Assembly (NCBI GenBank): GCA_963674595.2 | Contig: CAXXFV010000023.1 | Span: 640,001 to 704,000 of the forward strand | Length of the DNA: 64,000 bases | Source: a bacterium | GTDB taxonomy: Bacteria > Zhuqueibacterota > Zhuqueibacteria > Residuimicrobiales > Krinioviventaceae | Direction of reading: 5' to 3' | Shown here: positions 1-64,000 of the stretch, one piece after another | Numbering within the stretch: the stretch's first letter is position 1 | Layout: every line of letters starts with the position of its first letter | The notes under the pieces: model-generated | What the model was told of the DNA's origin: nothing | Databases searched by the model: none | Seen by the model: only the letters and a program-made list of their open reading frames with translations | Program-made: the position numbers and the translations under genes

Positions 1-27
1 AATGGTGTTCCTGAAGTAAAAAAATAA
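1..27 (+). CDS. Probable 3' end of an upstream gene (partial, ...NGVPEVKK*)
   Basis: Frame 1 is open from base 1 to TAA at 25-27, directly before a terminator; too short to identify. Confidence 0.3.
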   Translation, partial: NGVPEVKK

Positions 28-34
28 ACCCTGT

Positions 35-69
35 AAAAGCCGATACTTGCAAGTATCGGCTTTTTTTTT
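35..69 (+). terminator. Rho-independent terminator
   Basis: Perfect inverted repeat AAAAGCCGATACTTG/CAAGTATCGGCTTTT (35-64), with T9 at 61-69. Confidence 0.9.
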
Positions 70-185
70 ATGCTAATTATATGAAAGGGTCATATCACTA
101 CTTTTTAAACTTGCATTTTCATGGAATTTTCGTTAAAATTAAAATCAATTTTGAAAAAATATTTATATATACCAAGAGGAATGAA

Positions 186-3050
186 TTGATTACTCGAATT
201 GAAATAACAACAAAAAAGGACTTTCAGGATACTGTTGCAAAACGGATTATGTCTGAAGCGGCAGATTTGGATATCCGAACGATAAACAAAGTCTTTTCCT
301 ATACGGTTACCTATTTATTGGGTGAAATAAATGCTGAACAAAAACGCATCATAACAGAGAAATTACTGGCTGATACGATTGTTCAGGATTATTCAATTGA
401 TGAATATATAAAACGAACGAATGAAAGTGACGCCTGGTCTGTAGAGGTTACATTTAACCGTGGTGTGACAGATATGGTAGCCGAAACAACTCTTAAAGGT
501 ATCCATGATTTGGGTATCACCGGTATTGAAGCTGCTAAAACTGCCAAGCGTTATGAATTTACCGGGCAATTGACTGACAATGATAAAGATATTATCGTTC
601 AAAAATTGTTGATGAATAAAGTAAATGAACATGTGGTCCAGGATGGAGAGCAGATATTTTTTCCCAAAATGGATGATCACTTTGAACTTGTCAAGGTTTC
701 TTTGCGAAATGCCGATGATAAAACATTAAAATCCATTAGTGTTGAGCGTGATCTTTATTTAAATCTTGAAGAAATGAAGACCATACAGAATTATTATAAA
801 AATTTGGACCGTGAACCAACCGATATTGAATTGGAGATGATTGCGCAAACATGGTCGGAACACTGCAGCCATAAAACATTAACAGGATTGATTGAATTTG
901 ATGGAAACGTGATTGATAATCTTTTAAAAAAAACTGTTTTTCAGGTGACAAGCGAGCTTGATAAACCCTGGTGTGTTTCTGTGTTTAAAGACAATGCCGG
1001 AATTATAAAATTTGATGATGAAAACAATATCTGTTTCAAAGTCGAAACGCACAACCATCCTTCAGCTATGGAACCTTATGGCGGCGCCAATACCGGAATC
1101 GGTGGCGTGATTCGTGATCCCTTGGGCACCGGTTTGGGAGCCAAGCCCGTTATTAATACGGATGTTTTTTGTTTTGGTTCGGTTGATATGAAACACAGCG
1201 ATTTACCCAAAGGTGTGCTGCATCCGAAACGTGTTATGCAGGGTGTTGTCGCCGGTGTTCGTGATTATGGTAACCGAATGGGAATTCCAACATCCAACGG
1301 TTCTATTTATTTTGATGAAAAATACCTGGGTAACCCATTGGTCTTCTGTGGCAATGTAGGAATTATGCCGATTGACAAGTGTGAAAAGAATGTGGTTTCC
1401 GGAGATTATATCATCGTTATCGGTGGGCGGACCGGTCGGGACGGAATTCATGGCGCAACAGCTTCATCCGGTGAGCTGCACACGGAAAGTGAAGGGACCT
1501 GGAGCGGTGCCGTTCAAATCGGGAACCCGATTGTTGAAAAGAAAGTTGTAGATACGCTTATGCAGGCACGTGACCTTGACCTTTACAGGGCCATTACAGA
1601 CTGCGGCGCCGGTGGCCTTTCATCTGCGGTTGGTGAACTGGCGGAAACGACCGGGGCTGAAATTGACCTGGAAAAAATTCCTTTAAAATACCACGGTTTG
1701 ACTTATATGGAAATCTGGATTTCGGAAGCACAGGAAAGAATGGTTATATTTGTCGCACCGGAAAACGTAGAAAAAGCCCTTGAACTTTTTGCCAGCGAAG
1801 ATGTGGAAGCCACCGTTATCGGCCGCACAACCAGTGACAAAAAGATTCGGTTAAAATATAATGGGACACTTGTTGGTGAATTGGAAATGAATTTTCTGCA
1901 TGATGGTTTGCCACGAACGGTCCGAAAAGCTGTTTGGGAAAAACCTGACATTGAAAACAGTGTTTTTGAACAACCAAAAGATCTGGCTGGAATTTTACAT
2001 AAAATATTGTCAGCGCCGAATGTTTGCAGTAAGGAATGGGTCATTCGCCAGTATGATCATGAAGTGCAAGGTGGTAGTGTTGTTAAACCTCTTGTTGGAG
2101 TGGATAGTGACGGCCCCGGGGATGCCTGTATAACCCGTCCGTGTTTGGATTCATACAAGGCTGTTATTTTGTCTAACGGTTTAAATCCTAATTATGGTGC
2201 TATAGATCCTTATTGGATGGCAGCATCCTCTATTGATGAAGCTTTAAGAAATATTGTTGCTGTTGGTGGTAATCTCGATGAAACAGCACTGCTGGATAAT
2301 TTTTGCTGGGGTAACACAGATAAACCGGACCGATTGGGCGGATTGGTTCGTGCTGCCCAGGCGTGTTATGATATGGCCAAAGTTTTTGAAACACCATTTA
2401 TTTCCGGCAAGGACAGTCTGAATAATGAGTTTCAAACAGAATCCGGAGAGAGCATTGCCATTCCACCCACTTTATTGATTTCGGCAATTTCTGTTATGCC
2501 GGATGCACGTAAAGCCGTGACCATGGATTTCAAAAAAACGGGTAATAAAATATTTATCGTTGGTTTAACACGAATGGAACTCGGCGGCTCTCATTATTAT
2601 CAAATGTTGGAAAAGACCGACCAGCGGGTACCGATTGTGGATGTTAATGCTGCAAAGGATACTTTTCTGAAATTATCAAAATCCATTGAAGATGGATGGG
2701 TCCGTTCCTGCCATGATTGTTCCGAAGGAGGCCTTGCCGCAGCCGTTGCAGAAATGGCATTTGCCGGCGGAGTTGGTGCTGAAATATCATTGGCTCCAGT
2801 TCCAAAAACTGAGGATGTAAACAGAGACGATTTTGTCTTGTTTTCCGAATCCAACAGCCGGTTTGTTGTTGAGGTAGAACCGGAAAATGTAGCCTCGTTT
2901 TTACAATCAATGAAAGATATTCCTGTTGCTGAAATTGGTAATGTAACCGGAACACAAAATTTGGTCATTACCGGATTAAATAATACAAAAATAATAGATG
3001 AAAATATCGCCGGGCTCAAAGAATCCTGGCAAAAAACATTGAGGTGGTAA
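186..3050 (+). CDS. purL: Phosphoribosylformylglycinamidine synthase subunit PurL with two N-terminal PurS-like domains
   Basis: Motifs WSEHCSHK, KVETHNHPS, DCGAGGLSS, SEAQERM, FISGKDSLNN, HDCSEGG; no glutaminase domain. Start moved from 81 to TTG 186 because GAGGA at 176-180 precedes it. Confidence 0.95.
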   Translation: MITRIEITTKKDFQDTVAKRIMSEAADLDIRTINKVFSYTVTYLLGEINAEQKRIITEKLLADTIVQDYSIDEYIKRTNESDAWSVEVTFNRGVTDMVAETTLKGIHDLGITGIEAAKTAKRYEFTGQLTDNDKDIIVQKLLMNKVNEHVVQDGEQIFFPKMDDHFELVKVSLRNADDKTLKSISVERDLYLNLEEMKTIQNYYKNLDREPTDIELEMIAQTWSEHCSHKTLTGLIEFDGNVIDNLLKKTVFQVTSELDKPWCVSVFKDNAGIIKFDDENNICFKVETHNHPSAMEPYGGANTGIGGVIRDPLGTGLGAKPVINTDVFCFGSVDMKHSDLPKGVLHPKRVMQGVVAGVRDYGNRMGIPTSNGSIYFDEKYLGNPLVFCGNVGIMPIDKCEKNVVSGDYIIVIGGRTGRDGIHGATASSGELHTESEGTWSGAVQIGNPIVEKKVVDTLMQARDLDLYRAITDCGAGGLSSAVGELAETTGAEIDLEKIPLKYHGLTYMEIWISEAQERMVIFVAPENVEKALELFASEDVEATVIGRTTSDKKIRLKYNGTLVGELEMNFLHDGLPRTVRKAVWEKPDIENSVFEQPKDLAGILHKILSAPNVCSKEWVIRQYDHEVQGGSVVKPLVGVDSDGPGDACITRPCLDSYKAVILSNGLNPNYGAIDPYWMAASSIDEALRNIVAVGGNLDETALLDNFCWGNTDKPDRLGGLVRAAQACYDMAKVFETPFISGKDSLNNEFQTESGESIAIPPTLLISAISVMPDARKAVTMDFKKTGNKIFIVGLTRMELGGSHYYQMLEKTDQRVPIVDVNAAKDTFLKLSKSIEDGWVRSCHDCSEGGLAAAVAEMAFAGGVGAEISLAPVPKTEDVNRDDFVLFSESNSRFVVEVEPENVASFLQSMKDIPVAEIGNVTGTQNLVITGLNNTKIIDENIAGLKESWQKTLRW

Positions 3051-3054
3051 ATAT

Positions 3055-3828
3055 ATGATTCCTCGAATATTAGTGCTTCGGGCGGCCGGCTCGAACTGTG
3101 ATTTTGAAACAAAATATGCTTTTGATATTGCCGGCGGTAAATCGGATTTGGTTCACGTGAATCGTCTGCTAGAGAATAAAGTTTTACTCGACGATTATCA
3201 GATTATTGCTATTCCCGGTGGTTTTACTTATGGTGATGATATTTCAGCCGGTAAGGTTTTGGCAAATCAATTAAAATATAAACTTGCAGAACAGTTGACA
3301 AAATTTCATAAAGACGGAAAGCTGATTATTGGAATTTGCAACGGCTTTCAGGTGTTAGTTAAAGCAGGATTGTTACCTGTGGTCGATTTTAATGCGACTC
3401 AAAAAGTGACATTAACAGATAACGATTCGCATAAATATGAAGACCGTTGGGTCAATCTCAAGGTCAATGATAGCTGCTGTGTATTTACACAAAATATGAA
3501 AGATCAGGTATTTTTTCCGGTTGCACATGCGGAAGGAAAGTTTATACCTGAGAGCGATGCTGTATTAAGAGATTTGTGGAAAAACAGGCAGGTGGTTTTT
3601 CAATACACCAGCCAGAACGGAAGCAAGCCGGTTTATCCTGAAAATCCAAATGGATCTGTGGACGATATTGCCGGAATATGTGACACCTCCGGCCGTGTTT
3701 TAGGATTGATGCCGCATCCTGAGCGACACATTGACCCGACACATAATCCGTTGTGGACCCGCAATGGATTATCAAGTGAGGCAGATGGATTACCATTATT
3801 TAAAAATGCAGTAAACTATTTTAAATAA
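3055..3828 (+). CDS. purQ: FGAM synthase glutaminase subunit PurQ
   Basis: PGGFTYGD, GICNGFQ (catalytic Cys), AHAEG, NPNGS, GLMPHPER; directly follows purL. Confidence 0.97.
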   Translation: MIPRILVLRAAGSNCDFETKYAFDIAGGKSDLVHVNRLLENKVLLDDYQIIAIPGGFTYGDDISAGKVLANQLKYKLAEQLTKFHKDGKLIIGICNGFQVLVKAGLLPVVDFNATQKVTLTDNDSHKYEDRWVNLKVNDSCCVFTQNMKDQVFFPVAHAEGKFIPESDAVLRDLWKNRQVVFQYTSQNGSKPVYPENPNGSVDDIAGICDTSGRVLGLMPHPERHIDPTHNPLWTRNGLSSEADGLPLFKNAVNYFK

Positions 3829-3893
3829 AATAATTTTTATAATAGAAACGGTGATTTTATATTGGTTCTATTTTTTCAAAAAATGGGGGAAAA

Positions 3894-4649
3894 ATGAATT
3901 CGGACGATATTAGCACCATTCTGGAAAACTGGCAATATGTGCCAAATGATATAAATGTCCGGCTTATTGAGGGAATTGATGGTGAGACAAAGATACAGAT
4001 GCGTCTTGATTTGGGCATCCTTCAGATGTATCTTGACGGTCGCCCTGATGGAAAAAGACCGCATCAATGTGATTCCTATTTAAGCTATTATGAAAACAAG
4101 TCCCAGGAAAAGAAAAAATCTACCAAAAATGCCAAGTTTCGCCTTTCGCCCATGGACTGCCTGAATTTGCAGCAAGAAACTATTCAATATTATCACCGGT
4201 ATTTGGGTTTGATGAAGTTGGGGGATTATACTCGGGTAGCACGTGATACAAGCCGTAACCTGAAAGTGTTTGATTTTGTTTCAAAATATTCTGATAATGA
4301 AGATATTATCTGGTCTTTTGAACAATACAGGCCCTATGTTTTGATGATGAATGCCCGTTCTTTGGCTTCCATCAGTTTGGACAAGTCTAATTTTGATGAA
4401 GCGCTTGTATTTATAGAAAAAGGTATCAAGGTAATTTCTGAATTTTATGAAAAAAATCAACCCCGAATTGGTTCCGACAGGTTTGAAATAGAGTTTTTAA
4501 CACAATGGGGCGAGGAAATACGCGAAAGAAAACCTTTGTCTGAAAGAGAACGTATAACCAAAGAACTGGACAGGGCAATTCAGGCAGAAGAGTATGAACG
4601 TGCTGCCATTCTTCGTGATCAGTTACGCTTCCTTGGAAGAGATATTTAG
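3894..4649 (+). CDS. Conserved hypothetical protein with C-terminal UvrB/UvrC (UVR) motif
   Basis: C-terminal LDRAIQAEEYERAAILRDQL is a UVR coiled-coil motif; N-terminal RLDLGILQM..DGRPDG block looks conserved. Confidence 0.75.
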   Translation: MNSDDISTILENWQYVPNDINVRLIEGIDGETKIQMRLDLGILQMYLDGRPDGKRPHQCDSYLSYYENKSQEKKKSTKNAKFRLSPMDCLNLQQETIQYYHRYLGLMKLGDYTRVARDTSRNLKVFDFVSKYSDNEDIIWSFEQYRPYVLMMNARSLASISLDKSNFDEALVFIEKGIKVISEFYEKNQPRIGSDRFEIEFLTQWGEEIRERKPLSERERITKELDRAIQAEEYERAAILRDQLRFLGRDI

Positions 4650-4681
4650 GTATTCATATTTAAATTTAGCGAGGGACTAAT

Positions 4682-5713
4682 ATGGCTGTAAATAAACGTG
4701 TTGCAATATTAATTGGCCCAAATTTTCATGATGAAGAAGCTACTGTACCCAAAAGTTTTTTAAACGTAAGGGGATACCAGGCAGAACTTGTGGGTTTAAC
4801 AGATGATACTGTTACCGGAAAATACGGACGTATAACGTTAAAACCGGATAAAAATATTAATGATATTAGTGTTCGGGATTATGACGGGTTAATTATTCCA
4901 GGCGGTGGCGCGCCTGAACGTATTCGTGTAAATGAAAAGGCTGTTGAATTTGTTAAAGAATTTTGGAAAACCGGAAGGCCGGTTGGGGCTATTTGTCATG
5001 GGCCCCAGGTTTTAATATCTGCAAATGTTTTAAAGGGAATTACTCTTACTTCTTATATTGGCATTCGGGACGATATTATAAATGCAGGCGGAAATTTTGT
5101 TGATCAGGCTGTTTGTGTTGACGGGCAGTTAATTAGTTCCCGCACACCCGATGACTTGCCTGTATTTAATGAGACTTTATATAAAGCTCTTTCACAAGGT
5201 TTGCTGACAGGAAACGAAAGTGAATTGGGAGCTCTTGAGGCATTGGAATTAGCTGTAAACAGAGAAAAAGGTGCACAAGAGTTTTATGAAAAAGCTGCTC
5301 AAATTGCAGCGGCTGAAAATGTGAAAAATAAATTTAAATATCTTGCCACTGTCGAAGTTGAACATTTTGAACAGTTGTTTGATTTTTATTTCAAGATTTC
5401 AGGCGGAAAGGAGCCTGAAATAAAAACCCAAACATCTGAAATTGGCAAGCATTTAATAACATCGGATTTTTCATCTAATAAAGCAATAGAGCTTGCAGTA
5501 AATGCTGAACAAAAAGCTTATGATTTTTATAGATATGCATCCATGAAAGCAAAACATGCAAAAATTCGGGAAATGTTCGAATACCTGGCAGCCGAAGAAA
5601 TTGAACATAAGCGGTTACTGCTGTTAGACAAAGCTTCTCTTGAAGGGGGTCAGGGCCATTTTCAATGGGCCACCCATTTTGATATTCCTCCCGGAATGGA
5701 TGATTTATGGTAG
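4682..5713 (+). CDS. DJ-1/PfpI-family protein fused to a C-terminal rubrerythrin/ferritin-like domain
   Basis: IPGG, AICHGPQ nucleophile elbow and SSRTPDDL; then two E-(x~33)-ExxH repeats (REKGAQEFY..EVEH; AEQKAYDFY..EIEH). Confidence 0.85.
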   Translation: MAVNKRVAILIGPNFHDEEATVPKSFLNVRGYQAELVGLTDDTVTGKYGRITLKPDKNINDISVRDYDGLIIPGGGAPERIRVNEKAVEFVKEFWKTGRPVGAICHGPQVLISANVLKGITLTSYIGIRDDIINAGGNFVDQAVCVDGQLISSRTPDDLPVFNETLYKALSQGLLTGNESELGALEALELAVNREKGAQEFYEKAAQIAAAENVKNKFKYLATVEVEHFEQLFDFYFKISGGKEPEIKTQTSEIGKHLITSDFSSNKAIELAVNAEQKAYDFYRYASMKAKHAKIREMFEYLAAEEIEHKRLLLLDKASLEGGQGHFQWATHFDIPPGMDDLW

Positions 5714-5817
5714 AGATAATTGTAGGAATTATTATAATGTGATTTTTTGCACGTCGTGAGAATTTGTGTGTTCGTATATTTTTTGGAGTTTGGTTTAATG
5801 ACAAGGGAGAAAACATT

Positions 5818-7152
5818 ATGAAAAAAATGGGTGTATTAATTCTGGGTCTTTTTTTGTCTAGTGCCGGTTATGGACAGCTTGCTGACGGAGGACTTGGGTA
5901 CATGGGATCTGAAGGGGGTATTATTGCCGGTGGATTTGGTATGACCGTTATTGATGAAGATGGCGGAACAAATACGTATTTTACCATAAATTTCCGTCCT
6001 GAAGTGGCCTTTGGCAAACTGGGTATCGGTTTAAACGTAAATCTTTTATACAATACGGAAAGCGGGGCTATCCGGTCTGAGGATTGGGATTCCGGGTATG
6101 ATTATTTTCGTTTAATACGGTATATTCGTTGGGGCAAAAAATATGATCCTGTTTATGCCCGTGTCGGTACTTTGGACGCAGCCCGGCTTGGTCATGGTTT
6201 TATTGTAAATTATTATACAAATGAAGCCTCTTATGATAACCGAAAAATCGGTTTGGCTTTTGATTTGGATTTCGGACGATTTGGTTTTGAAACAATTGCC
6301 AGTAATATGGGGCGCGCAGAGATGATCGGGACTCGTGGGTATTATCGGCCTTTACTGGGAATTGTTGACGCTCCTGTCATTAAAAATTTTGCTGTTGGTG
6401 CCACGATTGTCAGGGATTTTGATCCGGATAGTTGGGCAAACTCTGACGACGGTGTTTCTGTCTATGGTTTTGACTTTGAGCTGCCTCTCATAAAAAGCGG
6501 CATTTTAAATTCAATGCTTTACTATGACTGGGCGCAAATCAAAGGGTACAGTTATATTGAAGAAAAAAGCAGAACCTTTGGAAATGGACAAGCTGTAGGT
6601 ATTGGTGTTTCTCTGGGTAGACTGCTGGGGCTTTTGGACCTTTCTGCAAAGCTGGAAAGAAGATGGCTGGGTAAAGAGTTTATACCCTCCTTTTTTGATG
6701 CTTTTTATGAAATACAACGTTATCAGTCTTATTCTAGCGGCAAATCCTACAAGACGGATCTTCTTATTTCTATTACTGATGAAACAAAAGGAATTTTTGG
6801 TGAACTTTATGGCGGTCTGCTTAATAACAGTGTCCGTTTGCTTGGTATGTTTAGCCGGCTGGATGACCAAAAAGAGAGTGGTATTTTACACCTTGGCGCT
6901 GATGCTCCGGACCTTATTCCTGTTATTGCAGCACATGCAACTTATGATAAAATCGGTATTGAGCAAATGGAAGATGTGTTCACCCTGGATAACAGAAGTG
7001 TTGCCCGGGTTGGACTTGGTTACAAGATTAAACCCTATTTGATATTTTATATGGATTATATCTGGACGTTTGTAGAGGCAGAACCGAATAGCCACCAGTA
7101 CAAACCGCAGGAGCGGGTGGAACCCAAAATTGTCTTTTCATACAAATTTTAA
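5818..7152 (+). CDS. Probable outer-membrane beta-barrel protein
   Basis: GGGAGA RBS before ATG 5818; signal peptide MKKMGVLILGLFLSSAGYG; Gly/aromatic-rich alternating strands; C-terminal VFSYKF beta-signal. Confidence 0.7.
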   Translation: MKKMGVLILGLFLSSAGYGQLADGGLGYMGSEGGIIAGGFGMTVIDEDGGTNTYFTINFRPEVAFGKLGIGLNVNLLYNTESGAIRSEDWDSGYDYFRLIRYIRWGKKYDPVYARVGTLDAARLGHGFIVNYYTNEASYDNRKIGLAFDLDFGRFGFETIASNMGRAEMIGTRGYYRPLLGIVDAPVIKNFAVGATIVRDFDPDSWANSDDGVSVYGFDFELPLIKSGILNSMLYYDWAQIKGYSYIEEKSRTFGNGQAVGIGVSLGRLLGLLDLSAKLERRWLGKEFIPSFFDAFYEIQRYQSYSSGKSYKTDLLISITDETKGIFGELYGGLLNNSVRLLGMFSRLDDQKESGILHLGADAPDLIPVIAAHATYDKIGIEQMEDVFTLDNRSVARVGLGYKIKPYLIFYMDYIWTFVEAEPNSHQYKPQERVEPKIVFSYKF

Positions 7153-7910
7153 TGATGAATATTCGGGGTTTTTTAAATCAACAGCCGGAGAAAGAGATTT
7201 TCCGGCTGTTTTCTTTTCTCAACAAACTTTTATGGGATTTCCTTTTTCCTCCAACATGCTTTTTATGTGAAAAAAAATTGGAAAATATCGAAAATTTTAT
7301 TTGCATAGAATGTCAGAATTCTTTACCTTTGGTCGTAAATTACAAGCTCACTTCAACACAGTATCCCCGCTTGTTGGAAGAATCTGTTGAACCTTTCTAT
7401 GATTGTATAGCTCTTTACCAATATTCTCAACAGATTCAACAACTCATTCACCTGATGAAATATCAGGGCTTCAAAGTTCTGGCTTCTTACTTTGGCCGGC
7501 AATTTGGTACGCGGTTTTGGGATGAGGACTGGAGAAGAGAGTGTGAGGTGTTGATACCCGTACCATTGCACAAAAAAAGACGACACGAACGAGGATTTAA
7601 TCAATCCCATATTATAGCCTGTGAAATTGCAAAAATATTTGAAATACCATGTTTTGATAATGTTTTAGTACGTACAAAATATACGCAAATTCAGGCATCT
7701 TTAAAAAAAATTGAACGCAAAAATAATGTTATTGATGTATTTAAAGTTGTAGATAATTCATTTATTCGTAATAAAACGATCGGGCTGGTTGACGATGTTT
7801 GTACGACCGGCAGTACGATGGATGAATGTTCGAAAATTTTATATTTAGCCGGCGCGAAAAAGGTTTATAAAATGGCAATTGCCCGTGCCGAGTTAAAAGG
7901 GCTTAATTAA
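7152..7910 (+). CDS. comF: ComF-family phosphoribosyltransferase-like protein
   Basis: FPPTCFLC..CIEC zinc motif, PVPLH..RGFNQS, LVDDVCTTGST. Confidence 0.92.
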   Translation: MMNIRGFLNQQPEKEIFRLFSFLNKLLWDFLFPPTCFLCEKKLENIENFICIECQNSLPLVVNYKLTSTQYPRLLEESVEPFYDCIALYQYSQQIQQLIHLMKYQGFKVLASYFGRQFGTRFWDEDWRRECEVLIPVPLHKKRRHERGFNQSHIIACEIAKIFEIPCFDNVLVRTKYTQIQASLKKIERKNNVIDVFKVVDNSFIRNKTIGLVDDVCTTGSTMDECSKILYLAGAKKVYKMAIARAELKGLN

Positions 7911-8180
7911 TTTATATTCACCAGGTGGTGAATAAAATGTGTGGACGATGATGATGAGGTGTGATATGTTGAAAATCTACAAAAATAACTCTCCACTTTT
8001 TAATTTTCCAATTTTAATTTTCTTAAACCAGTAAGTTGATTGAGACAGAATTTCAACAGTGTTGACTTGTGGTAACATTTTTTTGACATTTTGTCATAAT
8101 TATGTGCATTTTTTTTGAAATTTGTCTTATAAAAAACAGATACTTACAAAGCTGCTTTTTTTGTGAAGTAAAAAAAATTC

Positions 8181-8196
8181 TGGTACAATATTTGAC
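8181..8196 (+). promoter_or_regulatory. Candidate sigma-54 promoter (-24/-12, non-canonical GA at -12)
   Basis: TGGTAC-AATAT-TTGA, with GG 8182-83 and GA 8194-95 at correct spacing; IHF-like AAACAGATACTTA at 8134-8146. Confidence 0.5.
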
Positions 8197-8252
8197 ATAG
8201 TCATCACAGCAAACGAATTTTAGAAAATGATTAAATTGGAGAATCTCTACAC

Positions 8253-8561
8253 TTGCAGATAGAAACAAAAAATGAATTTGGACACGTTGATACCTGGCTT
8301 TCCAAATCATCGTCATTAAAAAAGACATCGACATCAAAAAATATTATTCGTAACAAAGATGTTGTTTTGAGTGATACTCCTGTTTCGTCGCCACCTCCTA
8401 AAGAAATCATTTCTGAAAATAAAGCAACAAAAGTAAAGGCAAAAGAAGAGCATGCAACACCGGTCATCAATCCTGTAGTAAAGAACGATATAGTTCAAGG
8501 TGTTGAAATCGTTTGTGGTTGTGGTGAAGTAATTCGTTTAAAATTTAATTATGATCAATGA
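8253..8561 (+). CDS. Small hypothetical protein with C-terminal CxCG motif
   Basis: TTG start after GGAGA; low-complexity N-terminus, then beta-rich VQGVEIVCGCGEVIRLKF; first gene of the regulatory operon. Confidence 0.65.
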   Translation: MQIETKNEFGHVDTWLSKSSSLKKTSTSKNIIRNKDVVLSDTPVSSPPPKEIISENKATKVKAKEEHATPVINPVVKNDIVQGVEIVCGCGEVIRLKFNYDQ

Positions 8562-8577
8562 GCATAGGCAATTGTAA

Positions 8578-9342
8578 ATGAACGGCTATAATGAAATACG
8601 CACCGAATCGGTCAGGAAATTTGATCCGCAGAATTCATCTGATTATGCACTGTTGTCTCAAATGGCAACTGCAATTGCAGATGAAATCCGTAATCCGTTA
8701 GCCGGTATTGCCAGCACAGTTTCATTATTAAAAGTTGAACTCCGTGATGCTCTTGACAGCGAAAAGATGAATACCATAGATTTGTGTATTCAACGTATTG
8801 ATAGTTTTGTTGAAAATTTATATTTGTTAACACGACCAGTTAATCCTGGTTTTGTTAAAATTGACATAACAGGTTTTTTAGAACAAGTTGTTTTACATTA
8901 TTTTCAGGATACGGACTATAATTATACATTCCAGTCTTGTCAAAAACGTGTTTTTGTAATGGTAGACATGGTGTTGATGCAAAATGCTGTAACAAACATT
9001 TTGGAAAATGCCATTGATGCTATAAAACAAAAATCCGGTGAAATTCATATCAAAGTAGATACAACTGAAAATAATGAAAATGTACAAATTATAATTCAGG
9101 ATAACGGAATTGGGATAGAACAGGCGGTTTTACCCAATTTATTTACGCCCTTTTTTAGTACAAAGCACGAAGGTCGTGGTTTAGGGCTTGTTATCACACG
9201 TAATTATGTCCATTGTCATAATGGCACAATACAATTAACTAGTGAGTTCTTAAAAGGAACCCAGGTTTCGATTAAGTTACCGGTATATCCAGGAGGAGAT
9301 CAGGATGCAGGGACGCGGACATGTATTGGTAGTAGAAGATGA
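8578..9342 (+). CDS. Sensorless HisKA/HATPase histidine-kinase-like protein (FlgS/FleS-like) with His-to-Asp in the H-box
   Basis: IADEIRNPL H-box; N box NILENAIDA, G1 DNGIGI, F LFTPFFSTK, G2 GRGLGL; no TM or PAS domain. Confidence 0.85.
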   Translation: MNGYNEIRTESVRKFDPQNSSDYALLSQMATAIADEIRNPLAGIASTVSLLKVELRDALDSEKMNTIDLCIQRIDSFVENLYLLTRPVNPGFVKIDITGFLEQVVLHYFQDTDYNYTFQSCQKRVFVMVDMVLMQNAVTNILENAIDAIKQKSGEIHIKVDTTENNENVQIIIQDNGIGIEQAVLPNLFTPFFSTKHEGRGLGLVITRNYVHCHNGTIQLTSEFLKGTQVSIKLPVYPGGDQDAGTRTCIGSRR

Positions 9343-10648
9343 TCCGATTGTCAGACAGTTTCTAGAACTAGCGATTAAAGAAACTGATTGTACAATTACA
9401 AGTGTTGCAGATGGTAAAAGGGCGATGGATGCCGTTACAAAAGAAGATTTTGATCTGGTTTTTACAGATTTAAAGATTCCAGAGTTTAACGGGTTACAAG
9501 TACTTGAATATGTTAAAAAAATAAAACCAAAAACCAATGTGGTTGTCGGTACAGGTTATGGATCTATTGAAAACGCTGTAAAGGCAATGCAACTTGGTGC
9601 ATTGAATTATTTGACAAAGCCATATTCAATGAAAGATATCAAAGCCGCCGTTGCTAATGCTTTTAAGGATCATCGAAAAAACAAAACTCACAACATAAAT
9701 CCTTCCGAACAATTTGAAATTATTGGTGAATCTCAAACCATTCATGAAGTTAAAGCAATGGTTGCCAAAGTAGCACCGACAAAAGCTACCGTTCTTATTG
9801 AAGGCGAAACCGGTGTTGGAAAAGAGATCGTTGCTGATGCTATTCATCAAAATAGCGGTTGTCCGGATGGTCCTTATGTTAAAGTTAATTGTGCTGCGTT
9901 ACCAGATACATTAGCTGAAAGTGAACTTTTTGGTTATGAAAAAGGTGCTTTTACCGGCGCCCATGTCAGACGAAAAGGTCGTTTTGAAGAAGCTGATGGT
10001 GGTACGATATTGCTGGACGAAATTGGCGAGTTGAGCCTCCCATTGCAGGCAAAATTACTGCGTGTATTACAGCATAAATGTTTTGAACGTTTGGGAAACA
10101 GTAAAAGCATTAATGTCAAAACACGTGTAATTGCCACAACCAATCGGGATTTATGGGAAGAAGTTAAAGAAGGCCGATTTCGCAAAGATTTATATTTTCG
10201 TCTTAGTGTTGTAAAATTTAAAGTCTCTCCTCTGCGTTCTCGTCTTGAGGACGTCCCTCAATTGTCTCTGCATCTTTTAAGTAAAATTTGTGCCGAGTAC
10301 GGGTTGGAACGATTGTTATCAGAACAAGCTGTTGATAAACTTTGCAGTTATCATTGGCCTGGCAATGTTCGTGAATTGGAAAACACTCTTGAAAAGGCAG
10401 CCGTCATCGCCGAAGGTGTATACATTTATCCAAAAGATATTGATTTTATGAGTGAATATAATGAGGATAATGAAAGCATTTTTTCCGATCAGACCATTCA
10501 ACAGGTTGAAAAGCAGCTTATTATGCAAACTCTTAAAAAGTTTGATAACAATAAAACAAAAGCCGCTGACGCGCTCGGTATAACAACAAAAACTCTTCGC
10601 AACAAACTGAATGAATATGATAACAGTCAAGGGGAAGAAAATTCCTAG
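9305..10648 (+). CDS. NtrC-family sigma-54-dependent response regulator (FlgR/FleR-like flagellar activator)
   Basis: Receiver (VEDD, FTD, TG, KP), GETGVGKE, ESELFGYEKGAFTGA, LLDEIG, WPGNVREL, Fis-type HTH. Confidence 0.93.
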   Translation: MQGRGHVLVVEDDPIVRQFLELAIKETDCTITSVADGKRAMDAVTKEDFDLVFTDLKIPEFNGLQVLEYVKKIKPKTNVVVGTGYGSIENAVKAMQLGALNYLTKPYSMKDIKAAVANAFKDHRKNKTHNINPSEQFEIIGESQTIHEVKAMVAKVAPTKATVLIEGETGVGKEIVADAIHQNSGCPDGPYVKVNCAALPDTLAESELFGYEKGAFTGAHVRRKGRFEEADGGTILLDEIGELSLPLQAKLLRVLQHKCFERLGNSKSINVKTRVIATTNRDLWEEVKEGRFRKDLYFRLSVVKFKVSPLRSRLEDVPQLSLHLLSKICAEYGLERLLSEQAVDKLCSYHWPGNVRELENTLEKAAVIAEGVYIYPKDIDFMSEYNEDNESIFSDQTIQQVEKQLIMQTLKKFDNNKTKAADALGITTKTLRNKLNEYDNSQGEENS

Positions 10649-10666
10649 TAGGTGAATTTTTTACCC
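10631..10666. promoter_or_regulatory. Candidate enhancer (UAS): tandem GGAA-N5-TTCC-like sites
   Basis: GGGGAAGAAAATTCCT-AGTA-GGTGAATTTTTTACCC; same 20-bp-period architecture recurs at 57653-57688. Confidence 0.6.
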
Positions 10667-10761
10667 ATTGTTTTTTACAAAAATTGAAATTCAGTTAGAC
10701 TAGTGTTTTGTAAGTTTAATTAAAATAAGAGTTTTTGAAAGAGTAAAAAAAGAAAACAAAA

Positions 10762-10777
10762 TGGCACATGTCTTGCC
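10762..10777 (+). promoter_or_regulatory. Sigma-54 promoter of the flgB operon
   Basis: TGGCAC-ATGTC-TTGC matches the consensus TGGCAC-N5-TTGC. Confidence 0.88.
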
Positions 10778-10822
10778 TTTATTAATGCAGAGAACTAGTA
10801 TCATTAAACAAAGAGCATTGTG

Positions 10823-11233
10823 ATGTTTGACAGTATATTTGATAAATTAAACATTGATCATTTTTCCAAGTCTTTGGATTTGTCTGCTGCCCGTCAAAGA
10901 AGCATTGCAGAAAATATTGCAAATATAGCGACACCCGGGTATAGAGCCAAAGATGTTGATTTTTCCGAATTATTAAAAAAGGAAACGGCTAAAACCGATA
11001 TTCAGGGTAATGTTACTGATGAACGCCATATTGCCATCGGCAAATCAACCGGTAATAGTGACATTTCCATGATTGAGGAAAAATCGCAAATTTTGAAAAG
11101 TGGTGAAAATAATGTAGATGTTGACGTTGAGATGGTCAAATCTGCTGAAAACCAGCTTTACTATTCGGCTGTTTCCAAAACGATTGCCGGTAAGTTTAGA
11201 GCTTTACACTCAGCCATTCGTGGCAAATCTTAA
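10823..11233 (+). CDS. flgB: Flagellar basal-body rod protein FlgB
   Basis: ENIANIATPGYRAKDVDF, NNVDVDVEM; start GTG 10820 or ATG 10823. Confidence 0.96.
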   Translation: MFDSIFDKLNIDHFSKSLDLSAARQRSIAENIANIATPGYRAKDVDFSELLKKETAKTDIQGNVTDERHIAIGKSTGNSDISMIEEKSQILKSGENNVDVDVEMVKSAENQLYYSAVSKTIAGKFRALHSAIRGKS

Positions 11234-11249
11234 AAAAATGAGGTGAACG

Positions 11250-11744
11250 ATGAGTGTAGGTAATATATTTGGAGTTTTTAATATCAGTGCATCCGGTATG
11301 AGTGCACAAAGAAAAAGTTTACAAACACGAGCTGAAAACCTGGCGAATGCTGAAAGTGTTGATAAAACAACAGGTGAACCGTATAAGAAAAAAGAGGTTC
11401 AACTGTCGTCTCAATCACAAAGTAAATTTGCACAGCTTATTCAAGAGTCTCGAATTGCACTTGTTCGCCGTTCAAATATGCATATTCCCGGAATTCGTTC
11501 CGTTGAAGATTATCAACCAGAGTCTGGTGTTGCGTCAGAAATTGTCGAATCTAATGATCAGGAAACAAAGCTTATATACTCACCGGAACATCCGAATGCT
11601 AATGAAGAAGGATATGTGGAAGTAGCGGATATAGACTCTATTGATGAAATGGTTAAACTAATGGCTGCGGCCCGTGCTTATGAAGCAAATGCAACTGTAA
11701 TGAGCGCTGCAAAAGATATGTTTAAAAAGGCATTAGAAATATAA
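11250..11744 (+). CDS. flgC: Flagellar basal-body rod protein FlgC
   Basis: SASGMSAQR..NLANAES, YSPEHPNANEEGYV, EMVKLMAAARAYEAN. Confidence 0.96.
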   Translation: MSVGNIFGVFNISASGMSAQRKSLQTRAENLANAESVDKTTGEPYKKKEVQLSSQSQSKFAQLIQESRIALVRRSNMHIPGIRSVEDYQPESGVASEIVESNDQETKLIYSPEHPNANEEGYVEVADIDSIDEMVKLMAAARAYEANATVMSAAKDMFKKALEI

Positions 11745-11761
11745 GGCAAAAGGAATAGATA

Positions 11762-12127
11762 ATGAAAATAGAATCACAAGCTTATACTCCATATTTTGCT
11801 AATCGTATTGATTCGCAACTGCCCAATACAAATGGATCTCAGGCTTCACCGGCAAAAACTGATGAGGCAAAGCAAACATTTAAAGATTCGCTTGTTTCAC
11901 AAAATGTCAAAAATACAGAAAATGTTGCAAAAACAGAAACAAAGCAATATAGCCGCACAGAGATGCCTAATTCTTTAAATGAGGTTCTAACGCCTGAAGA
12001 AAAAGCAATGTTGCAACAGTTTTTTCCAAGTGATGGTTCTAAATGGGGTGTAAGTGCCTATAAAAGTGCGGATATGAATGTAAGTAAAAGTGGTTTGGTA
12101 GGAAAAAAAATAGATCTAGTTTCCTAA
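11762..12127 (+). CDS. Hypothetical flagellar-operon protein between flgC and fliE
   Basis: AAGGA RBS; tight operon spacing; LTPEEKAMLQQFFP core and C-terminal GKKIDLVS. Confidence 0.75.
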   Translation: MKIESQAYTPYFANRIDSQLPNTNGSQASPAKTDEAKQTFKDSLVSQNVKNTENVAKTETKQYSRTEMPNSLNEVLTPEEKAMLQQFFPSDGSKWGVSAYKSADMNVSKSGLVGKKIDLVS

Positions 12128-12137
12128 AGGTGTAATT

Positions 12138-12437
12138 ATGAGTTCAATAACATCAATAACACAAAATCCATTAGCTGTTAATTCTGAAGCAAAAAAAACT
12201 CAGTCAAAAAATGACGGGGATAGCTTTGGAAAACAAATCGGAAAAATTCTTAATGATGTAAATAATTTACAGCTTGATTCCGGTAAAATATCAGAACAAT
12301 TTGCTAATGGTGAAATTCAGGATGTACATGAGGTAATGATCGCCGGTGAAAAGGCAACAGTAGGTTTGGAACTTGTAATGGAAGTTCGAAATAAGCTTAT
12401 CGAAGCTTATCAGGAAATAATGAGAATGCAAATGTAA
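12138..12437 (+). CDS. fliE: Flagellar hook-basal body protein FliE
   Basis: DVHEVMIA..KA..LELVMEVRNKLIEAYQEIMRMQM. Confidence 0.96.
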   Translation: MSSITSITQNPLAVNSEAKKTQSKNDGDSFGKQIGKILNDVNNLQLDSGKISEQFANGEIQDVHEVMIAGEKATVGLELVMEVRNKLIEAYQEIMRMQM

Positions 12438-12459
12438 ACCTTAACAAATGTGATGAGTT

Positions 12460-14052
12460 ATGGCAGACTTTTTAATTAATTTCAAAAACAGAACGTTGAC
12501 CCCACTTGGTCAACTATCCTATGCCCAGCGAATAACAATGGGATTGGTAATATTATTAACGATTATCGGCACAGGTGTATTACTTAAATGGGCTACACAA
12601 CCTGATTATGCTGTGCTGACTTCTGAAATTGATCCGGCTGATGCTCAAGCTATTGTCGAAGAACTTCAGAGTAATAATGTGCCCTATAAATTAACTCAAA
12701 GTGGACGAGGCATTATGGTTCCCCGAAAAGAGGTTTATGAATGGCGTATGAAATTGGCCGCTCAGAATTTACCTGCCAGTTCTAATTTGGGTTATGAACT
12801 TTTTGATCGAAAAGAAATTGGTGTTTCTGATTTTGTTCAAAAATTGAATTTTAGGCGTGCATTAGAAGGAGAGCTGTCGAGGACAATTCAGAGTATGCCT
12901 GAAGTTAACAAGGCGCGTGTCCATCTTGTTTTTCCTGAAGACAGGTTGTTCAAAGAGGACCAGCAGCAAGCTACCGCTTCTATATTTCTTTCATTACGTG
13001 GTAGAAGAGGTTTGAACGAAAGTCAGGTTTTAGGAATTTCCAGAATGGTTGCCGGTTCGGCAGAAGGATTACGTCCTGAAAATGTTACTATTGTTGATGA
13101 GCATGGAAATATCTTGTCTAAAAATGATTCAATCGATTCTGTTTCCGGCCTTACCGATTCTCAACTACAAATTCGGCGCCGTGTAGAGTCTTATTTAGAA
13201 CATAAAGCACAGTCCATGCTGGATCGTGTTCTCGGACCCGGAAATACAATCATTCGTGTTACCGCTGATTTGGATTTCAGACGGGTGGAAAAGACAAATG
13301 AAATATATAATCCGGATAATGCTGTCGTTTTAAGTGAAGAAATTGAAAACCAAACCGTTACAGACTCTGCCAGCGGCGGTGAAAATGCCGTTGAGCATAC
13401 AATAACAAATTATCAATTAGCTAAAACAATTGAACATATAGTTGATGGAATTGGAAATATTGAAAAGCTGTCCATTGCCGTTCTTGTAAATGGACGTAAT
13501 GTAGAACGTGAAAATGATGCTGGTGAACTTGTTAACGAATATATCCCTCGTACCAATGATGAACTGACTCGCTTATCCACACTGGTAAGAAATGCCGTAG
13601 GCTTTAATATGGACAGAGGAGACCAACTGGATATTCAAAATTTGCCATTTGAAGTACCACAATGGGACCAGGAGAATAAAGTACTTGAACAGCTTGATGT
13701 TTTAACACCTTTTATGCCGATTATTCAAAAGATATTGGCTGGTTTGGCTATCATTATTGGAATATTGTTCGTTCGTTCAAAAATTAAAAAGGCCAAAAAA
13801 GCACTGGCTGAAATGGCCAAGAAAGCAGAAGAAAAGAGAGCGTTGACCGAACCAGCCGGCAGAGGTCAGGGCTTCGGCGGCGGTTCCAAATTTACTTCAG
13901 ATAAAGCTGCTGAGGAGTATCTAGACTTTGCAAACGAGTTTGAAGAAATGTCGAAACAAGGAGCCCGTCAAAAAGAAGTGTTGTCAGAGTTTGTAGTAAA
14001 TAATCCGTCAACAGTAGCTCAGTTAATTCGTTCATGGATGATGGAGGGATAG
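12460..14052 (+). CDS. fliF: Flagellar MS-ring protein FliF
   Basis: GYELFD, RALEGELSRTI, ARVHLV, two TM segments, C-terminal NPSTVAQLIRSW. Confidence 0.96.
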   Translation: MADFLINFKNRTLTPLGQLSYAQRITMGLVILLTIIGTGVLLKWATQPDYAVLTSEIDPADAQAIVEELQSNNVPYKLTQSGRGIMVPRKEVYEWRMKLAAQNLPASSNLGYELFDRKEIGVSDFVQKLNFRRALEGELSRTIQSMPEVNKARVHLVFPEDRLFKEDQQQATASIFLSLRGRRGLNESQVLGISRMVAGSAEGLRPENVTIVDEHGNILSKNDSIDSVSGLTDSQLQIRRRVESYLEHKAQSMLDRVLGPGNTIIRVTADLDFRRVEKTNEIYNPDNAVVLSEEIENQTVTDSASGGENAVEHTITNYQLAKTIEHIVDGIGNIEKLSIAVLVNGRNVERENDAGELVNEYIPRTNDELTRLSTLVRNAVGFNMDRGDQLDIQNLPFEVPQWDQENKVLEQLDVLTPFMPIIQKILAGLAIIIGILFVRSKIKKAKKALAEMAKKAEEKRALTEPAGRGQGFGGGSKFTSDKAAEEYLDFANEFEEMSKQGARQKEVLSEFVVNNPSTVAQLIRSWMMEG

Positions 14053-14055
14053 GAA

Positions 14056-15075
14056 ATGTCAGCAGATAAAGCAGCAAAGATTGGTGGTGGAGCTAAAGGT
14101 CTTAGAAAAGCAGCCGTTTTATTAATTGGACTGGGTTCATCTGCAGCTGCAAAAATTTTTTCCGAGTTAAATGATAGTGAAATTGAGGTTTTAACACGTG
14201 AAATGGCTGTGATGGATAATGTTAAATCTGATGATTTTGAAAATGCAGCTAATGAATTAAGCCAGATGCTGACGGCAAATAAGGCAATTTTATTGGGTGG
14301 AATAGATTATGCGCGTTCTGTTTTGATGGAAGCTCTGTCGCCTGGTGAAGCTGTAAAAATTATCGAACGTGTTCGAAAATCTGCTGATGCACATAATATT
14401 GGTGGACTTGGTAAACTGCATCAGGAACAGTTTGCAAATCTGTTAAGCCAGGAACATCCCCAGACAATTGCTTTCATTATTTCTCAAATTGATAACGAAC
14501 AAGCTGGAAAGGTGTTAGCACAGTTTGGTGAGAAATTAAGGAATGATGTTATTATCAGACTGGCTAAAATGAAGACAATTGACCGAAGTTTGGTTGGAGA
14601 AGTTGAAAGAGCATTGGCGTCTACCCTTGATTTACAGATTCGTCACGAAAAGGCCGGTGGTGTGGAAATGACCGCCGCCGTGTTAAACCATATCGGTCAA
14701 CAGGCAGAAAGAAGCGCTTTAAGAACTTTGGAAGAGGTTGAACCTGCCTTGGCAAAAGAAATTGAAAAACACATGTTTGTTTTCGAATTTATTTTACAGC
14801 TTGAAGATGCTGATATTCAAAAAATTCTTAAAAACGTTGATATTAAAGAATTAGCCATCTCTCTTAAAACCTCCAGCGAAGATTTGAAATTACGTATTTT
14901 TACCAATATGTCTGAAAGAGCCCGCACCATGCTTGAAGAAGAAATTGAATATATGGGCAAGGTAAGGTTGCGAGATGTAGAAACTGTTCAACAAAAAATT
15001 GCTATGCAGATCAAACAATTGGTCGATTCCGGCGAGATTGTATTGCCCACAGCAGAGGAAGATATATATGTTTGA
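14056..15075 (+). CDS. fliG: Flagellar motor switch protein FliG
   Basis: KAAVLLI, GGIDYA, EHPQTIA, MFVFE, NMSERA. Confidence 0.96.
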   Translation: MSADKAAKIGGGAKGLRKAAVLLIGLGSSAAAKIFSELNDSEIEVLTREMAVMDNVKSDDFENAANELSQMLTANKAILLGGIDYARSVLMEALSPGEAVKIIERVRKSADAHNIGGLGKLHQEQFANLLSQEHPQTIAFIISQIDNEQAGKVLAQFGEKLRNDVIIRLAKMKTIDRSLVGEVERALASTLDLQIRHEKAGGVEMTAAVLNHIGQQAERSALRTLEEVEPALAKEIEKHMFVFEFILQLEDADIQKILKNVDIKELAISLKTSSEDLKLRIFTNMSERARTMLEEEIEYMGKVRLRDVETVQQKIAMQIKQLVDSGEIVLPTAEEDIYV

Positions 15076-15709
15076 TGCGAGTATAAATATTTCACGCCCC
15101 ATTCGTTTGGCAGAGTGGATTCAGGACTTTTCAGAACTAAAGTCTGAAGATAAAGATGGCGATAAAAACTCTAAAATTAATTTCGAGCTTTTGGAAAGAG
15201 AACTATTAGTTCGCGAACAGGAAGTCGCTGTAAAACAAACAGAATTGCAGTTGAAAAATGACCTGAAAAGTTTATTGGATAATATTGACCAAAATTTAAA
15301 TGATCATATTCAGGAATCTGCAAGAAAGCTTGAATTAAATAGAGCTAATCTTGTGTCTTTGGCAACATCAATTGCCAATAAAATTATTGGCTATGAAGTT
15401 CAAACCAATCATGATGTTATTGTAAATGTTGTAGAAAAAGCGCTGCAAGACCTCGGTAATGACAATAATATCGTCATTCAGTTACATTCAGAAGATAAGC
15501 AAATACTTGAAAGTTATATGAAAAAAATGGCTTTGGTAAGTCAAAATCAAGGCTGGCAATTAGAAACAAATGATTCGTTGAATAGAGGCGGTTGCAAGAT
15601 ATTTTCGAATAACGGTTCCATCGACGCTTCTATTGAATCGCAGTTAAATAATATTAAAAATTTTCTTATAAATAATTTACCCGGCAAAGGTCCTGATTCA
15701 GATGATTAA
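15068..15709 (+). CDS. fliH: Flagellar assembly protein FliH
   Basis: Between fliG and fliI; C-terminal GGCKI..NGSIDASIESQL; start moved to ATG 15068 overlapping the fliG stop. Confidence 0.85.
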   Translation: MFDASINISRPIRLAEWIQDFSELKSEDKDGDKNSKINFELLERELLVREQEVAVKQTELQLKNDLKSLLDNIDQNLNDHIQESARKLELNRANLVSLATSIANKIIGYEVQTNHDVIVNVVEKALQDLGNDNNIVIQLHSEDKQILESYMKKMALVSQNQGWQLETNDSLNRGGCKIFSNNGSIDASIESQLNNIKNFLINNLPGKGPDSDD

Positions 15710-17030
15710 TACGGCCCTAAATACAGTATTTTTAAATCAGCTTCTTCAATCATGCAAGCCGATTAACTATTATGGCACTGTAACACGTGTTTCCGGCCTG
15801 TTGGTTGAGTCCAAGGGACCCAGCGTTTCTGTTGGTGATATTTGCTGGATTGTTACCCGAAATGGACAGAAAAAATCGGCTCAGGTTGTCGGTATGAATA
15901 ACGGGCATGTTCTGATTATGCCTTTTGAAGATACAAATGGAATCGGAATTGGATGCCAGGTTATTTCAAATCAGCAGCCGCTTAGTGTTGGTATTGGTGA
16001 AGGTTTACTTGGACGTGTTATTGATGGTTTTGGAAATCCTATCGATGGAAAGGGGCCTGTATTGGGTTTGCAACAGGTAACAATCCATCGTGATCCGCCG
16101 GCCCCTTTAAACAGGCCCCGTATCGAAGATCCATTGCAAAGTGGAATTCGAGTCATCGACAGTTTAATTACATGCGGCCAGGGACAACGTATGGGTATTT
16201 TTGCCGGTTCAGGTGTTGGTAAAAGTGTTTTATTGGGAATGATTGCCCGTAATAGTGGTGCAGATATTAACGTTATCGCCCTTATTGGCGAACGTGGCCG
16301 TGAAGTTCGTGAATTCATTGAACGAGACCTGGGCGAAGAAGGTTTGGCGAGATCTGTTGTTGTGGTTGTAACCTCCGAACAAGCTGCGGTATTAAGAATT
16401 CGTGGTGCGCAAATCGCTACAACAATTGCCGAATATTTTCGTGATCAGGGACAGAATGTGATTTTGATGATGGATTCCGTAACACGTGTTGCTATGGCTC
16501 AGCGAGAAATCGGCCTGGCAATTGGTGAACCACCCGCCACAAAAGGGTATACGCCATCGGTTTATGCGTTGCTGCCCCGATTATTGGAACGTGCCGGTAC
16601 TTCCGGGAAAGGAAGTATAACAGGATTTTATACAGTACTTGTTGAAGGTGATGATATGAACGACCCTGTTGCTGATACGGTACGATCCATTCTTGACGGC
16701 CATATTGTTCTATCTCGTAAAATAGCGGCAAAAAATCATTATCCGGCCGTTGATGTGTTGAACAGTGTTAGCCGTCTTATGTCGGATATTAGTGAAAAAA
16801 ATCATTATGAGGCTGCCTCACAGGTTCGAGATATGATGGCAACCTATGACGATGCTGAAGACCTGATAAACATTGGAGCCTATGCCAGAGGAAATAATCC
16901 ACATATTGATTTTGCTTTAGACCATATTGAAAAAATACGAAATCATCTAAAGCAGGGTATTTATGAAAAGTCTGATTTTAAGTCAAGTCTTCAATCTTTA
17001 TTGTCGATTTTTACAAATAACCAAAAGTAA
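15702..17030 (+). CDS. fliI: Flagellar export ATPase FliI
   Basis: GQRMGIFAGSGVGKS, GERGREV, MDSVTR, DGHIVLSR. Confidence 0.97.
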   Translation: MINTALNTVFLNQLLQSCKPINYYGTVTRVSGLLVESKGPSVSVGDICWIVTRNGQKKSAQVVGMNNGHVLIMPFEDTNGIGIGCQVISNQQPLSVGIGEGLLGRVIDGFGNPIDGKGPVLGLQQVTIHRDPPAPLNRPRIEDPLQSGIRVIDSLITCGQGQRMGIFAGSGVGKSVLLGMIARNSGADINVIALIGERGREVREFIERDLGEEGLARSVVVVVTSEQAAVLRIRGAQIATTIAEYFRDQGQNVILMMDSVTRVAMAQREIGLAIGEPPATKGYTPSVYALLPRLLERAGTSGKGSITGFYTVLVEGDDMNDPVADTVRSILDGHIVLSRKIAAKNHYPAVDVLNSVSRLMSDISEKNHYEAASQVRDMMATYDDAEDLINIGAYARGNNPHIDFALDHIEKIRNHLKQGIYEKSDFKSSLQSLLSIFTNNQK

Positions 17031-17036
17031 TGTGAT

Positions 17037-17480
17037 ATGAAAAAGTTTCATTTTTCTCTACAACGTGTTTTAAATGTTAAAAAGGTTTATGAAAAAGAAA
17101 AGCAAAGAGTTATGTCTGAAGCTTTACAAAAATTAAACTCTGAAAAATTAGTACTTGAAGGTATGGTTCTGGAAGAACAAGTTGCCATTCAAAAAATTAT
17201 GGAGATGAAAAAACAAAACGTTACTCCTGCCATTTTGGCCCTTTTACACCGTTCGCTCGAAGGCCAGTATGTAAAAAAGAAACGCCAGGAAAATGCTGTT
17301 ATGATGGCTGAAAACGATGTTGAAATGGCCCGTTTTAAATTGATTGAAGCACAAAAAGAGAAAAAAGTCTTTGAAAGATTGGAAGAAAAGAAAGCCCAGG
17401 AATATTTTGAACAATTGCAGCAATTAGAGCAAAAAGAACTTGATGAAATAGCATTGTTACAGCAAAGCAGAAAATTGTGA
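17037..17480 (+). CDS. fliJ: Flagellar export protein FliJ
   Basis: MKKFHFSLQRVL N-terminus, coiled coil, EQKELDE C-terminus; follows fliI. Confidence 0.92.
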   Translation: MKKFHFSLQRVLNVKKVYEKEKQRVMSEALQKLNSEKLVLEGMVLEEQVAIQKIMEMKKQNVTPAILALLHRSLEGQYVKKKRQENAVMMAENDVEMARFKLIEAQKEKKVFERLEEKKAQEYFEQLQQLEQKELDEIALLQQSRKL

Positions 17481-17487
17481 GATAGAG

Positions 17488-18258
17488 ATGGCTGAAGAAT
17501 ATGATGATGAAATGTATGATGAAGATGAAGCGGGTGATGATGAAGGTGGTGGCGGTGGAGGAAAGTGGCTTTTCCTTACCATCGCTTTAACCAGCACATT
17601 TTTCGTCCTTTTTTTCTTTATGTATTTTGTAATGATTCGAAATCATGAAGCACCGGTATCTTCTTTACCGAACCCTGTAAATTCAGATTCATTGGCCAGA
17701 ATTGATTCAGTAAAGGCAGATTCATTAAGAGAGATATTAGCGTCAGATGAAGATAAAGAATTAAATGATGATTTGTTTTCTGCCAATGATAAACTACGAA
17801 TTTTACAAATTGAAAATAGCAGACGACGCAAGGAAATAGATTATTTATGGTCAGAAATTTACAAACTCGCACAATACCAGGAAGCTAAAGAGAGTGAAGA
17901 AGAAGCCCTGAAAAATAGAACATATAATGAACTTGTTACGGCCATAAAAGACAGTTTGCGCGACGCAAAAGAAGATAGTATCCGTTATGAGCGGGAACGA
18001 CTACAACAGCTTGCAGAAAAGGAAAGGCAGCAAGAGCTTGAAAGACAAAAAGCTGATGAATCATTAATGGCAAGTGCAAAAATATACAGTGCAATGAAAC
18101 CCACTCAAGCTGCAAATATTTTGAAACAATTTGATCCGAAAATGGCGGCCAAAATTTTATCAAAAATTCGTGAGAGACAGTCAGCAAAAATAATTGAAGC
18201 AATGCCTCCCGCACAAGCAGCACAAATTTGTAAAATAATGGCCTATGGCGCAGGATGA
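17488..18258 (+). CDS. MotE/YlxF-like (MgtE N-terminal-like) membrane-anchored flagellar protein
   Basis: One TM, coiled coil, C-terminal AKIYSAMKPTQAANIL..SAKIIEAMPP; conserved position after fliJ. Confidence 0.8.
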   Translation: MAEEYDDEMYDEDEAGDDEGGGGGGKWLFLTIALTSTFFVLFFFMYFVMIRNHEAPVSSLPNPVNSDSLARIDSVKADSLREILASDEDKELNDDLFSANDKLRILQIENSRRRKEIDYLWSEIYKLAQYQEAKESEEEALKNRTYNELVTAIKDSLRDAKEDSIRYERERLQQLAEKERQQELERQKADESLMASAKIYSAMKPTQAANILKQFDPKMAAKILSKIRERQSAKIIEAMPPAQAAQICKIMAYGAG

Positions 18259-18277
18259 TTAAAAGAATAATATAGGA

Positions 18278-20935
18278 ATGGTTATGAATCAATTTATATT
18301 AAACTTGATGAATCAAGGTAAAAGTGACGGGCAAACCGGATTGTGGAATAAAGCCAAATCATTGGCTGGTAATTTTTCATTTAAATCAATCCTGTCAACA
18401 GAATCTAAATTATTTCAAAAGAATGTTGATGTGCCTTTGCCGGCACATATGGAAAATTTTACGGATGGACAGGAATTAAGTTTACGTGAATTTTTAAATG
18501 TTTCCAATATGTCCTCATCAAAGGCTTTGTTTCAAAAATTACAACTTTTAACAGAAACATCGACAAGTGACCAAAGTGATTTTCAAATAGTATCTGTTAA
18601 CCAGCTTGGTAATTTAAATGTAGCAGGACAAGCAAATGATTCAGGTTCTGTTCCGGCAATAAATCTGTTGTTAAAAAAATCTCAGCAGGTAAACAAGACA
18701 GAAAAAGGTTCTATAGCCGAACCAGCTACAAAACAATTTCAAGGTGTTCAAGAATCAGATTCTGATAATGTGTTGACATTACAAGCTGACGCAGAGCCTG
18801 TTGTAACAATCCCGACTGTTATTAATAATACTAGTATTAGCTCAAATGTCAAAGCAGTTGAAAATACAAAAATTGATAAACAAACAGTACCGGCAAAGGG
18901 CCAAGCTAAAACAGTAAAAGCGGATGGAAAAATTGTTACAAATCCGGTAGCTGAAAATGTCCAAAACAATGGTTTTGTTAAAACACAAAAAGTTAATCCG
19001 TCAAACCCGGCTGGTCCTGCACTCAGTTCTGATGTTAGTGAAAGTCAGGATGTCAAGTTACCAAAATCAAATACAACTCAAACTATAGTGATAAATAATC
19101 ACCCTGTTGTTGACGGTTCTGCAAATTCAGCGGATGTTAATGTAAAAGCTGCTGTGTCAGAAAAAAATACAAGTGCCGGAGCTGTTAAGAATTTTAAACA
19201 AATAAAGAAATCAGCGGAAAATTCTAAAAACGTTGTTCAATCTGATGAAACTAAAGAGACACTGAATAAAGCCGATTCAAATATAGTAGAAAATTTGAAA
19301 ACAAAACCAACCGATAATGCTATAAAAAATAATGTTAATACTTTTACACAAGTAAATACAAATAAAGAGTCTGTCACGGTTGACGATGTTGGTAATGTGA
19401 AACCTGTTGCAGAAAATGACGGTTCGCAACCGACTGTATTATCTGGCGATAATGTGTCAACGCCGGAAGATGGTAAAAAATCTAAAATAACTCTCGATGG
19501 TTTTAAAATTACCAATATGACAGACTCGGACGTGAAAAATTCGGCAGTTAATTTTGAAAAGTTTACAGCAACTGAAAAAATGGCTGATATTTTGCAAAGT
19601 TCAGATGTGAAGGTTAAAAATACTGCTCAATATAATGAGATAGATGTAAAAAAAGACGATTCTGTATACAAATCGGTTAAGGTAATGCAGCCAAAAGATA
19701 ACGACAACAAAAATCAAATTAATAAAAACGAAAATAATAATGTTTCAAAGCAGCACGTTAAAGGCTCTGTTTCCAACGAGCAGGGTTCTCAATCTGTTAA
19801 TACAACTTTAAAAATAGAACATGTTGAAAACACAATAAAGCAAGTAAATCAAAAAACTGATCAATCCTTTGTAGAACCTGAAGATAAAATTACCGCTAAA
19901 ATTTCTTCTAATCCAAATGTTGTGATAAGCAATACAGATAATGTAGTTGATAAAAAAGAACCTGTTCTCAAAGTCAGCACCGGTGTTGAGCAGAAAGAAA
20001 ATAAAGTTGATAACCATGCTTTTTTGATTGTTAAAGATAAAGTTGAAAAATATAAAGAAACGCAAAAGCAAGCCGGCGAAACTGTCAATAAAGCCAATCA
20101 GAAGGATGATGAAAAAATTTATATAAAACCCCATATTTTGGGTTTGGTTGGCAATAAAGAAAAAATCCAAAGTCGCGCTGATCATGTTGAAAAAGAACAA
20201 AATTCTGTAAACACTTTTCATGAAGAAAAAGGTGTATCTGAAAAATCCGGTTCAGCTAATAATTTTAATCAGCCAAATATGGGTCATAAGAACAACGGAA
20301 ATCACGATACTAATCAGCAACAACAAACAAAGACTGAAGCCGGTTCAGATAATTTTGGAAATTCGGTAAATAAAATTTCATCCGTATCGGCAGAAAAAAA
20401 TGAGGTTTTTCATATTGGCCGAGATCATCAAACAGTTGCTATGTCCGAGTCCGGTAAAGTGAGTGTTGCAAGTCATGGTGAGTCTGCTGATGTTAAAAAT
20501 GTTCAGGCCAACCTTAAAGTTCTTAATTCCTGGTTGTCGGATGGCGCCAAAATTATGGTTATGCAGGATGAAAAGTATTTTAATGTCCGTACTGAAATTA
20601 GTGATATTGGTAAATTGCATATCCAGATGCAGCAGGAAAAACAAAATGTTGAAGTTACTATTCGTGTAGAAAATGAACAATCAAAAGTCTATTTAGAACA
20701 ATCAGTACAAGAGCTTAAACAAAGTTTGGCACAAAAGGATATTGTTTTAACCCAGGTTCGGGTTTTAATTGGCGAAAAGGCAGATAGAGAGTTTTCAGGT
20801 CAATCACAATTTACCGAACGTAAGTGGCAGGATATTAAAAAACGCAAAAATGCAGAAATAACAATTGATGAAACCGATGCGACGGTTATTAGCCGAAAAA
20901 ATACAGCATGGTCAACCTATGAAACGGTTGCCTAA
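18278..20935 (+). CDS. fliK: Flagellar hook-length control protein FliK (885 aa)
   Basis: Long N/K/S/T/V-rich low-complexity region; C-terminal T3S4-like domain (IGKLHIQM..VEVTIRVEN..ELKQSLAQ); directly upstream of flgD. Confidence 0.82.
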   Translation: MVMNQFILNLMNQGKSDGQTGLWNKAKSLAGNFSFKSILSTESKLFQKNVDVPLPAHMENFTDGQELSLREFLNVSNMSSSKALFQKLQLLTETSTSDQSDFQIVSVNQLGNLNVAGQANDSGSVPAINLLLKKSQQVNKTEKGSIAEPATKQFQGVQESDSDNVLTLQADAEPVVTIPTVINNTSISSNVKAVENTKIDKQTVPAKGQAKTVKADGKIVTNPVAENVQNNGFVKTQKVNPSNPAGPALSSDVSESQDVKLPKSNTTQTIVINNHPVVDGSANSADVNVKAAVSEKNTSAGAVKNFKQIKKSAENSKNVVQSDETKETLNKADSNIVENLKTKPTDNAIKNNVNTFTQVNTNKESVTVDDVGNVKPVAENDGSQPTVLSGDNVSTPEDGKKSKITLDGFKITNMTDSDVKNSAVNFEKFTATEKMADILQSSDVKVKNTAQYNEIDVKKDDSVYKSVKVMQPKDNDNKNQINKNENNNVSKQHVKGSVSNEQGSQSVNTTLKIEHVENTIKQVNQKTDQSFVEPEDKITAKISSNPNVVISNTDNVVDKKEPVLKVSTGVEQKENKVDNHAFLIVKDKVEKYKETQKQAGETVNKANQKDDEKIYIKPHILGLVGNKEKIQSRADHVEKEQNSVNTFHEEKGVSEKSGSANNFNQPNMGHKNNGNHDTNQQQQTKTEAGSDNFGNSVNKISSVSAEKNEVFHIGRDHQTVAMSESGKVSVASHGESADVKNVQANLKVLNSWLSDGAKIMVMQDEKYFNVRTEISDIGKLHIQMQQEKQNVEVTIRVENEQSKVYLEQSVQELKQSLAQKDIVLTQVRVLIGEKADREFSGQSQFTERKWQDIKKRKNAEITIDETDATVISRKNTAWSTYETVA

Positions 20936-20946
20936 GGAGGAATGGA

Positions 20947-21612
20947 ATGTCAGTTTCTAGTGTAAGTTCAAACGCTTCTACCGCGTATTCAGCGGATGTT
21001 TATACAAACAGTGCCCTGGATAAAGAAGATTTTTTAGAATTACTGGTTACACAGCTTCAGTATCAAGATCCGTTGGAACCTGTGCAAAATACTGAATTTG
21101 TGGCTCAACTTGCACAATTTAGTTCATTAGAACAGTTAACAAACATAAATTCAACACTGGATAATAACACTACAGTTACTCAGTCTATGAATAACACGAT
21201 GCTTTCTTCTTTAATCGGACGTGATGTGAAAGCCTCCAGTAATGCGGTAAACCTGAATTCAGATAGTTCAACAACCATTTCATTTAATTTGTCAGAAGAT
21301 GCTGATGTTTATGTTGAACTTTATAATGAAGATGGCGACCTGGTTCGTACTTTGTCATGTGGTGAGATAAATTCCGGGCTCAATGAAATAGAATGGGATG
21401 GCAAGAGTTCTTCAGGTGCAAATTTAGAAGAGGGACAGTATTTTTGTAATATCGTTGCAAAGAATGCTGGCGGTGATTCTGTCTCGGCAACCCCCTTGTT
21501 AAAGGGTACGGTAACCGGTCTGCGGTTTGATAGTGGTACAACATATGTAATTATAGATAATGCAGAAATTGATCCAAGTTTGATTTATTATATTTCTGAA
21601 GATTTTAATTAA
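20947..21612 (+). CDS. flgD: Flagellar hook cap protein FlgD
   Basis: LDKEDFLELLVTQLQYQDPLEP..FVAQLAQFSSLEQ; FlgD Ig domain with WDGK. Confidence 0.96.
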   Translation: MSVSSVSSNASTAYSADVYTNSALDKEDFLELLVTQLQYQDPLEPVQNTEFVAQLAQFSSLEQLTNINSTLDNNTTVTQSMNNTMLSSLIGRDVKASSNAVNLNSDSSTTISFNLSEDADVYVELYNEDGDLVRTLSCGEINSGLNEIEWDGKSSSGANLEEGQYFCNIVAKNAGGDSVSATPLLKGTVTGLRFDSGTTYVIIDNAEIDPSLIYYISEDFN

Positions 21613-21634
21613 AAAAAAGTGTTTTTGAAAGGAG

Positions 21635-22039
21635 GTGAGAATATTGGCTGATCCGATTCATGAAGCGCAAAACATACAATCTATATCGCAAGCGCAGCGA
21701 CTAAAACGTACAAATGTGCCTTTGGGTAATAGTGATGCAACGAAATTTGATCAAATATTGCATCAGGAACAAACCCAATTGCAACGTGAAATAAAATTTT
21801 CACAACATGCTCAGTCAAGATTAGAAGAACGGAGTATTCAGATGAATGATCAGGACTATTTACGATTACAATCCGCCATACAAAAAATAAACGACAAAGG
21901 CGGAAAGGATTCATTGGTTTTGATGGATGACAGAGCTTTTGTTGTGAATGCGCCTAACCAAACTGTTATTACAGCAATGGATAGCGCAGCAATTAAAGAA
22001 AATGTTTTTACAAATATTGATAGTGCAATAATAATTTAA
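21635..22039 (+). CDS. Flagellar operon protein, TIGR02530 family
   Basis: KFSQHAQSRL..KGGKDSLVL..VVNAPNQTVITAMD..ENVFTNIDSAII; AAGGAG RBS with GTG start; between flgD and flgE. Confidence 0.9.
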   Translation: MRILADPIHEAQNIQSISQAQRLKRTNVPLGNSDATKFDQILHQEQTQLQREIKFSQHAQSRLEERSIQMNDQDYLRLQSAIQKINDKGGKDSLVLMDDRAFVVNAPNQTVITAMDSAAIKENVFTNIDSAIII

Positions 22040-22048
22040 CGCTGAAAC

Positions 22049-22100
22049 GGGCTGGACCCCTACGGGAGGCCCAAAGCTGTTGACTGACTGATACAGCTTT
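22049..22100 (+). ncRNA. Candidate structured cis-regulatory RNA (two adjacent hairpins) in the flgE leader
   Basis: GGGC-UGGA-CCC-CUAC-GGG-AG-GCCC (22049-72) abutting AAAGCUGU-UGACUGACUGAU-ACAGCUUU (22073-100); GC-rich island in an AT-rich spacer. Confidence 0.65.
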
Positions 22101-22130
22101 TAAGGCAAAAATAATAAAAGGAGTATTAAA

Positions 22131-24107
22131 ATGTTACGTTCATTGTTCTCTGGGGTCTCTGGAATGAAAAATCAACAGATCTCTATGGATGTTATTGGTA
22201 ATAATATAGCAAATGTAAATACAGTCGGCTTTAAGGCCAGTCGTGTAACTTTTCAGGAAAGTTTGTCTCAGGTTGTTCAAAATGGCCGAAGCTCTACTGA
22301 AAATCTCGGTGGAACCAATCCGATGAATGTTGGACTTGGTGTTAATGTAGCCAGTGTTGACAAATTGTTTACACAAGGTAATTTGGAACGCACCGGCAAT
22401 ACCATGGATTTGGCAATTGAAGGGGATGGATACTTTGTTTTGAGTAATGGAAATCAAGAGTTTTTTACCCGTGCAGGAAATCTGAATGTTGACAGCAATG
22501 GAAACCTTGTCCTGGGTAATACCGGTTATTATGTTCAGGGTAGGATGGCAGATTCTAATGGAGCCATTTCTTCTGCTGCTGAAATTCAAAACATTACATT
22601 GCCGTTTGGGCAAAAAGCTCCGGCAAAAGCAACAACAACGATTAGTTTTGAAGGTAACCTTAACTCAGAAACTGATCAAAAATCTCAGATTCTTGGTTCA
22701 GATTTTAGCAGTTATGCCGGTGTTACCAGTGCTGCTCTTGCTGTTCCGATTGATTTAACAGGTGCTAACGAATTAACAATTGCGGTTGATAATGATGCTG
22801 GTGGTACCATCACAGAAACATTAACTCTTACAGAAGCAAGCTATGGGACGGTTAGTGAGCTGGTTGCAGAAATTAATGGACAAATAAGTGGAAATACTTA
22901 TTTGACAGGTGAAGTGATTGCCGAGTTGGATGATTCCGGCGGTACGGACAAGATCGTTATCAGAACAACAGACACAGGTGGATCTGAGACAAATATTACA
23001 TTGTCCGGGTCAGCAACGACTCCGATTAGTCTTGGCACAACAACAGAATACGGTACTGCTTCAACAACACCTCTTGCGGATCTTTCATTTTTTGGAAGTG
23101 ATCTTAGTACTGGTGATCAGATTCGTATTAACGGTACCACATATCAAGGAGAAAGTGTTGCTGATGTTTATACCTATGCTGACGGCGATACGGTCCAGGA
23201 TTTATTAGATGCTATGAATTCAGTTTTCAGCGGAGCCTCAGTTACTTTAAGTAATGATGGTATGCTTAGAATTACGGATTCGGTTTCCGGTGAATCGAAA
23301 TCAACAGCAAATTTAATCTATATCGATAATGATACCGGTACATCATCTACATTACCTGTTTTTAATGTCACTCAGGAGGGTGTTGATGCAGGAACTCACT
23401 CGGCGAGCATGGTAACTTATGATAGTAAAGGTGAAGCTCATACTGTAACAATTAATTTTACAAATATATCATCTGAAGACGATGCAGATATTTGGCGATG
23501 GGAAGCTATTGTTGATGATAATGAAATTATTCCAAGTGCTGGCAACAGAGGCATCATCAAGTTTAATCCTAATGGTAGTTTAGCCTATTCGCAGTCTGAT
23601 GATGGTCAATCTTTAACTTTTGAGCCTGGTGACGGTGCCAGTACAATGGAAATCGTACTTGATGTTGGTACGGCCGGCTCTTTTACCGGAATTACCCAGC
23701 TTTCTAATCCCATGACAGCCGTTGCAACAAGTCATGACGGATACAGCATGGGTGATTTGTACAATATTTCATTTGATGAAACCGGAACAATTACCGGATA
23801 CTTTACAAATGGTGTAAGCCAGGAATTGGCACAGGTTGCATTGGCGACATTTAATAATCAGTCTGGTTTAAATCCTGTTGGAGAAAATGTATTTCAAGTT
23901 GGTAGCAACAGTGGACAGGCAGTAAAAGGTTGGGCCCAGAGTACAATCCCGGCCCAAATTACACCAAATTATCTTGAAATGTCTAATGTTGACTTGACTC
24001 AGGAATTTACCAATATGATCGTAGCCCAAAGAGGGTTCCAGGCAAATTCACGTGTTATTACCACTAGTGATACGCTGTTGCAGGAAGTGGTCAGATTAAA
24101 ACAATAA
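22131..24107 (+). CDS. flgE: Flagellar hook protein FlgE (658 aa, large central insertion)
   Basis: MLRSLFSGVSG..GNNIANVNTVGFK, DLAIEGDGYF, TRAGN, YDSKG, LEMSNVDLTQEFTNMIVAQRGFQAN. Confidence 0.96.
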   Translation: MLRSLFSGVSGMKNQQISMDVIGNNIANVNTVGFKASRVTFQESLSQVVQNGRSSTENLGGTNPMNVGLGVNVASVDKLFTQGNLERTGNTMDLAIEGDGYFVLSNGNQEFFTRAGNLNVDSNGNLVLGNTGYYVQGRMADSNGAISSAAEIQNITLPFGQKAPAKATTTISFEGNLNSETDQKSQILGSDFSSYAGVTSAALAVPIDLTGANELTIAVDNDAGGTITETLTLTEASYGTVSELVAEINGQISGNTYLTGEVIAELDDSGGTDKIVIRTTDTGGSETNITLSGSATTPISLGTTTEYGTASTTPLADLSFFGSDLSTGDQIRINGTTYQGESVADVYTYADGDTVQDLLDAMNSVFSGASVTLSNDGMLRITDSVSGESKSTANLIYIDNDTGTSSTLPVFNVTQEGVDAGTHSASMVTYDSKGEAHTVTINFTNISSEDDADIWRWEAIVDDNEIIPSAGNRGIIKFNPNGSLAYSQSDDGQSLTFEPGDGASTMEIVLDVGTAGSFTGITQLSNPMTAVATSHDGYSMGDLYNISFDETGTITGYFTNGVSQELAQVALATFNNQSGLNPVGENVFQVGSNSGQAVKGWAQSTIPAQITPNYLEMSNVDLTQEFTNMIVAQRGFQANSRVITTSDTLLQEVVRLKQ

Positions 24108-24116
24108 TACTAGTAT

Positions 24117-24150
24117 TTATGGCGGGCATTGATTTATTTGCCCGCCATAA
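24117..24150 (+). other. 12-bp hairpin after flgE without a U-tract (mRNA stabiliser or weak terminator)
   Basis: TTATGGCGGGCA-N10-TGCCCGCCATAA, followed by TTAAAACT. Confidence 0.6.
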
Positions 24151-24236
24151 TTAAAACTCTATTAAAAACAATAGTTTTGTTGTGTCGCAATGTGTAGGTA
24201 TTATTTATGAATTTTATTTAAGAGTATGGTTAAGGC

Positions 24237-24992
24237 ATGGATTTAGCTACTTTAATAGGCATAGGTTTAGGTATATTTTTACTCGGCGCCTCGATATTTA
24301 CTCAAGAGGGTTGGATTTTCTTTTTTAACCTCCCCGCATTTTTAATCGTCGGTGGTGGTACAATTGCAGCCACACTTGTTAATTTTCCATTAAAAGATGT
24401 ATTAGGCGTAATTAAAGTTGCAAGAAACGCATTTCAACAAAAAGTAATGTCGATTTTTGATGCAATTGAATTTTGGAGCGATATTGCCCGAACTGCAAGA
24501 CAACAAGGTTTATTGGCTTTGGAAGATAAGACCCAGGAAATTGATGACGAGTTTACTCGAAAAGGGATTCAGTTGATGGTTGATCAGGTTGATCAGGAAA
24601 TATTAGCCAGTATTTTAAATACTGAAGTATACTATATTCAGGAAAGACATGAAATCGGTCAAAAAATATTCAAGGCTATGGGAGCGTATGCTCCTGCTTT
24701 TGGAATGGTTGGAACGCTTATTGGTCTGATCCAAATGCTTCAAAGTTTAAATGATCCTACACAGATTGGTGTTGGTATGGCAACTGCTTTGGTTACCACC
24801 CTTTATGGTGCCGTGTTTGCCAACTTGCTTTTTTTACCTCTTGCCGGTAAATTGGAAACTCGATCAGATCAGGAAATGCAAAACAAACAATTGGTCATGC
24901 TGGCTATTCAGTCCATCCAGGCAGGTGACAATCCCAGGTTGTTAAATGAAAAACTAATGACCTTTATCGCGCCTGCAAGCCGTGAGGAATAA
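24237..24992 (+). CDS. motA: Flagellar stator A subunit (MotA/PomA/MotP type)
   Basis: MDLATLIG, GLLALE, APAFGMVGTLIGLIQML, MATALVTTLYG. Confidence 0.93.
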   Translation: MDLATLIGIGLGIFLLGASIFTQEGWIFFFNLPAFLIVGGGTIAATLVNFPLKDVLGVIKVARNAFQQKVMSIFDAIEFWSDIARTARQQGLLALEDKTQEIDDEFTRKGIQLMVDQVDQEILASILNTEVYYIQERHEIGQKIFKAMGAYAPAFGMVGTLIGLIQMLQSLNDPTQIGVGMATALVTTLYGAVFANLLFLPLAGKLETRSDQEMQNKQLVMLAIQSIQAGDNPRLLNEKLMTFIAPASREE

Positions 24993-25001
24993 TCAATTAT
25001 C

Positions 25002-25763
25002 ATGAGTGCTCCTGTAAAAAAACAAAAAAAAGCTGAAGAAGGTTCACCATTATGGATGGCGACTTTTTCTGATTTGATGTCTTTATTGTTGACATTTTTC
25101 ATTTTAATTGTTTCCTTTTCAACAACAGAGATTATCAAGTTTCGAAAATTTATGGGAGCTATGCGCGGTGCCACAGGATCTATTTTAGAGCAGCAAGGAG
25201 CTCGTATCATTCCAAGCAAATTTTCTCCTGATCACGGTGTGACTATGGAAATGGATGTTTTGGTTGATCTTGTTAATAAAATGATGCAGGACCTCCCACA
25301 TGAAATGGGTGAGTTTGAAAATTTTGAAAGTGAAGTTAGTATAGATGCCACAAACGAAGGTATTCGTTTTCGCATTTCAAGTCTAGTATTGTTTGAGCCT
25401 GGTCAGGCCGTTTTGAAACCAAACGGTTATAAATTATTAAGCCATATAGCACGAATTGTGAAAAAGGTAAATTGTTATGTTCGAATTGAAGGCCATACAG
25501 ACAATATGCCGATACACACAGCGCAATATCCGTCGAATTGGGACCTGTCAACAGACCGTTCACTGAATGTGCTAAAATATTTTGCAAATAGCTGTTACCT
25601 GAATCCCTATAAATTGATTGCTGTCGGCAGAGGTGAGTATGACCCAATTGCACCTAATGATACGCCTGAAAATCGTAAAAAAAATCGAAGAGTTGATATT
25701 CACTTAAAATGGTATGATGAAACCGGTAAGCAACTTTTGGAAGAACGAAATGGAACATACTAG
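25002..25763 (+). CDS. motB: Flagellar stator B subunit (PomB/MotS-like)
   Basis: WMATFSDLMSLLLTFFILI TM with conserved Asp; OmpA-like EGHTD, SNWDLS..R, NRRVDI. Confidence 0.93.
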   Translation: MSAPVKKQKKAEEGSPLWMATFSDLMSLLLTFFILIVSFSTTEIIKFRKFMGAMRGATGSILEQQGARIIPSKFSPDHGVTMEMDVLVDLVNKMMQDLPHEMGEFENFESEVSIDATNEGIRFRISSLVLFEPGQAVLKPNGYKLLSHIARIVKKVNCYVRIEGHTDNMPIHTAQYPSNWDLSTDRSLNVLKYFANSCYLNPYKLIAVGRGEYDPIAPNDTPENRKKNRRVDIHLKWYDETGKQLLEERNGTY

Positions 25764-25793
25764 AAACATGAGAATATATATATATCGGAGGAT

Positions 25794-26378
25794 TTGTTGA
25801 AGAATCATTTAATAAAAGCTCTTATTATTGTTGGTGTTTTAATTTTGCAGGTTGGTTTGGCCTATGCTGTTATAAAATATTTATTACCTCCTGGGAAGAG
25901 CCCTATTGCAACTGATTCTTCTTCGGTTGTCTCCTCGGAAGATCAACAAAAACAACAAGAAGAGCAGAAAAAAGAAAAAGAAAAAGAAAAAGAAAAAGAA
26001 AAAAAGAAAAAAGAAAAAGAGCATGAAACCTGGGATGACCTGGAAATTTCAGAGATTAGCAAAGATGAAATGGAAAAAGCATCCAGTATTTTGTTGGAAG
26101 ATGTGGTTGTAAATCCGGCAGGGTCCGGCGGCAACCGGTTTTTAATTGTAACTTTGAAAATTTTTCTCAAGGAACCATTGGAAGGAGCCGAAGCAGATTT
26201 AAAGTTGCCGGCTATAAAGGATGATTTGGGCGTTCTTTTGGCTAGTAAAGAGAGTGATTGGCTGGTTGAGGTATACAACCGGGATGTGCTAAGGCACGAA
26301 ATTATGAATTCTTTAAGAAAAATTCTTGGAGATGAAATGGTTTTACGCGTTTTCTTTGAAAAGTTTGTAGTACAATAG
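25794..26378 (+). CDS. fliL: Flagellar basal body-associated protein FliL
   Basis: GGAGG + TTG start; N-terminal TM; VVNPAGSGGNRFL; C-terminal VFFEKFVVQ. Confidence 0.9.
   Translation: MLKNHLIKALIIVGVLILQVGLAYAVIKYLLPPGKSPIATDSSSVVSSEDQQKQQEEQKKEKEKEKEKEKKKKEKEHETWDDLEISEISKDEMEKASSILLEDVVVNPAGSGGNRFLIVTLKIFLKEPLEGAEADLKLPAIKDDLGVLLASKESDWLVEVYNRDVLRHEIMNSLRKILGDEMVLRVFFEKFVVQ
25967..26021 (+). repeat. (GAAAAA)n purine tandem repeat encoding a KE-rich linker in FliL
   Basis: gaaaaa units at 25974-26003 with imperfect flanking copies. Confidence 0.85.
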
Positions 26379-26407
26379 AGTTGGGTCGAAATAATTAGAA
26401 AATAAGA

Positions 26408-27343
26408 ATGGAAATGCAGAACGAAAAAATAGAAAAAGCACTTGAAGATCGAGTCCAGGCGTATGATTTTCGTAATCCGCGAAAACTGTCAAAGGAGCAA
26501 CGAGGTAGCATCTATCTCGTTATTGAAGCCTTTGCAAAACTTTTAAGCGCTTATTTAACGACTTTATTAAGGACGATGACTGAAATTCATTTAACATCAG
26601 TTAAGGAAATTCGGTTTGGTGAGTTTACAAGCGATTGTACAGACCCGGATTGTTTATGGACGTTTGAAATGGACAAGTCTGATGGTTTGGGTGTTATTGA
26701 AATGGAACCACGACTTTTATTTATTATTGTAGAAAGGTTGTTTGGTGGTATTGGTCAAGCCATGAAAACCATTAGACCGACAACTGTTATTGAAAAAAAT
26801 ATTGGAATGCGTGTTGTCGAACGTTTTTTACAAATGTGGGACCAATCCTGGTTTAGTTTGTTAATAATTCGTTCCACTATACGTTCCTATGAAACAAATC
26901 CTTATATGGTGCAAATTGCAGGTATTAACGAACCAGCTATTGAGGTTTGTTTAGAGGTCCGTTTTAATGAAGAAAGTTTTACCATTAATGTTTGTATACC
27001 CATTAAAACGATGCGGCCGTTGATCTCTGCAATTGATCAGCAATCTTCGCCGTTTCAATCAAAACATAAAAATGTTGAAGAAGACACGAGAAAAATGGAA
27101 TCCAGAGTGGTAGAGTCTGAATTTCCGGTTATTGTAGAGCTTGGTACAACTAAAATAAAATTAAGAGAGTTTCACGATATTCAGGTTGGTGATGTTATTT
27201 TAATGGATCAAAATGTACACACCTTATTGAATGTTATTGTTGGAAGTCGAAAAAGATATAAGGGCCATCCCGGAGTTATAAATGACCGCCGGGCCGTTAA
27301 GATCCTTAATGTGATTGATGATAAGGAGTTTAACATTGAGTAA
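26408..27343 (+). CDS. fliM: Flagellar motor switch protein FliM (no N-terminal EIDAL peptide)
   Basis: YDFRNPRKLSKEQ, LFGGIG, ETNP, C-terminal SpoA domain ELGTT..VGDVI. Confidence 0.93.
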   Translation: MEMQNEKIEKALEDRVQAYDFRNPRKLSKEQRGSIYLVIEAFAKLLSAYLTTLLRTMTEIHLTSVKEIRFGEFTSDCTDPDCLWTFEMDKSDGLGVIEMEPRLLFIIVERLFGGIGQAMKTIRPTTVIEKNIGMRVVERFLQMWDQSWFSLLIIRSTIRSYETNPYMVQIAGINEPAIEVCLEVRFNEESFTINVCIPIKTMRPLISAIDQQSSPFQSKHKNVEEDTRKMESRVVESEFPVIVELGTTKIKLREFHDIQVGDVILMDQNVHTLLNVIVGSRKRYKGHPGVINDRRAVKILNVIDDKEFNIE

Positions 27344-28208
27344 TTACCAATCATTTATTAAAGATTTAGATGGTGATTTGATTAAAGCAACAAGTCAGCA
27401 TCTTGAAAAAGTATTAGGTATTACACCTAAAATAGAACTTAAAGATTTTGCTGACGCTGACCTTTCTCAGGTAAAATCTGTTATTAGTGACAAAGCGATA
27501 GCAATTGAACTTGTTACGGCTGATGGTACTGTGATCTCTTATTTGGCTGGCAGCCATTTGCTTAAGGATGTAACAGGTTATTTGGAACAACAGGATGAAA
27601 GCCAGGGCGAGATGCCCGAGGAGCTGGAAAAGTTATTGGATGTTGCTGAACAGATTTCTGCCAGTACACAGAAAATAATCTCTGCAAAATTTAGTAAAGA
27701 ATTAAAATTTGAAAATCCTACTGTTCAAGTTTGGCCGGGCAGCAGTCGGGTTAGTTTTGTAAATGCGTCAGCTACTTTTTATTCTGTTAAAATAGGTGAA
27801 AAGTCTGAATTTAATGTTGTAAGAGTAATGCCAAATTCGTTTATTGAATCTATTGCTGGAGCTAAAATGGGATCTGATGAGGGTAAGGTTAGAGTGAGCA
27901 CAAAACAGTTCGATGAATTGACATTTGATGGTAATGGTTCGGATATTAGCCAGTCTATATCATTTCTAAGTGATTTGGAGTTGGATATTACTGCAGAATT
28001 AGGCCGAACGCGAATGTTGTTACGTGATATTTTAAAACTCGGAAAAGGCAGTCTTTTAGAACTTGATAAATTTGCGGGTGATCCTGTTGATCTTTATGTA
28101 AACAAAATAAAGTTTGCTGAAGGTGAAGTTGTGGTCATTGATCAGAATTTTGCTATAAGAATTACCAGCCTGATCCCAAAGGAGGAGCGTCTGTCAATAG
28201 CAAATTAA
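27336..28208 (+). CDS. fliN: Flagellar switch protein FliN/FliY (degenerate CheC-like N-domain + SpoA domain)
   Basis: AAGGAG RBS + TTG 27336; C-terminal DITAELGRTRM..GSLLELDKFAGDPVDLYVN..GEVVVI. Confidence 0.88.
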   Translation: MSNYQSFIKDLDGDLIKATSQHLEKVLGITPKIELKDFADADLSQVKSVISDKAIAIELVTADGTVISYLAGSHLLKDVTGYLEQQDESQGEMPEELEKLLDVAEQISASTQKIISAKFSKELKFENPTVQVWPGSSRVSFVNASATFYSVKIGEKSEFNVVRVMPNSFIESIAGAKMGSDEGKVRVSTKQFDELTFDGNGSDISQSISFLSDLELDITAELGRTRMLLRDILKLGKGSLLELDKFAGDPVDLYVNKIKFAEGEVVVIDQNFAIRITSLIPKEERLSIAN

Positions 28209-28264
28209 GGGATACACAATATGTGCGGGCATAATGTGTATTCTGTGTGTATTTGGGCAATGTT

Positions 28265-28774
28265 ATGAATAAAAAAATAAACATACTAATTTTCAGCATT
28301 TTAGGAATTCTGTTATTATTTTTAATTATTCCTGTGGATGCAAATTGCCAAACACTGACGATTTCTAAGGATAGCACGGTATCGAAGCAGGTGCTGCCGC
28401 ATAGCGGTTCAGAGATAAGTCTTGTAAAGGCTGTTTTTAAAACGATAATGGCATTGGTTTTAGTCATTTTACTTGTTATTGGTTTTATAATGGGAATGAA
28501 ATGGCTGCAAAACCAAACCCGTATTCGTGGAGCCGGCTTTGATGCTTTTAGCATTGTCGGTAGTTTGTCTCTAGGACCCAAAAAATCCATATATTTGGTG
28601 AGAATTGTTGAACGTGTTTTGGTTGTTGGTGTGTCTGAAAATAATATCAATATTTTGACTGAGCTGGATGCAGAAGAGGCCAAACTTTTTTGGCAACATC
28701 CTGCTAAAAAACAAAACTCTTTTGCTCAATCGTTAGCTTCTCAAATTTCCAACTTGAGAGGTGACAAAAAGTGA
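28265..28774 (+). CDS. fliO: Flagellar biosynthesis protein FliO
   Basis: TM plus SLGPKKSIYLVRI..LVVGVSENNINIL; between fliN and fliP. Confidence 0.88.
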   Translation: MNKKINILIFSILGILLLFLIIPVDANCQTLTISKDSTVSKQVLPHSGSEISLVKAVFKTIMALVLVILLVIGFIMGMKWLQNQTRIRGAGFDAFSIVGSLSLGPKKSIYLVRIVERVLVVGVSENNINILTELDAEEAKLFWQHPAKKQNSFAQSLASQISNLRGDKK

Positions 28775-29535
28775 TGAAAAACAAAATGAATAAAATATCA
28801 AAATTTTGGTTTATTATACCTGTTTTAATGATAATATTTATTATTCCGGACCATGTGTTTGCGCTTCCTAAAATAACAGTTGGGTTGGATGAAGCAACAA
28901 AACCGGGCGAAGTTGCCGTAACGTTACAAATTTTGTTATTGCTGGCAGTTCTGTCTTTGGCACCGGCGCTTATTATTATGGTGACATCTTTTACCAGGGT
29001 TGCTATTATTTTTTCTTTTTTACGTCATGCTTTGGCAACACAACAAGCCCCGCCAAACCAGGTTATGATTGGATTAGCCTTGTTTGTGTCTTTTTTTATA
29101 ATGGCCCCTGTATGGCAGGATATAAATGAAAACGCCTTTCAGCCATATATGAATGAAAAAATATCACAGCAGGAAGCCTATTCCAGAGCATTGGAACCTA
29201 TCCGTGATTTTATGTTTAGGCAAACCAGGGAAAAAGATTTGGCCCTGTTTGTTAACCTGGCAAGAATGGAAAAGCCGGAAAATATGGCAGAGATTCCAAC
29301 CCATGTTTTAATACCTGCTTTTATTATCAGTGAATTTAGAATTGCTTTTCAAATAGGATTTTTATTATATATACCATTTTTAATGCTTGATATGATTATT
29401 TCAAGTGTACTAATGTCCATGGGCATGATGATGTTGCCCCCGGTTATGATTTCTATGCCGTTCAAGTTAATTTTATTTGTTTTGGTGGACGGCTGGTATC
29501 TCATTGTTGGATCAATTGTAGCCGGATTTAAATAG
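28771..29535 (+). CDS. fliP: Flagellar export gate protein FliP
   Basis: TSFTR, QQAPPNQV, PAFIISE, MGMMMLPPVMISMPFK, DGW. Confidence 0.97.
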   Translation: MMKNKMNKISKFWFIIPVLMIIFIIPDHVFALPKITVGLDEATKPGEVAVTLQILLLLAVLSLAPALIIMVTSFTRVAIIFSFLRHALATQQAPPNQVMIGLALFVSFFIMAPVWQDINENAFQPYMNEKISQQEAYSRALEPIRDFMFRQTREKDLALFVNLARMEKPENMAEIPTHVLIPAFIISEFRIAFQIGFLLYIPFLMLDMIISSVLMSMGMMMLPPVMISMPFKLILFVLVDGWYLIVGSIVAGFK

Positions 29536-29553
29536 AATTTATCAGGAGTTGTT

Positions 29554-29823
29554 ATGACACAGGAAGTGGTTTTGGAAATTTCAAGCCGTGCAATTATGAC
29601 AACCTTAATGGTTGCAGGTCCTCTTTTGCTCACAGGTTTGGTTGTGGGTCTTGCCATATCTATTTTCCAGGCGGTTACACAAATTAATGAAATGACCTTA
29701 ACATTCATTCCAAAGATTTTAGCTATCTTTTTTATCCTGATTTTACTTTTACCCTGGATGCTGGATAAATTTTTATCCTTTACAGCAGAGATTTTTAACA
29801 GTATTCAAACGTTTAGCCGGTAA
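29554..29823 (+). CDS. fliQ: Flagellar export gate protein FliQ
   Basis: SIFQAVTQINEMTLTFIPK. Confidence 0.97.
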   Translation: MTQEVVLEISSRAIMTTLMVAGPLLLTGLVVGLAISIFQAVTQINEMTLTFIPKILAIFFILILLLPWMLDKFLSFTAEIFNSIQTFSR

Positions 29824-29840
29824 AATTATAACAGGTTTAA

Positions 29841-30623
29841 TTGCTTATGTTTGGCTTTGATCAAAATGATGTTATTTTGTTCGTTTTAATTTTTGCGAGA
29901 ATTACAACGGCCTTTATCTTGTTTCCAATTTTTGGTTCAAACAGCATACCTTCCTATGGAAAAATTGGTGCATGTTTGTTTTTAACTGTACTTGTTTTTC
30001 CTTTGCTGGAAAACTATCAGTTAGACCTTTTTCCGTCTACATCGATTATAATTTTGTCTATTGCTCAGGAGGTTCTGGTTGGCGTTATTATGGGTTTTGT
30101 TACGGTGTTTTTATTTGCCAGTATAGAAATGGCAGGCCAGATTCTTTCCATGCAAATAGGATTTGGAATTGTACAGGTTTATAGCCCGGAAAGTCAGGGA
30201 CAAGTATCTATTATTAGTCAATACAAGTATCTTTTTGCTGCAATGGTTTTCTTTATTTTAGACGGCCATCTTTTTTTAATAGAAGGATTAGCTAAAAGTT
30301 TTCAAACTGTGCCGCCGTTGACAGCCCATTTTTCAAAAACTCTATACACTTTTAATATGCAAATGGCAAGTGAACTTTTTGTGGCTTCTGTAAAAATTGG
30401 CGCTCCAATTATTGTTGCTTTATTACTAACCAGTGTTGCGTTGGGTTTAATGGCACGTGCTGTTCCGCAAATGAATGTTTTCTTTGTTGGAATGCCTTTA
30501 AAAATTAGCATCGGTTTGCTGGCTTTGGCTTTTTCCATGCCGATTTTTTTATATTTTTTTAGAAAATTGGTTATAGAGTTTAAACACGATTTTTTAACAA
30601 TTATTAAATTATTAGGATCATAG
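29841..30623 (+). CDS. fliR: Flagellar export gate protein FliR
   Basis: Multi-TM; AGQILSMQIG, DGH, RAVPQMNVFFVGMPLK. Confidence 0.96.
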   Translation: MLMFGFDQNDVILFVLIFARITTAFILFPIFGSNSIPSYGKIGACLFLTVLVFPLLENYQLDLFPSTSIIILSIAQEVLVGVIMGFVTVFLFASIEMAGQILSMQIGFGIVQVYSPESQGQVSIISQYKYLFAAMVFFILDGHLFLIEGLAKSFQTVPPLTAHFSKTLYTFNMQMASELFVASVKIGAPIIVALLLTSVALGLMARAVPQMNVFFVGMPLKISIGLLALAFSMPIFLYFFRKLVIEFKHDFLTIIKLLGS

Positions 30624-30634
30624 GAACGTTTTAA

Positions 30635-31702
30635 ATGGCAGAAGAATCCTTTCAAGAGAAAACTGAAAAGGCGACTCCCAAGCGTCGCCAGGAAGCTCGT
30701 GAAAAGGGGAATATTCCACGTAGTATAGAGGTAAACTCTGCTGTTATATTACTAATTGTCAGTTTGTTTTTTATATTTTTAGGAAGTAAAATGTTCAGCG
30801 GTGTTATTCAGTTGGGCCGCTCAGTATTTGGAAATATGCATACTATAGATTTGAGTGTTCAATATATACCGGGTTTGGTGCAAAAAACAGGCATTGCATT
30901 TTCTTTTCTTGTTGGTCCGTTTATGTTGAGTATTTTGGTTGCCGGTGTATTGTCAAATGTTATGCAATCGGGTCTTACTTTTTCTGCAGAATCTTTGCAG
31001 CCGAAATTTAGTAAAATAAACCCACTTTCCGGCTTTAAGAAAATGTTTGCTCTTCGTTCTCTTGTTGAATTGGTTAAGAACATTTTTAAACTGTCCATTA
31101 TAGGCTACATTGGGTACATTACCATTAAAGGCGAAACAGATTCTTTTTTTGCACTGGTTAATGAAGATGTGATGCAAATTGTTGCATTTGTTGGGGCTTT
31201 AACCCTGAAAATGTTTTTAAGAGTTGGCGCTGTTTTTATTATATTAGCTGGCTTGGATTTTGCATACCAAAGGTTTGAGTTTGAAAAAGAATTAAAAATG
31301 ACCAAACAAGAAATAAAAGAAGAATATAAACAAACAGAAGGTGATCCTTTAATAAAATCGAGAATTCGAAGTATTCAGCGTGAAAGAGCCCGTAGCCGCA
31401 TGATGCAGGATGTAGCCACTGCCGATGTTGTTGTAACCAACCCAACACATGTTGCCGTCGCTTTGAAATATGATTCGGAAAATATGGGAGCACCCAAAGT
31501 TGTTGCTAAAGGTATGCGGAAAATTGCTGAAAGAATTAAACAAATTGCTCGTGAAAATGGTGTTCCTGTTATTGAAAAACCACTTGTTGCGAGAATGCTT
31601 TATAAATCTGCTGAAATTGGTCAGGAAATACCGGCAGAACTATATCAGGTTGTTGCAGAATTACTGGCTTTTGTTTATCAATCAAAAAACAAAAAGCTAT
31701 AA
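30635..31702 (+). CDS. flhB: Flagellar export switch protein FlhB
   Basis: EKTEKATPKR, KMTKQEIKEEYKQTEGDP, NPTH autocleavage site. Confidence 0.97.
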   Translation: MAEESFQEKTEKATPKRRQEAREKGNIPRSIEVNSAVILLIVSLFFIFLGSKMFSGVIQLGRSVFGNMHTIDLSVQYIPGLVQKTGIAFSFLVGPFMLSILVAGVLSNVMQSGLTFSAESLQPKFSKINPLSGFKKMFALRSLVELVKNIFKLSIIGYIGYITIKGETDSFFALVNEDVMQIVAFVGALTLKMFLRVGAVFIILAGLDFAYQRFEFEKELKMTKQEIKEEYKQTEGDPLIKSRIRSIQRERARSRMMQDVATADVVVTNPTHVAVALKYDSENMGAPKVVAKGMRKIAERIKQIARENGVPVIEKPLVARMLYKSAEIGQEIPAELYQVVAELLAFVYQSKNKKL

Positions 31703-31718
31703 GATGGAGTTTTAAAAT

Positions 31719-33803
31719 ATGCCTAAAGGCTCAGTTTTATCTTTTTTAACAAAAAATAGTGATGTCGCCCTTGCAATAGGTGTTATCGGAATACTTATTG
31801 TGATGTTGATACCTATGCCAACGGCTATTTTGGATTTATTACTTGCTCTTAATGTTGCTTTAGCCTTATTGATATTACTTGTTGCAATGTATATTACCAA
31901 ACCGTTAGAGTTTTCTGTTTTTCCCGGTATGCTTTTAATAATAACCCTTTTCAGGTTATCTTTAAATGTGGCCTCAACCCGATTAATTCTTGGTGAAGCT
32001 TATGCCGGTAAAATGATTTCTGCTTTTGGTGATTTTGTGGTAAAAGGTAATTATGTTGTAGGATTTATTGTATTCCTTATTTTGGTTATTATTAATTTTA
32101 TCGTAATAACAAAAGGTGCAGGACGTGTTGCCGAAGTAGGTGCCCGTTTTACATTAGACTCTATGCCTGGAAAGCAAATGAGTATTGATGCTGATTTGAA
32201 CGCGGGTATAATTGATGAAAGAGAAGCAAGAACGCGTCGTGAAGAAATTTCGCAGGAAGCTGATTTTTACGGAGCCATGGATGGTGCCAGTAAATTTGTC
32301 AGGGGAGATGCTATTGCCGGATTAATTATAACAATATTAAATATTCTTGGTGGATTTATCGTTGGTATTGTTCAGCACCATATGGAATTTGGTGAAGCTT
32401 TACAGGTTTATACCCGATTAACAATTGGTGATGGTTTGGTCTCTCAAATTCCCGCTCTTATCATTTCCACGTCTTCAGGTATGATTGTTACCAGGGCCGC
32501 ATCAGAGACAAATCTCGGCACAGACCTTGGAAAGCAACTGTTCTTTAATCCACGTGTTGCCTATATTACAGCGGTTGTGCTGGTTTTACTTGGTATCACC
32601 CCTGGAATGCCTTTTTTTCCATTTATATTACTGGCAGCCGGAATGGGTGTTGTTGGTTATGTTATTCAATCAAAACCGGAACAAACTGAAGAAGTTGTAG
32701 AACAAGAACCTGAACAAGTTGAGGCCCCGGATGACATTCAATCTTATTTACGTGTAGAACCAATTGAATTTGAAATTGGTTATAATCTTATTCCTTTGGT
32801 TGATGTTGACCAACACGGCGATTTGCTTTCAAGGATAAATGAAATAAGGAAACAGATTGCAACTGAGCTCGGTGTAGTCATTCCTCCCATTAGAATTCGT
32901 GATGATATGCGTTTAAAACCAAACGAGTATGTCATTCTTATCAAGGGTAATGAAATTACCAGAAATTCGTTGATGATTGGGCAATACCTGGCCTTAAATC
33001 CGGGTGGGCTTGAATTGGAAGAGCTCAAGGGTGCAAAAGTACAGGAACCGGCATTTGGACTACCCGCAGTATGGGTAAAAGGTGATGAAAAGGAAAAGGC
33101 CGAGTTGTTGGGTTATACACTGGTCACACCTGGTGCTGTTATTGCCACCCATTTGGCCGAGGTTTTAAAAGCAAATTCGGATAAGATTTTGACCCGGCAG
33201 GATGTTCATGAACTGATTGATAATCTGAAAAAAGATCAACCTGCTCTTATTGATGAAATTATTCCAAATGTTATTACAACAGGTTCTATTGAAAAGGTCA
33301 TCAAGAATTTATTGTCTGAGCGCGTCTCCATCCGGGATTTGGGAACAATTGTTGAAACCCTGGCGCAGAACATTGGTGATACAAAAGATTTGGACCTTTT
33401 AACGGAACATGTTCGTCAGGCATTGAGTCATACCATCGTGCATCAATATTTGGACAGAAATGGACGAATAACGGCAATGGCTATTGACCCAACACTAGAG
33501 CAAAAAATGAATAGTATGATTATTGAGGCCAGAAAAGCAGGTGTTGCAGGAGCTCAGGCGCTTGGTTATGCAATGACCACAGACCTTTTGCAAAAATTAC
33601 TCACGGCCATTTCTGCCGAGATGGACCGATTTGAGAAAAAAGGCCATCAACCAATTATAATAACATCACCAACATTGCGAATGTATTTTAGAAAATTAGT
33701 AGAGCCGATATTTAAAAACTTGATAATTTTATCCTATGCAGAAATTCCAGCACAGGTGGAAATTCAAACGATAGGTGTTGTGAGGGTAGCCAATGAGGGT
33801 TGA
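31719..33803 (+). CDS. flhA: Flagellar export protein FlhA
   Basis: RLSLNVASTR, EVGARFTLDSMPGKQMSID, GAMDGASKFVRGDAIAG. Confidence 0.97.
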   Translation: MPKGSVLSFLTKNSDVALAIGVIGILIVMLIPMPTAILDLLLALNVALALLILLVAMYITKPLEFSVFPGMLLIITLFRLSLNVASTRLILGEAYAGKMISAFGDFVVKGNYVVGFIVFLILVIINFIVITKGAGRVAEVGARFTLDSMPGKQMSIDADLNAGIIDEREARTRREEISQEADFYGAMDGASKFVRGDAIAGLIITILNILGGFIVGIVQHHMEFGEALQVYTRLTIGDGLVSQIPALIISTSSGMIVTRAASETNLGTDLGKQLFFNPRVAYITAVVLVLLGITPGMPFFPFILLAAGMGVVGYVIQSKPEQTEEVVEQEPEQVEAPDDIQSYLRVEPIEFEIGYNLIPLVDVDQHGDLLSRINEIRKQIATELGVVIPPIRIRDDMRLKPNEYVILIKGNEITRNSLMIGQYLALNPGGLELEELKGAKVQEPAFGLPAVWVKGDEKEKAELLGYTLVTPGAVIATHLAEVLKANSDKILTRQDVHELIDNLKKDQPALIDEIIPNVITTGSIEKVIKNLLSERVSIRDLGTIVETLAQNIGDTKDLDLLTEHVRQALSHTIVHQYLDRNGRITAMAIDPTLEQKMNSMIIEARKAGVAGAQALGYAMTTDLLQKLLTAISAEMDRFEKKGHQPIIITSPTLRMYFRKLVEPIFKNLIILSYAEIPAQVEIQTIGVVRVANEG

Positions 33804-35235
33804 ACGGTTTAAAGCTGCAACAATGCGCGAAGCGTTAAATGCGGTTAAAGAAAAGTTGGGTGAAAATGCAGTAATTTTAAACTCAAAAACGAATCCGGAC
33901 GGTGTAGAAATTATTGCAGCGTTGGATGAACCACACAAAGATAACTTGTTGTGGAAAAATGTTTTGCCATTTCAGGAAAAACCGGAAAATTTTTCCAGCG
34001 GTGGATATTTGAATATGACTTTACCGGCTGATGATCAAGAAAATGCCGCCCAAAGTAGTGGCTTTAAAACTTATGATTTTAAAGGCAATGTTCCCAAAGA
34101 AAAGCTTGACAATCGTGTTATCAACCGACAGACCAAGCAAGGTATGAAAGATCATAAAGAAGCCAAAGGTGAAGAATCTACCGACCGGCTATCGCACTCT
34201 GAAAAAACGGCCGAACAGACAAAAGAATTTGCCGAAACCATGCGCAGAGAAATGCAAATAATAGACCGGCAAAAGGAACTGTGGCTCGAGTCAGAAAAAA
34301 AATTAAATGAGCTTAAACAGGAAATTGCCGAATTGCGTGAGTCTTTATTAAAACAAGAGCTTGCGGCGCTTAAAGAAAAAGCAAATTTGATGCAATTAAA
34401 AGAGCGTCCTCAAAAACGTTCTAAAAAACAGGATCAATTGAGTAAAAAATATTATCAACAGATTTCATCACATTTAAATCGAAATGGTGTTGCAGATGAA
34501 ATGATCCATAAAATTCTTCATAAAGTTGATGACAAGGTTGACAAATTAAATATCGATTTATCTTCTGAAACAGGAATACGCAGACTAAAAGAGTGTTTAG
34601 CAGACGAAATAGTAAGCTTGATACCTGTTTCAAAATTAGAACATAAAGCAGGGCAGACCAGAATTATCGCTGTTGTCGGTCCGTCTCATTCCGGCAAGAC
34701 CACAACGTGTATGAAGCTGGCTGTTAAATCTTCTGTTATGCAAAAGAAAAAAGTTGCCCTGATTTTAATAAGTACTTCAACCGATACAACATCCAAACAT
34801 CTTTCGTTGTTGGCAAAAGCGGCTCAACTGCCATTGGCAATTGTAACCACTCCTGTTGAACTTGAAAAAACAATAGCCGGCCACGAAGACAAGGATATGA
34901 TTGTTATAGATTTTGCATTAAGTGACAAAGAGAATTCAGATATTTCTGCAATTAATAAATATTTGAATATAATACCATCCGTTGAAACACATTTGGTAAT
35001 ACCAATGAATGATGATAAAAATAAAATTGTTAATATTGCTCAACATTATTTATCTGTTGATTATCATCATATTATATCAACAATGATTGACAAAATGGAA
35101 AACCTGGGAGGCATGTTAGAGCTGTTCCAAAATATTAAAAAACCTTTGTCATATATTTGTAATGGTGAAATGATTCCGGACCATATTGAACCGGCGTATG
35201 CAGCAAAATCCACACGTATGATTTTGAAAGGATAG
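33793..35235 (+). CDS. flhF: FlhF-like SRP-GTPase (degenerate G motifs)
   Basis: MRVERFKAATMREALNAVKEKLGENAVIL N-terminus; GPSHSGKTTT P-loop; PLSYICNGEMIPDHI; between flhA and flhG. Confidence 0.88.
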   Translation: MRVERFKAATMREALNAVKEKLGENAVILNSKTNPDGVEIIAALDEPHKDNLLWKNVLPFQEKPENFSSGGYLNMTLPADDQENAAQSSGFKTYDFKGNVPKEKLDNRVINRQTKQGMKDHKEAKGEESTDRLSHSEKTAEQTKEFAETMRREMQIIDRQKELWLESEKKLNELKQEIAELRESLLKQELAALKEKANLMQLKERPQKRSKKQDQLSKKYYQQISSHLNRNGVADEMIHKILHKVDDKVDKLNIDLSSETGIRRLKECLADEIVSLIPVSKLEHKAGQTRIIAVVGPSHSGKTTTCMKLAVKSSVMQKKKVALILISTSTDTTSKHLSLLAKAAQLPLAIVTTPVELEKTIAGHEDKDMIVIDFALSDKENSDISAINKYLNIIPSVETHLVIPMNDDKNKIVNIAQHYLSVDYHHIISTMIDKMENLGGMLELFQNIKKPLSYICNGEMIPDHIEPAYAAKSTRMILKG

Positions 35236-35240
35236 AGAGC

Positions 35241-36053
35241 ATGATCGACCAGGAACAACATATTAAAGAAATTATAGAAAGAAATGAGACGAGAAAATCT
35301 CAGGTGATTGCTGTTACCAGCGGCAAAGGAGGAGTCGGAAAATCCAATGTTTCATTAAATCTCGCCATTGCCCTTGCAGAGTTTGGTAAAAAGGTGGTTG
35401 TTATAGATGCCGATTCTAATTTTGCTAATATTGATATTATGCTGGGTATAAGCCCCAAATTTAATGTTCATAATTTTGTGTTGGATGATTTACCTCTTGA
35501 AAAAATCATTGTTCAACATCCGTCCGGAATTGATGTTATTGCCAATAGTTCCGGCAGCAATGCCTGGCAAAATATCGATGAGTTAATGATGACAAAATTT
35601 TTCGATCTGTTGTATAAACTCATTGATAAATATGACTTTATTGTGTTGGATACAGCCGCTGGTGTTGCCCCGTTGACAATTGATCTTGCCACCCGGTCTG
35701 ATAGTATCCTTATGGTTACAACGGCCGAGCCGACAGCAATTTCAGATACTTATGCTATGATTAAACTTTTAGATTCAATTAAACATGACGCACCTATTAA
35801 CTTGTTACAAAACATGGTATCAAAACCATCTCAAGTAACAGATGTGTATGAACGGCTCTCATTAGTTTTGCAGTATTTTCTTGATACTAATATTGGTATT
35901 GCCGGATACATTGCATTTGATGAAAACGTAAGGTCCGCTGTTGAGCAACAAAGGCCTTTTATACAGGCTTTTCCTGATTCTATTGCAAGTTCCAATATCA
36001 GGGTTTTAGCCAAGGCTTATGTTGCGCAAGAAGTTGAAAAAGAAAAGAATTAA
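35241..36053 (+). CDS. flhG: MinD-like flagellar number regulator FlhG/FleN
   Basis: TSGKGGVGKS deviant Walker A, DAD..ANID, DTAAG, EPTAISDTYAMIK. Confidence 0.93.
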   Translation: MIDQEQHIKEIIERNETRKSQVIAVTSGKGGVGKSNVSLNLAIALAEFGKKVVVIDADSNFANIDIMLGISPKFNVHNFVLDDLPLEKIIVQHPSGIDVIANSSGSNAWQNIDELMMTKFFDLLYKLIDKYDFIVLDTAAGVAPLTIDLATRSDSILMVTTAEPTAISDTYAMIKLLDSIKHDAPINLLQNMVSKPSQVTDVYERLSLVLQYFLDTNIGIAGYIAFDENVRSAVEQQRPFIQAFPDSIASSNIRVLAKAYVAQEVEKEKN

Positions 36054-36068
36054 TATTTATATGAGGAT

Positions 36069-36353
36069 GTGAGGAAGATGAAGGAAATTGTTGGAGCAAT
36101 AAGTGGAATCGTTGCATTCGGAATTTTTACTACTTGTATAATACAACATGTAAGCGTGGAAGCTATTTTTCTTCGAACTATTGCCGCTTTTATCATGTGT
36201 TATATATTTACCTATATTTCGTTTGCTTTGTTTTTTATTACCATGAAAGACTATAAAGAAGAAAAAGACTTGCACAAGGGTAAAAAAACTATTAAAGCAA
36301 AAAGTAAAAATGCAGACGCTCAAAATTCTGAAAAACCTGCTGCTGCTGCTTAA
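36069..36353 (+). CDS. Small two-TM hypothetical protein between flhG and fliA
   Basis: Two hydrophobic segments plus a basic tail; tight operon spacing; start GTG 36069 or ATG 36078. Confidence 0.65.
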   Translation: MRKMKEIVGAISGIVAFGIFTTCIIQHVSVEAIFLRTIAAFIMCYIFTYISFALFFITMKDYKEEKDLHKGKKTIKAKSKNADAQNSEKPAAAA

Positions 36354-36377
36354 TGTATAATTATATGGAGCATTTAA

Positions 36378-37148
36378 TTGTCTGAATGTGTTGAAAAGAA
36401 ATGGATTGATTATATAAAATCACGCAATCCGAAATTACGTGATCAATTAGTTATTCAATATCAACCCCTGGTTTATTATGTTGCTAAAGGATTTCAAAGG
36501 GGAAATGAGCATACCGGCGTGTTGGAATGGGATGACTTGATTAGTGCCGGTATGTTAGGATTGCTGGATGCGATCGATCGTTTTGATCCGGAAAGAAATA
36601 TAAAGTTTGAAACCTATGCAATATTACGTATTCGTGGTGCTATACTCGATACATTAAGAAGTATAGATTGGGCGCCGAGAAATACACGTAAGAAAATTAA
36701 AAAAGTTATGAATACTATGGCGGAGCTTCAAAACCAATTAAAAAGAAATCCTACTGAGGTGGAAATTTCCAGTGCATTAAATATTTCTGTGGACGAATAC
36801 CGCAAAGTTTTAGATGAAATGACGTTAACACGGTTTATATCATTACAAGATTTAATTGTCTTGAACAATGATGACAAGGTTACTCGGGAAAAATTAATAC
36901 ATGATACAGGGATTGACGACGACTATCATGATAGTAATGATGATTTGCGTGATGTTATAACTCATGCTCTTGAAAATATGCCTGCTAAGGAAAGGCTTTT
37001 ACTGGTCCTGTATTATTATGAAGGTTTGAACATGTCAGAAATTGCATCTGTATTGAATATAACCGAGTCCCGAGTAAGTCAGTTAAATTCACAAGCTCTT
37101 ATTCGTTTAAAGGTTTTGCTTACTGAAAAATACAGTTATGCAGCTTGA
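36378..37148 (+). CDS. fliA: Flagellar sigma factor sigma-28 (FliA/WhiG)
   Basis: DDLISAGMLGLLDAIDRFDP, KFETYA..RIRGAILD..DWAPR, LYYYEGL..TESRVSQ; GGAG + TTG start. Confidence 0.95.
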   Translation: MSECVEKKWIDYIKSRNPKLRDQLVIQYQPLVYYVAKGFQRGNEHTGVLEWDDLISAGMLGLLDAIDRFDPERNIKFETYAILRIRGAILDTLRSIDWAPRNTRKKIKKVMNTMAELQNQLKRNPTEVEISSALNISVDEYRKVLDEMTLTRFISLQDLIVLNNDDKVTREKLIHDTGIDDDYHDSNDDLRDVITHALENMPAKERLLLVLYYYEGLNMSEIASVLNITESRVSQLNSQALIRLKVLLTEKYSYAA

Positions 37149-37181
37149 TGTTTTAATTAATGTTATGTGGGAGGATTTAAA

Positions 37182-37505
37182 ATGTCTGCACCCATTGATG
37201 TTCCTCAAAATTTACAAATTATGGTTCCACATGTAGAAAAAGTGGAGCAACCAAAAGAATCTGCAGCAAATAATTCTGCAAATCAATTTGAGAATTTGCA
37301 CACAAAGTTGGGGCAAAAACATCACGATCAGTATATAAAAAAAGATAAAAAGCAAAAAGAGAAAGACCAGGGGAATGCACAGCAACAACAACAATCAGAT
37401 TCTGATGAACAACAATTAGATGATAACAACGCAAACGACTCGGGTTATTCAAAAAATTCTAATACTGAAATTTCTTTGGGGAAAAAACTGGATGTTTCTA
37501 TTTAA
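37182..37505 (+). CDS. Hypothetical Q/N/K-rich protein downstream of fliA
   Basis: GGAGG RBS + ATG 37182; C-terminal LGKKLDVSI. Confidence 0.7.
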   Translation: MSAPIDVPQNLQIMVPHVEKVEQPKESAANNSANQFENLHTKLGQKHHDQYIKKDKKQKEKDQGNAQQQQQSDSDEQQLDDNNANDSGYSKNSNTEISLGKKLDVSI

Positions 37506-37714
37506 TTGTATTTAATAGTCCAATCAATCCAATCAAATCTTTTCTATGATCATGTTACCTTTACTCTACACTTTTAAAAAAAGCGACGGGATATTGTTTC
37601 TGCTTATAAACAAACTGAGTCATACGAGCCACAATATTTTAAGAGTGTTTAAAATATACGGTGTTATTCGTTTTTGTAAGTTGTTTAAAAACAGTAAATG
37701 AAAGTTTTGAACAC

Positions 37715-37730
37715 TGGCACACTGTTTGCT
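37715..37730 (+). promoter_or_regulatory. Sigma-54 promoter of the first chemotaxis operon
   Basis: TGGCAC-ACTGT-TTGCT, perfect consensus. Confidence 0.88.
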
Positions 37731-37829
37731 TTATGCAATATGAAAAACCAAAGTTATATTTAGTAAAGTATAAATGGAATTTTGTAATGGGTGTACAGCT
37801 TGTTAAAGGTGTTAGAAGAGGGTTAATTA

Positions 37830-38216
37830 ATGCGAAGTCAAAGAAAAATACTCGTTGTCGATGATGAGGCAATGATACGTGATATCATGGAAGTAGCGTT
37901 TGAAGACGCTGGATATGACGTTACTTGTGTTGAAAGCGGAGAAGAGGCATTAAAAATAGCGGAGGAAGCCACCTTTTCAGTCATGTTTATTGACATTCAG
38001 CTAGGTGGAATGAGTGGTCTGGAGTTAGCACGGGCGATCCGGAAAAAACAACCTTTTGCTCAAATTATAGCAATGACTGGGTATTCTGCCTTTTATGACG
38101 AGAAAGAATGTATGGCCCATGGTTGTAATGCATTTTTCCCCAAACCGTTGAATTTGGCCGAGCTTATACGTTTAGCTCAATATTCATTTGCCAAAGTGGG
38201 TGGTGCTGTTATTTAA
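37830..38216 (+). CDS. Single-domain response regulator
   Basis: VVDD, FIDIQL, MTGY, PKP. Confidence 0.9.
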   Translation: MRSQRKILVVDDEAMIRDIMEVAFEDAGYDVTCVESGEEALKIAEEATFSVMFIDIQLGGMSGLELARAIRKKQPFAQIIAMTGYSAFYDEKECMAHGCNAFFPKPLNLAELIRLAQYSFAKVGGAVI

Positions 38217-38377
38217 CAGATGTGTAGTTATAATTTTAATTATAATGAATAATATTATTATTCATAATGTTTTTTAATTAAATATAAGCCATTATTACGA
38301 TTTGATCGATTTACAATAAAAAAAAATTAATGTTAATATAAATTTTATCAAAGGCATTTTAAAAGGAGAAAAAAATT

Positions 38378-38761
38378 ATGGTACTTAGAGCCTTGGTAGT
38401 TGATGATTCTAAGGTGATGCGGACGATGGTCAAGAATTCCCTTGATAAGACTGGGTTGGCGAAATTCAAGTTTACTGAGGCACAGGATGGTGCGGATGCG
38501 TTGCAAAAATTTGATCCTAAAAATATCGACATTTGCTTTGTTGACTGGAATATGCCAAAAATGAACGGATTTGATTTTGCACTTGAAGTTCGTGGCATTC
38601 GAGGAACCCGGCATATCCCTATCGTATTTATTACAAGTGAAAAAACAATGGGAAAAATGATGGATGCAACTGATAAAGCAGGTGCAAATGCATTTATTTG
38701 CAAACCCTTTACTGTAGATGAATTGAAACATAAATTAAAACCGATTCTCGATAAAATGTAA
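38378..38761 (+). CDS. cheY: CheY-like response regulator
   Basis: VVDDS, VDWNMPKMNG, ITSE, KPFT; followed by cheX and cheA. Confidence 0.88.
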   Translation: MVLRALVVDDSKVMRTMVKNSLDKTGLAKFKFTEAQDGADALQKFDPKNIDICFVDWNMPKMNGFDFALEVRGIRGTRHIPIVFITSEKTMGKMMDATDKAGANAFICKPFTVDELKHKLKPILDKM

Positions 38762-38833
38762 AATAATTCGAAATATATTTTCCATAGTATCTTCCTTGAT
38801 GAGGAAGAGAAATAAAGATTTAGGAGCGCAAAT

Positions 38834-39337
38834 ATGATAGCAGATGTAAAACCAGTAGCTAATTTAACAGAACAACAACTAGATTGTATTCGAGAAGCTG
38901 TGAAAACTACTTTTTCTTCAATTTATGGAGAAGATATTAACTATCTCGGTGACAATGTAGAGGGAACTACATCAAAAAAAGGCGGTGGTGTTGTTGGTAT
39001 TATTTCCTTTATCGGTGATTTAGCCTGGTCTTTGATGTTGGGTTTACCTGAAGAAACAGCCATGGCTTTAGCTTCGAAATTTGCAGGATTTGAAATTGAT
39101 TTTGAAAGTGAAGATATGGGAGATGTGGTTGGTGAATTGGCAAATATTGTAGCCGGAGATTTGGTAGCACGATTGGACGCTATTGGCGCTAAAGTAAACA
39201 TGTCCCTGCCGACAATTGCCCGTGGACGTGATTTTGAATTATTATTGCCGGATAAGCTTCCTTCTTTAAGAGTCGGTTTTACTGCAAGTGAAGGTGAGTT
39301 TTGGATAAAACTCGCTGTCGGAGAACCTAAAAGATAA
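38834..39337 (+). CDS. cheX: CheX-family phosphatase
   Basis: GIISFIGD, DVVGELANIVAG (ExxN), SLPT. Confidence 0.9.
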   Translation: MIADVKPVANLTEQQLDCIREAVKTTFSSIYGEDINYLGDNVEGTTSKKGGGVVGIISFIGDLAWSLMLGLPEETAMALASKFAGFEIDFESEDMGDVVGELANIVAGDLVARLDAIGAKVNMSLPTIARGRDFELLLPDKLPSLRVGFTASEGEFWIKLAVGEPKR

Positions 39338-39350
39338 AAATTTTATATAA

Positions 39351-39683
39351 ATGGACCTGCATAGAATGGAACAGGAACTGATTAAAAAACTTAAAAAGCT
39401 CAAACCTGTTGTATCGACATTGGCTGTGGAAGATATTGAAAAACATTCCATAGTTGTTGATGAATTATTGGAAGTTTTTAATAAACTTCCTGACCAGTTT
39501 AAAACAGCAAAAGCTCTTTTAAAGCTATGTGCTCAAGTCGTTGCAAACTTTTCACATACACAATACAAGGGGGTTTTGGAATTAATTTCATCTGCTTGTG
39601 TTACGATTGTAAAATCCCTTAAAAAACAAAATGAATCAGAGTATATCCGGATTTTAATGCTATTTCAAGTGAAATATTTTTAA
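39351..39683 (+). CDS. Helical hypothetical protein, possibly the frameshifted N-terminus of cheA
   Basis: 110-aa ORF; the cheA frame is open from 39635 and overlaps its 3' end. Confidence 0.55.
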   Translation: MDLHRMEQELIKKLKKLKPVVSTLAVEDIEKHSIVVDELLEVFNKLPDQFKTAKALLKLCAQVVANFSHTQYKGVLELISSACVTIVKSLKKQNESEYIRILMLFQVKYF

Positions 39684-39739
39684 AAATCGGAGAATCAGGT
39701 GAAAATTGGATTGATGATTATATTAACAAGGATATTTCT

Positions 39740-41929
39740 ATGAGTTCACAGGAATCTGTATACACAATTAATGATTTAGCTGCATTAATTATTCAGTTAG
39801 ATATGGAAAATCCTTCATATTTTGATGATATTGTTAAAATTTCTCAGGAACTTTTATTACAATCAACTCTTCCGGAATCGGTTAAAGCAATTGTACGTGA
39901 AATTGATGAAAAAGCAAAAGATATTGATGACCTTTCTGAAGATGAAAAGGAAGATAATATTGCTGATATTGGACGTTTGGTCGGCCGTGCATTGCGTTTA
40001 TCTGTCGAATTGGAAGACGCTGACCAAGACAAAATAGAAGAAGTTGAACAAGTTGAAAAAGATGTTTCTACAAAAGATAACGGTTTTGATGATTCTGCAA
40101 ACGACAGCTTGAGCGATCCTTTTGCACAGTTATTGTCAGAAGATGCTGATTTATCTATTCTGAAAGAATATATCGTAGAATCCAGAGAATTTTTAGAAGA
40201 TGCTGAAGCATCTTTGCTTCAATTAGAAACAGACCCTTCTGATGAAGAAGCCATTAATGTTGTATTCCGTGCTTTTCACTCCATTAAAGGTACATCAGGA
40301 TTTTTGGGGTTGGAACCAATTACCGGCTTTTCTCATTCGGCTGAAAATTTATTGAGTCGTGTAAGAGATGGCGAAATTATATGCAAGGGCTATTATGCCG
40401 ATTTATCCCTGAAATCTGTTGATATGTTGAAAGAACTTATTTCCCTGGTTGAAGAAGCAATAAATGATGAGCCTGTTAGTAAGCCACCCGGTTATGATGC
40501 CTTGTTAACTCACCTTGCTCGTGCTGAAAAAGCAAGTGCCGAAGAAATTCAGCATATGCTGGGGCAGGAAGTAGAAAGTGAACCGGCTGTTTCAAAAAAT
40601 GAAAGTGCATCGGTCACTTCACTTTCCGATGATACAAATATGCCTGGAGTTATTGAAACAAAACCTGAACAGGGAAAAGCCAGTAGTAAAGTTGCGGCAG
40701 ATTCAACATTACGTGTCAGTACCAATCGGTTAGATCAACTTATCGATATTGTCGGTGAACTTGTTATTGCTCATTCAATGGTTGCTCAGGACGGCACCTT
40801 GTTGAATAATAGTAATTATGAGTTTTTGAAAAAAGTCACTCATTCCGGGAAAATTGTCCGTGAACTTCAGGACCTGAGTATGTCTCTGCGGATGATCCCT
40901 TTGCAAGCCACATTTCAAAAAATGAACAGACTTGTCAGGGACACTGCTCAGAAGAAAAATAAAATGGTAAAGTTGATTACAGATGGTGAGGAAACCGAAG
41001 TCGATAGAAATATGGTTGACCTGATAAAAGATCCTCTTGTACATATTTTGCGAAACGCCGTAGATCATGGAATTGAAATGCCGGATGTAAGGGAAGCAAA
41101 TGGCAAGTCAGCAACCGGGACTGTAAAATTATCAGCTTTTCATTCCGGCGGAAATGTTGTTGTGCAAATTCAGGATGACGGCAAAGGTTTGGATAAAGAT
41201 AAAATTATTAAAAAAGCTATTGATAAAGGGATTTTAAGCCCGGATAGCAACATCTCTGATGAAGAAGCTTTTAATTTAATCTTTTTACCGGCTTTTTCTA
41301 CGGCTGATAAAATAACAGATGTTTCCGGACGAGGAGTCGGTTTGGATGTTGTCCGAAAAAATATTGAAGCTTTACGCGGTAGAATTGAGTTGACCTCTGA
41401 AGCCGGACAGGGCTCTACCTTTACAATCAAAGTACCGTTGACGTTGGCTATAACGGATGGTATGTTGATTAAAATCGGTGAAGAGAGATACATTGTTCCA
41501 ACTGTTAATATTCACCGAAGCCTTAAACCGGAAAAATCTATATTGTCAACTATAAATGGTAAGAGTGAAATGGTGATGATAGAAGGTGAATTTATACCGA
41601 TCTTTCGTATTCATTCACTTTTTGATATACAAAACGCCATACAAAATCCATTGGATGGCTTGCTTGTTGTTGTTGACGATGGCGGGCGAAGGTGTGCCCT
41701 GCTTGTTGATGAATTGTTAGGCAAACAACAGGTTGTTACTAAATCATTAGGTGCCGGTATGGGTAAGGTAAAAGGCATCGCCGGTGGTGCTATTTTAGGC
41801 GATGGACGGGTTGGCCTTATTTTAGATACTGTAGAAATTGCAGCTCTGGCTCGCCAGACAGTCAGTGAATTAAAAGATGAGAATTGGAAAAGAGTTGCGC
41901 AGCATAATGATAAAGGAATAACTGTTTAA
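39740..41929 (+). CDS. cheA: Chemotaxis histidine kinase CheA
   Basis: Hpt FRAFHSIKG, LDQLIDIVGELVI, HILRNAVDHGIE, DDGKG, DVSGRGVGLDVV, GAILGDG; no obvious P2 domain. Confidence 0.96.
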   Translation: MSSQESVYTINDLAALIIQLDMENPSYFDDIVKISQELLLQSTLPESVKAIVREIDEKAKDIDDLSEDEKEDNIADIGRLVGRALRLSVELEDADQDKIEEVEQVEKDVSTKDNGFDDSANDSLSDPFAQLLSEDADLSILKEYIVESREFLEDAEASLLQLETDPSDEEAINVVFRAFHSIKGTSGFLGLEPITGFSHSAENLLSRVRDGEIICKGYYADLSLKSVDMLKELISLVEEAINDEPVSKPPGYDALLTHLARAEKASAEEIQHMLGQEVESEPAVSKNESASVTSLSDDTNMPGVIETKPEQGKASSKVAADSTLRVSTNRLDQLIDIVGELVIAHSMVAQDGTLLNNSNYEFLKKVTHSGKIVRELQDLSMSLRMIPLQATFQKMNRLVRDTAQKKNKMVKLITDGEETEVDRNMVDLIKDPLVHILRNAVDHGIEMPDVREANGKSATGTVKLSAFHSGGNVVVQIQDDGKGLDKDKIIKKAIDKGILSPDSNISDEEAFNLIFLPAFSTADKITDVSGRGVGLDVVRKNIEALRGRIELTSEAGQGSTFTIKVPLTLAITDGMLIKIGEERYIVPTVNIHRSLKPEKSILSTINGKSEMVMIEGEFIPIFRIHSLFDIQNAIQNPLDGLLVVVDDGGRRCALLVDELLGKQQVVTKSLGAGMGKVKGIAGGAILGDGRVGLILDTVEIAALARQTVSELKDENWKRVAQHNDKGITV

Positions 41930-41955
41930 TGTTATTCCTTTTTATCTCTTTTTTT
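41912..41955 (+). terminator. Probable intrinsic terminator overlapping the cheA stop
   Basis: AAAGGAATAAC-N8-GTTATTCCTTT followed by a T-rich tract. Confidence 0.65.
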
Positions 41956-42036
41956 CCTTTTTCCCATTTATTATTAAAATTTAAAATGTAATACAATTAA
42001 TCAACAAAATTGCTATGATTTTGGAAGGAGATCAAC

Positions 42037-42573
42037 ATGTCAAGAAATTTGATCACAGTGTTTTTGATTTTAGTGCTTTTAACTTTAAGCCTTCCTGGAA
42101 CAACGGCTGAAGTAAGCGCGTTGCAGCTTTTTTACCTGGTTAAACAGGTATTCCCGGCAGCAGAAGAAGTTAGTGTTTTGATAGGAAAAAAGGACCTGGA
42201 CGGTGCTTTAAATGGAATTAACAGGGCCTCGGCTCAATTTCAGTTAAAGGTTACAGTGCATGATGTGAGCAATGCATTCGATATTGGGAAGGCAATTAAA
42301 GACATTCCTGATAACGCTATCCTGGTTGTTTTTGATTCTCCTGTTTTTGAAGAATCAAAAAATAAACTGTATATTTTGTCAAAATCCAAAGATAAACAAA
42401 TTTCTATTGTAACATCATCAAGAAGTTATATCGACTCGGGAGCTTTATTAGGCTATATTAACGATGGCGGTGAGAAAAAGATTATTTTAAATTTGAAACA
42501 TAGTGAACATTTAAGATCACAATTTACCGATGAATTTATTCAAAAGGTCGGCATAGCTGAGGTGATTTCCTAA
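42037..42573 (+). CDS. Exported YfiR/HmsC-like (periplasmic-binding-fold) protein
   Basis: AAGGAG RBS; signal peptide; C-terminal GALLGYINDGGEKKIILNL resembles the YfiR-family C-terminus; precedes a CHASE8-like MCP. Confidence 0.6.
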   Translation: MSRNLITVFLILVLLTLSLPGTTAEVSALQLFYLVKQVFPAAEEVSVLIGKKDLDGALNGINRASAQFQLKVTVHDVSNAFDIGKAIKDIPDNAILVVFDSPVFEESKNKLYILSKSKDKQISIVTSSRSYIDSGALLGYINDGGEKKIILNLKHSEHLRSQFTDEFIQKVGIAEVIS

Positions 42574-42644
42574 AATTTTTTGTTTATTTTTTAAAAGGTG
42601 TAGAGGATGCTGGATTGGGATGCTAAAATCTAAAGGAGGAGAGT

Positions 42645-44573
42645 TTGAACTTGCGCATGTTAAAAATTAAAACCAGGATGCTAGTTTTTTTCCTTATTAC
42701 AATAATTGCCGTTATGTTGGGTGTCATGGTTATTAATTCACAAATCACAAAGCATGCTTTAAATACCAATTTAACAAACGTACTGTATACTATGAGCAAT
42801 ATTGCTTCTCAGGGTGTTAAAATGGGTTTAGAGTTTAGCGACAGTGATGCCGTCCAAGATGCTTTAAAAAGTTTTACGGACCAGGAATTGTTTTCCTATG
42901 TATCTGTTGAAAACAGAGATGGTGAAGCAGTTTATACGTTCCGAAGAGACGGCTTTCCTGAAATTAAAGAAAATGACATTACTAAACTGAATTTTGATGG
43001 GGAAATTTTTAAACAGGTCCCGGTTACTTCAGATGATCAGGATATTGGTGTTATTACAATTGGTGTTCGTCTGGATGACAGGGACAAAGCCCTGGCCAAG
43101 GCAAGTTTGTATACTTTTTTACTTGCTCTGGGCATTATAGGTTTATTTGTTATAATCACCAATTACATTGCAAACGGAATAGCCGTTCCTGTGCAGAAAA
43201 TTAGAAAAATAGCTGATGAACTGGCACATGGAAATTTGGACCATGATTTGGATGACAAGTTAAAAATTGGTCATGAAATTGGTGAATTAGTAGAATCATT
43301 CCGTCAGATGATTTTGTCTCAAAAAGAAAAAGCAGATGCTGCTTTGCAAATTTCAAAGGGCAACCTGGATGTTCAGGTTAAAGTGTTGTCTGAGGCTGAT
43401 ATATTGGGCAAAGCAATGAATTCGATGAAAGACAGTGTTCAGGCGATGATGGAAGATGCTGATAGTTTGGTAAATGCTGCTATTGAAGGACAGTTGGAAG
43501 TAAGGGCGAATGTTTCCCGTCATGAAGGTGATTTTGCTAAAATTATCAATGGATTTAACAAAACACTGGATGCCTTTTTAGGACCACTTTCAAAAGTTGT
43601 TGAATCATTACAGAAAATAGAGGATAATGATTTGACATGCAAAATTACCGAGATTTATAAAGGTAACCATGCCGAGACTGTACAAACATTGAATACTGCA
43701 ATAGAAAAGCTGGATCGTAATTTACTGCACATTTCAAATTTGGCAGAACAAATTGCTACCGGTACTCAGGAAATTAATCAGGGTAGTCAGGCTGTTGCTC
43801 AGGGTGCATCTGATCAGGCCAGTTCTCTTGAAGAGGTTTCCAGCAGTTTGCAGGAAATGTCTTCAATTACCGAGCAAAATACATCCAATGCAAAAGAAGC
43901 TAAAGCATTATCTGAAAGTGCCAGAGAAAGTACCTCTCGTGGTGTTGACAGTATGAATGATTTGTCGATTGCTATTGAACGTATTAAAGATTCTTCCGAC
44001 GAGACATATAAAATTGTCAATACGATTGATGAAATTGCTTTTCAAACCAATCTGTTGGCGTTAAATGCTGCTGTTGAAGCTGCAAGGGCCGGAGAAGCCG
44101 GAAAAGGCTTTGCTGTTGTTGCTGAAGAAGTTCGGAATCTGGCTGTACGCAGTGCTGAGGCTGCTAAAAATACCGCAAATATGATTGAAGAATCTGTTAA
44201 AAATGCCGGATCTGGTGTTTCACTCAGTCAGAAGGTATTAAACAATCTTTTAGAAATTAATGAAAGAGTTGTTAAAGTTGGTGAAGTAATGGCTGAAATT
44301 GCAATGGCTTCTGAACAACAGAATCAGGGTATCGATCAAATAAACCAGGCAGTGGAACAAATGAACCGTGTTACACAACAGACAGCTGCAAATTCAGAAG
44401 AAGCTGCCAGTTCAACAGAAGAGTTGGCCAGCCAGGCAAAAGAAATATGGAACATGATTTCAGAATTTACTCTGTCTAGTGGAAATTCTTCTTATGTTCA
44501 ACCGGCAAATGGTAATAAAAATGGAAATTCCCATTCTTTTAATGCGGAACCTATGAAAATGCTCAATGTTTAA
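42645..44573 (+). CDS. Methyl-accepting chemotaxis protein with CHASE8-like periplasmic domain and multiple HAMPs
   Basis: Two TMs; [24 protein letters not shown] periplasmic signature; [34 protein letters not shown]. Confidence 0.93.
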
Positions 44574-44590
44574 AAATAAAGCTTTTTATC

Positions 44591-44624
44591 AAGCCCGAAT
44601 AAATTTTATTCGGGCTTTTTTTTT
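44591..44624 (+). terminator. Rho-independent terminator
   Basis: AAGCCCGAATAA-ATT-TTATTCGGGCTT, with T-run to 44624. Confidence 0.9.
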
Positions 44625-44926
44625 GTAAATCAGACCTATTTGTAATTGAGGTTGATTGTACTCATTTGACCCAATTATGTCACAAAAGATGTTGGTTTGG
44701 GTGTTTATTTATTATATTGTTTAATATCGGTTTAGGTGTTGTTTGTGGAATTTTGTCAAAAAAGTTAAAAGTTGTAATATGTGTTTTACTGGATTATCGT
44801 TCATTTTAGAGCATTATTTAAATTTGTTTGAAAAAAGTATGGCATGAAATACACACAAAATGGACATTGATGAGGCATATGTCTTTTTAAGCGTTTAAAA
44901 ATAATAAGTTATGGTTTATTTTTATT

Positions 44927-44942
44927 TGGCATATTTCTTGCC
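44927..44942 (+). promoter_or_regulatory. Sigma-54 promoter of the second chemotaxis operon
   Basis: TGGCAT-ATTTC-TTGC. Confidence 0.82.
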
Positions 44943-45053
44943 ATTTAACGACTATGTGATGTGCATTTAAAAATTGTTGAGGTGAAAGGTTTTTAAAATG
45001 CTTTTTCATGAAAAAATGTTAAATGTGGGTATTGATGTAAAGAGGAGTGAGGT

Positions 45054-45608
45054 ATGCGGTCTCAATTGGGTAGTGAAGGAACATCAGTTAAAACAATTCG
45101 TGCAACAAAACATAAAACAAAATATTTAACCTTTTTTTTAGGCGAGGAAGAATACGCTTTTGATATTTTAAAAGTTGTAGAAATAATAGGGATGATTAAA
45201 CCTACTCCAATACCTAAAACCCCAAAATATATTTGTGGAATCGTCAATTTAAGAGGTAAGGTGTTACCAGTAATGGACCTTCGGACAAAGTTTAACATGT
45301 CTGCAAAAAAGTATGACGATGAAACAGTTATCATAGATATTAAAACAAGGCAATTGGAAATCGGTTTTGTTGTTGACCGGGTTTCTGAAGTTGTTGATAT
45401 AAAAGATGATGAAATTACGGAGCGCCCGGATTTTGGTGTCCAGATAAATCATGATTTTATTACAGGAATAGGCAAAATTGATGAACGAATTATTATTTTA
45501 TTGGATATTGACAAGGTGCTTTGTTCTATAAGTCTGGATGGACTTGATGATGCATTAGAGAACAAAAATGTCCGAGAAATTACAGTGCAGGAAGAAATGG
45601 TATTCTGA
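45054..45608 (+). CDS. cheW: Chemotaxis adaptor CheW
   Basis: [38 protein letters not shown]. Confidence 0.95.
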
Positions 45609-45634
45609 TAATCGATGGTATGATGGAGGTAGTA

Positions 45635-47788
45635 ATGTTCAAATCACTCAAGGTAAAAAATTTACTTTTAGGTTCATGTGTTATTATCACGTTCTTGATG
45701 GTTATTTTAATTTTGTTTGAAAATAATTATTTACAAAAGATTTATGACAATAGTAATTTATTTTTCGTCAATCAATCAAGTATATCGGAATTAGATGAAT
45801 TGCGTGACGAGCTTGATAATATGCGAACGTTAAACTTTGCGTTGATCGGTAATTATTCAATGAATAAGAGTGTTCGTCAAATTGAAGGTGACTTGGAAAA
45901 AACGGATCAAAAAATTGTTAGTATAAATAAAAATTTACAAAAAGAAGTAAAGTATTCCAAATTATGGAAAAATTATCTGTCCGATTATAGCAAGTGGAAG
46001 GAATTAGATCAACAGTTTATTTCAGAATTTAACAAATATAAAGGCATTAATTTTTTGGAATCCACTGAAACAAAAGAGTCTGTAATTTCTCAATTATTTG
46101 AAGAATTTGAACAAAGCGAGGCAGCATATCAGCAAGCCATTTTATCTTTGAACAAAGTTTATTCAGAATACAAAAAAGATAACGATCAATATTTTTCAGA
46201 TATTACGGAAAATGTTTCATCTCATAAAGGATTTTTATGGGGTGCCGCATTTTTAGTATCTATTATTGCGATATTTTTCGGTATGATATTGATAAAGTAT
46301 GTGACCCGGCCTTTGAATGAAATCAGCAAGATGCTTAAAGAAATAACATTAGGACGTTTTAGCAGGCGACTTGATATTTTAAGAAAAGATGAAATTGGTG
46401 ATATTTCTGCATTGTTAAATAACTATGCTGACGAAACCCAAAATTATGTAATTTCTGCAATGAAAAAAATTGCGAATGGAAATATCGATATAGATATTAA
46501 AAATCGTGATGAAAATGATGAAATAGTACCTGCGCTTAAGGAAATAATTAGTTCTGCAAAGGGTTTGGACGACGAAACTAATATAATGATCGATGCCGCA
46601 TTAAATGGTAATTTAAAACTTCGTGGAGATGCTGACCGCTTTAAGGGTGTTTATCGAAAAATATTAAAAGATATGAACAAAACGCTGGACCTGGTGACAG
46701 AACCGGTTGGTAATGCCATTGGAGTTTTGAATAGAGTAGCGGAAAAAGACCTTTCTGTAAAAATGTCAGGAGAGTATTTTGGAGATTATGCTGATCTTAA
46801 AAATGCAATGAACAAGAGTGTAAAAAATCTTCATGACAGCATTTTTCAGGTTGCTCAGACTGCTGAGCAGGTAGCCACAGCTTCTGAACAAATAAGAAGT
46901 GGAAGTGAAGTGATTGCTCAGGGTGCGTCGGAACAGGCAAGCTCTCTGGAAGAAGTATCCAGCAGTTTGAATGAAATCGCTTCTATGACCCGACAAAACA
47001 CTGCCAATGCCAGAGAAACAAATGGTTTAACCCAGGAAACACGCAAAGGTTCTGAACAGGGAACCGATAGCATGAACCAGTTGTCCAGTGCTATTAATAA
47101 AATTAAGGATTCTTCCGACAGAACCGCCAAGATTGTAAAAACAATTGATGAAATTGCTTTCCAAACCAATTTGTTGGCGCTTAATGCTGCTGTTGAAGCA
47201 GCCCGAGCCGGCGAAGCAGGGAAGGGTTTTGCGGTTGTTGCGGAAGAAGTTCGCAATTTAGCGATGCGTAGTGCGGAAGCAGCAAAAGAGACAGAGTTGA
47301 TGATCAATGAGTCAATTAAAAATGCTGATGAGGGTGTTGAAATTAACCAGCAAGTTATTAAACAACTTGAAGCTGTTACCAAAGGTATAATCCGGGTCAA
47401 TGAGGTTATGACTGAAATTGCCACCGCGTCAGAACAGCAAAGTGATGGCATTGATCAGGTGACCACAGCGGTTGAACAAATGAACCAGGTAACACAACAG
47501 AATGCTTCTAATTCAGAAGAATCATCCGGAGCAGCGGAAGAACTTGGGGCTTTGGCTGAAAAAATGAGAATTATGGTTGCAGAGTTTAAAATAGATCACA
47601 AAGACTCTGTTTCTAACAAGATGAATTTTTTAGAAAAAAAAGTTGAGAATAAAGTTAATAAAGCTGAAATAAAATTTCAAAAACCTAAGGATGATAAAGA
47701 ACATGATATGGAATCTGTAATTCCATTTAATGATAATGATTCCGGAAATTTTAATGGCGGTGATGATATTATTTTAAAACAGTTTTAA
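45635..47788 (+). CDS. Methyl-accepting chemotaxis protein (four-helix-bundle-like sensor, multi-HAMP)
   Basis: GGAGGT RBS + ATG 45635; two TMs; conserved MCP hairpin tip; acidic tail ending ILKQF. Confidence 0.94.
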
Positions 47789-47836
47789 GTTTATTCTATT
47801 CTATTAATAATAGAAATTTTTGTATTAGGAATTAAA

Positions 47837-48598
47837 ATGAAGATTATTTCGGTTATCAATCAAAAAGGCGGCGTTGGAAAAACAACCACGGCTGTTAACC
47901 TCGGGGCCGGATTAACAAAATTGCAGCAAAAGGTTTTATTGATTGACCTAGATCCTCAGGCAAATTTGACCTATTCTTTAGGTGTTTTGGCCCATGAATT
48001 GGACAATACGATTTATGATTTGTTAAGAGGTGATGTTACTTTTGATGAAACTGTGGTTACCAAAAATAACCTGGATATTATTCCGGCAAACCTCGATTTA
48101 TCTGCAGCAGAAGTAGAGTTTGCAGGATTACCCGGCAGAGAATTTCTTTTGCAGGAAGTATTAGATTCTGTTAATAGTTATGATTATATCCTGATTGACT
48201 GTGCACCTTCTTTAGGTTTATTAACCCTAAACGCATTAACTGTTTCTCGGGAAATATATATACCTGTACAAACTGAATTTTTACCAATGCAAGGAATGGC
48301 AAAATTATTGCAGACGGTTGATGTTGTAAAAAAACGATTAAACCAAAACCTGGAAATTACCGGGATTATTTGTACACAATATGACAAGCGTAAAAACCTG
48401 CATCGCGAAGTTGTAAAGCGAATAACCGATCATTTTGGTGATAAAGTTTTTTCGACATTCATTCGTGACAATGTTAGTTTGGCAGAAGCACCAAGTTTTG
48501 GCTTGTCTATTTTTGATTATAAGGCCAGCAGTTATGGTGCACGTGATTATTTAAATCTTAGTAAACAAGTTTTAAAAAGAGGTAGAGAAAATGGCTAA
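47837..48598 (+). CDS. ParA/Soj-family ATPase (ParC/PpfA-like) inside the che operon
   Basis: NQKGGVGKTTT, DLDPQAN, IDCAPSLG, LAEAPS. Confidence 0.93.
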   Translation: MKIISVINQKGGVGKTTTAVNLGAGLTKLQQKVLLIDLDPQANLTYSLGVLAHELDNTIYDLLRGDVTFDETVVTKNNLDIIPANLDLSAAEVEFAGLPGREFLLQEVLDSVNSYDYILIDCAPSLGLLTLNALTVSREIYIPVQTEFLPMQGMAKLLQTVDVVKKRLNQNLEITGIICTQYDKRKNLHREVVKRITDHFGDKVFSTFIRDNVSLAEAPSFGLSIFDYKASSYGARDYLNLSKQVLKRGRENG

Positions 48599-49559
48599 GA
48601 AGCAACGTTTAGGTTCTGATCCGTTAAGCTGGATTGGGGATTCCAGGCCTGTTGAGGAACCAAAAGATAATACAAACAATAAAGAAAATAGTACGCAAGA
48701 GAAACCCAAAAAACAACGTGTTAAAAAGGCCAAAAAAGAGATAGCACCATCTACCTTAAAAGAAGATAAAGTGGTTCAGGAAGAAGAGCTGGAAACAAAA
48801 CCAGAACCTCAAGAAGAAGCAAAACCAGAGCTTTTAGAAGAGGCAATACCGGAACCTCAGGAAGAAAAAATTGAAACAGAGGCTGAAAAAGAAGAGGTCC
48901 TTGCTGACAATAGTGTTGAGATATCAAAAGATGAAATACCTCAACAAACGGAAGCTGAGGTAGATGAGCAGTTACAAGACAAACCAGAATTTTTAGAAAA
49001 ACCACAGAATAGTATTGAAAAAACGGTAACAGAACCGGTTAACACGGTAAAACCTAATGGGGCTGCTCAAGAAAATGAGACAGTGGTTAAAAAGAAGAGT
49101 ATTGATGTTTCACAAAATGTTCAAAAATATTTGGCTTTTAGTTTATCCGGTGAGGAATATGGCATCGAAATAAGCAAAGTGCAGGAGATAATAGGCGTTT
49201 TGGCTATTACCCGTGTTCCACGAACTCCCGAACATATTAGTGGCGTTATTAATTTAAGGGGAAAAATTGTCCCTGTTTTAGATATGCGCATCTTGTTTGG
49301 TATGGAGAAAAAAGAGACTACAGAAGAAACCTGTATTATTGTTGTTCATTCCGATGATGTTGAAATGGGAATAATCGTTGATCGTGTTTCTGAGGTTGTT
49401 AATATTTCTGCAAGTCAAATTGAAGAAGCCCCGGCTTTTGGATCTTCTCTTGATACGGATTTTATCCTTGGAATTGGTAAAGCTGAAGGATCTGTAAAAA
49501 TACTATTAGATATTGATAAAGTTTTGGTAATGCAAATAAGTAATGAAAGCAACATGTGA
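48591..49559 (+). CDS. cheW: CheW with ParB-like N-terminal peptide and long acidic linker (ParP-like)
   Basis: MAKKQRLGSDPLSWI; ~160-aa E/K/P-rich linker; then KYLAFSL..GVINLRGKIVPVLDMR..IIVDRVSEV; overlaps the parA stop. Confidence 0.88.
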   Translation: MAKKQRLGSDPLSWIGDSRPVEEPKDNTNNKENSTQEKPKKQRVKKAKKEIAPSTLKEDKVVQEEELETKPEPQEEAKPELLEEAIPEPQEEKIETEAEKEEVLADNSVEISKDEIPQQTEAEVDEQLQDKPEFLEKPQNSIEKTVTEPVNTVKPNGAAQENETVVKKKSIDVSQNVQKYLAFSLSGEEYGIEISKVQEIIGVLAITRVPRTPEHISGVINLRGKIVPVLDMRILFGMEKKETTEETCIIVVHSDDVEMGIIVDRVSEVVNISASQIEEAPAFGSSLDTDFILGIGKAEGSVKILLDIDKVLVMQISNESNM

Positions 49560-49679
49560 TTTTCATATTGATATGAGAATGAATATGGTTAAGTAACGTT
49601 GTGATGGTGCTGGTGTCGGAGTGAAAAGTCTACGTGTTTTTCATTGTTCGTTATGAATAATAAAAAACAGAGGCTAACA

Positions 49680-51638
49680 ATGCATTTATCTGTAACAAAA
49701 AAAATTGGACTTGTCGTGTTTATGGTTTTAACAGTTACATTATTTTCAATGGTGGTCATAAATCAATGGATTACTAAGAAATCAACATTTGATGTTGCTG
49801 AAAAAAATATACATGACTTGTCTACCTTGCTGACACAGTATTTAGTTTTTGCTATGAATCAGGGATTAGATGATGTTGAGCCGATAATTAACAGCGCCAA
49901 AAATATTCAACAAATTAAAGATGTCCGTGTTATGCCAACTGCTTTGGTTAATGAAGAAGCAGAAGCTTTAATGGATGAAATGGAACGTCAGGTATTAAAA
50001 GATTTAAAGCCCCTCTCACAGTTTGAAGAATTTAATGAAAAACCTGTTATTCGGTCTGTCGAACCCGTGTTGGCAGCAGAAAGCTGTGTGGAATGTCATG
50101 GTGGTAATGTAGGTGATGCCCTGGCAGTTATCAGTTTGCGAGCTTCACTGGAAAATGAATACATCGCAACGAGCCAACAAAAACGAGCCTGTTTTATAAT
50201 GGGATTAATTATTCTGGGTGTTACAGTATTTTTCGTCGTTTTAGTTGTTCGTAAAACTATTGTCAGCCATCTGTTGATTTTAGTAAAATCAATTCAAAAA
50301 ATTTCTAAAGGTGATTTAAATTTTTCCATTAATAGCCACTCTAACGATGAAATCGGCCAGGTGAGTACAGCCGTTAAGGATTTGCAGAAAAATATAAAAG
50401 AAAAGACGGCATTTGCCGATCAAATTGCACAGGGAGACCTTTCCGGCAAGTTAGATATTCTTTCGGAATATGACAGTCTCAGTAAGGCTATGATTAAAAT
50501 GCAAGGCAATATTCAAGCTATGCTGAGCGATGTCAAAGAACTCATTGATGCCGCTGTAGCCGGTCGATTGACTTTTCGTGCAAACAGTTCAAAACATTCC
50601 GGTGATTTTAAGAATATTGTGAATGGTTTTAATCAAACACTGGATTCTATTTTAACTCCTGTTAACGAGGCAAAAGACGTTTTGGAAAGGGTAGCAACAG
50701 GTGAGTTGTCCGTTCGGGTTAACAGTGATTATAAAGGTGACCATGCAACAATAAAAACAGCGCTAAACGCAGCGCTGGAAAATTTGGATGACAGTATATA
50801 TCAGGTTTCTAATACTTCTTTAGATGTTGCCAAAGCTTCTGATGAATTATTAAATAGCAGCCATACAATTGCTTCCGGTGCTTCCAGCCAGGCAAGCGCT
50901 TTGGAAGAAATTTCAGGAAACCTTCAGGAACTCGCTTCTGTTATAAAAAATAATAACCTGTCAGCAAAAAATATTAATAATTATACAAATGAAACTAATG
51001 AGCACGTTGAAGCGAGTGTTGATTATATGAATCAGTTCTCTGATACGATTCTGAGAATAAAAAATTCATCCGATAAAGTTGCCAAAATTGTGCACACTAT
51101 TGACGAAATAGCTTTTCAAACTAATTTGCTTGCTCTTAATGCCGCAGTTGAGGCCGCAAGGGCAGGCGAAGCCGGAAAAGGTTTTGCTGTTGTTGCCGAA
51201 GAAGTACGGAACCTGGCTATGAAAAGCGCTGAAGCTGCCAAAGATACAGCCGTTATGATTAAAGAAGCGGTTGAAAATGCCGACAATGGAGTTGAATTGA
51301 ATGTTAAAGTAACTGAAAAGCTTAATATGGCTTCTCAACAAGTTGGCAAAATTAAAGAAATGATGAATGAAATTTCAACCACTTCTGAACAACAGCATAC
51401 CGGTATAGAGCAAATCACTCAAGCTGTCGATGAGGTTAACCATATTGTGCAACAGAATGCTGTTAATGCTGATGATTCAAATCGTATTGCCGAGGGCTTG
51501 AGCAATCAGGCAGATAAAATGCAGACCCTGGTTTCAAAATTTCAGATAACTAATCAGGGCCGAAAAGATAAAGATTTTAAAAAAAAGATAGATAGTAATA
51601 TGCAACTGAATAGAAAAATTGCTGTAAATAGCAATTGA
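49680..51638 (+). CDS. MCP with periplasmic c-type heme-binding motif (CxxCH)
   Basis: ESCVECHG between two TMs (50085-50099); MCP tip; start ATG 49680 after GAGG. Confidence 0.92.
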
Positions 51639-51667
51639 TATTAACCTTTAAATGATAGGAAAATGAT

Positions 51668-52492
51668 ATGGCCGTAGATCTCATGTCTGTAGAATTGAGC
51701 AATGAGCAGTTTTCAAAAATTAGCCGTGTCGTGAACGATATTTGCGGTATACAACTGCCACCAGGTAAAGAAGGGCTCGTAAAATCCCGCTTGATGAAGC
51801 GTTTAAGAGTATTAGGGCTTGGAAGTTTTGAAGAATATGTAGAGTTTGTCGAAAATGATGAAACGAGACAGGAACTGTCTCATATGATTGATATGTTGAC
51901 GACAAATAAAACAAATTTTTTTAGAGAAATACAACATTTTAACTTTTTATCGAAAAATATTTTACCAAATATAATATCCAAAAAAAAGTTAAGATTTTGG
52001 AGCGCCGGTTGTTCTTCAGGTGAAGAGCCTTATTCGTTAGCAATTCAGCTTAGAGAAGATATTCCTCAAATTGATCGTATGGATATCAAGATATTAGCCA
52101 CAGATATTTCCAATCGAGTGCTTGAAAAAGCCGGAAATGGTATGTATGATGCTGATTTATTGAGTGACATACCACAAAAAATGTTGACAAAATATTTTAC
52201 TCGTGTTTCAAATTCATCACCACCCGCTTTTCAGGCACAGGATTCTTTAAAGTCATTAATTCAATTTGCGCGTTTAAATTTATTATCTGATTGGCCGATG
52301 CAGGGCCCTTTTGATGTTATTTTCTGTAGAAATGTTATGATTTATTTTAATCAACCAACGCGTCAGAATTTAATTAATCGCTTTTGGGAATTATTGGCAC
52401 CGGGAGGGTTTTTATTTATCGGACATTCTGAAAGTTTAACAAATTCATCGCATAATTATCGATACATTCAGCCTGCGATATATCAAAAATGA
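51668..52492 (+). CDS. cheR: Chemotaxis methyltransferase CheR
   Basis: TTNKTNFFRE..HF, WSAGCSSGEEPYS, ATDIS, FCRNVMIYF, GHSES. Confidence 0.97.
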   Translation: MAVDLMSVELSNEQFSKISRVVNDICGIQLPPGKEGLVKSRLMKRLRVLGLGSFEEYVEFVENDETRQELSHMIDMLTTNKTNFFREIQHFNFLSKNILPNIISKKKLRFWSAGCSSGEEPYSLAIQLREDIPQIDRMDIKILATDISNRVLEKAGNGMYDADLLSDIPQKMLTKYFTRVSNSSPPAFQAQDSLKSLIQFARLNLLSDWPMQGPFDVIFCRNVMIYFNQPTRQNLINRFWELLAPGGFLFIGHSESLTNSSHNYRYIQPAIYQK

Positions 52493-52509
52493 TTTAAAAG
52501 GAGAAACGC

Positions 52510-52989
52510 GTGAAGATAGTTGTAGGCGTAGCTGACATGGCTGTATCCAAAAATCCGAATGATGAAATTATTACCTATGCGCTTGGAAGCTGTCTTGGAA
52601 TAACTGTTTATGATCCGGTTGTCCAGGTTGGGGGAATGATACATATAATGCTTCCCATGTCGTCTATAGACGCAGAAAAAGCGAAAAATAAACCCTATAT
52701 GTTTGTTGATACCGGTGTTCCAATACTTTTTACTGAATGTTATAAAGCTGGTGCTGTTAAAAGTCGTTTAATTGTCAAAGTTGCTGGAGGAGCTCGATTT
52801 AAAACTGAAGGACAGGATTATTTTAATATCGGGCAACGAAATTTTACAATTTTAAGAAAGCTGTTATGGAAAAACGGTATATTACTTAAGAAATATGATG
52901 TTGGAGGAAGTATTTCCCGAACACTTTCAATGGATATAAAGACCGGTACTGTTTTAATTAAATCAAATGGTACTGTAAGAGAATTATAA
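52510..52989 (+). CDS. cheD: Chemoreceptor glutamine deamidase CheD
   Basis: TYALGSCLG, GGMIHIMLP, KVAGGA, IGQRN, DVGG. Confidence 0.95.
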   Translation: MKIVVGVADMAVSKNPNDEIITYALGSCLGITVYDPVVQVGGMIHIMLPMSSIDAEKAKNKPYMFVDTGVPILFTECYKAGAVKSRLIVKVAGGARFKTEGQDYFNIGQRNFTILRKLLWKNGILLKKYDVGGSISRTLSMDIKTGTVLIKSNGTVREL

Positions 52990-53015
52990 AAATTTAAATA
53001 TATGGAGGAGAGAAA

Positions 53016-53387
53016 ATGGCTCTTGACTTCCTGATTGTTGATGATAGTGCAGTTATGAGGGGAATGATTAAAAAGACCCTCAATTTGAGCGGATTACCAA
53101 TCGGAAAAATATACGAGGCTGGAAATGGTTTAGAAGGCCTGAAAGTTTTGAGTGAAAATTGGGTTGACCTGGCGCTTGTTGATATCAATATGCCGGAAAT
53201 GAATGGCGAGGAAATGATTGAAAGAATAAAGGCAAATCCGGACACTGAAGATTTGGCTATTATTGTTGTCTCAACCGAAAGTAGTGAAACCCGTATTGAA
53301 TTGCTTCAAAAGAAAGGGGCTGGTTTTGTGCATAAACCGTTTACCCCGGAAATTTTAAGAGAAGCTGTTTTAAATCGAATTGAATAG
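53016..53387 (+). CDS. cheY: CheY-like response regulator
   Basis: IVDDS, VDINMPEMNG, STE, KPFTPE. Confidence 0.85.
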   Translation: MALDFLIVDDSAVMRGMIKKTLNLSGLPIGKIYEAGNGLEGLKVLSENWVDLALVDINMPEMNGEEMIERIKANPDTEDLAIIVVSTESSETRIELLQKKGAGFVHKPFTPEILREAVLNRIE

Positions 53388-53396
53388 GAGTAAATA

Positions 53397-53867
53397 ATGG
53401 ATAAAAATTTGGAAAATGAATTGGTCTCTGTTGCAAATATGACCTTTGAAGAATTGTGTTTTCTTTTTCCTATGCCGGAAGAAGAACTGGACATGCCTCC
53501 CGCTCCTTTCGACACATTTTCTCTGGTGCAATTCAAAGGTCCTTTTAATGGTGCTCTGCAATTAGGTGTCGCCTCAGAGCTTTTACCAATTTTAGCGGAA
53601 AATATTTTAGGCGAAGAAGATATTCAGGACCAGCAAAAACAAGATGCATTAGGAGAGGTTACCAATGTGATTTGTGGTAATTTACTACCCAAAATCGCCG
53701 GGAAAAAACCTGTATTTTATCTTGAGACCCCTAAGATAAGCAATACTCAAACAGATAAAAAGGATATATGCTGTGATTTGGTTGCTGATGTGGTATTGAC
53801 TTTTATGGAAGGTAGAGCAGGAATTAAACTATATTTAAAAGATTATAAAGATCACCTAGTTATTTAA
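53397..53867 (+). CDS. cheX: CheX-family phosphatase
   Basis: FKGPFNG, DALGEVTNVICG (ExxN). Confidence 0.85.
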   Translation: MDKNLENELVSVANMTFEELCFLFPMPEEELDMPPAPFDTFSLVQFKGPFNGALQLGVASELLPILAENILGEEDIQDQQKQDALGEVTNVICGNLLPKIAGKKPVFYLETPKISNTQTDKKDICCDLVADVVLTFMEGRAGIKLYLKDYKDHLVI

Positions 53868-53900
53868 TACAGTAATAATGATTAAAGGCAGTAAAACGTT

Positions 53901-54944
53901 ATGATTAATGTACTAATTGTTGATGACTCGGCAGTCGTGCGTAAAGTACTATCCGAACAACTTGAAAAGAATGAGGATATAAAAGTTGTTGGAAGTGCTA
54001 TAGATCCCTATGTTGCCAGAGAAAAAATATTAACATTACAACCCGATGTTATTACCCTGGATCTTGAAATGCCACGTATGAATGGCCTGGTTTTTTTAGA
54101 TAAACTGATGAAATATTATCCTATCCCTGTCATTGTTGTCAGTTCTTTGACGCCAAAAAACAGTGAAGCTGCAATAAAAGCACTCGAATTAGGTGCCGTG
54201 GAAGTTATATGTAAACCCGGTTCTACTTTTTCAACACCAGACGCGCAACAACTTGTGCGTGCTGTTCGTGCAGCAGCCGCTTCAAATATAAGAAAAAGAA
54301 TTCGGACACAGCCCTCAGAACCTACAAATCCAATAACTGTCGATTTTAATTTAAAAACAACACACAAGGTTATTGCTATTGGAGCTTCGACAGGTGGTAC
54401 ACAAGCGATTGAAGCAGTTTTAAAGGGTTTTCCCAGTGCAACCCCTGGAACTGTTATTGTTCAACATATGCCGGAAAATTTTACAAAAGCCTTTGCGAAT
54501 CGTTTAAATACAATATGTCATATGGAAGTTCGGGAAGCAAAAGATAATGATAGTGTTGTGCCTGGTGTTGCTCTTATCGCGCCTGGTAACCATCATCTTT
54601 TATTACATCGAAGCGGTGCCCGTTATCATGTCCGCTTAAAGGACGGCCCGCCTGTCCATCATCAACGTCCTGCAGTGGATGTTTTGTTTCATTCTGTAGC
54701 ACATCATGTCGGACAAAATGCTATTGGTGTTTTACTTACCGGAATGGGCGCAGACGGCGCAAAGGGGTTGTTGGCAATGCATGATAGCGGTTCTTTTACA
54801 ATCGCTCAGGATGAAAAGACAAGTATTGTTTTTGGTATGCCGAAAGAGGCAATTAACCTTGGTGCCGCAGATAAAATTTTACCATTGGATAGAATATCGG
54901 CCGAGGTATTAAATTGGGTCCAGGCTGAAGAGAAACCAAGATAA
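53901..54944 (+). CDS. cheB: Chemotaxis methylesterase CheB
   Basis: Receiver plus GASTGG, VQHMP, RPAVDVLF, LTGMGADGA, VFGMP. Confidence 0.97.
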   Translation: MINVLIVDDSAVVRKVLSEQLEKNEDIKVVGSAIDPYVAREKILTLQPDVITLDLEMPRMNGLVFLDKLMKYYPIPVIVVSSLTPKNSEAAIKALELGAVEVICKPGSTFSTPDAQQLVRAVRAAAASNIRKRIRTQPSEPTNPITVDFNLKTTHKVIAIGASTGGTQAIEAVLKGFPSATPGTVIVQHMPENFTKAFANRLNTICHMEVREAKDNDSVVPGVALIAPGNHHLLLHRSGARYHVRLKDGPPVHHQRPAVDVLFHSVAHHVGQNAIGVLLTGMGADGAKGLLAMHDSGSFTIAQDEKTSIVFGMPKEAINLGAADKILPLDRISAEVLNWVQAEEKPR

Positions 54945-55007
54945 TGTATCTATTATAAGGCCTGGTTTATTGATTTTAACTGGAAGAAGAATGATGGATG
55001 AGATAAC

Positions 55008-57359
55008 GTGGTGAGGTGTGACGTGTGGGAAAAACAGAAAAATAGTGCAGAGATAACAGATCATGTAAAAAATATTTTTTCAGATTCAAGTTTTAGTAAA
55101 CAAGCTCTAAAAAATAAACTGGAAAAACAAACACCGCAAATACCAAATTATACTCCTTTACGCTTTATAATAACGTTTAACGGTTATTTGGTTGATTGTA
55201 GTGATAGTTTCCTGGATTTTATTTCTCTTCCCCGAAAAAACATTATAGGATTTCACATTAATGAGTTTTGCTCTTTCAAGTCAAATCTTCAATTTCTCGA
55301 TAATTTGAATGAAACCCTTACAGAACATAATTCTCATTCATTTCAATATCTTACTCATAAAAACAACAAGGTTGTTTTTTATAAAGTCGTCCCTAAATTC
55401 GATCAATATACCCACAATAAATACTTTATTTTTGAATCATGTAAAGCTCCTTCGATAATAACTGATTTTAGTGATATACCCAAATCGGAATCGGATTTTA
55501 TTGCTGATTTATTGTTGGAAATGTTTAAAGATTTAAACGAGGGTGTGTTTGTCTGTTTGCAGGATAAAGTTATTTATTGGAATCCAAAATTGCTTGAAAT
55601 TCTAGATTTTCCAATGGATTCGGAAGATATAAATAAAATTGATATGCAAAACACAATAATGGAACTTTTTGATATCGATTTTATTAATCAGGCTACTGAT
55701 GAAATGCAAACAAAAACAATTAAAACTCTTCATGGCCGGGAAAAGTATATTGAAATAAAAATCAGGAATAAAGGGTACTTGAATAAAAATGTAAAAATTG
55801 TTTTATTAACAGACAAATCCGAGCAGTATCGTTTTAAAAAAGAGCTGTTAAGGTTCAGTGCTATTACTGAACAAGCTGTTGAAGCAATAATGGTTACAAA
55901 TCCTGCGGGTAAAATTCAATATGTCAATCCTGCCTTTGAAAAGTTGTTTGGTTATTCAAAAAAAGAAATTCTGGAGAAAACACCTGAATTTTTGTATAAC
56001 GGGAATGATGACAGGTTTGATTATGATAAAGTCATGCAAATTGTACGGTCCGGTAAAATCTGGAAGGGAAGACTGTTAAACAAAAACAAGTCCGGTGATG
56101 TAATGGAAGCAGAAGCGACCTTTTCTCCGGTTATTGATCAAAATGGAAATATTATCAATTTTATTACAGTGGAAAAGGATATAACCGAACTTCGACGGTT
56201 GGAAAAACAGTTGCAGCAATCTCAAAAATTGGAAGCAATCGGTACATTAGCCGGCGGCATTGCCCATGATTTTAATAATATTTTAACGGCAATAATCGGA
56301 TTTACGGAACTGGTTATTAGGGATGAATCTTGTAGTAAGGGCATTCAAAAAAAATTAAATCGTGTTTTACAAGCCGGTCTCCGTGCAAAGGATTTGGCTA
56401 AACAGATTTTGGCATTTAACCGTCAAACTGAACAGGATAAAAAGAATATTCAGGTTGGCTTAATTATAAAAGAAGCTTTAAAATTGTTAAGAGCTTCTTT
56501 GCCAACGACTATAGAAATACGCCAGGACATTAAGGCAATTTCAGGAATTATTTTTGCAAACCCTACGCAAATTCATCAAATACTTATGAACTTGTGCACC
56601 AATGCTTCTCATGCTATGCGGGAAAGGGGAGGTGTCCTTGAAGTTATTTTGGATTTTGTAACAATTGATCAGGAAAATTCAAGTCATTATCCTGATCTTA
56701 ATCAGGGTCCATATTTAAGATTAATTGTACGGGACACAGGTTACGGAATGGATGAAAAAACCTTACGGCGTATTTTTGAACCTTACTTTACAACCAAAAA
56801 AATCGGTGAGGGCACCGGAATGGGTTTAGCTGTTGTGCATGGAATTGTTCAGGCACATAACGGTGCAATATATGTAGATAGTAATGTTGGTTTGGGAACG
56901 ACGTTCGAAGTACTTTTCCCGCGAGTTGATTCTAATGCAACAAAAGAAAATAATACTGATCAGAGTTTGATTGGCGGTAATGAACGAATTTTATTTGTCG
57001 ACGATGAAGAGGCTTTGGTTGAAGTAACACAGCATATTCTTCAGGAACTGGGTTACAGTGTTTGTGCAAAGACAAGCAGTCTTGATGCTTTGGATGAATT
57101 CACTGAAAATGCCGGTAAATATGATCTTGTAATCAGCGATCAAACCATGCCGGGTATTACGGGGGCTGAACTGGCGGATGAAATGTTTTCTATCAAACCT
57201 GATATTCCGTTTATTCTATGTACCGGATTTAGTGATGTAATAACTGAGGACAAGGCCATTGAACTGGGTATTAAAAGGTTTTTAATAAAACCGGTCCCCA
57301 TGCACGATTTTGCTATCACTATTCGCCAGGTTCTTGATGAGGTGAAAGAAAAAGTTTGA
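55008..57359 (+). CDS. Cytoplasmic PAS-domain hybrid histidine kinase/receiver
   Basis: PAS (YVNPAF..GYSK.E), GTLAGGIAHDFNNIL, NASHAM, DTGYG, GTGMGL, receiver VDDE/SDQTMP/KP; start uncertain. Confidence 0.92.
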   Translation: MVRCDVWEKQKNSAEITDHVKNIFSDSSFSKQALKNKLEKQTPQIPNYTPLRFIITFNGYLVDCSDSFLDFISLPRKNIIGFHINEFCSFKSNLQFLDNLNETLTEHNSHSFQYLTHKNNKVVFYKVVPKFDQYTHNKYFIFESCKAPSIITDFSDIPKSESDFIADLLLEMFKDLNEGVFVCLQDKVIYWNPKLLEILDFPMDSEDINKIDMQNTIMELFDIDFINQATDEMQTKTIKTLHGREKYIEIKIRNKGYLNKNVKIVLLTDKSEQYRFKKELLRFSAITEQAVEAIMVTNPAGKIQYVNPAFEKLFGYSKKEILEKTPEFLYNGNDDRFDYDKVMQIVRSGKIWKGRLLNKNKSGDVMEAEATFSPVIDQNGNIINFITVEKDITELRRLEKQLQQSQKLEAIGTLAGGIAHDFNNILTAIIGFTELVIRDESCSKGIQKKLNRVLQAGLRAKDLAKQILAFNRQTEQDKKNIQVGLIIKEALKLLRASLPTTIEIRQDIKAISGIIFANPTQIHQILMNLCTNASHAMRERGGVLEVILDFVTIDQENSSHYPDLNQGPYLRLIVRDTGYGMDEKTLRRIFEPYFTTKKIGEGTGMGLAVVHGIVQAHNGAIYVDSNVGLGTTFEVLFPRVDSNATKENNTDQSLIGGNERILFVDDEEALVEVTQHILQELGYSVCAKTSSLDALDEFTENAGKYDLVISDQTMPGITGAELADEMFSIKPDIPFILCTGFSDVITEDKAIELGIKRFLIKPVPMHDFAITIRQVLDEVKEKV

Positions 57360-57367
57360 AATTTTAG

Positions 57368-57395
57368 AGGAACGGTTCTGCCGTTCCTTTTTTTT
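57368..57395 (+). terminator. Rho-independent terminator ending the chemotaxis block
   Basis: AGGAACGG-TTCTG-CCGTTCCT followed by T7. Confidence 0.88.
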
Positions 57396-57652
57396 ATCCC
57401 TTTATCCATCGTCATTCTGTAAAAATCTTTCCGATACAAAAAAACAATCCTTTTTAAATTTAGTGTACGAGAGATCTCTAATATATTTTCGCGGGGATGA
57501 CATTCTTGGATGATTATAAGAATTAGTTGAATGATGAATCTGTTTTGATAGTCGTTTTTATTTCAGAAATTCTCGCTATTCTAAAAATAAATTATCTTCA
57601 TTTACACCTTATAATTAAACCAATAATTTAATATTGAATATTTTTTCTGCCA

Positions 57653-57688
57653 GGGGAATATCTTTCCTTCTATGGGTAATTTTTTCCT
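57653..57688. promoter_or_regulatory. Candidate enhancer (UAS): tandem GGAA-N5-TTCC / GGTA-N5-TTCC
   Basis: GGGGAATATCTTTCCT-TCTA-TGGGTAATTTTTTCCT; mirrors 10631-10666. Confidence 0.6.
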
Positions 57689-57763
57689 TTTTCATAATCA
57701 GGTATTATTTATAGGAATTGAGATAACTATTTGTTTTTTAGTTTCTTTTGTTTTTATAAAAAC

Positions 57764-57779
57764 TGGCATGTCTTTTGAA
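57764..57779 (+). promoter_or_regulatory. Sigma-54 promoter of the flgF operon (GA at -12)
   Basis: TGGCAT-GTCTT-TTGA; IHF-like TAACTATTTGTTT at 57724-57736. Confidence 0.7.
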
Positions 57780-57815
57780 TATGTTTTTTATGAATAATTT
57801 TCTTTGGAGGAAATT

Positions 57816-58517
57816 TTGTTACAAGGTATTCAATACAGTCAAAACGGATTAGAAAATAAAAAATACGCTATCGACGTTATTGCCAATAATTTGGCAAATG
57901 CCAGTAGTGCCGGTTTTAAAAAGAGTATTGTTTTCAGCGAATCGTTAAAAAATGCAGACAGTAATCCCAAAGCTAATTCACAACCTCTTGAAGTTGTGGA
58001 CACGAGTCAGGGTGCTTTAAGAGCAACCGGTAATCCGTTGGACCTGGCTATCGAAGGCGAAGGTTTTTTTGTCATCGATACGGAGCAGGGAACCAGGTTG
58101 ACTCGACAGGGTCATTTTCAGCTTGATACTGAAGGATTTCTTGTTACGGCAAATGGTGATTATGTGATGAGTGACGGCGGTCCTGTTAGTGCGCAACAAG
58201 AGATTCAATTTACTGCCCAGGGCGGAATTATAGCCGATGGCGAACCGGCTGGGTCGCTTATGATTTACCAGGTTACGGATTCTTCAAAGTTACAACGTTC
58301 CGGTGATGGTTATTTTTCAGCAGACGAAAGGTATTTAGCAGAATTGGACAATACACCGAATGTTCGTTCCGGTTTTTTGGAATCATCCAATGTAAATCCG
58401 TTGGAAGAAATGGTAAACCTGATTGAAATTTATCGTCAGTTTGAGGCTAATCAGCGTGCGCTCCGTACTCAGGATGAGACCCTGGACAAGGCTGTAAACG
58501 ATGTTGGCCGAGTTTAA
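57816..58517 (+). CDS. flgF: Flagellar rod protein FlgF
   Basis: GGAGG + TTG 57816; ANNLANASSAGFKK, TGNPLDLAIEGEGFF, LESSNVN; precedes flgG. Confidence 0.9.
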   Translation: MLQGIQYSQNGLENKKYAIDVIANNLANASSAGFKKSIVFSESLKNADSNPKANSQPLEVVDTSQGALRATGNPLDLAIEGEGFFVIDTEQGTRLTRQGHFQLDTEGFLVTANGDYVMSDGGPVSAQQEIQFTAQGGIIADGEPAGSLMIYQVTDSSKLQRSGDGYFSADERYLAELDNTPNVRSGFLESSNVNPLEEMVNLIEIYRQFEANQRALRTQDETLDKAVNDVGRV

Positions 58518-58560
58518 GTTAGAATAGAATTTTTTATATAGTTTTATTGGAGATATATTT

Positions 58561-59349
58561 ATGGATAAATCATTAAGAATTGCAGCAACGGGAATGCGGG
58601 CCCAACAACTGCACATAGACACCATTGCCAATAATTTGGCAAATGTCAACACTACCGGTTTTAAAAAGAGTAAGGTAGAATTCCAGGACTTGTTATATCA
58701 AACCATTCGTCCTGCCGGTGCTTCAGTTTCTGAAGATGTCAAGGCCCCTACGGAATTACAAGTAGGTTGTGGAACTAAACCTGTCTCTACGACAAAGATG
58801 TTTACTCAGGGTGATGTGGTTGCTACAGATAATGCTTTAGACCTTGCCATTGAAGGCGATGGTTTTTTTCAGTTGCGAATGCCGGACGGTACTCTGGCTT
58901 ATACCCGGGATGGTTCATTCAAAGTTTCCGATGATGGTCAAATTGTAAATTCTGACGGATATGTTTTGGAACCTTCCATTGCTTTGCCGCAGGACACACA
59001 AAGTATCAGTATCGGCCGCGATGGTCTTGTTGCTGTAACAGTCGCCGGATCCAATGAAACTCAGGATATTGGCCAAATAGAGCTGGCACGTTTCGTTAAT
59101 CCCGGTGGATTGAAAAATGTAGGACGTAATTTATTACAATATACTTCAGCTTCAGGAGAGCCCATTGTCGGAAATCCTGAACTGGACGGATTTGGTGCTT
59201 TGGGACAGGGATTTTTGGAAAGTTCCAATGTTGACGTTGTTGACGAAATGGTAAATATGATTACGGCCCAACGTGCCTATGAAATTAACTCCAAAACCAT
59301 TCGTACAGCCGATGATATGATGAGCCTTGTTAACGGTTTGAAACGTTAA
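58561..59349 (+). CDS. flgG: Flagellar distal rod protein FlgG
   Basis: ANNLANVNTTGFKK..FQDLLYQ, YTRDGSF, AQRAYEINSK. Confidence 0.97.
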   Translation: MDKSLRIAATGMRAQQLHIDTIANNLANVNTTGFKKSKVEFQDLLYQTIRPAGASVSEDVKAPTELQVGCGTKPVSTTKMFTQGDVVATDNALDLAIEGDGFFQLRMPDGTLAYTRDGSFKVSDDGQIVNSDGYVLEPSIALPQDTQSISIGRDGLVAVTVAGSNETQDIGQIELARFVNPGGLKNVGRNLLQYTSASGEPIVGNPELDGFGALGQGFLESSNVDVVDEMVNMITAQRAYEINSKTIRTADDMMSLVNGLKR

Positions 59350-59356
59350 ATAAGAG

Positions 59357-60100
59357 ATGGTTATTATGAAATTTCGTTTATTAACAAATATGTACCTGTT
59401 GTTTTTTATTGTTGTTTTGTTTGTATCTTTTGCTTTTGGCAAATCCCTCGAATCGGGAACAACAAATAATGGTTTGATAGAAATTGGTATAAAAAAATAT
59501 ATCGAGTCCCGGTTTGGCAAGGAAGACAAAATTACAGTAGAAGTGATTTCTGTTACCCCGGATATAGCCGGTGCGGTTGCACCTCCGATTACAATTTCTA
59601 CACGAAAAAAGGGAATCCTCAGAGGACGTACTGTCTTTCAGGTCACTTTTACAAACAGAGGCAAAAAAGAAGAACATCAGGTCCTAGCGTTGGTAAAAAG
59701 ATTTCAAGAGGTTGTTATTACTTCACAGCTATTGGAACGTAATGATGTTATTGCAGTGGATGACGTGCAGCTTGAGCTTTGTGAAGTAAACTGGTCTACG
59801 CATGAGAAACTTGTCAGTATGAAGGATATTATTGGTAAACGTGCCACAAGACGTTTATCTCCCGGTCGTGTATTAACAGAATCGATGGTTGAAAATGTTC
59901 CGGTTATTGAACACGGAAGTTTGGTTAATATGGAATTTATCAGCAAAGGTTTGAGTTTGTCTCTTCCTGTTCAAGCATGCCAGGATGGATGTGTGGGTGA
60001 AGTGATTAAAGTAAAAAATATGACCAATGGCGCTTATTATCTGGCTGCTGTTGAAAGTCCTGATAAAGTAACCTTTGAACAAAACAAGAGTTTAAGATGA
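59357..60100 (+). CDS. flgA: Flagellar P-ring chaperone FlgA
   Basis: Signal peptide, SAF-like domain, QDGCVGEVIKVKN; between flgG and flgH. Confidence 0.88.
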   Translation: MVIMKFRLLTNMYLLFFIVVLFVSFAFGKSLESGTTNNGLIEIGIKKYIESRFGKEDKITVEVISVTPDIAGAVAPPITISTRKKGILRGRTVFQVTFTNRGKKEEHQVLALVKRFQEVVITSQLLERNDVIAVDDVQLELCEVNWSTHEKLVSMKDIIGKRATRRLSPGRVLTESMVENVPVIEHGSLVNMEFISKGLSLSLPVQACQDGCVGEVIKVKNMTNGAYYLAAVESPDKVTFEQNKSLR

Positions 60101-60687
60101 AAATTAAATTATTTATAACATTAATGCTTTTCTTTTCTACGGTTCGTTTTTTCAATCCGACATTGTGTGTGGCCCAGAGTTATCAACAGATGTCCTTGTT
60201 TACGGACCACCGTGCCAGACAGGTTGGCGATATTGTTACAATATTAATCGTAGAATATTCAAGCGCGAAAAGTGAAGCAAACAGTAGCAATGAAAAGACC
60301 AGTGACCATGGTGTACAGGCTACTGGTGGCCCAAAATCAGAATCTTATATGCCGATGTTTGGATTGCGTGGCAAGTTTAACAACGGATTTGATAATAGTG
60401 GTGAAACCTCACGTAAGGGAAGTTTGACCGGCAAAATAACGGCCACAATTTCCGAGGTAAAGCCTAATGGCACATTGGTTATAAACGGAACAAGAGTGGT
60501 TGCTGTTAACGGCGAAACAGAAAAGATTTTAATAAACGGAGTGATCCGGGCTGAAGATATTCGAAGTGATAATACAATTTTTTCTTATCAGGTTGCTGAC
60601 GCCCAGATTTCTTATGCCGGTAAAGGCATTGTTTCCAAGGGACAAAAGCCGGGAATGCTGGACAAGTTGCTTGGTTGGATTTTTTAA
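60097..60687 (+). CDS. flgH: Flagellar L-ring protein FlgH
   Basis: SLFTDHRARQVGDIVTILI, PNGTLVINGT, VADAQISY. Confidence 0.93.
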   Translation: MKIKLFITLMLFFSTVRFFNPTLCVAQSYQQMSLFTDHRARQVGDIVTILIVEYSSAKSEANSSNEKTSDHGVQATGGPKSESYMPMFGLRGKFNNGFDNSGETSRKGSLTGKITATISEVKPNGTLVINGTRVVAVNGETEKILINGVIRAEDIRSDNTIFSYQVADAQISYAGKGIVSKGQKPGMLDKLLGWIF

Positions 60688-60713
60688 TATACAGGATGTA
60701 TGGAGTTTTTAAA

Positions 60714-61838
60714 ATGCTGAATCGTTTTTACACCGGATTGAAATATTTAATATTTGTGTTGAGCATAATAATTATTGCCGATGCAAATAATATAACATTT
60801 GCTGCTGCACGAGTGAAAGACCTTGTGGATATTAAAGGCGTGCAAGACCAAAAGCTGATCGGTTACAGTCTTGTGATTGGGCTGGATGGCACCGGAGATT
60901 CACGCCGATCTACCATGACGGCCCAGGCCGTACGAAACATGCTGACGAAAATGGGCATGAATGTACCGGATAATAATTTGGCTGTCCGCAATGTTGCTTC
61001 GGTTATGGTCACCGCTAGTGTTTCTCCTTTTGCCGGAATTGGCAGCGCGGCAGATGTTACGGTATCTTCACTTGGTGATGCTTCCAGTTTGGAAGGCGGA
61101 ACCCTGCTTATGACACCACTAATGGGTAAGGACAATTTGGTATATGCTGTTGCTCAGGGACCTTTGAGTATTGGCGGATTTAATGTTGAAACGATGAGCG
61201 GAGAGCGTTATCGAAAAAATTATTCCCTTGTTGGACGGGTGCCAAACGGTGCTGTGATTGAACGAGGCATGGAGGCGCAACTGATTCAGGGACAAAATCT
61301 GGAAATGATGTTAAGGCAACCGGATTTTACCACGGCTGTTCGCATTGCGGAAGCGATAAACAATCAGGTTGGCAGTTCTGCTGCTAATGCTGTTGATCCG
61401 GGAAGGGTAAATGTACAGGTTACAGACCCGGCCCAGGTTATGTCATTGGTAGCTCAAATTGAGGGTATTGAAGTGGATGCCGATCAGGAAGCACGTGTTG
61501 TTATCAATGAGCGGACCGGTACGGTTGTTGTCGGTCAGGACGTTCATTTAATGCCCACGGCTGTTGCGCACGGAAATTTAACAATAAAAATAAGTTCATC
61601 TCCCTATGTTTCTCAACCACCTGCTTTTTCAGGCGGATCTACTGTTGTTGTTCCGCAAACACGAACACAGGTTATTGAAGAACAGGGTGCAAGTGTGGCG
61701 GTGATGGATGATGTAGCCAATGTTGAAGAATTAGCTTCAATGTTAAATAGTTTACAGGTGTCACCGCGTGACATCATTGCCATTTTCCAGGCATTAAAAA
61801 CGGCCGGCGCTTTGCAGGCAAAACTTGTAATTATGTAA
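60714..61838 (+). CDS. flgI: Flagellar P-ring protein FlgI
   Basis: ARVKD, GLDGTGD, NVASVMVTA, GDASSLEGGTLLMT, NERTGTVV, AGALQA; GGAG + ATG 60714. Confidence 0.96.
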   Translation: MLNRFYTGLKYLIFVLSIIIIADANNITFAAARVKDLVDIKGVQDQKLIGYSLVIGLDGTGDSRRSTMTAQAVRNMLTKMGMNVPDNNLAVRNVASVMVTASVSPFAGIGSAADVTVSSLGDASSLEGGTLLMTPLMGKDNLVYAVAQGPLSIGGFNVETMSGERYRKNYSLVGRVPNGAVIERGMEAQLIQGQNLEMMLRQPDFTTAVRIAEAINNQVGSSAANAVDPGRVNVQVTDPAQVMSLVAQIEGIEVDADQEARVVINERTGTVVVGQDVHLMPTAVAHGNLTIKISSSPYVSQPPAFSGGSTVVVPQTRTQVIEEQGASVAVMDDVANVEELASMLNSLQVSPRDIIAIFQALKTAGALQAKLVIM

Positions 61839-61846
61839 GTGTTGAT

Positions 61847-62722
61847 ATGCATATTAATAGTGTAAAATCTCAATTTATCCCTCTTGATAATAGTCAAGAG
61901 ACAAAGAAAGTAAATAACGATAAAGAGTTACAGCGATTAAAAAAGGTCTGTGCTGATTTTGAAGCTGTTATGTTATCCAAATTGATGAAATCAATGCGGC
62001 AGACAGTTGGCGAAAGTTCGTTGTTTGGAGAAGGTTTTGGCGCTGAAACATATCAAAGTATGTTTGATACCAAAATGGCAGAAGAGATAGCACACGGCAG
62101 TGGTTTTGGAATTGGTGAACTTTTGTATAAAGAATTGTCCCAAAGGTTTTCAGGTGAGGACCTGCCGGAAATCAATAAACCGATTTCCATTAAAAGCATT
62201 ATCGCAAAGCAATCTTCTGATTCAAATAATAATATCACCGTAAACCGGACATCTGCTGAATCCAACAATAGCATTATCGAAAACAAGACACTTGCCGTTT
62301 CCGATACAACAGTGTCCAGAATTCAACAATATCATAACATCATTGAACAAGCTTCTAATGAACAGGAATTACCTGTACATTTGGTTTATGGTGTTATAAC
62401 CCAGGAATCCAGTGGACGAGAAGATATTGTCTCACGTGCCGGTGCCAAGGGATTGATGCAATTAATGGACAGTACAGCCGCAGATTTGGGTGTTAAAAAT
62501 TCTTTTAATCCTGAAGAAAATATTCAGGGCGGCGTTCGTTATTTAAAACAAATGTTGGACCGTTTTGGCGAAACAGAGCTGGCACTTGCCGCTTATAATG
62601 CCGGACCCGGTAATGTTGAAAAATATGGTGGAATTCCACCGTTTAAAGAAACACAAGAATATGTTGATAAAGTAATTGGTTACAGCAATTCCTATAAAAA
62701 AATGTTTGACGAAAATATTTAG
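61847..62722 (+). CDS. flgJ: FlgJ rod-binding domain fused to an SLT (GH23) lytic transglycosylase
   Basis: FEAVML..MKSMR, SGFGIGELLYKEL; QESSG, GAKGLMQLM, ALAAYNAGPG, ETQEYV. Confidence 0.9.
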   Translation: MHINSVKSQFIPLDNSQETKKVNNDKELQRLKKVCADFEAVMLSKLMKSMRQTVGESSLFGEGFGAETYQSMFDTKMAEEIAHGSGFGIGELLYKELSQRFSGEDLPEINKPISIKSIIAKQSSDSNNNITVNRTSAESNNSIIENKTLAVSDTTVSRIQQYHNIIEQASNEQELPVHLVYGVITQESSGREDIVSRAGAKGLMQLMDSTAADLGVKNSFNPEENIQGGVRYLKQMLDRFGETELALAAYNAGPGNVEKYGGIPPFKETQEYVDKVIGYSNSYKKMFDENI

Positions 62723-62731
62723 TGTGGCATT

Positions 62732-63265
62732 ATGACCATAGCAATAGAAAATATTCCACAAGAAATAAGCAATAGCTGGGTAGAAGAACTGATTCAATTG
62801 ATACAGGATGAAATCGGTTCCTATAATTTATTGCTCAACCAGCTAAAAGCACAGCAAAGTGCCATTATTGATCGTGATATTTTACGAATGACTGAGAATA
62901 GCAAAAATGCCCAGGATTATATCCACATGGCCAAGGAAGCCTCTTTAAAACGTGCGGAAAAAATCAAACAGGTCAACATACCAGTCAGACCGAAACAGGA
63001 ATTGCAATCAATTGAGCATGTTATTCCTATTGTTAAAAAACAATATTCTGATCGTTTAACCGAATTACGTACGACTTTAAAAGCCGTAATTAAAGACATT
63101 AATCATTTAAACAAGGTCAGCGCGCATTTATTGGCCCGATCTTTGGAACATGTTAATAAGAATTTGGAATTGATTTACGCCGCAGCAGAACCAAATAAAA
63201 ATTATGATGCCGGCGGAAATTTACAAAAATTTAAAAAATATTCAGTAATGATGGAAGTTGTTTGA
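62732..63265 (+). CDS. flgN: Flagellar export chaperone FlgN
   Basis: Helical; LN..LL..SL pattern and terminal Y..G; directly upstream of flgK. Confidence 0.75.
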   Translation: MTIAIENIPQEISNSWVEELIQLIQDEIGSYNLLLNQLKAQQSAIIDRDILRMTENSKNAQDYIHMAKEASLKRAEKIKQVNIPVRPKQELQSIEHVIPIVKKQYSDRLTELRTTLKAVIKDINHLNKVSAHLLARSLEHVNKNLELIYAAAEPNKNYDAGGNLQKFKKYSVMMEVV

Positions 63266-63312
63266 CCATGAATTTGTACAAGTTTGATAATTATAGTATT
63301 AAGGAGTAAATT

Positions 63313-64000
63313 GTGCCGTCTGTTAATAGTTTATTGGAAATTGCACGCAGGGGCCTTTCAGCTAGTCAGATAGGAATTAATACAACCGGTCATAATATTA
63401 CGAATGCCGAAGTAGAGGGATATTCCCGGCAGCGTGTTAATTTGCAGACAAACTCTCCCTTATATTATAGTGGATATGCTATCGGTACTGGTGTTGATGT
63501 GGATGGGATTACCAGGATACGGGATCAGTTTTTAGATAAGCAAATTAACTTACAAAAGCAATCTCTCGGTTATTTTCAGGCATTGGAAACAAAATACAAT
63601 CAGCTTGAAAGTATTTATGGAGAGCCGTCAGATACTGGTTTGGCTTCTTCATTGAACAACTTTTTTAGTGCCTGGCAGGACCTGGCAAATGATCCGGATA
63701 GTTTGGATACACGTAATTTGGTTTATCAGTCAGGTTATGCACTGAGTAATAAATTCAATTCGCTGCATTTCAAACTTACAGATTTGCAGGATTCATTGGA
63801 ACCTGATTTTGATGAAACAGTCATCCAATTTAACAGTTATACACGTCAATTAGGTGAAATAAATATCCAGTTAACGTCTGTCGGGCAGGCCAGTAGTCAG
63901 GCTGGTGATCTGTTGGATGCAAGGGACCAACTTTTACAGGATATTAGTGAAATTGCTGATGTTAATATCCAAAAAAACCAGTATGGTCAGGTTATGTTGA
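63313..64000 (+). CDS. flgK: Hook-associated protein FlgK (5' part, truncated by window end)
   Basis: Not in the ORF track; AAGGAG + GTG 63313 reads MPSVNSLLEIARRGLSASQIGINTTGHNITNAEVEGYSRQRV..GTGV..RIRD..FFSAWQDLANDP..DLLDARD. Confidence 0.93.
   Translation, partial: MPSVNSLLEIARRGLSASQIGINTTGHNITNAEVEGYSRQRVNLQTNSPLYYSGYAIGTGVDVDGITRIRDQFLDKQINLQKQSLGYFQALETKYNQLESIYGEPSDTGLASSLNNFFSAWQDLANDPDSLDTRNLVYQSGYALSNKFNSLHFKLTDLQDSLEPDFDETVIQFNSYTRQLGEINIQLTSVGQASSQAGDLLDARDQLLQDISEIADVNIQKNQYGQVML

Follow-up and report, generated by a model that had tools for sequence, protein, structure and literature searches.

The Termite-flg RNA occurs in the 5' leaders of flagellar genes, and the hag leader of Bacillus subtilis carries two GGA sites, the usual arrangement for CsrA. 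In Weinberg et al. 2010 (PMC2864571), Termite-flg (RF01729) is entered as a candidate cis-regulatory structured RNA, and its listing there names termite hind-gut metagenomes only. On the protein side, the account of Colicin-like BECR members in bioRxiv 10.64898/2026.08.28.747851 describes characterised enzymes that cut tRNA hairpin loops with high specificity. TIGR02530 (Pfam Flagellar_put), a widely distributed flagellar-operon gene, is given as "function unknown" where it appears in a 2026 survey (PMC13277936), and among open-access papers and bioRxiv we found neither a paper on the function of this protein nor a publication on the RNA described below or its pairing with TIGR02530. The passages of PMC4526659 on B. 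subtilis intergenic mutations deal with cspB and the fla/che promoter, not with the spacer studied here. For bacteria other than the enterobacterial models, a standing question is how about a hundred hook subunits can be made from a gene embedded in a long operon that otherwise encodes low-copy components.

A two-hairpin element between the TIGR02530-family gene and flgE

The window analysed here is a 64,000-nucleotide stretch of bacterial DNA, and all features described lie on its forward (+) strand. The gene 5' of the module is flgD (20947..21612), which encodes the hook cap/assembly protein (NCBIfam FlgD models, best E = 1.7e-45). It is followed by a TIGR02530-family gene (21635..22039), the product of which scores 115.7 bits against the curated family cut-off of 83.2 and carries the PF12611 C-terminal motif (E = 2.7e-12), and then by flgE (22131..24107), encoding the 658-aa hook protein (NCBIfam FlgE models, best E = 1.6e-112; TIGR03506, 265.9 bits). 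With flgD upstream and flgE downstream, the family member occupies the place that the preliminary description had given as typical. Because the GTG at 21635 overlaps AGGAGG (21630-21635), the TTG at 21644 is the likely true start; the stop is TAA (22037-22039). The spacer up to flgE is thus 91 nt long (22040-22130) and contains the Shine-Dalgarno sequence AAGGAG (22118-22123), which the ATG at 22131 follows after 7 nt. Two metatranscriptome contig sets (shares 0.08 and 0.05) gave three short pieces over 21000-23500, all inside flgD and flgE and uninformative on the spacer.

Direct reading of the coordinates agrees with the earlier placement of two hairpins in this spacer, beginning 9 nt past the TIGR02530 stop and ending about 18 nt before the flgE AAGGAG. 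The first hairpin, HP1 (22049..22072), reads GGGCU / GGA / CCC / cuac / GGG / A / GGCCC, with a basal stem (22049-22053 / 22068-22072), an apical stem (22057-22059 / 22064-22066) closing the loop 22060-22063, and an internal loop in which GGA (22054-22056) faces a lone A (22067). The second, HP2 (22073..22100), abuts HP1 with no gap and consists of AAAGCUGU, the loop UGACUGACUGAU and ACAGCUUU; its stem (22073-22080 / 22093-22100) closes a 12-nt loop (22081-22092) with GA at positions 2-3, 6-7 and 10-11, which is the 4-nt period already remarked on from the sequence.

The core (22045-22105) folds as exactly HP1 plus HP2 (-20.7 kcal/mol, z = -2.65, 0 of 200 shuffles as good). Folded alone, HP2 gave z = -2.96 and HP1 an unremarkable z = -0.84. 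In the minimum free energy fold of the whole 91-nt spacer, HP1 is kept and the HP2 region is paired otherwise, and this fold is not significant (z = -1.5 to -1.8), so thermodynamics by itself is weak evidence. The case against chance rests on comparison, namely the unique match of our covariance model in the source genome and the recurrence of the same element, with compensatory changes, in all related spacers examined. In the source genome, the whole-spacer fold has the Shine-Dalgarno region base-paired to the 3' arm of HP2, and an anti-Shine-Dalgarno switch was considered on that account; the pairing is not conserved, and we dropped the switch because the HP2 arm covaries freely across the relatives while the Shine-Dalgarno sequence stays constant.

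An intrinsic terminator or attenuator that keeps part of the transcription of the early flagellar genes from continuing into flgE would also place a hairpin here, and UUUU (22100-22103) does follow HP2 in the source genome, overlapping the last stem U; in the close relatives G015 and G008, HP2 is likewise followed by UUUU. The preliminary description had held that the element is not terminator-like, and we concur: the terminator scan gave no candidate within the spacer, the 12-nt loop is atypical, and the U run is present in three and missing in five of the eight closest relatives. A G+C-rich hairpin with a short loop and a U tract is therefore not what the element presents. Moreover, flgE lacks a dedicated promoter at this locus, its product is required in greater quantity than those of the genes before it, and other copies of the element lie in 5' leaders right behind promoters. 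We regard termination as so improbable that it hardly enters the discussion.

Conservation and covariation of the element

We searched genomes and spacers with a covariance model of the element, R1. In the 6.6-Mb source genome it finds a single match, at the spacer (74.3 bits, E = 1e-17). Within the phylum of the window, it matches all 52 TIGR02530-flgE spacers (E <= 2.8e-4), and across 151 genomes of that phylum it returned 51 matches, one per genome, 50 of them at the TIGR02530 locus. The match in G065 (31.7 bits) lies within a 1258-aa open reading frame and was discarded as a false positive. In other phyla, 76 of 80 loci match at E < 1 (66 at E <= 0.001), and the four that the model missed carry the element by eye, which brings the count to 80 of 80. 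The occurrence in Firmicutes that the preliminary description had mentioned proved real, and the actual range is much wider.

In an alignment of 72 sequences, pairing is kept in 95.4% of the cells, and 14 of the 16 pairs have changed on both sides. Covariation scored 0.676, compared with 0.22 in shuffles (0 of 500 reached 0.676) and at most 0.10 when the partners were slid. Helix 1 of HP1 is paired in 98.6% of cases, with compensatory changes in four of its five pairs, and helix 2 in 100%; in the HP2 stem, all eight pairs have compensatory changes. RNAalifold recovered the same two hairpins from an unfitted MAFFT alignment. These results confirm that the element is a conserved structured RNA, found in many phyla.

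The single-stranded parts are also constrained. The loop pattern N-GA-NY-GA-NN-GA-N is retained in 117 of 132 loci, and the invariant single-stranded nucleotides are GG and A in HP1, and three GA plus the pyrimidine at loop position 5 in HP2; the third position of the HP1 GGA varies, reading GGC or GGU in several sequences. The alignment corrected one detail of the first reading, in which the internal loop of HP1 had been taken for tandem sheared G-A pairs. Opposite GGA stands a single A followed by a covarying Watson-Crick pair (among the 72 sequences, U-A 20, C-G 14, U-G 14, A-U 10, G-C 10). Because the flanking U and G form this pair, the internal loop is 5'-GGA-3' against one A, and on inspection of the covariation we rejected the tandem sheared G-A reading as well as a kink-turn, in which a 3-nt bulge leads into tandem G-A / A-G pairs.

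HP1 and HP2 have been lost separately in some lineages, and for this reason the two hairpins may have different partners. The position of the element is tied to flgE: over 116 loci, the loop lies a median of 38 nt from the ATG (interquartile range 32-47), and where the spacer is 150 nt or longer, the element adjoins flgE in 8 of 10 cases, i.e., it is anchored to the flgE start and not to the TIGR02530 stop. No Rfam 15 family, Termite-flg RF01729 and flg-Rhizobiales RF01736 included, matched the spacer at E <= 10 (window positions 21000-23000), and none matched at the element in 20 element-carrying loci at E <= 1, so no existing family describes it. Among the checks by computation that the preliminary description had put forward, none went against its idea.

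Distribution of the element and copies away from TIGR02530

Of the 151 Bacilli genomes that we sampled, 113 are flagellated; TIGR02530 exceeds the family cut-off in 61. The element is present in all 61 (60 by the model, G372 by eye) and in none of the 52 flagellated Bacilli without TIGR02530 over the cut-off, a strict co-distribution that upholds the suggested co-occurrence. In three flagellated genomes of the phylum of the window that lack TIGR02530, flgD is followed directly by flgE and the element is absent. Divergent homologues below the cut-off also fit the trend, as an HP2-type GA loop precedes flgE in three of the four such loci examined. Element presence follows TIGR02530, not flagella or CsrA.

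In most genomes, this co-occurrence could be plain linkage, because the element sits in the spacer beside the TIGR02530 gene and one deletion removes both; it would then be expected whatever the function. Copies of the element also lie away from TIGR02530. In the clostridial class to which G169 belongs, it is present in 88 of 125 genomes, most often as two copies and as up to five. We sampled 40 copies that do not adjoin TIGR02530: 37 precede an flgG-type open reading frame (gap 12-43 nt), two precede flagellin and one an flgE-like gene. The previous reading of the element as an flgE leader therefore holds in that it leads flgE, and was too narrow in that it also leads flgG, flagellin and a further flgE-like gene far from TIGR02530. 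Element copies that are unlinked to the TIGR02530 gene imply a trans-acting factor. Within the same class, the element occurs with no TIGR02530 match in 8 of 125 genomes, and the converse holds for 10. In all five of the former that were examined, contig ends or a missing flgE explain the absence or preclude the test; among the latter, G243 was the one examined.

By pattern, a sigma-28-like TAAA-N15-CGATA box lies just 5' of 9 of the 40 unlinked copies, and further ones were seen by eye. An element that works with no protein, whether by stabilising the transcript from near its 5' end, by enhancing translation or providing a standby site, or by sensing temperature or a small ligand, would suit this location close to where sigma-28-type transcripts are predicted to begin, as well as the distance of 30-45 nt from the start codon, and stable hairpins near the 5' end do stabilise mRNA in Bacillus. 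Nevertheless, a mere stabiliser needs no invariant single-stranded nucleotides, the absence from all 52 flagellated Bacilli genomes without TIGR02530 would have no ready place in such a scheme, and by inspection there is no conserved alternative pairing of the Shine-Dalgarno sequence, since the HP2 arms vary while that sequence is fixed. We consider a protein-free element quite improbable.

It is also conceivable that the leader RNA is real and is read by another partner, such as CsrA, a ribosomal protein, an RNase (for instance RNase Y or J) or some component of the flagellar export apparatus, TIGR02530 being an unrelated hook-assembly protein that is merely co-inherited. CsrA is the most concrete case: HP1 offers a conserved GGA and the flgE Shine-Dalgarno sequence a second one, CsrA is encoded in the source genome (82.1 bits), and one flagellin-leader copy (L172) lies directly 3' of fliW-csrA. 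The separate loss of HP1 and HP2 and the linkage of most copies would be in keeping with any other partner. However, 33 flagellated, CsrA-positive Bacilli without TIGR02530 all lack the element, and the element-positive genomes G313 and G384 have no CsrA match. The GGA of HP1 lies in an internal and not an apical loop and is replaced by GGC or GGU, as noted above, and most sequences contain no GGA within the GA-repeat loop. The element thus neither tracks CsrA nor displays GGA in an apical loop, as a CsrA site would. For any partner other than TIGR02530, furthermore, the BECR-type signature of that protein would be a coincidence. We judge this alternative unlikely; that TIGR02530 is the partner of the element is in our estimate slightly more likely than not.

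Predicted fold of the TIGR02530 protein

In 40 TIGR02530 sequences from many phyla, S56, H58, R62, R66, I128 and D129 are invariant. The first four belong to FSQHAQSRLEER (codons 21806..21832), predicted as the "pre-alpha" helix, which spans residues 57-65 in the structure models. The core model (pLDDT 94.2) runs helix, helix, three strands and terminal strand (H8-16, H23-38, E43-48, E51-56, E61-67, E81-84 in its own numbering), with invariant H58, R62 and R66 on the first helix and I128 and D129 just before the last strand (E130-133). The N-terminal extension of the protein is disordered. In the description given in bioRxiv 10.64898/2026.08.28.747851, the Colicin-like BECR topology is pre-alpha, alpha and beta1-4, with the active site formed by the pre-alpha helix and the terminal strand, and the predicted TIGR02530 model and its invariant residues follow this plan.

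Profile and structure comparisons point weakly in the same direction. Pfam DUF4258 weakly matches 22 of 36 TIGR02530 members (best E = 5.9e-4), RegB 2 of 36 and PBECR1 1 of 36. The protein of the window scores 12.3 bits against DUF4258 (PF14076), below the Pfam gathering cut-off of 25, so by sequence TIGR02530 would be at most a distant relative of DUF4258 and not a member. An hhalign comparison with the DUF4258 alignment placed the conserved His on the invariant His of that family with a probability of 85% (E = 6.2e-6), over 41 N-terminal columns only. The top 14 VIA-align rows are all RelE/ParE/HigB/YafQ/Cami1 toxins, with Z of 5.8-4.8, under the tool's noise guide of 7-8. Foldseek with both models found nothing in the PDB at E <= 0.001; its top rows, uL18-type ribosomal proteins, had E of about 0.2 and were not used. 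Searching PDB sequences with the protein itself, with its profile or with that of DUF4258 returned nothing relevant, and the ESM Atlas search returned the family itself and no other. Taken as models, these data give TIGR02530 a weak but consistent resemblance to the Colicin-like BECR fold of RNase toxins, its invariant His and Arg residues forming a putative pocket. The fold signature lends independent, weak support to the proposal that the protein binds or processes the RNA of the element.

Proposed mechanism and comparison with known systems

The explanation we prefer is that the element is an uncatalogued leader RNA of flagellar axial-protein mRNAs, recognised by TIGR02530 as its predicted partner; taken as a whole, we give it about an even chance. 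The element would act in cis as a leader, always of flgE and in some lineages of flgG and flagellin too, lying about 30-45 nt before the start codon, where the ribosome-binding region begins on its 5' side. HP1 would offer its conserved GG(A)/A internal loop, clamped by G-C pairs, and HP2 its 12-nt loop, in which three GA are spaced at a 4-nt period. Recognition would most likely be by the TIGR02530 protein encoded just 5', which may be a domesticated Colicin-like or DUF4258-like BECR protein that has kept the His/Arg pocket of this RNase class. This protein would bind the element and probably cut in or beside it, and would thereby determine where the mRNAs of high-copy subunits begin, how stable they are or how they are translated. 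At 147-249 nt from the start codon, the flagellin-leader copies are a poor fit to a simple occlusion model. That the protein cleaves the element rather than only binding it is a tentative possibility and a doubtful one.

A more speculative extension, to which we give little credence, would have a domesticated BECR endoribonuclease or RNA clamp read the leaders of rod, hook and filament genes and be exported through the type III gate by its disordered N-terminus, so that the assembly state sets processing or translation of the next axial subunits. If so, FlgM/sigma-28 and FliW/CsrA would have a counterpart in a checkpoint that acts at the RNA level, and an ancient one, common to Bacillota, Ignavibacteria/Bacteroidota, Desulfuromonadia-type bacteria, Bdellovibrionota, Fibrobacterota and others.

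The element adds a structured RNA class of many phyla that is missing from Rfam 15, and it provides TIGR02530 with a hypothesis that is cheap to test, comprising a 60-nt RNA, four or five invariant residues and the predicted targets flgE, flgG and flagellin. As far as our searches show, no BECR toxin-type fold would have been known until now to have been recruited to the control of flagellar genes. The module is also present in gut Lachnospiraceae and Roseburia, which gives it a bearing on commensal flagellin expression.

Among described RNAs, Termite-flg and the element are both candidate leader RNAs, although the Rfam model of the former matches neither the spacer nor the 20 loci at the thresholds given above; a distant kinship is possible, the comparison being one of models and not of consensus. 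The hag leader with FliW switching of CsrA is likewise a protein-bound leader of an axial-protein mRNA, in which GGA sites near the Shine-Dalgarno sequence couple assembly to translation. The element differs from it in that its distribution tracks TIGR02530, its GGA lies in an internal loop and its second hairpin has GA repeats instead of GGA.

On the protein side, the Colicin-like BECR RNases (colicin D/E5, CdiA-CT, DUF4258/Ntox49) share the predicted topology of TIGR02530 and conserved His and basic residues. BECR toxins, however, are conflict proteins with immunity or antitoxin partners, whereas TIGR02530 belongs to a flgD-flgE operon in many phyla and has a disordered N-terminal extension. 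Phage T4 RegB, which cuts GGAG in ribosome-binding regions, uses a RelE/BECR-type fold for mRNA control and not as a toxin, and would in this resemble the proposed role of TIGR02530; the likeness in sequence and structure is weak (2 of 36 members match REGB_T4, E = 0.14; Z 3.5-3.8), and RegB is not known to have a dedicated structured RNA element. In Cas6/Csy4 and the type III toxin-antitoxin system ToxIN, a small endoribonuclease is encoded beside the structured RNA that it recognises, as is proposed for TIGR02530, but the folds are others and the RNAs are tandem repeats, whereas here there is a single leader per mRNA with unlinked copies in the flagellar regulon. Finally, the HP2 loop may be likened to the sites of TRAP and HutP, which are short purine repeats at a fixed period bound by one protein; those sites have triplets at 5-7 nt, whereas the element has three GA at a 4-nt period within one hairpin loop.

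The spacer element and its conservation

The flagellar gene run at 18278-25763 of the window comprises a FliK-like gene (18278-20935), flgD (20947-21612), a TIGR02530-family gene (21635-22039; 115.7 bits against a cut-off of 83.2), flgE (22131-24107), motA (24237-24992) and motB (25002-25763). In the 91-nt spacer between the TIGR02530 gene and flgE (22040-22130), reading of the sequence confirmed the two hairpins drawn in the preliminary description, HP1 at 22049-22072 and HP2, with the 12-nt loop UGACUGACUGAU, at 22073-22100. The core (22045-22105) folds exactly into HP1 and HP2 at -20.7 kcal/mol (z = -2.65; 0 of 200 shuffles equal). Over its full length the spacer showed no significant folding gain over shuffles, and in its minimum-energy fold the HP2 region is paired in another way; folding energy alone is therefore insufficient for the claim. 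The listed GTG start of the TIGR02530 gene (21635) overlaps an AGGAGG at 21630-21635, and an in-frame TTG at 21644, 8 nt past AGGAGG, is more likely to be used. About 2.3 kb past the window end, still within this flagellar region, is a csrA gene (82.1 bits; G000:C23:706346-706522, G000 being the source genome).

Comparative data carry the case for the element. Of 167 genomes in the phylum to which the window belongs, 52 have TIGR02530; a spacer of 79-404 nt lies 3' of the gene in all 52, and flgE comes next in 51/51 loci whose contig continues. A covariance model (R1) trained on the 8 closest spacers matches 52/52 of these spacers (E <= 2.8e-4), and in the window's 6.6-Mb genome it finds a single match, at the spacer (74.3 bits). 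TIGR02530 relatives were also scanned in one genome per species, and the best 80 of 566 confirmed stretches were kept, among them Ignavibacteria/Bacteroidota MAGs, Syntrophomonadaceae, Peptococcaceae, Lachnospiraceae/Roseburia, Halanaerobiales, Brevibacillus, Geothermobacter, Fuchsiella, Fibrobacteres, Cloacimonadota, Calditrichia and Bdellovibrionota. R1 placed the element directly 3' of the TIGR02530 gene in 76 of these 80; inspection by eye showed it in the remaining four (two Fibrobacteres, two MAGs), where HP1 or HP2 is longer. In 72 element sequences, aligned by fitting to the structure by the model, 95.4% of cells are paired and covariation scores 0.676; shuffles score 0.22 (0/500 reach the observed value) and slid partners 0.10 or less. 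From 8 sequences aligned with MAFFT alone, RNAalifold also predicts HP1 and HP2. The conservation proposed earlier thus extends across phyla (52/52 phylum and 80/80 other loci), with compensatory changes on both sides in 14 of 16 pairs.

The question of an existing Rfam family, raised in the preliminary description, was answered in the negative: Rfam 15 gave no match in the window spacer (E <= 10) and none, Termite-flg included, at the element in 20 diverse loci (E <= 1). Termite-flg (RF01729) is a catalogued motif of flagellar leaders. It appears as a table row in PMC2864571. The literature searched (open-access papers and bioRxiv) contained no description of the element, which is a new RNA class, present in many phyla and associated with a protein whose function is unknown.

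Anatomy of the two hairpins

HP1 consists of a basal stem, a G-C pair, a C-G pair, a freely covarying pair and GG(A) opposite a lone A, above which two or three C-G pairs lead to an apical part that varies in length from 3 to about 50 nt. All pairs of the 6- to 8-bp HP2 stem covary, and in 117 of 132 loci the loop, exactly 12 nt long and closed by five or more pairs, reads N-GA-(A/C)(U/C)-GA-NN-GA-N; a pyrimidine always occupies loop position 5. HP1 is kept in all 15 departing loci, of which three have the strict loop with only four closing pairs, several a loop one nucleotide longer or shorter, and the rest, including Halanaerobiales-type loci, a shortened or degenerate loop. Measured from the HP2 loop to the ATG, the median distance in 116 loci is 38 nt (interquartile range 32-47), and in 8 of 10 spacers of at least 150 nt the element lies beside flgE; it keeps its place relative to the start codon. 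A location at the 5' border of the ribosome-binding region would suit control of initiation or of decay that depends on the 5' end. We consider it very improbable that the element is a terminator.

Variant arrangements were seen as well. At L231, a locus of a clostridial-class lineage (G243), HP1 lies right at the TIGR02530 stop and the second hairpin has the loop GCAAAGCAAA in place of the GA repeats. Divergent TIGR02530 homologues (60-73 bits, below cut-off) lie upstream of flgE in 8/151 Bacilli genomes, with open frames extending up to 265 aa upstream. Among four of their spacers (L232/L233 of G421 and G364, L235 of G433, L234 of G408), three have only a hairpin with an N-GA-NN-GA-NN-GA-N loop, without HP1, and one has neither.

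Co-distribution of the element with TIGR02530

A second covariance model, R2, gave one match per genome in 51 of 151 phylum genomes, and 50 of these are the TIGR02530 locus. The other, in G065 (L170:2970-3020; 31.7 bits), is false: it falls within an ORF of 1258 aa, and the genome is not flagellated. It gives an idea of the false-positive level of R2 at about E = 2e-4 per genome. Six flagellated phylum genomes lack TIGR02530; in the five searched with R1 only chance-level matches on other contigs were returned, and in the three with the region upstream of flgE assembled the flgD-flgE gap is 60-80 nt, with no element.

The Bacilli sample comprised 151 genomes, 113 of them flagellated and 61 of these with the element. 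It occurs in all 61 genomes with TIGR02530 over cut-off (60 by model, G372 by eye) and in none of the 52 other flagellated ones. CsrA was found in 92/151, and 33 flagellated CsrA-positive genomes have neither TIGR02530 nor the element. The element therefore tracks TIGR02530, not flagella and not CsrA, and the proposed co-occurrence held, with the caveat of linkage that the element adjoins the TIGR02530 gene in these genomes. That adjacency leaves some room for a different partner, for example CsrA; however, the 33 CsrA-positive genomes without the element speak against CsrA, and we regard another partner as unlikely, though not negligible. A protein-free function appears less likely still.

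Copies away from the TIGR02530 gene

A second copy, with no TIGR02530 gene beside it, lies directly 5' of flgG in both Thermosyntropha lipolytica and Fuchsiella alkaliacetigena. In the class of T. lipolytica, the element occurs in 88/125 genomes, typically in two copies and up to five, and TIGR02530 in 90/125: 80 genomes have both, 8 the element only, 10 the gene only and 27 neither. A check of five of the eight genomes with the element only showed flgE truncated at a contig end in three; in the other two flgE was not found.

We sampled the first 40 listed copies away from a TIGR02530 gene, excluding those fetched earlier. Thirty-seven lie 12-43 nt 5' of a flgG-type ORF of 258-264 aa (one cut at 176 aa), two lie 5' of flagellin and one 5' of a flgE-like gene. 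The FlgG equivalog cut-off was reached by both ORFs tested, as well as by those behind the second copies of T. lipolytica and F. alkaliacetigena. In three genomes with four or five copies, the additional ones lead flagellin, in some cases across an intervening 90- to 105-aa ORF, as at L172 and L182 (G180, G181), or lead a 90- to 98-aa ORF. Since these copies are far from the TIGR02530 gene, the factor that reads the element must act in trans, and its targets are high-copy axial subunits. A TAAA-N15-CGATA box 19-29 nt upstream of many copies (pattern match in 9/40, others by eye) looks like a putative sigma-28 promoter.

Several single loci deserve mention. At L172, fliW-like and csrA genes lie directly upstream of the flagellin-side copy. 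The 90- to 98-aa ORF behind the element at L174 and L181 starts MT(I/Y)IQT and could encode an FlgM-like protein, and a tRNA-Sec gene (L174:2138-2232; Rfam, 74.5 bits) lies about 1 kb from the L174 copy. The L177 copy (G182) begins at a flgG-like stop codon, with an unrelated-looking 251-aa ORF 50 nt later, and may be a 3' element and not a leader.

The TIGR02530 protein and the proposed mechanism

The full-length TIGR02530 model has a pLDDT of 81 with 30 disordered N-terminal residues, and the core model (residues 50-134) reaches 94.2 with 40 sequences from many phyla. The modeled core runs from a short helix through a long helix and three strands to a terminal strand, and nine positions are invariant in the 40 sequences (S56, H58, R62, R66, G89, L94, T113, I128, D129). 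Weak Pfam matches other than PF12611, to DUF4258 in 22/36 members (best E = 5.9e-4, all below the Pfam cut-off), RegB in 2/36 and PBECR1 in 1/36, were accompanied by a profile match to 18 DUF4258 proteins from relatives' genomes (probability 85%, E = 6.2e-6, over 41 columns only), which sets FSxHAxxR of TIGR02530 on the invariant His of DUF4258. Foldseek with the TIGR02530 models gave no match at E <= 0.001. In an exhaustive structural comparison (VIA-align), the top 14 rows were all RelE/ParE/HigB/YafQ/Cami1 toxins, and another such comparison gave a similar ranking. The alignments to these toxins cover 64-75 of 85 residues with Z of 5.8-4.8, lower than the guide value that the tool gives for noise. 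Model and profiles together make BECR, the fold of RNase toxins, the probable fold of TIGR02530.

The invariant unpaired nucleotides, the distribution locked to TIGR02530 and the conserved, predicted RNase-type pocket are best explained jointly if element and protein form a dedicated protein-RNA pair. The TIGR02530 protein would recognize the leader element and either cut in or beside the leader or else clamp it. The flgE, flgG and flagellin mRNAs would in this way have their 5' ends, stability or translation controlled. The preliminary description had the protein bind or process the spacer RNA and so boost flgE; a conserved element tracking TIGR02530 supports this in part, but the scope was too narrow, as copies also lead flgG and flagellin. 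The idea is directly testable by simple biochemistry.

Flagellar_put, the Pfam name of TIGR02530, is rated as of unknown function in a 2026 flagellar survey (PMC13277936). DUF4258 is described as an uncharacterised BECR-fold toxin family (PMC11980606) and is assigned by a 2026 preprint to the Colicin-like branch (bioRxiv 10.64898/2026.08.28.747851); flagella are mentioned in the main text of neither source. The megaphage G protein ps41/gp136 is reported to be related to TIGR02530 (bioRxiv 10.1101/2024.12.16.628780); such a kinship, if true, would be in keeping with descent of the family from phage-associated BECR proteins. According to section 10 of the 2026 preprint, proteins of the Colicin-like branch have a pre-alpha helix, an alpha helix and four strands; the active site, with a conserved His and basic residues, is on the pre-alpha helix and the last strand, and most of the members known so far cleave loops of tRNAs (bioRxiv 10.64898/2026.08.28.747851). 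The TIGR02530 model and its invariant residues match this description of the branch.
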